Virus record (IMG/VR): IMGVR_UViG_3300012232_000048 | Span: 1-25,046 of that record | Reading direction: 5' to 3' (one strand) | Length of the DNA stretch: 25,046 nucleotides | From: a virus | Lineage: Duplodnaviria > Caudoviricetes | Part shown: in pieces, positions 1-25,046 of the stretch | Layout of the letters: the number at the start of each line of letters is the position of its first letter | How positions within the stretch are numbered: position 1 is the stretch's first letter | Position numbers and translations under genes: made by a program | Notes under the pieces: model-generated | Database searches by the model: none | Told to the model about the DNA's origin: nothing | What the model saw: only the letters and a program-made list of their open reading frames with translations

Positions 1-2377
1 AAGTGGAGAAGTCGATAGGACTAGAGAATTCCGCCTGAATCCTTGGAACGTAGTCGAATACTTTGCGCTCCGGGCAAAGGAATAAAAGTGCGTCGTGAGA
101 CTCACCAACTACGGGACAATCCCATATTTCCTTCTGTGCCCACAACATTACCATCTTGGTCTTATCTGTTACTGTCTGTTGAGGAATCCTTGAATAGGCA
201 GCTTTGAAAAGGTCGTCGCCCCATTCCTCATACAAATAGAAGGATGCGCCGTATGTTCCATGTAATCGTCTATTCTGTTGAATACAGTCTCTAATTCCCT
301 TTTGGAATACGGTCTGAATCTTAGGCGTCATCGCCTCTAATGCTTTAAGAATTTCCCCGGCTTTCCACTCCGAGATATTCAGTGGAATCTTATACTTTCG
401 CGCGTCGGTATTCATGTTAATCATCAACGCGCGTTTCTTAATCCCGAGATGGTATGCGTGGCGCGCCGTTTTCCCACAAAATCTCTCAGGCTTCTCATAC
501 CCTATTACCTTTTTCGAGTAATCTTCTTCTTTCCCACCGAATACTTTCGACGCCGTGAGTGCGTGGATATCGTTAGTATCGTAGAGTCTAAGCGTTTCTT
601 CATCGTCTGCAAGTAATGAGCATACTCTTGCTTCTGCTTGGGATTGATCAATGTTAATAAATACATAACCATCATCAGCAACAAGAATACTTCTGAGGTC
701 GTTGCCTGTATCTCCGTGCTTGGTAACGGTTTGTAAGGCCCACCCGATTTCCTTATTCCTGAGTGGAGATTTAACAACTTGTGTTGAAGTTCTAAAAGAT
801 TCTGTTCCAGTAATGAAATAGCTTGTGCGCATTCTTCCGTCATAGTCATTTTCTGCTGCAAGGTATGTCCCCAATGTTTTGTCAACTTTACGATGCTCTA
901 GGATAATGTCTAGCGCGCGAAGTTTACCCTTATCCTTAACTGTGTTAGCCATTAGCGCGGTCAGAATTTCCTCTCCAGTTCCGGCTCGCTTCGCTATTCC
1001 CATATCCTCATACAATAGCTTAGCGATTCTAACCGGACTTGCAATATTTATCAAATCCTCAGTGTAATTCAACGTAATCGACCTGAATTCTTTTTCCAGT
1101 TCGACCAGTCTCTTGACGTATTTCTCGATAAGCTGTTGACGTTTAACGTCGTCCGTTTTAAATCCAATAGACTCAACCCGATGATAAGCCTTGTGAAGTT
1201 TGGACCGGAAGTTTATGACTGCCTCAAGCGAGTGAGGAATCTGGGCGAGTTCCTCCAAATGTGCCAGAAAAATCTCAAGAGTGCAAGCTGCATCCTTACA
1301 GTTATAAAGAAGTAAATCTCTGATATTATCCTTTCCGGGCGAGTAGTCCCTTCCCTCGTCTTTATAATACGGTTCTCTGGTGTAAATACTGGTTTGGAAT
1401 CCGAGGGATTTGGGGAGTTCGGAACTGATGGACTGCCCTGAGATAAGGGTATCCATGTAAAGGCTATGGAAGTAGAAGCCCAAACGGTTAAGTTTATCTT
1501 CGTCATATTTGAAGTTCTGTCCGATGAACTTAATCGAACGGTCGAGGAAGAATCGGGAAAGAATCTGCCAGATGAAGGCTAAATCGGAGTCCGGAATTGT
1601 GCTAACCTGTAGAGTGTAGCCGTAGTCCTTCTTAGGTTTATTTGAAAACTCAGCAGAGATGTTAAGCGTATTCCAGAGTGGAATCGAAATGGCTTCTGAG
1701 GGATGGAATGAGAGTCCGATGCAGACGGGTATGTGTTCGATTGATTCAATATCGACTGCACAATATTCTCGTCCTTTATTTCTGTCCAGATACTTGAGCA
1801 GAGACGAAGAATCTGAAGCGATGTGGAGAAATCTATTAGGAAGGTCGAAGCCTGTAGTTTCACTCTCAGTGACGGCTCTCTTAACATCAAACTTTCTGAC
1901 ATACTTTTGCCACGCCCTAAAGGTTCCTTCGCCACTGCCATGTAATTCTGCTGCTGGATGCCACGTAAAGACGGATTTCCATCTTCCTAACGATGGGATT
2001 ATCGATCCCCTCCATTCACTTATTCCGTTCTTCTTTCCCCGTTTGCCGGTTAAAGCATAGAGGACGGGATCACCTAATCCTAGTATGCAATTAGGGTTTA
2101 TCGCTTCAATCTCCTCTTGTAATTCCTCAAGAGCAGGTTCAAGGGATAAGCCCATTTCTTGGTAGCGGGCGAATTCATTGTTCGGAAGTTGATATTTAAA
2201 AACATTCGTCCGATAGCAAGATTCGATGCTGATTCCTGCATCCCTCAAATCTTCCTTGAGAAGATGACCGGAGGGGCCAACAAAAGGTTTACCTACGATA
2301 ACTTCTTCCGCACCCGGCGCGATTCCGCATATCAATAGGTCTGGAGAATTCGGGCCGTAGCCCTCTACTTTTTTCAT
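1..2377 (-). CDS. polA: Family A DNA polymerase with N-terminal uracil-DNA glycosylase (family 4-like) domain and 3'-5' exonuclease; C-terminus runs off the left edge
   Basis: Manual translation from ATG at 2377 (SD GAGGGAGG): MKKVEGYGPNSPDLLICGIAPGAEE...GKPFVGPSG...TNVFKY...WHPAA (UDG motifs); ExoI AVDIES, ExoII GQNFKYD, ExoIII YNCKDA; Pol motif A DQSQAEAR, motif B RFCGKTARHAYHLG, motif C GESHDA. Absent from the ORF track, consistent with no stop codon in the window. Confidence 0.95.
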   Translation of the reverse strand, partial: MKKVEGYGPNSPDLLICGIAPGAEEVIVGKPFVGPSGHLLKEDLRDAGISIESCYRTNVFKYQLPNNEFARYQEMGLSLEPALEELQEEIEAINPNCILGLGDPVLYALTGKRGKKNGISEWRGSIIPSLGRWKSVFTWHPAAELHGSGEGTFRAWQKYVRKFDVKRAVTESETTGFDLPNRFLHIASDSSSLLKYLDRNKGREYCAVDIESIEHIPVCIGLSFHPSEAISIPLWNTLNISAEFSNKPKKDYGYTLQVSTIPDSDLAFIWQILSRFFLDRSIKFIGQNFKYDEDKLNRLGFYFHSLYMDTLISGQSISSELPKSLGFQTSIYTREPYYKDEGRDYSPGKDNIRDLLLYNCKDAACTLEIFLAHLEELAQIPHSLEAVINFRSKLHKAYHRVESIGFKTDDVKRQQLIEKYVKRLVELEKEFRSITLNYTEDLINIASPVRIAKLLYEDMGIAKRAGTGEEILTALMANTVKDKGKLRALDIILEHRKVDKTLGTYLAAENDYDGRMRTSYFITGTESFRTSTQVVKSPLRNKEIGWALQTVTKHGDTGNDLRSILVADDGYVFINIDQSQAEARVCSLLADDEETLRLYDTNDIHALTASKVFGGKEEDYSKKVIGYEKPERFCGKTARHAYHLGIKKRALMINMNTDARKYKIPLNISEWKAGEILKALEAMTPKIQTVFQKGIRDCIQQNRRLHGTYGASFYLYEEWGDDLFKAAYSRIPQQTVTDKTKMVMLWAQKEIWDCPVVGESHDALLFLCPERKVFDYVPRIQAEFSSPIDFST

Positions 2378-2391
2378 TTCCTCCCTCTCAG

Positions 2392-2444
2392 AAAATGGGA
2401 AGGGAACGCCACTAACCGTAAACGGTGCAGCTAATTCCCTTCCC
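2392..2444 (-). terminator. Hairpin with short U tract just upstream of the polymerase RBS (terminator or attenuator)
   Basis: 10-bp stem GGGAAGGGAA/TTCCCTTCCC (2397-2406 and 2435-2444) with inner ACCG-TTTA-CGGT, followed by AUUUUCU on the minus strand. Confidence 0.5.
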
Positions 2445-2604
2445 TAATCCTACCTCACATCATAGTGCCAATGTATGCTCGTGCCTTTATATTCTCTGGA
2501 TGCATCTAACGCGGCAAAGAATATCTACAAGGCGGCTCGTTATTCTAGCGTCACCCGGATTGACTAACAGCATAAGTCACTGGCGATAATGTTTGGTAGG
2601 ATTA
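2445..2604 (-). ncRNA. Putative structured non-coding RNA (rod-like, 160 nt), family unknown
   Basis: Nested helices on the minus strand: UAAUCCUACC/GGUAGGAUUA, ACAUUAU/AUGAUGU, GCCAGUG/CAUUGGC, UAUGCU/AGCAUA, GCCUU/AAGGC, AUAUUCUUUG/CAGAGAAUAU, GCGU/AUGC. Four G-U pairs would be A-C mismatches on the plus strand. Confidence 0.65.
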
Positions 2605-2610
2605 AACTCG

Positions 2611-2856
2611 TTAGTTGCCTTCAGGAGTCTCGACTACAGAATCCGGGTCGTTGAACACTACTGCTTTGATTGCCCACATCGCAGTCTGTTCATTGTTGGT
2701 GAGCGCAATAGACTGTTGACGGGTAGGACGTCCGTCGAAGTCAACGCAGAGTTCACGGATTAATCTCTCGCCCTCAGAGAAGTGTTCACGAAGCTTGTTA
2801 ATCTTGTCCAACCCTTTAGGACTTGGCTTGTGATACGCGTAAGGTTTATCTATCAT
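2611..2856 (-). CDS. Acb2/Tad1-like helical-hairpin protein (putative cyclic-nucleotide sponge, anti-defence)
   Basis: 81 aa; YAYHKP...INKLRE...RQQSIALTNNEQTAMWAIKAV resembles the R-x-x-S/A-x-A-x-T-x-x-E/Q-x-A-x-M-W helix of the Acb2/Tad1 domain family. Confidence 0.65.
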   Translation of the reverse strand: MIDKPYAYHKPSPKGLDKINKLREHFSEGERLIRELCVDFDGRPTRQQSIALTNNEQTAMWAIKAVVFNDPDSVVETPEGN

Positions 2857-3085
2857 TTTTCTTTTCCTCAGCTTTTATCCTATCGTATTCGTTAGGCGGG
2901 GTCAACTTACCCTTCTGGTCGTATCTCTTAATTCCCTTTGACTTAAACCTTTTGGACTCGTTAGCCCTTATTGCTGCCACTCTTGCCTGCTCAGGGGTAA
3001 ACTTTCTAAATGTGCCGTTCTCGCGCGTTGCCACCCCGCCCCGGCTACCAATTTCCTTCGCGTTTTCCTTTGTGAACGGCATCAT
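2846..3085 (-). CDS. KGG-motif (YciG/GsiB-like stress-induced) small basic protein
   Basis: AKEIGSRGG...FTPEQARVAA motif. Start moved from 3163 to the ATG at 3085 (or 3082) because AAGGAAGG lies just upstream. Confidence 0.55.
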   Translation of the reverse strand: MMPFTKENAKEIGSRGGVATRENGTFRKFTPEQARVAAIRANESKRFKSKGIKRYDQKGKLTPPNEYDRIKAEEKKNDR

Positions 3086-3241
3086 CTTTTCCTTCCTTAA
3101 AAAGTCGCTCGTTGGGGCCAAGAGTATCCCAACTTTTAACTCAACCGTCCTAGCGCGCCCCATTTTTTAAGATGGGTAGGAGAGAAGAAAGTATGGCAGA
3201 CCTCGTAACTACATACAAGATCGAGCGAGCACACTAACTAA

Positions 3242-3658
3242 TTACAGTGGGAGAAAATCCACCGCTTCGTTGGAAGTCCGTCCCTCATACGTTGACGGCT
3301 GAATCTTAGCCTTCATCTGTTTCCCAACAGGGGCGTTCTCGTCGATAGGCAGGGCCGGTGCCTTTCTATCCTTCTTCAAAGCCTCAACTGCTGCCTTAAC
3401 ATCAGGGTCGATAGCAGCAAAGAAAGCTACGCCAGAAGCAAACAGTCCCTTTTCATTGATAAGGAACTGCTTAACGGGAACATCAGCGAATTCATCGCTG
3501 CCCTTCACGTCACCAAGAACGCGAAGCTTGTAGTTGTAGTTGGTGCTACCATCCGTCTTGGCAGGAGCAGTAGTCATTGAGTCAACCTCAATAATATACC
3601 AACCTGCGGGGAGGATGATGGAACCACGAGCATCGCGCGACGTAATGTTGATAGCCAT
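3242..3658 (-). CDS. DUF669-like phage single-stranded DNA-binding protein
   Basis: 138 aa; LPAGWYIIEVDS N-terminus and VGKQMKAKI...YEGRTSNE C-terminus; located near an AAA_24 ATPase, as is typical for this family. Confidence 0.7.
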   Translation of the reverse strand: MAINITSRDARGSIILPAGWYIIEVDSMTTAPAKTDGSTNYNYKLRVLGDVKGSDEFADVPVKQFLINEKGLFASGVAFFAAIDPDVKAAVEALKKDRKAPALPIDENAPVGKQMKAKIQPSTYEGRTSNEAVDFLPL

Positions 3659-3730
3659 TTTGTTTTTTCTCTCTTTTCTGTTTTTCGTTCGTTGGTTCGT
3701 TTGTTCATCTCCGTAGTCACATTCTACGGG

Positions 3731-4045
3731 CTACCGCATTTCAATTTCTTTCATCCCTACAACATCCTTGGACTTCAGTTTCAATCCCTTCTTCTTATAC
3801 TGTCGCCGGTGCCATTCCATTTTCAGAACGGATAGCCAAGCGATACGTAAAGAATCAGGGGCTGACCACTTAACATATCCCATGTCCATTAAGACTAGGG
3901 CGATGTTTCTCAAGTGGGTGTCGTCCAATTCTGTCACCGGGATAAAGTTGTAGTCTGCATCGCGCCATAGAATCCTGTCTAACTTCTTGTAATTCTCTGG
4001 CAATTCAACAACGGTAAATTCGGCATCAATAAATTCTGAACTCAT
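3731..4045 (-). CDS. Hypothetical phage protein
   Basis: 104 aa ORF with SD AGGA, co-directional with neighbours; IPVTELDDTHLRNI motif. Confidence 0.7.
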   Translation of the reverse strand: MSSEFIDAEFTVVELPENYKKLDRILWRDADYNFIPVTELDDTHLRNIALVLMDMGYVKWSAPDSLRIAWLSVLKMEWHRRQYKKKGLKLKSKDVVGMKEIEMR

Positions 4046-4059
4046 CTTTTATTTCCTAA

Positions 4060-4260
4060 TCATTTACAGGGAATTCCACTTCCAATTGCTGCTCCACATC
4101 GTTTGCAGAATGAACCGTTCGCGTAGAATTCCCACTCATGTTCTAGCTTAGCCTGATAGTAGTCAGACTGCATCCAATGATACATGCACATCCAACGTTT
4201 GAACCATTCACGTTGGGATTCACCTTCTTCACGATTCTTAACGACACAATCACAGGCCAT
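4060..4260 (-). CDS. Small Cys-rich hypothetical protein
   Basis: 66 aa; CDC, CMYH, CKRCG; fills the gap between neighbours. Confidence 0.6.
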   Translation of the reverse strand: MACDCVVKNREEGESQREWFKRWMCMYHWMQSDYYQAKLEHEWEFYANGSFCKRCGAAIGSGIPCK

Positions 4261-4263
4261 AAT

Positions 4264-5040
4264 TTACTTCCTAATCTGTTTCATGAACTCGACTGAGAAG
4301 TCCTTGTTCGTCCATTCTATCGGGACGATGTTCCTACTCGTCTTTGCCTCGACGTAGGAGTCCCCTACTGGCGACATAATATAACTTACTTTCTGTTGTC
4401 CAATGATTACCCCTTCATACTTCTTCTGGAAGTAGTAAACTTCATCGAAGTATCCTGGTATACTTGCTGGACCTTTCTTTCCCTTCACCAGAGTTTCAAG
4501 GACAGTTCTAGTTGTCCCGTCCAGTTGACGGTATTCAATCGGTGTCAGGTGAGCCTCAAGGATAACATTAACTCCCTGACTTTGCAAGTTCTTGAGGAAT
4601 CCACAGAGTTCGAAGATGATGGCGGCGTCCTCAGCCGAATAATCCTCGATATCTGTTACCTGAATTCCTGCGATTGACTTCCCTTTCTGTTTCCCAGATT
4701 TAAACTTCAGAACGTGGGCTAACACAATGTGGACGTAAGACGTGAGAGTGGCGAATACAACAGTTTTGTATTCCGGCCGCGCCATGATACGGTCCATTTG
4801 CTGGTCGAGTTCTTTAAAATCCTGTCCCATCGCAAACGAGTCGTAATAAACATCTTTGCAATGTCCGTCAAGTTTACGATAGTAATTGATTACTGATGCC
4901 ATACGCTGGTCAGTATCGAATACGTAAACGGGTCTGAATTCTTTACCACAGGATGCCGTTGTTTTTCCTGAGCCTGAAGTTCCTCGGGACATAATTGATA
5001 GTCCCTTGTCATCTTTGAAGTTGTCTGCAGATTGAGGCAC
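4264..5040 (-). CDS. AAA_24 / Sak4-like P-loop ATPase (recombination or annealing)
   Basis: Walker A GTSGSGKT, YVFDTD, VILEAH, and IPGYFDEVYY. Confidence 0.85.
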   Translation of the reverse strand: MPQSADNFKDDKGLSIMSRGTSGSGKTTASCGKEFRPVYVFDTDQRMASVINYYRKLDGHCKDVYYDSFAMGQDFKELDQQMDRIMARPEYKTVVFATLTSYVHIVLAHVLKFKSGKQKGKSIAGIQVTDIEDYSAEDAAIIFELCGFLKNLQSQGVNVILEAHLTPIEYRQLDGTTRTVLETLVKGKKGPASIPGYFDEVYYFQKKYEGVIIGQQKVSYIMSPVGDSYVEAKTSRNIVPIEWTNKDFSVEFMKQIRK

Positions 5041-5420
5041 TATTTCTTTCCCCCTTCAATTACTTCTCCTTCTTCAAAGGCAGCGATTAAATCCTCAAGA
5101 TTAGAGAATTTGTGAATGTGGGCTAAGTGCATGAATACCATTGAATCCAACCAAGAACCGAGGATGAAGATGGGTATCGCTAATGCGTAAGCGAAGCCAA
5201 GTTCAAAGATGGCACCCTTGTAAACGTATTCCTCCTCAAAGATTCCAATGACGATGTTTGCATCAGCTACCCCACGAACATCGTCAGTAGCAGCCTTTCT
5301 ATCAGCAACCTTACTCTCTGTCCAGTCGAAAGTAATTTCGTGGCCTAACTGTTCGAGTTTATCCTTAACCTCGTGATACCGTTCGACGTTCGTGAACGCA
5401 GTTGCAATATAGATTTTCAC
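5040..5420 (-). CDS. Nucleoside 2-deoxyribosyltransferase / nucleotide N-glycosidase-like protein
   Basis: MKIYIA start, DDVRGVADANIVIG, and GAIFELGFAYAL with the putative catalytic Glu. Confidence 0.8.
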   Translation of the reverse strand: MKIYIATAFTNVERYHEVKDKLEQLGHEITFDWTESKVADRKAATDDVRGVADANIVIGIFEEEYVYKGAIFELGFAYALAIPIFILGSWLDSMVFMHLAHIHKFSNLEDLIAAFEEGEVIEGGKK

Positions 5421-5656
5421 GCGCTAACCTCCTTGTTGACCTTACAGTTATTGCAGTGCGGTTCAACTATTTTCAGATGCTCAAGATCGAAGGTAAAGGA
5501 ATCACCACAACGTGGGCATTCTGCAGCCTTTCCTTCGATTAAATCCGTTCGCATGTAGTGGGAACAGTTGGGCTTAGTGCATTTATACACGAGGAATTCA
5601 CCGTATCTTGCTAGGTTGACTCTCTTGTATCTGTGAACGTGACTATTCTTCTTCAT
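5417..5656 (-). CDS. Zinc-finger protein
   Basis: 79 aa; HVH, CTKPNC, CPRC, CNNC. Confidence 0.7.
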   Translation of the reverse strand: MKKNSHVHRYKRVNLARYGEFLVYKCTKPNCSHYMRTDLIEGKAAECPRCGDSFTFDLEHLKIVEPHCNNCKVNKEVSA

Positions 5657-5661
5657 AAATT

Positions 5662-6687
5662 TTATCCATTGGGCTTCGTCTCATCGAAAGACGGGTCCCA
5701 TTCCTTAATCTGAAAGTAAGTGTTCAACTTAGGCTGTCTTAACGAACGATCGATGGTGCATATTCCTCCAGAGTATTTATCGGAGAAGATGCAGGCAAAG
5801 TGTCCCTTGATACAATTCGTGTAATTCGGTGGGAAATAGTTCTCATTCATCGCAACGATCATCGCACGCGCGTAGTAGGGAATAACTTCCTGCTTGAATT
5901 CTTCGATAACATCTGCCTCAAAGGATAGTTCATCCCGTTTGAATTTCTTGTCTGCCTTAACCGTCTTTTGGAATCCGAACCGATTAACGATTAACCTATT
6001 CGAATTACAGGCTATTGCATAGAACTTGAACTGATTGCTCAACGATGAGTAGAACCAGTGTTCACTCTCAGATTTATGGTCAATGGGAGTTATACCTTCA
6101 AACTGTGGCTCGTTGATTCCAAGGTCAATTCGTCCGGTGATAATTACTCGGAGAGGGAATTCCTCATAGACGATAAGCTTGAATACTTTCTCGGTGAAAA
6201 CGACTTGGAAGATATCATTCTTCCTGAACTCGCAGTATTCTTCGAAAGTATTGATAATGTCTACGATATCCTCACCTTCCAGCCGGTCCATCGTCGGTGC
6301 TCTCTCCTTAATTGCGTTGATTCCCATCAGTTTTCTAATACTGTAGTCGATTCCTTCCTTCATCCCCTCGTAGTAAACTTGTAGTCCAACGTGAGCTAAC
6401 GTCCCTTTTTCGATTCCCTTACTGACGCCACCAATGGGAACAAGATGCTGATTGAACTTATAGTTCATCTCACGGGGGCAGGCCATGAAGGAACTAAAGA
6501 TTTGAGAATCGAACGTAAGATTTAACCACTTTGGTTTCGACTCGGCTGTGTCAGTCATTTGCTGTGCTCCTTGGATGCGACACATTCCGCATGTGCAAGC
6601 GACTGAGAGATAGGCCGCTGAGTCGTCCGCGTTTTGCATAATCACGCGGGCACACGCCTTCTTCCTGTCCGTTAAATCTTCATCCAT
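5662..6687 (-). CDS. PD-(D/E)XK (Cas4/RecB-like) exonuclease
   Basis: FMACPR, GTLAH, GRIDLG, IDHKS, QFKFY and a C-terminal Cys cluster. The true start may be the internal ATG near 6558. Confidence 0.85.
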   Translation of the reverse strand: MDEDLTDRKKACARVIMQNADDSAAYLSVACTCGMCRIQGAQQMTDTAESKPKWLNLTFDSQIFSSFMACPREMNYKFNQHLVPIGGVSKGIEKGTLAHVGLQVYYEGMKEGIDYSIRKLMGINAIKERAPTMDRLEGEDIVDIINTFEEYCEFRKNDIFQVVFTEKVFKLIVYEEFPLRVIITGRIDLGINEPQFEGITPIDHKSESEHWFYSSLSNQFKFYAIACNSNRLIVNRFGFQKTVKADKKFKRDELSFEADVIEEFKQEVIPYYARAMIVAMNENYFPPNYTNCIKGHFACIFSDKYSGGICTIDRSLRQPKLNTYFQIKEWDPSFDETKPNG

Positions 6688-6934
6688 TATCTTCGTCCTT
6701 ATGCTTAATCTCCCGCTTAACCAACATTTTCTTTTTCTGAGTCAGGTTGAGCATCTTACCGATTTCGAATATCAGGAAGGCAGGAACTTTAACCTCATCC
6801 TCAATATCGCCTTCGGCAACATTGATAATCACGATGCCATCTTCAGAAATCGAATACTTGATATCCTTATTGAATTGGATATCGTTAACTGGTGAATGCT
6901 TGTAAACTGCCTTAAGTGTGGGATCGTATGGCAT
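6680..6934 (-). CDS. Hypothetical protein
   Basis: 84 aa; start and stop overlap both neighbours. Confidence 0.7.
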   Translation of the reverse strand: MPYDPTLKAVYKHSPVNDIQFNKDIKYSISEDGIVIINVAEGDIEDEVKVPAFLIFEIGKMLNLTQKKKMLVKREIKHKDEDNG

Positions 6935-7410
6935 TATTCTTTGTCCTCGTCAGGAACCGGTTCATCTCGCACAATGGGTGGAATTACAACGACCTTTTTC
7001 TTTTTCCTCCAAGCGTATCTAATCGTGGCCCAGGTTCCGCTTCTCAAGGTATGAGAATGTTCCTTGGGCGTTGCAATTAGAACGTCGGATTGATCAACTA
7101 TCTTCTTATTCCTATCCAGCGGTTTCTCTGGCCTCTCGATAGTAACTATGCAGTCGTTCCAGTTGTAAGTTACTACCTCATGCCTAGAACTGCCGCCGAA
7201 ACAGAACGCGCGTTTGCCTCCTAAATCGGAAGGAAACAGGTGAAAGATTTTAACTCCATTTGAAATCGCTAGGAAGTTTGCCTCAGCATCGCTTCCTACG
7301 CAGTCTCCGTGAACTAATTCCGTTACGGACAACTCATTTAACATTAGGAGGAAACCTTCCTGCTGAAACTTAGTCATCCCGGCCTGACTTCCTGTGAACG
7401 AAATCCTCAT
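6934..7410 (-). CDS. SLOG superfamily (YspA/DprA-like Rossmannoid) protein
   Basis: ISFTGS, LVHGDCVGSD, RNKKIVDQSDVLIA, SGTWATIRYA. Confidence 0.85.
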   Translation of the reverse strand: MRISFTGSQAGMTKFQQEGFLLMLNELSVTELVHGDCVGSDAEANFLAISNGVKIFHLFPSDLGGKRAFCFGGSSRHEVVTYNWNDCIVTIERPEKPLDRNKKIVDQSDVLIATPKEHSHTLRSGTWATIRYAWRKKKKVVVIPPIVRDEPVPDEDKE

Positions 7411-7562
7411 CCCCTCAACTCCACAGAAAAGGTTTCATCCTCATCTGCAACAATATCAACTTCTTTAACCTTGTAGAAATTCATATCTTCGCTGTCGAAA
7501 ACGTAGACTTCAAGGTCAGGTTCACACGCTTGCAACTTCTCAATCAATTCTTTAACAGTCAT
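7407..7562 (-). CDS. Small phage protein (51 aa)
   Basis: Manual translation MTVKELIEKLQACEPDLEVYVFD...ELRG*; ATGA overlaps at both ends. Confidence 0.75.
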   Translation of the reverse strand: MTVKELIEKLQACEPDLEVYVFDSEDMNFYKVKEVDIVADEDETFSVELRG

Positions 7563-7801
7563 TTCAAGAAATCCTCGACCCTTCTCGCTAACTTAATAAC
7601 TTCCGGATGAAACTCCGGGCTGATGTAACCGATGTCGAAGAAGAATCTGTTAAGAGCTTCCACTTCAGCGCGCTCTATGAGCATCACATTTGGCTTGAAA
7701 TCATCCGAGAATTCGAGCCTATCTTCTTCCTTCTTCTCTTTCCTACAGGTTTCCAACATTACACATGCTACAATGGAGGGACAACCTATACAGGGCATCA
7801 T
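7559..7801 (-). CDS. Hypothetical protein
   Basis: 80 aa; SD AAGGA; Cys-rich N-terminus. Confidence 0.6.
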   Translation of the reverse strand: MMPCIGCPSIVACVMLETCRKEKKEEDRLEFSDDFKPNVMLIERAEVEALNRFFFDIGYISPEFHPEVIKLARRVEDFLK

Positions 7802-7812
7802 ACTTTAATCCT

Positions 7813-9822
7813 TTAAGCTGTTGCAGCCTTATTCCCGTATCGCTTCCTCAGGATAGCTTCTGCAAGTTCCTTAATCATATCTGATTCACTGAATTGAAGT
7901 TCTTCCTCACCGGGATTCATTCCCCTTCGGAAGTTAACTCTCTTACTTTCAACAATGTTAGTTAACAACTCATCAATTGTCCCTGCACAAATCATGTAGG
8001 GAACTCGAATTGAAACTTTCTTGGGTGTCCCATCTTTCTCGAACAGTGCTTCTTGGAGGTAGGGAGGTAAATCATTGAAGAACAAAGGACGGGAGAAACG
8101 TAATTCAGCCTGTTCCTCATTTGCAGCATTCCACTGACGTTCCATCATCGAAGCATTCTGACAGAACTGGAAGTTTAATCCTTCTCCTGACGCTAACGTG
8201 CTAGCAATCAGCAGACGATTCTTCACGTCAGTCTTAAATGCTTCTTCCTTTTTCGACCGGCTGTCAGGATCTTCTCCACCCTTTAACCTTAAAGCTGGAT
8301 TTAACCCTTGAGAGAGTAGCCAGGTATTCAGCTTATTCTCTAAATCGTCTCCCACATCGATGTGATGATGGAAGATTGTCAACTTCTGCCAGTCCTCAGT
8401 ATCTTCTAGGAACTCAATGGCATCCTCAACCTGAGCATCTACCTTAGCAAGGCCGGTAATATGCTTCAGCTTCATCATTTCAGCGGCCATTCCAGCAGTA
8501 TTCGTTGTTCCACCGCTGAGAACTAGATCCTTCAGAACGGCTGCTACTTTTCCTTCAGCCTTTTCGTATGCTTCTCCGTAAATATCTTCCAGTTCAACGT
8601 ATCTAACCTGACGATTGATCTTCGGTAGGTCGGGAAGAACGTCATCCCTCATACGTCGGATTACGAAGTCTTTGGTGAATTCTCGAAACTGAGCAATATT
8701 CCGGATTCCCCCTTCTTTCCATTTGCCGGAGGCTGAGTCATAATTAAAGTTTACCCACCTGTTCTGAAAGTGTTTGTAAGAGGGGAACCTCTCAGGCATC
8801 AGCATATTCAGGACTGAGAAGTATTCGCTTGCTCTGTTCTTCCACGGAGTTCCAGACAATCCGATAAAGAACTTGACGCTGTTCACGAGTTTCCGAACTT
8901 CCTGCGTTCTCGTTGAGTCCGGATTCTTAATGTGCTGAACCTCGTCGAAGATAATCGAGTTCAGCCCGAGAGCATCGAGTTTTTCTTGAGGGATTCTACG
9001 GAGGAGATCCATAGAAATGATGAACAGTTTGGTATTCGGCAGGGGGAAGAACTTGGAATGGCGGATAATCTGGGGGAGTCCAACCTTTTCAATCCCTAGC
9101 CAGTCCATATTCTCCTTCAATGCTTGCATTGTCAGAGTTTTCTTGGTAATCCAACCGCAAGGAAATGCTAGGTCGCCCCAATAATTCAGGAAGGAACAAG
9201 CCTGAGCCGTTTTCCCTAATCCCGGTTCGTCTGCGATGAGGCAACGACCGTTAGCGCGCCGGATAAACTCAGCCCCTTCAACCTGATATTTGAACAGTTT
9301 CTTACCTGATTTGGAGGTCCAGTCATTAAACCCGGCTACTCCTACCAGTTTATCCTGTGCAATCAGGTGTCCACATTCCAACTTTAGATACGTTTTGTCA
9401 CCAAAGTTGGCCCTACTTGTTTCAATAGCAGTCTTTCCACAAGTTGGACACTTCTTTGTGAGTGGTGGAATGTGAACTCGTTCCTTTTGTTCGGCTGGAC
9501 TCACTGCCCTACTCTCGTTCCGAAACATTAGACCGGTTACACTTGCTGTGCATCCGATTTCCTTTGCTTTGGCTTTCCATACGTCGTCATGTGCATGGTT
9601 TGGACCCACTAATGCGTGGGCTATCTCATGCAACATGGTATCAACGAACTGTTGTTCGTTTGTTGAGTTCAACATGACCGTGCTAATGGCGATAATCTTG
9701 TTCTGATACCAACACTGTCCAAGTTTCGTTGGACTCTTGTTGAATTCTATCTTCCATTCGGAAATGTTGTGCTCTCGAAGTAGCTTATTCCCTAACTCTA
9801 GAGCTTCGTGTTGTCTAATCAT
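7813..9822 (-). CDS. SprT-like metalloprotease + Zn ribbon + SNF2/SMARCAL1-like helicase fusion
   Basis: LGQC, TMLHEIAHAL, HDDVWK (SprT); CPTC...CGH; ADEPGLGKT, IFDEVQ, LSGTP, ASGEGLNF, QAELRFSR (SF2 motifs). Confidence 0.9.
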   Translation of the reverse strand: MIRQHEALELGNKLLREHNISEWKIEFNKSPTKLGQCWYQNKIIAISTVMLNSTNEQQFVDTMLHEIAHALVGPNHAHDDVWKAKAKEIGCTASVTGLMFRNESRAVSPAEQKERVHIPPLTKKCPTCGKTAIETSRANFGDKTYLKLECGHLIAQDKLVGVAGFNDWTSKSGKKLFKYQVEGAEFIRRANGRCLIADEPGLGKTAQACSFLNYWGDLAFPCGWITKKTLTMQALKENMDWLGIEKVGLPQIIRHSKFFPLPNTKLFIISMDLLRRIPQEKLDALGLNSIIFDEVQHIKNPDSTRTQEVRKLVNSVKFFIGLSGTPWKNRASEYFSVLNMLMPERFPSYKHFQNRWVNFNYDSASGKWKEGGIRNIAQFREFTKDFVIRRMRDDVLPDLPKINRQVRYVELEDIYGEAYEKAEGKVAAVLKDLVLSGGTTNTAGMAAEMMKLKHITGLAKVDAQVEDAIEFLEDTEDWQKLTIFHHHIDVGDDLENKLNTWLLSQGLNPALRLKGGEDPDSRSKKEEAFKTDVKNRLLIASTLASGEGLNFQFCQNASMMERQWNAANEEQAELRFSRPLFFNDLPPYLQEALFEKDGTPKKVSIRVPYMICAGTIDELLTNIVESKRVNFRRGMNPGEEELQFSESDMIKELAEAILRKRYGNKAATA

Positions 9823-9825
9823 CTG

Positions 9826-10083
9826 TTAACTTTTTGAATTTTTGCTCGATCGCGCCAGTTTTGCCTGCTTAGCCATCAACTTCTTCCATTTGGCTAGTTT
9901 CTTCTGGTCAACTCCTGGCTTCTTCGACCAGTGAACTTGTCGCTTCACTCCGACTGTCTCAATAATCTCCTTAGCCTTTTTCGCCTTACTCCTGATTGTC
10001 ATCCTCGACTCGATGAGATTGATTGCCGAGTCCAGATTATCTCTTTCCGTTCTTAAACTTTCGAGTAACATCTGAAGGTTCAT
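9826..10083 (-). CDS. Small basic coiled-coil protein, possibly nucleoid-associated
   Basis: MNLQMLLESLRTERDNLDSAINLIE N-terminal helix and Lys-rich C-terminus; GAGG upstream of ATG at 10083. Confidence 0.6.
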   Translation of the reverse strand: MNLQMLLESLRTERDNLDSAINLIESRMTIRSKAKKAKEIIETVGVKRQVHWSKKPGVDQKKLAKWKKLMAKQAKLARSSKNSKS

Positions 10084-10252
10084 TGTAAGCCTCGTGAATT
10101 GGCACATTGAGAACTTGTGCGAGTAACGTGTTGGTAACAAAGGACATTGAGCAATCGTGTCTAAGTGCTAGGGAACGAATCTTGTTCTTAATCTGGTGCT
10201 TAACTCCGGCTGCCAGTTTTTCCCTTCGAGGGTCTCTTGCTTGAAATCTCAT
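10037..10252 (-). CDS. Ribbon-helix-helix-like DNA-binding protein
   Basis: LAAGVKHQIKNKIRSLALRHDCSMSFVTNTLL fits the RHH pattern. Confidence 0.6.
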   Translation of the reverse strand: MRFQARDPRREKLAAGVKHQIKNKIRSLALRHDCSMSFVTNTLLAQVLNVPIHEAYNEPSDVTRKFKNGKR

Positions 10253-10449
10253 TCTTTAATCTCATTTAGTTGTAGAAGCTGTTAAGTTGAATGATAATTG
10301 TCTTGGTGTCCTTCTTACTTACTTCTAAGACTCCCTTAGCGTGAATAACCTGAAGTTTTGTTTGCTTGGAGTTAATCTGTTTAACTCGTCTCACTACTTG
10401 ATTCTTTCCGGAATCATTCAGAATAATTAGTTTCATTCTTTAATCTCAT
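10249..10449. repeat. 17-bp exact direct repeat flanking a small gene
   Basis: TCATTCTTTAATCTCAT at 10249-10265 and 10433-10449. Confidence 0.9.
10266..10436 (-). CDS. Small hypothetical protein (56 aa)
   Basis: Manual translation MKLIILNDSGKNQVVRRVKQ...NSFYN*; bounded by a 17-bp direct repeat. Confidence 0.6.
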   Translation of the reverse strand: MKLIILNDSGKNQVVRRVKQINSKQTKLQVIHAKGVLEVSKKDTKTIIIQLNSFYN

Positions 10450-10453
10450 AAAG

Positions 10454-10693
10454 TCAGTGAAGTGTCTGTTGTGGCGGAAAGACGACGCCCTTGCCGTTAA
10501 CCCAATCGAAACAACAATAGTCCTCGCCATCAGTAACGATTACCCGTTTGACGATGCCGAGTTTAGCGGCTACCGAATGAATGTAATGTTCGGCAACCTT
10601 TGCAGCTTCTTGTGCGGTTACGAAAGTTCTGACGTATTCGTAGCTATTGTCCTCGAAGAACTGGACAACTGAGAATTCTTTTTCCTCATTCAT
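10454..10693 (-). CDS. Hypothetical phage protein
   Basis: 79 aa; globular-looking sequence; overlaps the upstream ORF. Confidence 0.75.
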   Translation of the reverse strand: MNEEKEFSVVQFFEDNSYEYVRTFVTAQEAAKVAEHYIHSVAAKLGIVKRVIVTDGEDYCCFDWVNGKGVVFPPQQTLH

Positions 10694-10871
10694 GGTGCGC
10701 GGCCTCTAACTCCAAACAGCGTGCTTGCAAAAGCCCATTGTTATAGATGGCTAACTGGAGAGCAGAGGCGAGATCGCGGATGAGGTGAAATGTCGAGAGG
10801 TCATTCCTTGCATACGATGGCATGTCTTGCCACCGCTGCACCCGTGACAGGAGCGCATCATTATTAGTCAT
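10686..10871 (-). CDS. Hypothetical protein
   Basis: 61 aa; overlaps both neighbours. Confidence 0.6.
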   Translation of the reverse strand: MTNNDALLSRVQRWQDMPSYARNDLSTFHLIRDLASALQLAIYNNGLLQARCLELEAAHHE

Positions 10872-10975
10872 GGAAAGTAATCCTCAAAGTATTGGCCCAT
10901 TGGCTCTGTTAAATAGAGAAAGAGAATGACCATTACGATTAGAATAAAGATTGATTCCATCTCGTATCTGGTCAT
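10868..10975 (-). CDS. Small membrane peptide (35 aa)
   Basis: MTRYEMESIFILIVMVILFLYLTEPMGQYFEDYFP*; SD GAGG. Confidence 0.5.
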   Translation of the reverse strand: MTRYEMESIFILIVMVILFLYLTEPMGQYFEDYFP

Positions 10976-11003
10976 CTGTCCTCACTTCGTTCGGACGATT
11001 CCT

Positions 11004-11117
11004 TTATTCACCCTTTATCTTGCTAACCAAGACGAAAACCCAGAATAGGATGAATAAAAAGAATAGAACCGGCGCGCCAGAGTGACATTCGTATACATCA
11101 CAGGCCCACGGTCTCAT
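11004..11117 (-). CDS. Small membrane peptide (37 aa)
   Basis: MRPWACDVYECHSGAPVLFFLFILFWVFVLVSKIKGE*; ATGA overlap with the upstream gene. Confidence 0.5.
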   Translation of the reverse strand: MRPWACDVYECHSGAPVLFFLFILFWVFVLVSKIKGE

Positions 11118-11365
11118 TCCTGCCAGCCTCGTTCAATCTTATCAGCGCAGGAGTTGCAAATGGTGTAACTCGGACGGAGTTTTACCCGTCTGTTACACTT
11201 ACTACACCGTTTCCACACAGATTCTTTCTGAACCTGCTTGTAGAATGCCCGGTTATCTTCCCCATCCGGACCGTCCATATCTTCCCAAACACCGAAGTTG
11301 TCGTCGTAATAAATGGGCACGTTGCGCCTCCTGAAAACTCTTGGAATTGGATTGAACTGTTTCAC
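11114..11365 (-). CDS. Zinc-finger protein
   Basis: CSKC...CNSC. Confidence 0.7.
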   Translation of the reverse strand: MKQFNPIPRVFRRRNVPIYYDDNFGVWEDMDGPDGEDNRAFYKQVQKESVWKRCSKCNRRVKLRPSYTICNSCADKIERGWQE

Positions 11366-11376
11366 CTGAAAAAACT

Positions 11377-11565
11377 CTAGCTAACTTCTTCCAGCCAAGC
11401 CTCGATTACCCGGATTACACAACCGGGATGGTGCTCCTCATATTCGAAACAGTTCTTGCATTGCCCAACGAAATCATCATAACCGATTGAACGGAGCATC
11501 CAAGTATCCTTGACGATTTCCTTCAAGTCCTCGATTAAGTCTGCATCGTTTAGAACGGTTGGCAT
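11377..11565 (-). CDS. Small Zn-binding hypothetical protein
   Basis: CKNC...HHPGC. Start moved to MPTVLND at 11565 to avoid a long overlap. Confidence 0.55.
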   Translation of the reverse strand: MPTVLNDADLIEDLKEIVKDTWMLRSIGYDDFVGQCKNCFEYEEHHPGCVIRVIEAWLEEVS

Positions 11566-11596
11566 CTTAACCTTGATTTTCGGCTCCTCTTCCTTT

Positions 11597-12379
11597 TCAT
11601 TGGTTAGGATACGGTCTACCCGTGAAAGGATTGATTTTAAGTTTGGGTCCATCTGTCTTAATCTCCTTATTCTTAACTTGCCCTTGTAATTTCTTGAGAA
11701 TGTCGGATGAACTTTCCCGAACAACTGTTGGAACTTCCTTAATCTGGTCCTTCGTCTGACCTACGATGGCCTCGAACTTCTTTTCCCTCGCTGTTGCCTT
11801 AATTACTCTTAAGGCTTCAACGGTAATTCCTAGCGCGGCTGCCATCTTAGCCTCAGCTTGCGCGCTAATTTCATTCGTCGGGACTAATTTCTTCCCTGCT
11901 TCCTTCTTACTCTTACCAATACCTGTTAAGTTAGCTTCCTCCCTAGCCTTTCGCTTGAGAAGGTCAATCTCATTACTCCACCTTTCATCCTTATGTCTAA
12001 CTGCGTAGAGGATACCTTTTCTTCTGCTAAAGATTTCCTCAATCTCAGCAAGTGTGCAATTAACAATGGCCGGAGGACGATGGTTGTAGAAGTCGTCGTG
12101 ACATTTGAGGGTTTCTTCGCGCGTGAGGGGCCAGTTTTCAAATATCTTCTCCAAATCTTCTAATACTTCGAACGCGCGTGCTTTCCTCGCTTCGAAGGAG
12201 TCAGGGTCAATTTTGTCCTGATTCTCGAAATGAGTCTCATCCTTGTTTTCCATAATCGCATTTAAACATTCATCGCATATCGGATTCCCTTGCCATAGAC
12301 CAGCAAGAGCACTGGTCTGAGGAAGTTGACGGTCGATACACGACTGACATTTTAATTCAATCGTTTCTGTTGGAATCAT
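11597..12379 (-). CDS. Hypothetical protein with N-terminal Zn ribbon
   Basis: 260 aa; CQSC...CDEC followed by a helical charged region. Confidence 0.8.
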   Translation of the reverse strand: MIPTETIELKCQSCIDRQLPQTSALAGLWQGNPICDECLNAIMENKDETHFENQDKIDPDSFEARKARAFEVLEDLEKIFENWPLTREETLKCHDDFYNHRPPAIVNCTLAEIEEIFSRRKGILYAVRHKDERWSNEIDLLKRKAREEANLTGIGKSKKEAGKKLVPTNEISAQAEAKMAAALGITVEALRVIKATAREKKFEAIVGQTKDQIKEVPTVVRESSSDILKKLQGQVKNKEIKTDGPKLKINPFTGRPYPNQ

Positions 12380-12633
12380 CTCTTTGTCTTTTGTGGACGT
12401 TTAATAACGTCGTTGGGATTTTCCATGCCTCTTGCCCAAACTGTCTTTTCGTCAATCCATTTCCTACCCTTGTAATTCCTGTCCCTCTCTAAGAGAACTA
12501 GGTCGCAACGTTTCGGCCTATTGTGCGGAAGTGCGAGGGAGTAAGCCTCCTCGATACTCTTGAGTCTGACCGATTTAAGTTCGTAATGTGTTATCGGGTC
12601 TTTCTCCTCCCAATAACTTAGTCTGTAAGCCAT
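12376..12633 (-). CDS. Hypothetical protein
   Basis: 85 aa; coupled start and stop. Confidence 0.65.
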   Translation of the reverse strand: MAYRLSYWEEKDPITHYELKSVRLKSIEEAYSLALPHNRPKRCDLVLLERDRNYKGRKWIDEKTVWARGMENPNDVIKRPQKTKR

Positions 12634-12875
12634 TATTCGTAACCTCTGAATTCCTCTGGAAGGGCCGAATCTATCTTGAACGCGTTGTCACCGATGCTGA
12701 AGAATTGAATTGCATCCCAATTCTCTTTGATAATGTTGAAGAATTTGTCTGCCTCCTCAAGATATTTCTTGGCTTGCTCATCCTTACCCTGTTTTACGCA
12801 GTAGATGGCTGAGTCGTTGCAGTCTCGGAACCAGCCAGGATAGTATACGGCGAAAGCTTTGTAAAATTTCATCAA
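12633..12875 (-). CDS. Hypothetical protein
   Basis: 80 aa; coupled start and stop. Confidence 0.65.
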   Translation of the reverse strand: MMKFYKAFAVYYPGWFRDCNDSAIYCVKQGKDEQAKKYLEEADKFFNIIKENWDAIQFFSIGDNAFKIDSALPEEFRGYE

Positions 12876-13033
12876 TCAATCCTTTCAATTTCAATGTAAG
12901 GGAATCCGTGCGAGTGGAAGAATTCGTCGATGTAGGCAGTGACGAATTCATTCGAGCAGCTGTAATAGATGTGCTCGGTGATGTAAAGGTCACCTTTTGA
13001 ATTCTTGGAATGGAGTGTAATCTTGATGGTCAT
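12872..13033 (-). CDS. Small hypothetical protein (53 aa)
   Basis: Manual translation MTIKITLHSKNSKGDLYITEH...IERID*; overlaps both neighbours by 4 nt. Confidence 0.6.
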   Translation of the reverse strand: MTIKITLHSKNSKGDLYITEHIYYSCSNEFVTAYIDEFFHSHGFPYIEIERID

Positions 13034-13317
13034 TTCAATTCCTTTAATTCGTAATCGTGAACGGTGGTAAATGTGTATTTGAATGGTTTAACTGGCTGGT
13101 CATCATCAAACTTTCGGATAAAGACACGGAACTTTGACGGGAGGCATTCTACCTTCCTCTCAATTACCATTGTTCTAGTGCCCACCGAAATGTCGGAATC
13201 AGCGGCGAAGCTTCTAGCTAATGAACGTGTGATTGGACAGTTACTAGAACTTCTCGCACAACCTCGCTTAATATCTTCTTGGGTAACTTCCCCTTTAATA
13301 GTCATCATTTTCCTCAA
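13030..13317 (-). CDS. Hypothetical phage protein
   Basis: EVTQEDIKRG...NCPITRSL...FIRKFD pattern. Confidence 0.7.
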   Translation of the reverse strand: MRKMMTIKGEVTQEDIKRGCARSSSNCPITRSLARSFAADSDISVGTRTMVIERKVECLPSKFRVFIRKFDDDQPVKPFKYTFTTVHDYELKELK

Positions 13318-13783
13318 CTGGAATTGATTCAGTAAACTTCTGAATTCGAAGTTCTCTTTTCTTGGTTAATTCTTCCTCAATCTGTTGGTTGAGTTTCTCC
13401 TGAACTTCCTCATTTAATGTTTTAGGATTCTCCCTCTTACGCTTACACTTCCAGCAAACAGTTCTAGCTTGTGGGGAGGCACCTTTAGAATGACCATTGA
13501 AGGAATTACAAACACGTCCATTATGAGGAAATTCGTAATCGCATCTCCAACCTTCATTGGAAATAATATCTCTGAATCTCGGCTCGGATTTCTTCCTTAA
13601 TTCCTCTTGGGCTGTAAGTAATTCAGAGATATTAAATTCATCCCGTAAGCGTCTAGGCGGTTTGTAGGTTCCTTTTAGGATATCGGACAGGGTATCAGAC
13701 GGGGATTCTAGGGTTTCGTCCGATAGCCCTAACCCTTGCTCTGTCAACGAGTTAAACCGATTTGAAGCCTCACTCATAGGCAC
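13295..13783 (-). CDS. Zn-ribbon protein directly downstream of a sigma70 promoter
   Basis: WRC...CNSFN...CWKCKRKR (RanBP2-like spacing); SD GGGGAGGGG. Confidence 0.7.
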   Translation of the reverse strand: MPMSEASNRFNSLTEQGLGLSDETLESPSDTLSDILKGTYKPPRRLRDEFNISELLTAQEELRKKSEPRFRDIISNEGWRCDYEFPHNGRVCNSFNGHSKGASPQARTVCWKCKRKRENPKTLNEEVQEKLNQQIEEELTKKRELRIQKFTESIPVEENDDY

Positions 13784-13793
13784 CCCCTCCCCT

Positions 13794-13823
13794 AGTATAC
13801 CATGCTGAGGGCCACCCTGTCAA
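13794..13823 (-). promoter_or_regulatory. sigma70-type promoter
   Basis: TTGACA (13823-13818), 18-nt spacer, TATACT (13799-13794), with extended -10 TGn. Confidence 0.75.
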
Positions 13824-13840
13824 CCCCCCTCGCAGGGTGG

Positions 13841-13956
13841 TGTCCTCTCTAGGTGACACTATTTGTTGGTGGGTTTGTTATATATTCTTATATATATATA
13901 TATTATATATAAAGAGATACAAACAACCCCACACCGACTGTCCTCTGGAGGTGACA
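13841..13956. other. Putative replication origin: AT tract flanked by two 18-bp quasi-palindromic repeats
   Basis: TGTCCTCTctAGGTGACA (13841-13858) and TGTCCTCTggAGGTGACA (13939-13956) surround a (TA)n-rich tract at about 13879-13913. Confidence 0.45.
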
Positions 13957-14139
13957 GGAGGGGGGCAGAGTGTGTGGTCGAAACGAGGGGATAGGGATAC
14001 CCCCCTTGCGAAATCCACGAGATCCCTAGGAAATTCGTAGAAACCCCACCCTCAGAGGTGCCTACGAATACCCTAATGATACCGATAAAGGCCCGTAAAA
14101 CATGCCTAGACGTTCCAACCAGATTAACATAATCAACGC

Positions 14140-14189
14140 AAAAAGGGTAGAATCAGGGACTATTTCCCCAATTCTACCCCCTTTCTTTT
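14140..14189. terminator. Rho-independent terminator, possibly bidirectional
   Basis: GGGTAGAAT (14145-14153)/ATTCTACCC (14171-14179) with an A tract on the left and a T-rich tract on the right. Confidence 0.7.
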
Positions 14190-14243
14190 CCGAGCTAGCC
14201 GCTTAATCTCGATTAGATTTAAGCGACGAGCGTAGCGAGTCGA

Positions 14244-14711
14244 TTACTTCTTAGCGCCAGCCAACAGAGCACGGACGGAAACTTCATCCATCCCGGTTGA
14301 CTTAACGAGATCCTTAACAGCCCGCTCGAATGCCTTGGTCTTATCTTCCTCAGTAACAGGCTTATACTGATTACGGATGGACTGGGACTTAGCGGAATAC
14401 GCGAGGGTTTCCTTCTTATCGTTGTAGAGTTCGATAAGAGAAGCGATAACCTTTCCCGCTGCCTCGCCCGGAAAAACTTCTCCGAGGAAGTTAATCTGGT
14501 CATCCGACAACGGGTGTCCCTCAGCAGCAAAGAGTTCTGCGAAGTTGGAAATCTTATACCACTCGTAAGGAATATCCCGACCCTCATACAGAGGATTACC
14601 GTTTTCATCCTTAACATTCAGGATGCCGATTTTGCCCACAACGAGCGTGCCAACAGGCGTTGGTTCGGTGGACGTTTCGGGGGTGGCGGGAATTTCGATG
14701 GGTTCGTTCAT
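14244..14711 (-). CDS. Hypothetical early protein (monocistronic)
   Basis: 155 aa; SD AAGGA; has its own promoter and terminator. Confidence 0.85.
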   Translation of the reverse strand: MNEPIEIPATPETSTEPTPVGTLVVGKIGILNVKDENGNPLYEGRDIPYEWYKISNFAELFAAEGHPLSDDQINFLGEVFPGEAAGKVIASLIELYNDKKETLAYSAKSQSIRNQYKPVTEEDKTKAFERAVKDLVKSTGMDEVSVRALLAGAKK

Positions 14712-14780
14712 TGTTCTGTGTCCTTCTAAGATGCCGGGGTGTCCGGCTTTGTAAAGGGGCGGTATTGCCCCACTGAAAGG

Positions 14781-14809
14781 ATTCTATCATGACCGACTAG
14801 CAGTGTCAA
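14781..14809 (-). promoter_or_regulatory. sigma70-type promoter
   Basis: TTGACA (14809-14804), 17-nt spacer, TAGAAT (14786-14781), with extended -10 TGn. Confidence 0.85.
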
Positions 14810-14877
14810 GTAGAATCCGACTAAGAGGGTTCGATTTTTACGTTTTGACGCGACCGAGCGAGTTAAACCCTCCACTG

Positions 14878-14942
14878 ATTATTCTGTCCTCTTTCGTGGA
14901 CGCTATTGTTAATCGTCCGATAAAGTTAGAGGACAGAATAAT
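14878..14942. repeat. 15-bp perfect inverted repeat / long hairpin
   Basis: ATTATTCTGTCCTCT (14878-14892)/AGAGGACAGAATAAT (14928-14942) with an inner GGACG/CGTCC stem. Confidence 0.85.
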
Positions 14943-14953
14943 GTATGCAGTGT

Positions 14954-15166
14954 TTACTCCACTTTGTGCTTTTCAGCCAGTTCCTTAATCGCTAGTTCTG
15001 CAATATCCCCTAATCCAACTCTAACAGGTAATCCCTCAGGAGTTACGATGTTTTTGTTGTTAAAGTAATTTACTATCCTAATAAGCAAAGTGTAAGAGGG
15101 AAGTCGTAATCCTACGCTTCCACCTTTCTTACTTTTCGGCCCTATGCCTGTTCCTTTTGAAGCCAA
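14954..15166 (-). CDS. Small basic protein, possibly RHH-like DNA-binding
   Basis: SVGLRLPSYTLLIRI...LGDIAELAIKEL; SD GGAAG. Confidence 0.6.
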   Translation of the reverse strand: MASKGTGIGPKSKKGGSVGLRLPSYTLLIRIVNYFNNKNIVTPEGLPVRVGLGDIAELAIKELAEKHKVE

Positions 15167-15179
15167 TTTAATTTCTTCC

Positions 15180-15320
15180 TTAATCGTCTTGTGAAGGATC
15201 TGTTAAGCTAACTGCCGTGTGAACTATGAAGTTATACAGTTCAACCAACGTAATTGCTCCTTCCTCGTATTGCTGGATTACCCACTTGATTCTCTTGAGC
15301 ATTTCTTCTTTTGTGATCAT
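15180..15320 (-). CDS. Small helical protein (46 aa, SHOCT-like motif)
   Basis: MITKEEMLKRIKWVIQQYEEGAITLVEL; start moved to 15320 (SD GGAAGG, ATGA overlap). Confidence 0.6.
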   Translation of the reverse strand: MITKEEMLKRIKWVIQQYEEGAITLVELYNFIVHTAVSLTDPSQDD

Positions 15321-15652
15321 CTTTCCTTCCTCACTACATCCAGAATTCGTTTCGGAGTTTTCCCTTTGCTCATTTCCATCTTTCGCGCGATGCCGGTTCC
15401 CCCACAAATTGTGCATTGAGATTCTGTGTATCCTGCATTTGGTTCATTCCCCGAGCCCTTGCAGTGTGAGCACTCGTAACGAGAGTGCCTAATGGGAGAA
15501 GGGACAGGGACTACTGATAGAGCGCGCCATTTAACCCCTGGCAAGTTTGTATTCAGGAGTCGAAGAACTTCCTGCATTGCATCATCTTCATCCGATGCTG
15601 CAACGATACAGTCAACGATTACTATGAACTTAGGCATTATCTTCTCTTTCAT
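15317..15652 (-). CDS. Protein with DnaJ-type CxxCxGxG zinc finger
   Basis: CSHCKGSG and CTICGGTG. Confidence 0.7.
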   Translation of the reverse strand: MKEKIMPKFIVIVDCIVAASDEDDAMQEVLRLLNTNLPGVKWRALSVVPVPSPIRHSRYECSHCKGSGNEPNAGYTESQCTICGGTGIARKMEMSKGKTPKRILDVVRKER

Positions 15653-15842
15653 TAAGCTGAAGATTTAAGAACTTGATCAAGTCCGCCTTCAATTCCCGAG
15701 TTTCATCCTCATCATAACGGAAGTATTCTTCGATTCCCTTGATTGTTTCCTTCAGTGTTTCCTTATCCGAAATTTCAATTCGCGCGATAGCAGTTCCGAG
15801 CATATCGACGATTGTGACAGCGAGTTCTCTTGAGTTAAACAT
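15630..15842 (-). CDS. Hypothetical protein
   Basis: 70 aa; overlaps both neighbours. Confidence 0.65.
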   Translation of the reverse strand: MFNSRELAVTIVDMLGTAIARIEISDKETLKETIKGIEEYFRYDEDETRELKADLIKFLNLQLNEREDNA

Positions 15843-16167
15843 CTTCTGGAATCCTTCTGATATTTTCTACGAGTCTTTTCTGAATCTCTTCGAAAGTCTT
15901 GAGGAAGTCTACACCTCCGTGCAGTTCGATGAATTCGTTCACGACTTCAAGCGGAACCCAAGCGAAGATGGATGAGGTTATTTCTCCATCATCAGAATAT
16001 TCCAGCCAGGATTCTGGTGGCTCCGCTGTGGGAAATCCCACTTCGACATGAGTATACGGTCCCTCGTTGTCTCTAGGCGTTGAATAATGAGTTTTACTTG
16101 CTTGGACAGAAAGATGAGTTCCATCCTTGCAATAGAAACGTGGGCAATGTGATTTGAATTCGAACAT
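15835..16167 (-). CDS. Conserved hypothetical phage protein
   Basis: CKDG..LSVQAS..HYS.PR...GPYT.VEVGFP motif, recalled from small phage proteins; ATG at 16167 with SD GGAAGG. Confidence 0.8.
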   Translation of the reverse strand: MFEFKSHCPRFYCKDGTHLSVQASKTHYSTPRDNEGPYTHVEVGFPTAEPPESWLEYSDDGEITSSIFAWVPLEVVNEFIELHGGVDFLKTFEEIQKRLVENIRRIPEDV

Positions 16168-16168
16168 C

Positions 16169-16285
16169 TTATTTCCTTCCAATGTATTCTGACCAGAAAA
16201 AGAGGGTCATACCAAAGACAAAGACGCAGACGGCGAGTGTGAGAACTAGCTGGATGTTCTCAGCATCGAAAAGTTGATCAACCAT
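16169..16285 (-). CDS. Small membrane peptide (38 aa)
   Basis: MVDQLFDAENIQLVLTLAVCVFVFGMTLFFWSEYIGRK*; SD GGAG. Confidence 0.55.
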   Translation of the reverse strand: MVDQLFDAENIQLVLTLAVCVFVFGMTLFFWSEYIGRK

Positions 16286-16305
16286 TTATTTCTCCCAATT
16301 CTCCC

Positions 16306-16503
16306 TTATTCCATCTCCTCGTAGTGTTCAATTCCGATGAAGATGGGATACCAATGGATACCCCAAACCCTTTCTATTCGGCCCCGTTCGTAATCCGAAT
16401 AACGGGAACCGAAATAGATAGAGAACATTCCGATGTTAGCAGTTTTGTATTCCCACGAGAAGAAACAACGGTTTCGCCAGAAGTTCTTAATCTTTCCTGT
16501 CAA
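16306..16503 (-). CDS. Hypothetical protein
   Basis: 65 aa; TTG start after SD GGAGG. Confidence 0.55.
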   Translation of the reverse strand: MTGKIKNFWRNRCFFSWEYKTANIGMFSIYFGSRYSDYERGRIERVWGIHWYPIFIGIEHYEEME

Positions 16504-16504
16504 G

Positions 16505-16633
16505 TTAATCCTCCCTCTTGAATGCTCGATTCAGCATTTTGATAATTTCCCTTGCTTCCTGTTCCGAAATGATACCAGCTTCATAAGCTTGGATTATCAT
16601 TTGAAACGTTCTCTTATATTCTTCTTTACTCAT
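16505..16633 (-). CDS. Small helical protein (42 aa, SHOCT-like motif)
   Basis: MSKEEYKRTFQMIIQAYEAGIISEQEAREIIKML...*; SD GGAGG. Confidence 0.6.
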   Translation of the reverse strand: MSKEEYKRTFQMIIQAYEAGIISEQEAREIIKMLNRAFKRED

Positions 16634-16644
16634 TAATCCTCCGC

Positions 16645-16679
16645 TCTGTTCCTTCCAAACAAAGATGGGAAGGAACAGA
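16645..16679. repeat. 12-bp perfect intergenic hairpin
   Basis: TCTGTTCCTTCC (16645-16656)/GGAAGGAACAGA (16668-16679); no U tract. Confidence 0.8.
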
Positions 16680-16686
16680 CGCAAGA

Positions 16687-16836
16687 TTAATTCTTCGCTT
16701 CCTCAACGGGAAAGATAGCGAACAAACTCCAGTATTTTGCCGCCCAATCATATGCAGCCTCATAATTGGGGAAAGGACCGAAACAACGACCGTCAGAGTA
16801 GTCGGTTCCCTTAACGGGACCGATGACAATAAACAT
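16687..16836 (-). CDS. Small phage protein (49 aa)
   Basis: MFIVIGPVKGTDYSDGRCFGPFPNYEAAYDWA...*; SD AGGAGG. Confidence 0.7.
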   Translation of the reverse strand: MFIVIGPVKGTDYSDGRCFGPFPNYEAAYDWAAKYWSLFAIFPVEEAKN

Positions 16837-16874
16837 TTATCCTCCTGATGAGCGAAGCGAATCAGCGAAGCGAA

Positions 16875-17039
16875 TCAGTTGTTGTGAATTTCAGCGTGAA
16901 CCTGAGTAATCTGCTGAACCTTTGGGCCGTTGTTGAAGATTGAGAGGATAACGTCGGAGACGGCTTCCCCAACAGTTATTGGATCCGCATCAGGTATTGC
17001 AACCTGAACGACGAGAGTAAGCTGAAGAGTTTTGGGCAC
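16875..17039 (-). CDS. Small hypothetical protein (54 aa)
   Basis: GTG start; MPKTLQLTLVVQVAIPDADP...HNN*; SD AAGGA. Confidence 0.6.
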   Translation of the reverse strand: MPKTLQLTLVVQVAIPDADPITVGEAVSDVILSIFNNGPKVQQITQVHAEIHNN

Positions 17040-17063
17040 GAGTTTCCTTTCTTAGCGCGCGAG

Positions 17064-17225
17064 TTAGAGGCAGTAAGGTTGATCCTCCCGACAGAGGCCG
17101 GGATTCTTTTCGTGGCAGTCAGAATCCGTTGTGCAGGGGACTATTCTTTCCACCTGTTGGTTAAAGTAGATGGAGAGAAGAAGAAACGTGAGAACGACTG
17201 CGAGCGCAGTGAGCAGGAGTTTCAT
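17064..17225 (-). CDS. Small exported or membrane-anchored Cys-rich peptide (53 aa)
   Basis: MKLLLTALAVVLTFLLLSIYF...CTTDSDCHEKNPGLCREDQPYCL*. Confidence 0.65.
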   Translation of the reverse strand: MKLLLTALAVVLTFLLLSIYFNQQVERIVPCTTDSDCHEKNPGLCREDQPYCL

Positions 17226-17227
17226 TC

Positions 17228-17491
17228 TTATTCTCCCGTGTATTTGATTTCGATTTCCGCAGAGTGAAGGATGGTAGCAAGCCGGTTACGAGTGTTAACC
17301 TGCTTGATCTTTTCCTCCCGGTTCAACCAAGAGTATTCCGGAGTTTCCGGATAACGCTTGTTGACGTATTCGGACGCCGTTGGACCACGGTTAGCCCGAA
17401 ACTCGTAGAAGGCATCCATTATTGTTGTCTGGATGGAGTATCCCCTTGATGCGATTTCCGGGTCGTCGGTGATGATGACAATTCGTGTCAC
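17228..17491 (-). CDS. Hypothetical protein
   Basis: 87 aa; GTG start coupled to the upstream stop. Confidence 0.7.
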   Translation of the reverse strand: MTRIVIITDDPEIASRGYSIQTTIMDAFYEFRANRGPTASEYVNKRYPETPEYSWLNREEKIKQVNTRNRLATILHSAEIEIKYTGE

Positions 17492-17709
17492 TTGTTTTCC
17501 TTTTCTTCCATCTTGAGAACACGAGTCATCTTGTCCAAGTCGTTAACAAAATCAACGGGCTTGTAGTAAAGTTCCTCGCGGGAATATCCCCGTCCGCCAC
17601 GTTCAAGGTCAACCTTGCAACAGCCCTGAATGTATTCCTCCGCTTCCTTACGGGTATCGAAAGCGAAAACGGGAGCATCGCGCCAGAAAACGATGTAAGC
17701 AGTTCTCAC
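17488..17709 (-). CDS. Hypothetical protein
   Basis: 73 aa; FDTRKEAEEYI motif; GTG start. Confidence 0.7.
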   Translation of the reverse strand: MRTAYIVFWRDAPVFAFDTRKEAEEYIQGCCKVDLERGGRGYSREELYYKPVDFVNDLDKMTRVLKMEEKENK

Positions 17710-17879
17710 GAGTTTTTCTTCCTTTCTTCTTCGCAGTATGGGCAGATAGCAGTAGTTTTGCTATCATGCGTGATGGAATAGCAGTGAATACCGCAGTCAC
17801 TGCAAATGAATGCACCACACGTTATGCATTCCCTCCAAGAGAATCGACCGTTGGAAGTTCTGATGATGGTGCAGGCCAC
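17706..17879 (-). CDS. Small Cys-rich zinc-finger protein (57 aa)
   Basis: Manual translation contains CITC, CSDC, CPYC; SD GGAGG; GTG start. Confidence 0.65.
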   Translation of the reverse strand: MACTIIRTSNGRFSWRECITCGAFICSDCGIHCYSITHDSKTTAICPYCEEERKKNS

Positions 17880-17910
17880 GAGTTTTTCCTCCTAGTAAAT
17901 CGGGCGAGCG

Positions 17911-18069
17911 TTAGCGAGGCCGTTCCCAAGTAACGGTCGTTACGTTGTTGCGGTCGGTAAACCTGCTGACGCTGTAGCCCTGAGCGAGCAGATTGTTAAT
18001 CGTCTGCTCCACAACTTCCCGATTAGAAGTTGTGAGTCCGAGCGATGGGAAATACCACGTCTGTTGCAT
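17911..18069 (-). CDS. Small hypothetical protein (52 aa)
   Basis: MQQTWYFPSLG...INNLLAQGYSV...RPR*; SD GGGAGG. Confidence 0.65.
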   Translation of the reverse strand: MQQTWYFPSLGLTTSNREVVEQTINNLLAQGYSVSRFTDRNNVTTVTWERPR

Positions 18070-18149
18070 TACTTCCTCCCGTTGAAAGTTCCGGTTAAAA
18101 AAAGGTCCGAGCGAAGCGAGGACACTTCCGAGCCTTCAATTTTAGGGAC

Positions 18150-18200
18150 AAAAAAAATGCCCCCTCCCATACTGGAAAATCTGCCAGTGCGGGAGGGGGC
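18150..18200 (-). terminator. Rho-independent terminator
   Basis: GCCCCCTCCC/GGGAGGGGGC stem with inner ACTGG/CCAGT, followed by a run of 8 T on the minus strand. Confidence 0.85.
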
Positions 18201-18222
18201 CAACCTGATAGGGAGAAGCTTG

Positions 18223-18618
18223 TTACTGAATGGTGTCGGAGTATTCGAAGTCCGGCAGAATGGTGTCGAGAGCGGGACAGAATGTCGAGAAGAAATCTGC
18301 CTGTTTACCCGTGTTCTCAATGTCGGCGACACGCTTAGCAAGCTGGTCCCGTTCGACACGGTAAGGCGTCGTAACGACAAGGTGAACCTTGCCGCCGGTT
18401 CCCGGTTCAGGGAACAGCGACGCGATAGCCTCACGCACGTCGCCAGGCTGAACGCCGAATTGTCCAAGGTGGGCAACCAGCTTGTTCAGCGCGATGTTCT
18501 GTGCGCCCTTGGGAACCTCGGTCCGGTTCATGTAAATCTTGAGGCGGCCGGTTTTGCCATTCCGGTCGGCGACAGATTCCGCGAGAGAAGTGAGCCAGCG
18601 AGCAATGTTCTGAATCAT
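18223..18618 (-). CDS. Hypothetical early protein
   Basis: 131 aa; ATGA-coupled to the upstream gene and followed by a terminator. Confidence 0.7.
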   Translation of the reverse strand: MIQNIARWLTSLAESVADRNGKTGRLKIYMNRTEVPKGAQNIALNKLVAHLGQFGVQPGDVREAIASLFPEPGTGGKVHLVVTTPYRVERDQLAKRVADIENTGKQADFFSTFCPALDTILPDFEYSDTIQ

Positions 18619-18902
18619 GATTTTGTAACCTCTGGAACGTGGTGGAATGTCGGCAGGGCTGAGGATTCAGCCTCCCGAATGTAGGTCCGGTTGTTTGCAT
18701 CCTCATGCAAAACCGGGCCATCCGCGCGGATTATTGGAAACGCCTCACGGAGCTCACGCACTTCGATGTCGTAATACTGAGCGTGAGAACTTGCGACGGC
18801 AGATGCATACGCTTTGCAGTCTGCCTTGAGGCGCACAACGGAACCAGCTGACGCGCCCTTGCGCGAAACGCCGGTTTTCGAAACGGGACGGATTTTTGAC
18901 AC
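18615..18902 (-). CDS. Hypothetical early protein (first gene of the left arm)
   Basis: 95 aa; GTG start after SD GGGAG. Confidence 0.65.
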   Translation of the reverse strand: MSKIRPVSKTGVSRKGASAGSVVRLKADCKAYASAVASSHAQYYDIEVRELREAFPIIRADGPVLHEDANNRTYIREAESSALPTFHHVPEVTKS

Positions 18903-18993
18903 ACTTCTCCCTATCAGGTTATCAGCGGCAAATTCACGCTATCTTGGTTTTGGCTATCGCCGCGCCGAACGAACAAAATACAAGTATTGTAGT

Positions 18994-19365
18994 AGCATAC
19001 CAAGTGCCAAGGAAACGTGCAAAATCCTTAGTGTTTTCGCATGGTCGGCTGTGAGAGTCTACCGATTTTCAAACATTAGTCTGCTTTGTCTCATAAACCG
19101 TGACTAATTGTTAGTTGGTCCGCTTCTTGCATTAGCAAGGGGCGTGCCAAATCGCGCGTTTCAAACAGTTGTTTTATTTCTTGGCACGGATTATGCTATA
19201 GCAAGCCCCATGCCAAGTAATTCAAACGCGCGATTGAAACGAACATAATACGAAGGTGCATTGGCATAACACTTGCTTGTAAACTGCTAACTCCTTTGTT
19301 TGCAACAACTTACAGTCACCCCCATGTGCCATCATTTTGGGTCCCATGTTGGCACGATTTTTGCT
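18994..19365. promoter_or_regulatory. Cluster of seven sigma54 (RpoN) -24/-12 type elements in both orientations
   Basis: All have GG-N10-GC spacing. Minus: TTGGCACTTGGTATGCT (18994-19010), TTGGCACGCCCCTTGCT (19134-19150), TTGGCATGGGGCTTGCT (19200-19216). Plus: TTGGTCCGCTTCTTGCA (19115-19131), TTGGCACGGATTATGCT (19181-19197), TTGGCATAACACTTGCT (19261-19277), TTGGCACGATTTTTGCT (19349-19365). Confidence 0.85.
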
Positions 19366-19411
19366 GGCTCCACCTCACTCTTGGCCCTCTATTTTTCTCA
19401 TACGGATAAAG

Positions 19412-19594
19412 TTAGGGTCCCATATTCTCTTTATTCTTTTCCCTTATCCGAGGATTCTTCTTCATCCACGTATCAACCTGGCATTTACTACTGTGATACT
19501 TCTTAAGAGAGTTACTCGTCACGAACTCTTTACCGCAGCCTTCGCACTTCTTCGTGGCCGGTGTGATCAATTTGGTCAAAGAAGATTCTCCCAT
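19412..19594 (-). CDS. Small zinc-finger DNA-binding-like protein
   Basis: KKCEGCGKEF...KYHSSKC (C2-HC treble-clef-like pattern). Confidence 0.6.
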   Translation of the reverse strand: MGESSLTKLITPATKKCEGCGKEFVTSNSLKKYHSSKCQVDTWMKKNPRIREKNKENMGP

Positions 19595-19749
19595 TGCAAC
19601 GGTTCGTTTTAGGGCACGACCTGAGACACGTTTCGGCCCGTTTTCGTTGATTGTAGCACGATTGCAATGGCTCCGTCAACCTCTCCCCGGCCCCCGGCTC
19701 CGGCCCCGCTCCACCCCCAAGTAAGGCAAAATTCCCCAAAACTTTATCC

Positions 19750-19778
19750 TTGACTTCCCCCGTTCCTTCGTCTATAAT
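19750..19778 (+). promoter_or_regulatory. sigma70-type promoter for the packaging/late arm
   Basis: TTGACT (19750-19755), 17-nt spacer, TATAAT (19773-19778). Confidence 0.75.
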
Positions 19779-19851
19779 GCAAAAACTGGAAAAAACTACC
19801 TTGAGTGCCCGAGACTCAACTAACATTATTTCGTTTTGAAAAAGTTAAAAA

Positions 19852-20415
19852 ATGAGACTCTTAATTGACGACGACGACATTATCGAGATTCCCCTAATCC
19901 GTCGCCCGGAAGTTCCTGCTGATGTAAAAGAAGCAGAAATAGTTGTTCCAGCGAAGCTGGGCCGGCCAGGGGATAAAAAAGTTGACTCGTTAACTAAAGA
20001 ATTAATCGCAGTTCAATCCGCAGTAATGGGAGTTCCCCAAACTCAGCTCGCCAGAATTCACGGGACGAGTCAGGCAGAAGTCTCGATTAATAAGAACGGG
20101 AACGACAGGACTAACCGGGCGCAAAGGAAAGAGAACGAGAAGATTAGGGAAGTCATCAACCATGCGAAGTATCGGATAGCAGACCGGGCTACTGCTAAGT
20201 TGATGACCTCGCTTGATCTTTTTGACCCGGAACGTCTTGATCAAAAAGACTTGCCTAACGCTGCCAAATCAATGGCACACATTTTAGAGAAGGTAACGCA
20301 GGATTTTGAAGGTGCGTCAGTAAGTCAAGGACCCCAGTTTCATATTTACGCTCCACGAGCGCGCTCGGAAGAATCCTTCCAGGTAATCGACGTTAGGGAT
20401 AAAGAGACGGACTAG
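19852..20415 (+). CDS. Putative terminase small subunit (HTH)
   Basis: 187 aa; HTH-like GVPQTQLARIHGTSQAEVS; first gene of the arm that contains TerL. The TerS call is positional inference. Confidence 0.55.
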   Translation: MRLLIDDDDIIEIPLIRRPEVPADVKEAEIVVPAKLGRPGDKKVDSLTKELIAVQSAVMGVPQTQLARIHGTSQAEVSINKNGNDRTNRAQRKENEKIREVINHAKYRIADRATAKLMTSLDLFDPERLDQKDLPNAAKSMAHILEKVTQDFEGASVSQGPQFHIYAPRARSEESFQVIDVRDKETD

Positions 20416-21129
20416 ATGTTACTGAAGAAGAAAAAGATTCTCCTCGGTAAATCCCTAGCGGGAGGAGGACTTTCTGCCTACCAATCCCTAATCATTAGTG
20501 AAGGCCCAATAGCATACTGGCCCCTTAACGAATTAGATGGAAGCACAGCGAACGACTTGGTAGGAATACGGAATGGAAGTATTAACAGTGGAGTCGAATT
20601 AGGCACGCCGGGAGCTAGTGCTGGAAGTAAGTCGATGTTCTTCAACGGTGTTTGGGGTGTTATTTCCCTCCCCGTTATTGACATTCCCCTCTTTGGCGCG
20701 TTCGAGTGTTGGATTAAACATAATTACACGACTGAAACCTACCGCCCCATCTTCTCTAATCGGAACGGTGATTCAACCGGGACGGTCAAATCCCTACTCA
20801 TCGGCGCAACACTTGATACCAACGCACCAGGATCCTTCTCCCAACATCAGACTCCCAACCTTTTTAAGGCCACTGCAACAGTTGGTGGCGGCACCTTCCA
20901 TCATTTAGTCCTCTCCTTCACAGATACCACACTATCAATCTTTATCGACGGAGTTATACGAGGCTCCGGCGCCGCCCTGAGAACTGCTTCTCCAACCCCA
21001 CCCCGAAATGGGAATATCGGCTTCGACTCTGAAGCCTCAAGTTACTTTACCGGCAATTTACAAGATATAGCAATTTACGATCGCGCGTTGAATCAGGCAA
21101 CAGCACTGGCTCATTTTAACGGACGCTGA
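20416..21129 (+). CDS. LamG / concanavalin A-like lectin-fold protein
   Basis: PIAYWPLNE, FECWIK, FHHLVL, IFIDG, FTGNLQDIAIYDRAL. Confidence 0.88.
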   Translation: MLLKKKKILLGKSLAGGGLSAYQSLIISEGPIAYWPLNELDGSTANDLVGIRNGSINSGVELGTPGASAGSKSMFFNGVWGVISLPVIDIPLFGAFECWIKHNYTTETYRPIFSNRNGDSTGTVKSLLIGATLDTNAPGSFSQHQTPNLFKATATVGGGTFHHLVLSFTDTTLSIFIDGVIRGSGAALRTASPTPPRNGNIGFDSEASSYFTGNLQDIAIYDRALNQATALAHFNGR

Positions 21130-21155
21130 AACGGACGCTGAACGGGAGATAAGTT

Positions 21156-21374
21156 ATGGCATCCTTCGCATGGTTACTTCCGGTGGGCCGGGCAGTTACA
21201 TTGAAGCAGAATGCAATATACGCTCTGCCAACCCAACTCTGCCTCGTAACTTCATCCGGTGCGGTAGAAACATCGCTTGATCAAACAACTTGGACCGCGT
21301 TCACTTCGGGAAGTATGGGCGGGGGAGCCTTCCTTCGTTCTGCCGGGGCTAACACAATCGTGCTCTGCAAGTAA
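21156..21374 (+). CDS. Small hypothetical (possible virion) protein
   Basis: 72 aa; SD GGGAG; beta-rich composition. Confidence 0.7.
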   Translation: MASFAWLLPVGRAVTLKQNAIYALPTQLCLVTSSGAVETSLDQTTWTAFTSGSMGGGAFLRSAGANTIVLCK

Positions 21375-21411
21375 TTCTTCGCTGAAAAAAGGATAAGAAG
21401 GGAAAAGGAAA

Positions 21412-21636
21412 ATGATTTTAACCAACGTATTCGCTGTCACAATCACTGCACCCTCCGGCCCTGGTATGGTAGTCACTGCAGCGGTTATTCCCAACGTTTA
21501 TGCAATTGACTACAACTGGGTGGATATGGTTGTTAGACTCTTTATCCTCGGCAATCCCAATCCACTTCAGTTTGCCCTCACTGCGGCATCAACTGTTGTA
21601 ACTAACGTTCCGGCTAAGACTGTCGTTATTGCTTAG
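21412..21636 (+). CDS. Small hypothetical (possible virion) protein
   Basis: 74 aa; SD AAGGA; Val/Thr/Ala rich. Confidence 0.7.
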   Translation: MILTNVFAVTITAPSGPGMVVTAAVIPNVYAIDYNWVDMVVRLFILGNPNPLQFALTAASTVVTNVPAKTVVIA

Positions 21637-21693
21637 CGTGTTCGAGATTCTTGGCTCGCGCAGCGAGTGCTGTGAGAGAACTTGCAGTGAGCG

Positions 21694-23355
21694 ATGGCAA
21701 AAGAAATAGAACTACTTGAAAAGGATGCAGGCTGGCGTCCTAATGTCAAGCAGGAACCTTTTCTAGCCCTGCCTCTAACTATCAAGGAGGCATTCTATGG
21801 AGGAGGGGCGGGAAGTGGAAAATCAGACGTTCTTCTGTATTATCCACTTGTTTGGAAATGGCATGAACACCCGAGATTCAAGCAAGTGTTTATGCGTCGA
21901 ACATTTCCGGAGCTTAGGAATGAAATTGTCCCGCGCTCAAGAGAGATTTATCGAAGATTTGGCGCATCGTTCAATAAATCCGATATGGCTTGGACATTCC
22001 CTAGGCCAGATCAGGCAGGTGGAACTGGATTAGGAAATCAGGGGGCGATAATCTATCTTGGTCATTGTGAACATGAGGATGACGTTCACAAGTATGACTC
22101 GATGGAAATTAACCTTTTCTCCCCCGATGAGCTGACTTCCTTCACTCGATGGATCTATGAATACCTAGCCTTTCAACGTGTTAGGACCTCAGATAAAAGC
22201 TTACCGGCCATCATCAGGGCAGCCGGAATGCCAGGAAATATCGGACATGGTTGGGTTAAAAAGAGATTCATTGATCCAGCGCCCCGAGGAAGTAAGATTA
22301 TTATTGGAAAGGGTGGAATCAAGAGAATCTTCATCCACGCAACACAGGCCGATAATCCTCATATCGACCCGGAATACAAGAATTCCCTTTCAGCATTACC
22401 TGAAGCTGAAAAGAATGCGAAGTTATACGGATCGTTCGATGCCTATCTAGGCCAAGTATTCGAAGAATTCAGGGATAGAAGATATCCGGATGAACCTGAG
22501 AATGCACTGCATGTAATCAATTCATTCGATATTCCTGATTGGTGGCCCCGCCTTGTAGTCGGTGACTGGGGATTCGCAGCGATGACCTACGTGTTATTCG
22601 CAGCAATTGCACCAACTAAACGAGTTTACGTTTACCGGGAGCTAGCTTGGAGGCGGACGAAGATTGAGGAGTGGGCACCCGAAGTTAAGTATTACATTGA
22701 GAAAGAGAAGCCGCAGCGAATAGTTTTCTGTAAGTCGGTCGCGCAGGATAGGGGACAGGAGCATACGATCCTTCAACAGATTATGGATGCCCTTGAGTGT
22801 CCTGTTGATACGGCTAATCATTCTCCCGGCTCTAGAATCTCGGGTAAACAACTACTTCATGAATACCTTAGATTCACTCAGAAGGTAATACCAGAGAAGG
22901 ATCGAGTTGAATTCGATGAGCCGTATTCGCAGTGGATCTTAAGGAATAAAGGCGAAGCGGAATACAAGGCTTATCTCTCACTATTCGAAGAAGAAGAAAA
23001 GGAATCGAATCTTCCGAAACTTCAAATATTTAAAGAATGTGTATTACTAGTCACAGCAATTAAATCCTGCGTCTACGCAAAAGCGAAGGATGGGATACAG
23101 GCGGAAGATGTTGCAGAATTCGAAGATGATGATCCGTATGATACGGTAAGATACTTAGTAGACGCAGCAGATCAATACTTCGAGAATGCAACCGTTACTC
23201 TAGACATTATCGACAAAAGAGAAGCAGTAATTCAAAACTTTCAGAAACATCAGGATATGACAACTTTCTACATGCAGATGAAGAAGATTGAAAGTGATGT
23301 GAGACCCTTCGGCGTTTCTCGGTATCATCGTCGCGCTTCGCGCGCCAGGAATTAA
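21694..23355 (+). CDS. terL: Terminase large subunit
   Basis: PNVKQ (Q motif), Walker A GGGAGSGKS, RRTFPEL, Walker B FSPDELT, WVKKRFI, DNPH; RNase H-like VGDWG and DDPYDTVRY. Confidence 0.95.
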   Translation: MAKEIELLEKDAGWRPNVKQEPFLALPLTIKEAFYGGGAGSGKSDVLLYYPLVWKWHEHPRFKQVFMRRTFPELRNEIVPRSREIYRRFGASFNKSDMAWTFPRPDQAGGTGLGNQGAIIYLGHCEHEDDVHKYDSMEINLFSPDELTSFTRWIYEYLAFQRVRTSDKSLPAIIRAAGMPGNIGHGWVKKRFIDPAPRGSKIIIGKGGIKRIFIHATQADNPHIDPEYKNSLSALPEAEKNAKLYGSFDAYLGQVFEEFRDRRYPDEPENALHVINSFDIPDWWPRLVVGDWGFAAMTYVLFAAIAPTKRVYVYRELAWRRTKIEEWAPEVKYYIEKEKPQRIVFCKSVAQDRGQEHTILQQIMDALECPVDTANHSPGSRISGKQLLHEYLRFTQKVIPEKDRVEFDEPYSQWILRNKGEAEYKAYLSLFEEEEKESNLPKLQIFKECVLLVTAIKSCVYAKAKDGIQAEDVAEFEDDDPYDTVRYLVDAADQYFENATVTLDIIDKREAVIQNFQKHQDMTTFYMQMKKIESDVRPFGVSRYHRRASRARN

Positions 23356-23360
23356 AAATA

Positions 23361-23729
23361 ATGTTCTGGCAATTTCTTTTTAAACTGTTCCGATTGGAAT
23401 ACGAGCCGAAAGTTTGCCTCTCATGTGACCATTTACGATTAATGGTTGAGCAAGAGCGCGCTGAGAAATCCCGGATATTACAACAGTTGCTGGAAATTAA
23501 TCGGCCTGTGGCGAGCGCGCCGCTTCAAGAACTTACTCAGCAGCCGATTCAGTCGAAATATAAACCTTGGTCCGTAATTCGTCAGGAACTTGAGAAAAAG
23601 TACAGGATCAAGATGGAAGAAATAATCCGGGCAAAGAATTCAATCGAGAATCTTGAGAAACAAGTAGGCCTAAATCAGCCGAGCGACGAGAGGAGCGAGG
23701 ATGCCGGAAAAGAAGAAGCCGCTCTTTAA
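23361..23729 (+). CDS. Hypothetical coiled-coil protein
   Basis: 122 aa; CLSC followed by a coiled coil. Confidence 0.7.
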   Translation: MFWQFLFKLFRLEYEPKVCLSCDHLRLMVEQERAEKSRILQQLLEINRPVASAPLQELTQQPIQSKYKPWSVIRQELEKKYRIKMEEIIRAKNSIENLEKQVGLNQPSDERSEDAGKEEAAL

Positions 23730-23976
23730 AGTCGGCCCAACCGAGAAGAAATCTACCGAGTTGACTTCCGTTGATGGAAAAAAACTCGGAAAGGATTTAT
23801 CTACTTTTCTCCCGGATACTCAAGGTATTGGTAACAAGCATTACATCGGATATGGTCTAAAAGAATCTCCCGAATCTAGACAACATGCTAGGGATGAAGT
23901 CCGTAAGATTATGCCTGGAAAGTATCGAGAGCCCGGAGATATAGAGCTAAAATCCGAAAAGAAAAAGAGACGCTGA
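23701..23976 (+). CDS. Small basic hypothetical protein
   Basis: 91 aa; SD GAGGAG. Confidence 0.65.
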   Translation: MPEKKKPLFKVGPTEKKSTELTSVDGKKLGKDLSTFLPDTQGIGNKHYIGYGLKESPESRQHARDEVRKIMPGKYREPGDIELKSEKKKRR

Positions 23977-24134
23977 TGCCAATTAAATCTAAGGAACAAT
24001 TCAAGCTAATGCAGGCAGCTAAGAAGGGAAAGAAGGGGAATCTTCATAAGATTGGCCCCTCCCCAGAGGTTGCCAAGAAATTCTTGCTGGAAACTCCTAA
24101 AGGGAAAAAGAGTCAGTTTGCTAAGGCGAATTAA
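23976..24134 (+). CDS. Small basic phage late protein (52 aa)
   Basis: MPIKSKEQFKLMQAAKKG...GPSPEVAKKF...*; TGATG overlap; resembles the MPxKSKxQ...VAKxF small proteins I recall near packaging genes. Confidence 0.7.
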   Translation: MPIKSKEQFKLMQAAKKGKKGNLHKIGPSPEVAKKFLLETPKGKKSQFAKAN

Positions 24135-24136
24135 AG

Positions 24137-25046
24137 GTGCCTGCTCAGAAATCTCCCTTCTTCGTCGGCCCGTCCGCTTCGCGGACAAAAGGAGGACCGC
24201 CTGCTAAAACCGATGAACAGATTCGAGAAGAGCAGAGAAAGAATCTTAGTCCATTCAAAAGAAAGTTAATCGATCTTCTTGACCGTTACGCACTTAATCC
24301 AGCTTCAGAATTTGCCGGGGGATTCCTCAACGTTGGACCCTTCACTCCAAAAGAGGAGGGGGAAAAGTATCTTCAGACTGGAGCGGGTAAGGCTGGAGCA
24401 TTAATTGGAAACGGATTACTAGATGTTGTTGGGCCGGGAGTAGCCGTTGCTTACGGGGGAGGTAAGAATCTTCCGAAACTTCGTCAGGCTTCTAAGAAGA
24501 TGTTAGAAGGTATTAATTTAAGTAAGATGCCTGATTGGTTTCCCGATTGGGCAACTTACATGCTGGAACGGTATCCTAGGACTCTGGCACATAATACTAA
24601 AATTAAGCCAATGAATGCTCGGGATGCAAGGTTTGCAGTAGGAATTAATAATACTTCTCCAATAGATCCAAAACTTTCAGAAATTGGCCTTCGTGGAGAT
24701 GCAACTACTAATACAGGATTTCACGAATTAGGCCACACAGTTCAAGCGATTACAGAGCCTAAACTGGAAGAAGCATATGATAATCTTAATGACGTTGTAG
24801 GCTATCATAGAAATCCTTTTGAAATTGAAGCGGACGCCTTCGCGGCTAAGCAGGATCCAAAGTTTGAAAAATGGAGGGATAAGTATAATCCTCCAGAAGT
24901 AACTTTAAATCCAGAAGCAACCGAGTTTCAGGGAGAAAAGATTTTTTATGATCGTCCTATACATAAAGGAATGTTAAGAGATTTAGTTATGGACCCTAAA
25001 TATCAAACTTTTTTAGACCGTGCCCATCCAGCTTATGATGATTACA
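24137..25046 (+). CDS. Zincin-type metallopeptidase domain protein, truncated at the right edge
   Basis: GTG start with an open frame to the window end; FHELGHTVQ (HELGH at 24722-24736) and YHRNPFEIEADAFA supplying the likely third ligand Glu. Confidence 0.75.
   Translation, partial: MPAQKSPFFVGPSASRTKGGPPAKTDEQIREEQRKNLSPFKRKLIDLLDRYALNPASEFAGGFLNVGPFTPKEEGEKYLQTGAGKAGALIGNGLLDVVGPGVAVAYGGGKNLPKLRQASKKMLEGINLSKMPDWFPDWATYMLERYPRTLAHNTKIKPMNARDARFAVGINNTSPIDPKLSEIGLRGDATTNTGFHELGHTVQAITEPKLEEAYDNLNDVVGYHRNPFEIEADAFAAKQDPKFEKWRDKYNPPEVTLNPEATEFQGEKIFYDRPIHKGMLRDLVMDPKYQTFLDRAHPAYDDY

Follow-up and report, generated by a model that had tools for sequence, protein, structure and literature searches.

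A cluster of seven sigma-54-type sites ahead of the terminase genes of a phage is read here, with slightly better than even confidence, as a control module for host sigma-54 (RpoN), in which the outermost site (S1) acts as a promoter and the inner sites load extra polymerase. The window analysed is the entire 25,046-base record, a phage fragment that represents about half a genome. To our knowledge, sigma-54 is regarded as a bacterial system that depends on a dedicated activator, and it hardly figures in what has been described of phage biology. If the proposed reading is true, a large uncultured phage family starts infection on a host signal, without a detectable integrase or activator gene of its own. 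Close-packed arrays of such sites are estimated to occur in several hundred viral contigs and follow strict spacing rules unseen in bacterial genomes. They offer a test bed for closed-complex co-occupancy, bidirectional firing, repression and titration, as well as a sequence signature to predict rpoN-positive hosts.

Sigma-54-type sites and neighbouring elements of the window

All seven 17-mers reported by the sequence-only reading were confirmed in position and strand. S1 (18994..19010, minus strand) is followed by S2 (19115..19131, plus), which has the weakest -24 box of the seven, S3 (19134..19150, minus), S4 (19181..19197, plus), S5 (19200..19216, minus), S6 (19261..19277, plus) and S7 (19349..19365, plus), the site with the top score. 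S2 faces S3 and S4 faces S5 head-to-head, each at a gap of 2, and both pairs and their 66-bp offset were as described. Measured against the published consensus TGGCAC-N5-7-TTGCT (PMC12316311), S1-S7 agree at 4-6 of the 6 positions of TGGCAC and at 4-5 of the 5 positions of TTGCW. The -24 TGGCAC and -12 TTGC boxes of an enhancer-dependent sigma-54 promoter are thus present at a fixed spacing, as the earlier claim of exact spacing had it: N7 separates TGGYM from TGC in 7/7 window sites, no other spacing occurs, and the host sigma-54 consensus is followed. The same spacing was found in relatives, where variable spacing had been named as a sign against sigma-54 (N7 in 6/8 sites of L002, 5/5 of L034 and 4/4 of L029).

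Within 18903-19851 the pattern TTGG-N9-TGCW was counted 7 times, and the remaining window contains none; in 2000 dinucleotide shuffles the mean was 0.095 and the highest count 2, with 0/2000 reaching 7. The density check against shuffled and other sequence therefore came out in favour of the array. The bare GG-N10-GC count discriminates weakly (13 versus a mean of 6.3; reached by 15/2000 shuffles). Strain X7 differs from the window by 20 substitutions and 2 indels in 801 bp, only 1 of them within a site, whose consensus is retained; about 3 changes would be expected inside sites by chance, so that this single hit is not evidence by itself.

The left arm of the window is encoded on the minus strand and comprises a UDG-PolA gene (read from its translation), a Sak4-like protein, a PD-(D/E)XK nuclease, an SNF2 helicase and many small ORFs. 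The right arm, on the plus strand, holds the putative terminase small subunit gene terS (19852..20415), a gene for a LamG protein and the terminase large subunit gene terL (21694..23355). The terS assignment is based on position and conservation in the family, a profile HMM search with this gene having returned no match. Two further proteins of the left arm deserve mention. A protein with an Acb2/Tad1 hairpin domain (2611-2856, minus strand; Pfam E 6e-11) is likely an anti-defence nucleotide sponge, and the product of 7813-9822 (minus strand) carries an N-terminal SprT-like metalloprotease domain fused to the SNF2 helicase.

The array had been placed at the strand switch of the phage, and this did not hold. 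A zinc-finger-like small ORF on the minus strand (19412..19594), conserved with 73% identity to L002 and 54% to G002, lies to the right of the array together with its own sigma-70 promoter, and sigma-70 transcription hence diverges at about 19680-19750. Comparison of this ORF with L565 placed 21/42 differences at third codon positions. The leftward sigma-70 promoter (19650..19679, minus strand; TTGACG-18-TACAAT with an extended -10) would send its transcript into the array. The rightward sigma-70 promoter (19750..19778, plus strand; match of 11/12) lies ahead of terS and is conserved in L002.

Such surroundings bring repression into consideration: bound sigma-54 polymerase could cover activator sites and block read-through from 19679, or S7 could act antisense into the upstream gene. 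In line with this, the array is located downstream of the leftward sigma-70 promoter, and no terminator-like site was found between that promoter and the array. S7 is directed rightward, towards terS, and first meets the zinc-finger-like ORF at its 3' end, head-on to the stop; a plus site in L004/L005 also abuts the end of a minus-strand gene. Sigma-54 is described to repress overlapping promoters (PMC4591121), and CtrA represses via a comparable gap array in phage Delta (PMC9437464). We nevertheless regard repression as improbable, given that single intragenic sigma-54 sites had no roadblock effect in E. coli (PMC4591121), that the array of the distant relative G003 is present without an upstream minus-strand ORF, and that 13 single-strand loci exhibited no antisense bias (41 sense, 37 antisense).

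Several further elements accompany the sites. The palindrome TTCAAAC-N4-GATTGAA (19221..19238), perfect in L002, is a candidate activator site (UAS) or repressor site, and an inverted related copy lies at 19150-19171; the candidate UAS varies from lineage to lineage. An IHF-like box (19288..19312) is positioned 36 bp upstream of S7 and, compared with the IHF consensus WATCARXXXXTTR (PMC2709558), has 2 mismatches in the window, a level at which many chance matches are equally good, 1 in strains X7/X9 and 0 in L002. A GGGTCCC motif (19339..19345, plus strand) adjoins S7, with a second copy at 19415-19421.

Two other repeats were observed in the same region. A GAAC-N7-GAAG element (19241-19255) overlaps a weak sigma-70 site (19221-19249) and takes the perfect form GAAC-N7-GAAC in L002/L003, which we take to resemble the alphaproteobacterial or acidobacterial LexA box and which may presumably represent an SOS input and a clue to the host. 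A 12-bp palindrome, a candidate operator, is present in two copies, one at the start of the zinc-finger-like ORF (19591-19602) and one in the spacer of the leftward sigma-70 promoter (19659-19670); L565 carries its perfect form once, CCATTGCAATGG.

The phage family and the probable promoter of the early genes

The terL protein was used as the anchor for family comparisons and belongs to a large family, with 1928 relatives at E<=1e-60 among 8000 scored. Runs from freshwater sediment, soil and groundwater contain DNA near-identical to the window. No close cultured member was found, the best terL identity to cultured phages being <=32% among the matches listed, and BLAST of the array DNA against cultured phages, a method insensitive to such motifs, yielded chance-level matches only. 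A host search by terL gave 0 matches in 401 genomes of one phylum, and an integrase was searched in relatives G001-G004 and not found. The contigs of many relatives stop near the array region; G002-G004 assemble as circles that are broken elsewhere, and hence we make no claim of a genome terminus at the array.

The conservation of the locus was assessed in 63 dereplicated members, obtained from 197 loci; terS was detectable in 129 of these, with 1.5 kb or more of sequence upstream of terS in 91. Viral pairs supplied the site matrix, which was relaxed at two positions, and with it 77 sites were detected in the 124 kb upstream of terS and 20 in the remaining 743 kb, an about 23-fold enrichment just upstream of the terminase genes; the reversed-matrix control gave 18 matches in 867 kb. 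The clustering and conservation at this locus that the sequence-only reading had proposed to look for in related phages were thereby substantiated. No site was found in 22 members, one in 24 and two to seven in 17 (41/63 with at least one). As 22/63 members lack a site at this threshold, the module appears dispensable or replaceable.

In a common layout of the family, a minus site and a plus site are separated by 200-330 bp that contain IHF boxes and palindromes, which corresponds to the classic architecture of enhancer-dependent promoters (leftward site, IHF boxes and palindromes, rightward site). The window contains this divergent core (S1 and S7) and, in addition, the five inner sites. The exact IHF consensus was present in 18/41 members with sites and in 3/22 without (p=0.024), several times at 37-48 bp upstream of a site. 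Among palindromes found de novo, TGCA-N6-TGCA (13/33) and GACA-N5-TGTC (8/33) were enriched upstream of the early site. The suggestion that the whole array is a decoy is not supported, since the conserved core of the family consists of a pair of divergent promoters accompanied by IHF boxes and palindromes.

Comparison with close relatives revealed turnover of sites, with their number staying near seven. L002 and L003 (terL 97%) retain the S2/S3 pair, which aligns with their own, as well as S7 in the same form, the palindromes and the IHF-like box. S4 is missing from both (a 22-bp alignment gap), the -12 boxes of S5 and S6 are degenerate, and other sites lie farther left. In the distant relative G003 (PolA 39%), a leftward site precedes the first early gene by about 50 nt, and the layout further includes an exact IHF box and a gap-2 pair as well as GGGTCCC with a site almost the same as S7.

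S1 is the likely promoter of the first early gene, with a predicted start at about 18983. A ribosome-binding site and a GTG start are found 91 nt beyond the site, and the two ORFs behind it are located at 18615..18902 (minus strand; 95 aa, 39% to L002 over 76 aa) and 18223..18618 (minus strand; 131 aa, 69% to L002). Equivalents of S1 stand 47-74 nt ahead of the first leftward gene in L002, L034, L040 and L028, so that placement in sense shortly ahead of a gene start is shared by S1 and its family equivalents. A ribosome-binding site and ORF followed at 35-95 nt downstream of 14/52 minus sites and of 98/1260 random positions (p=5e-5). None of the plus sites (0/33) had an ORF at this distance, and terS has a sigma-70 promoter of its own; thus, the plus sites are not ordinary gene promoters.

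A test anchored on one conserved early gene, identifiable in 31/63 members, points in the same direction. A sense site occurred within 300 bp of this gene in 21/31 members. In the 9 members with the site 45-79 nt upstream, 0 had a sigma-70 consensus, compared with 8/12 of the members with the site 120-275 nt upstream (p=0.005); since about 7/9 of the near members look like one subclade, independence is limited and the p-values overstate it. Of the remaining anchored members, 4 had a sigma-70 consensus alone and 6 neither. The earlier suggestion that the outermost site could be a real promoter is therefore supported as likely, chiefly on the strength of this anchored test, with sense sites in 21/31 relatives and no sigma-70 promoter beside the nine closest.

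The counterpart of the anchor gene in the window (14244..14711, minus strand) lies far downstream and has its own sigma-70 promoter; in most relatives it is found directly behind the sigma-54 site, as the first gene. The predicted fold of the protein from a relative comprises a beta-hairpin and helices (pLDDT 84). A fold search returned nothing informative (best Z 5.1), with no viral match at E<=0.001, and atlas searches added no information.

Proposed mechanism and comparison with known systems

Closed complexes of sigma-54 are stable, and their opening requires an AAA+ activator that binds some 100-150 bp upstream; both this activator and region I act just downstream of the -12 box (PMC7057263). 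In a host assumed to carry rpoN, the sigma-54 holoenzyme would occupy the phage sites as stable closed complexes. A host AAA+ enhancer-binding protein, bound to the palindromes and helped by an IHF bend, would open S1, and early transcription would begin only when the host signal is on, an arrangement analogous, with sigma-54 in place of CtrA, to the CtrA-gated 'lytic deferment' arrays. In the step of which we are least confident, the gap-2 head-to-head pairs together with S6 and S7 may load additional holoenzyme. Each pair could serve as a bidirectional promoter that fires either way, its two starts separated by 19 bp; pairs that stay closed might keep polymerase on the phage DNA and damp both activation and read-through from the leftward sigma-70 promoter. 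Of the earlier ideas, a parking role of the inner sites and a link of the phage to the state of its host remain plausible.

The activator is proposed to come from the host. As previously noted, no activator was found in the window, and the search for an RpoN-box or enhancer-binding protein gene beyond it gave 0 matches over the cut-off to PF04552 (sigma-54 DNA-binding domain) or PF00158 (activator) in 47 array-bearing viral records, 14 of which are at least 90% complete and in which control profiles were detected. A Pfam match to Sigma54_AID (E 0.0096) in the ORF at 505-885 (minus strand) was rejected, as this ORF is an alternative frame within the UDG-PolA gene.

With the transcription start set at 19 bp from the motif centre (PMC4591121), the pairs have predicted starts at 19142(+)/19123(-) and 19208(+)/19189(-), 19 bp apart, each of which falls at the centre of the partner site. 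The pairs had been described as convergent; the sites do face each other, yet the predicted transcripts diverge. Their predicted start spacing, derived from geometry, would resemble that of sigma-70 bidirectional promoters, in which overlapping opposite-strand elements are reported to give divergent starts within a range of 7-25 bp, with a spacing of 18-19 bp (bioRxiv 10.1101/2020.01.31.928960). Unlike these, the phage pairs consist of sigma-54 elements and require an enhancer protein for activation.

The bacterial enhancer-dependent promoters nifH and glnAp2, with their IHF-assisted looping (PMC7057263, PMC2709558, PMC4591121), share with the phage array the -24/-12 consensus and spacing and, in many relatives, a divergent pair around a central region. 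Such promoters often have an IHF site between the promoter and the upstream activator sequence, for which the IHF-like box and the palindromes of the phage are candidates. In contrast to these promoters, the array is phage-borne, comes with no detected activator gene and has five extra sites where activator sites normally lie.

Another likeness is provided by the arrays of CtrA sites that alphaproteobacterial phages carry in their gap regions or in terminal repeats (Mascolo et al. 2022, PMC9437464). As far as that text describes them, both types combine dense, high-scoring sites for a host regulator with a position in a long intergenic stretch that separates divergent modules close to the terminase, both recur in unrelated phages, and for both a tie of infection to the state of the host is proposed. 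The features of intergenic concentration, high scores and recurrence in unrelated phages are all found here, whereas the regulator is not CtrA of an alphaproteobacterial host, the motif being the sigma-54 consensus; the array would work alike without belonging to that class. Unlike CtrA, the host factor belongs to the sigma factors, arrives with polymerase and requires an AAA+ activator, and the sites are directional, have a fixed mutual spacing and are known from sequence alone.

Promoter P015 of Pseudomonas phage YuA (bioRxiv 10.1101/2023.10.13.562163) is a precedent for a sigma-54-type promoter in a phage; the passage concerned names one promoter and describes no array or paired sites. In the literature searched, paywalled journals and the first YuA paper excepted, no description of sigma-54 site arrays in phages was found. 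The new elements of the present work are the family-wide anchor test for promoter function, the co-occurrence with IHF boxes and the spacing rule for three orientations.

Spacing of neighbouring sites in viral and bacterial genomes

A scan of IMG/VR for head-to-head pairs at gaps of 0-20, covering 12/64 parts, led to an estimate of about 660 stretches. Among the matches listed, 135 distinct head-to-head pairs were present, 100 of them with gaps of 2-5. In 200 half-sites from unrelated viruses, the positions not required by the search followed the consensus (A 172, Y 178, R 173, T 120), and the genes next to the arrays belong to several unrelated phage groups. Pairs with a wider gap often have centres rich in G/C (0.62-0.66 at gaps 4-5), which sets them apart from the sigma-70 bidirectional promoters. 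Since the head-to-head pairs of the array were detected as inverted repeats and the minus-strand RNA folds with z=-2.0, the pairs could be hairpins, cruciforms or structured RNA with an incidental match to the consensus. This explanation was rejected as highly improbable: complementarity at the free positions of 100 viral pairs was 0.27 versus 0.29 in shuffled partners, tandem copies are as frequent as inverted ones, and an Rfam search gave no match.

The tight spacing of head-to-head sites is specific to viruses. In a GTDB scan covering 43/64 parts (about 180 stretches estimated) with the identical stricter pattern, gaps of 2-5 accounted for 18/113 of the listed pairs compared with 82/103 of the viral ones; the GTDB gap distribution was flat among the matches listed, so that gap 2-5 pairs, unlike in the phages, are not enriched there. 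Tail-to-tail (about 350 estimated) and tandem neighbours (about 1400 estimated) also occur in viruses, with peaks at gaps 5-8 and 9-12. After clustering at 80%, with only those scans counted that did not select the class, 25/31 head-to-head clusters fell at gaps 1-5 and 21/37 tail-to-tail clusters at 3-8, and the 62 tandem clusters were distributed as 0 at gaps 1-7, 19 at 8-13, 0 at 14-17 and 16 at 18-24. A linear footprint fails to explain the spacing minima. The spacings agree with a placement of neighbours on roughly opposite faces of the helix (mean phases 9.75+2.12 versus 2x5.77 bp, within 0.3 bp). Past the first peak the periodicity is weak, at p=0.047 for tandem neighbours and without significance in the two remaining classes, so that a long-range 10.5-bp periodicity is not established.

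The fixed spacings of tail-to-tail and tandem neighbours suggest that neighbouring sites are co-occupied by holoenzyme. For gap-2 pairs such co-occupancy may clash, because sigma-54 region I contacts DNA just downstream of the -12 box (PMC7057263) and both contacts would fall on the same shared central bases.

Instead of sigma-54, a phage protein (a regulator, the terminase small subunit or a replication factor) could bind the sites with a specificity resembling that of sigma-54. The location next to terS and the GGGTCCC motifs, which are possibly packaging-related, would suit a region used for packaging or as an origin. A constant gap in head-to-head pairs, seen as a gap-2 partner in 6/31 plus sites, would suit a dimeric binder. 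The gap, though, ranges from 1 to 5, and all three orientations are found. GGGTCCC recurs upstream of terS throughout the family, in members free of sigma-54 sites as well, and is thus a feature separate from the sites. The full 17-bp consensus recurs in unrelated phage groups, with neighbour genes of separate families, and the 47 array-bearing records contain no RpoN-type gene and no PF04552 or PF00158 match over the cut-off. A phage protein of RpoN-like specificity, which had been offered earlier, thus gains no support, although a remote mimic is conceivable, and we judge a phage binder of any of these kinds to be very unlikely.

Alternatively, the array may be mainly a sponge, whose close-packed sites would trap sigma-54 holoenzyme in non-activatable closed complexes, with host sigma-54 responses falling after amplification of the phage DNA. 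The tight viral head-to-head gaps, the avoidance of gaps 1-7 and 14-17 by tandem neighbours and their pile-up at 8-13, the tail-to-tail peak at 3-8 and the range of 0 to 7 sites across the family, with turnover, fit such trapping, and some arrays, with 10 sites in less than 300 bp or 29 in 1.5 kb, have too many for promoters. On the other hand, the conserved core is promoter-like, the helical periodicity beyond the first peak is weak, and the seven sites of one incoming genome would face competition from 135 or more sites on the E. coli chromosome (PMC4591121), so that titration would be workable only after replication. We consider the sponge unlikely as the main role of the array. A related idea, which we hold equally tentatively, concerns the lattices in many unrelated phages: neighbours on roughly opposite faces might block each other's activator docking and lock closed complexes, giving a protein-free trap for host sigma-54 polymerase that would shut down sigma-54 stress responses once the phage has replicated and supply a single live promoter at its flank.

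Arrays of different size and geometry were encountered elsewhere. The outermost sites of 29 general arrays, a selection-biased sample, were directed inward in 38 cases and outward in 15, which counts against the reading as a promoter module. Very long viral arrays include L121:2472-3976, with 29 mostly alternating sites in 1.5 kb, L089, with 24 in 6 kb, and L044:2924-3242, with 12 sites in 319 bp. The densest lattice seen, L457:31-305, has about 10 alternating sites in 275 bp on a 1351-bp contig of a Gemmatimonadaceae bin. GTDB matches with gaps of 9-10 (L421, L427, L428, L442, L443, L486, L488 and L495) comprise several perfect inverted repeats, and their sigma-54-like 17-mers, repeated within Treponemataceae and Oscillospiraceae genomes, are probably mobile-element ends or hairpins. 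L558 (G050:C75 294-314 kb) belongs to a 383-kb contig from a Chitinophagales bin, probably a jumbo phage, and bears dozens of strict sigma-54 sites, almost all of them on the same strand, that are stacked ahead of small ORFs and followed by a shared GATCGCATCT motif. On this contig, sense sites precede several small genes by 38-47 nt, with extra sites upstream in steps of 26-28 and 55 bp, a pattern of a promoter with phased extra sites.
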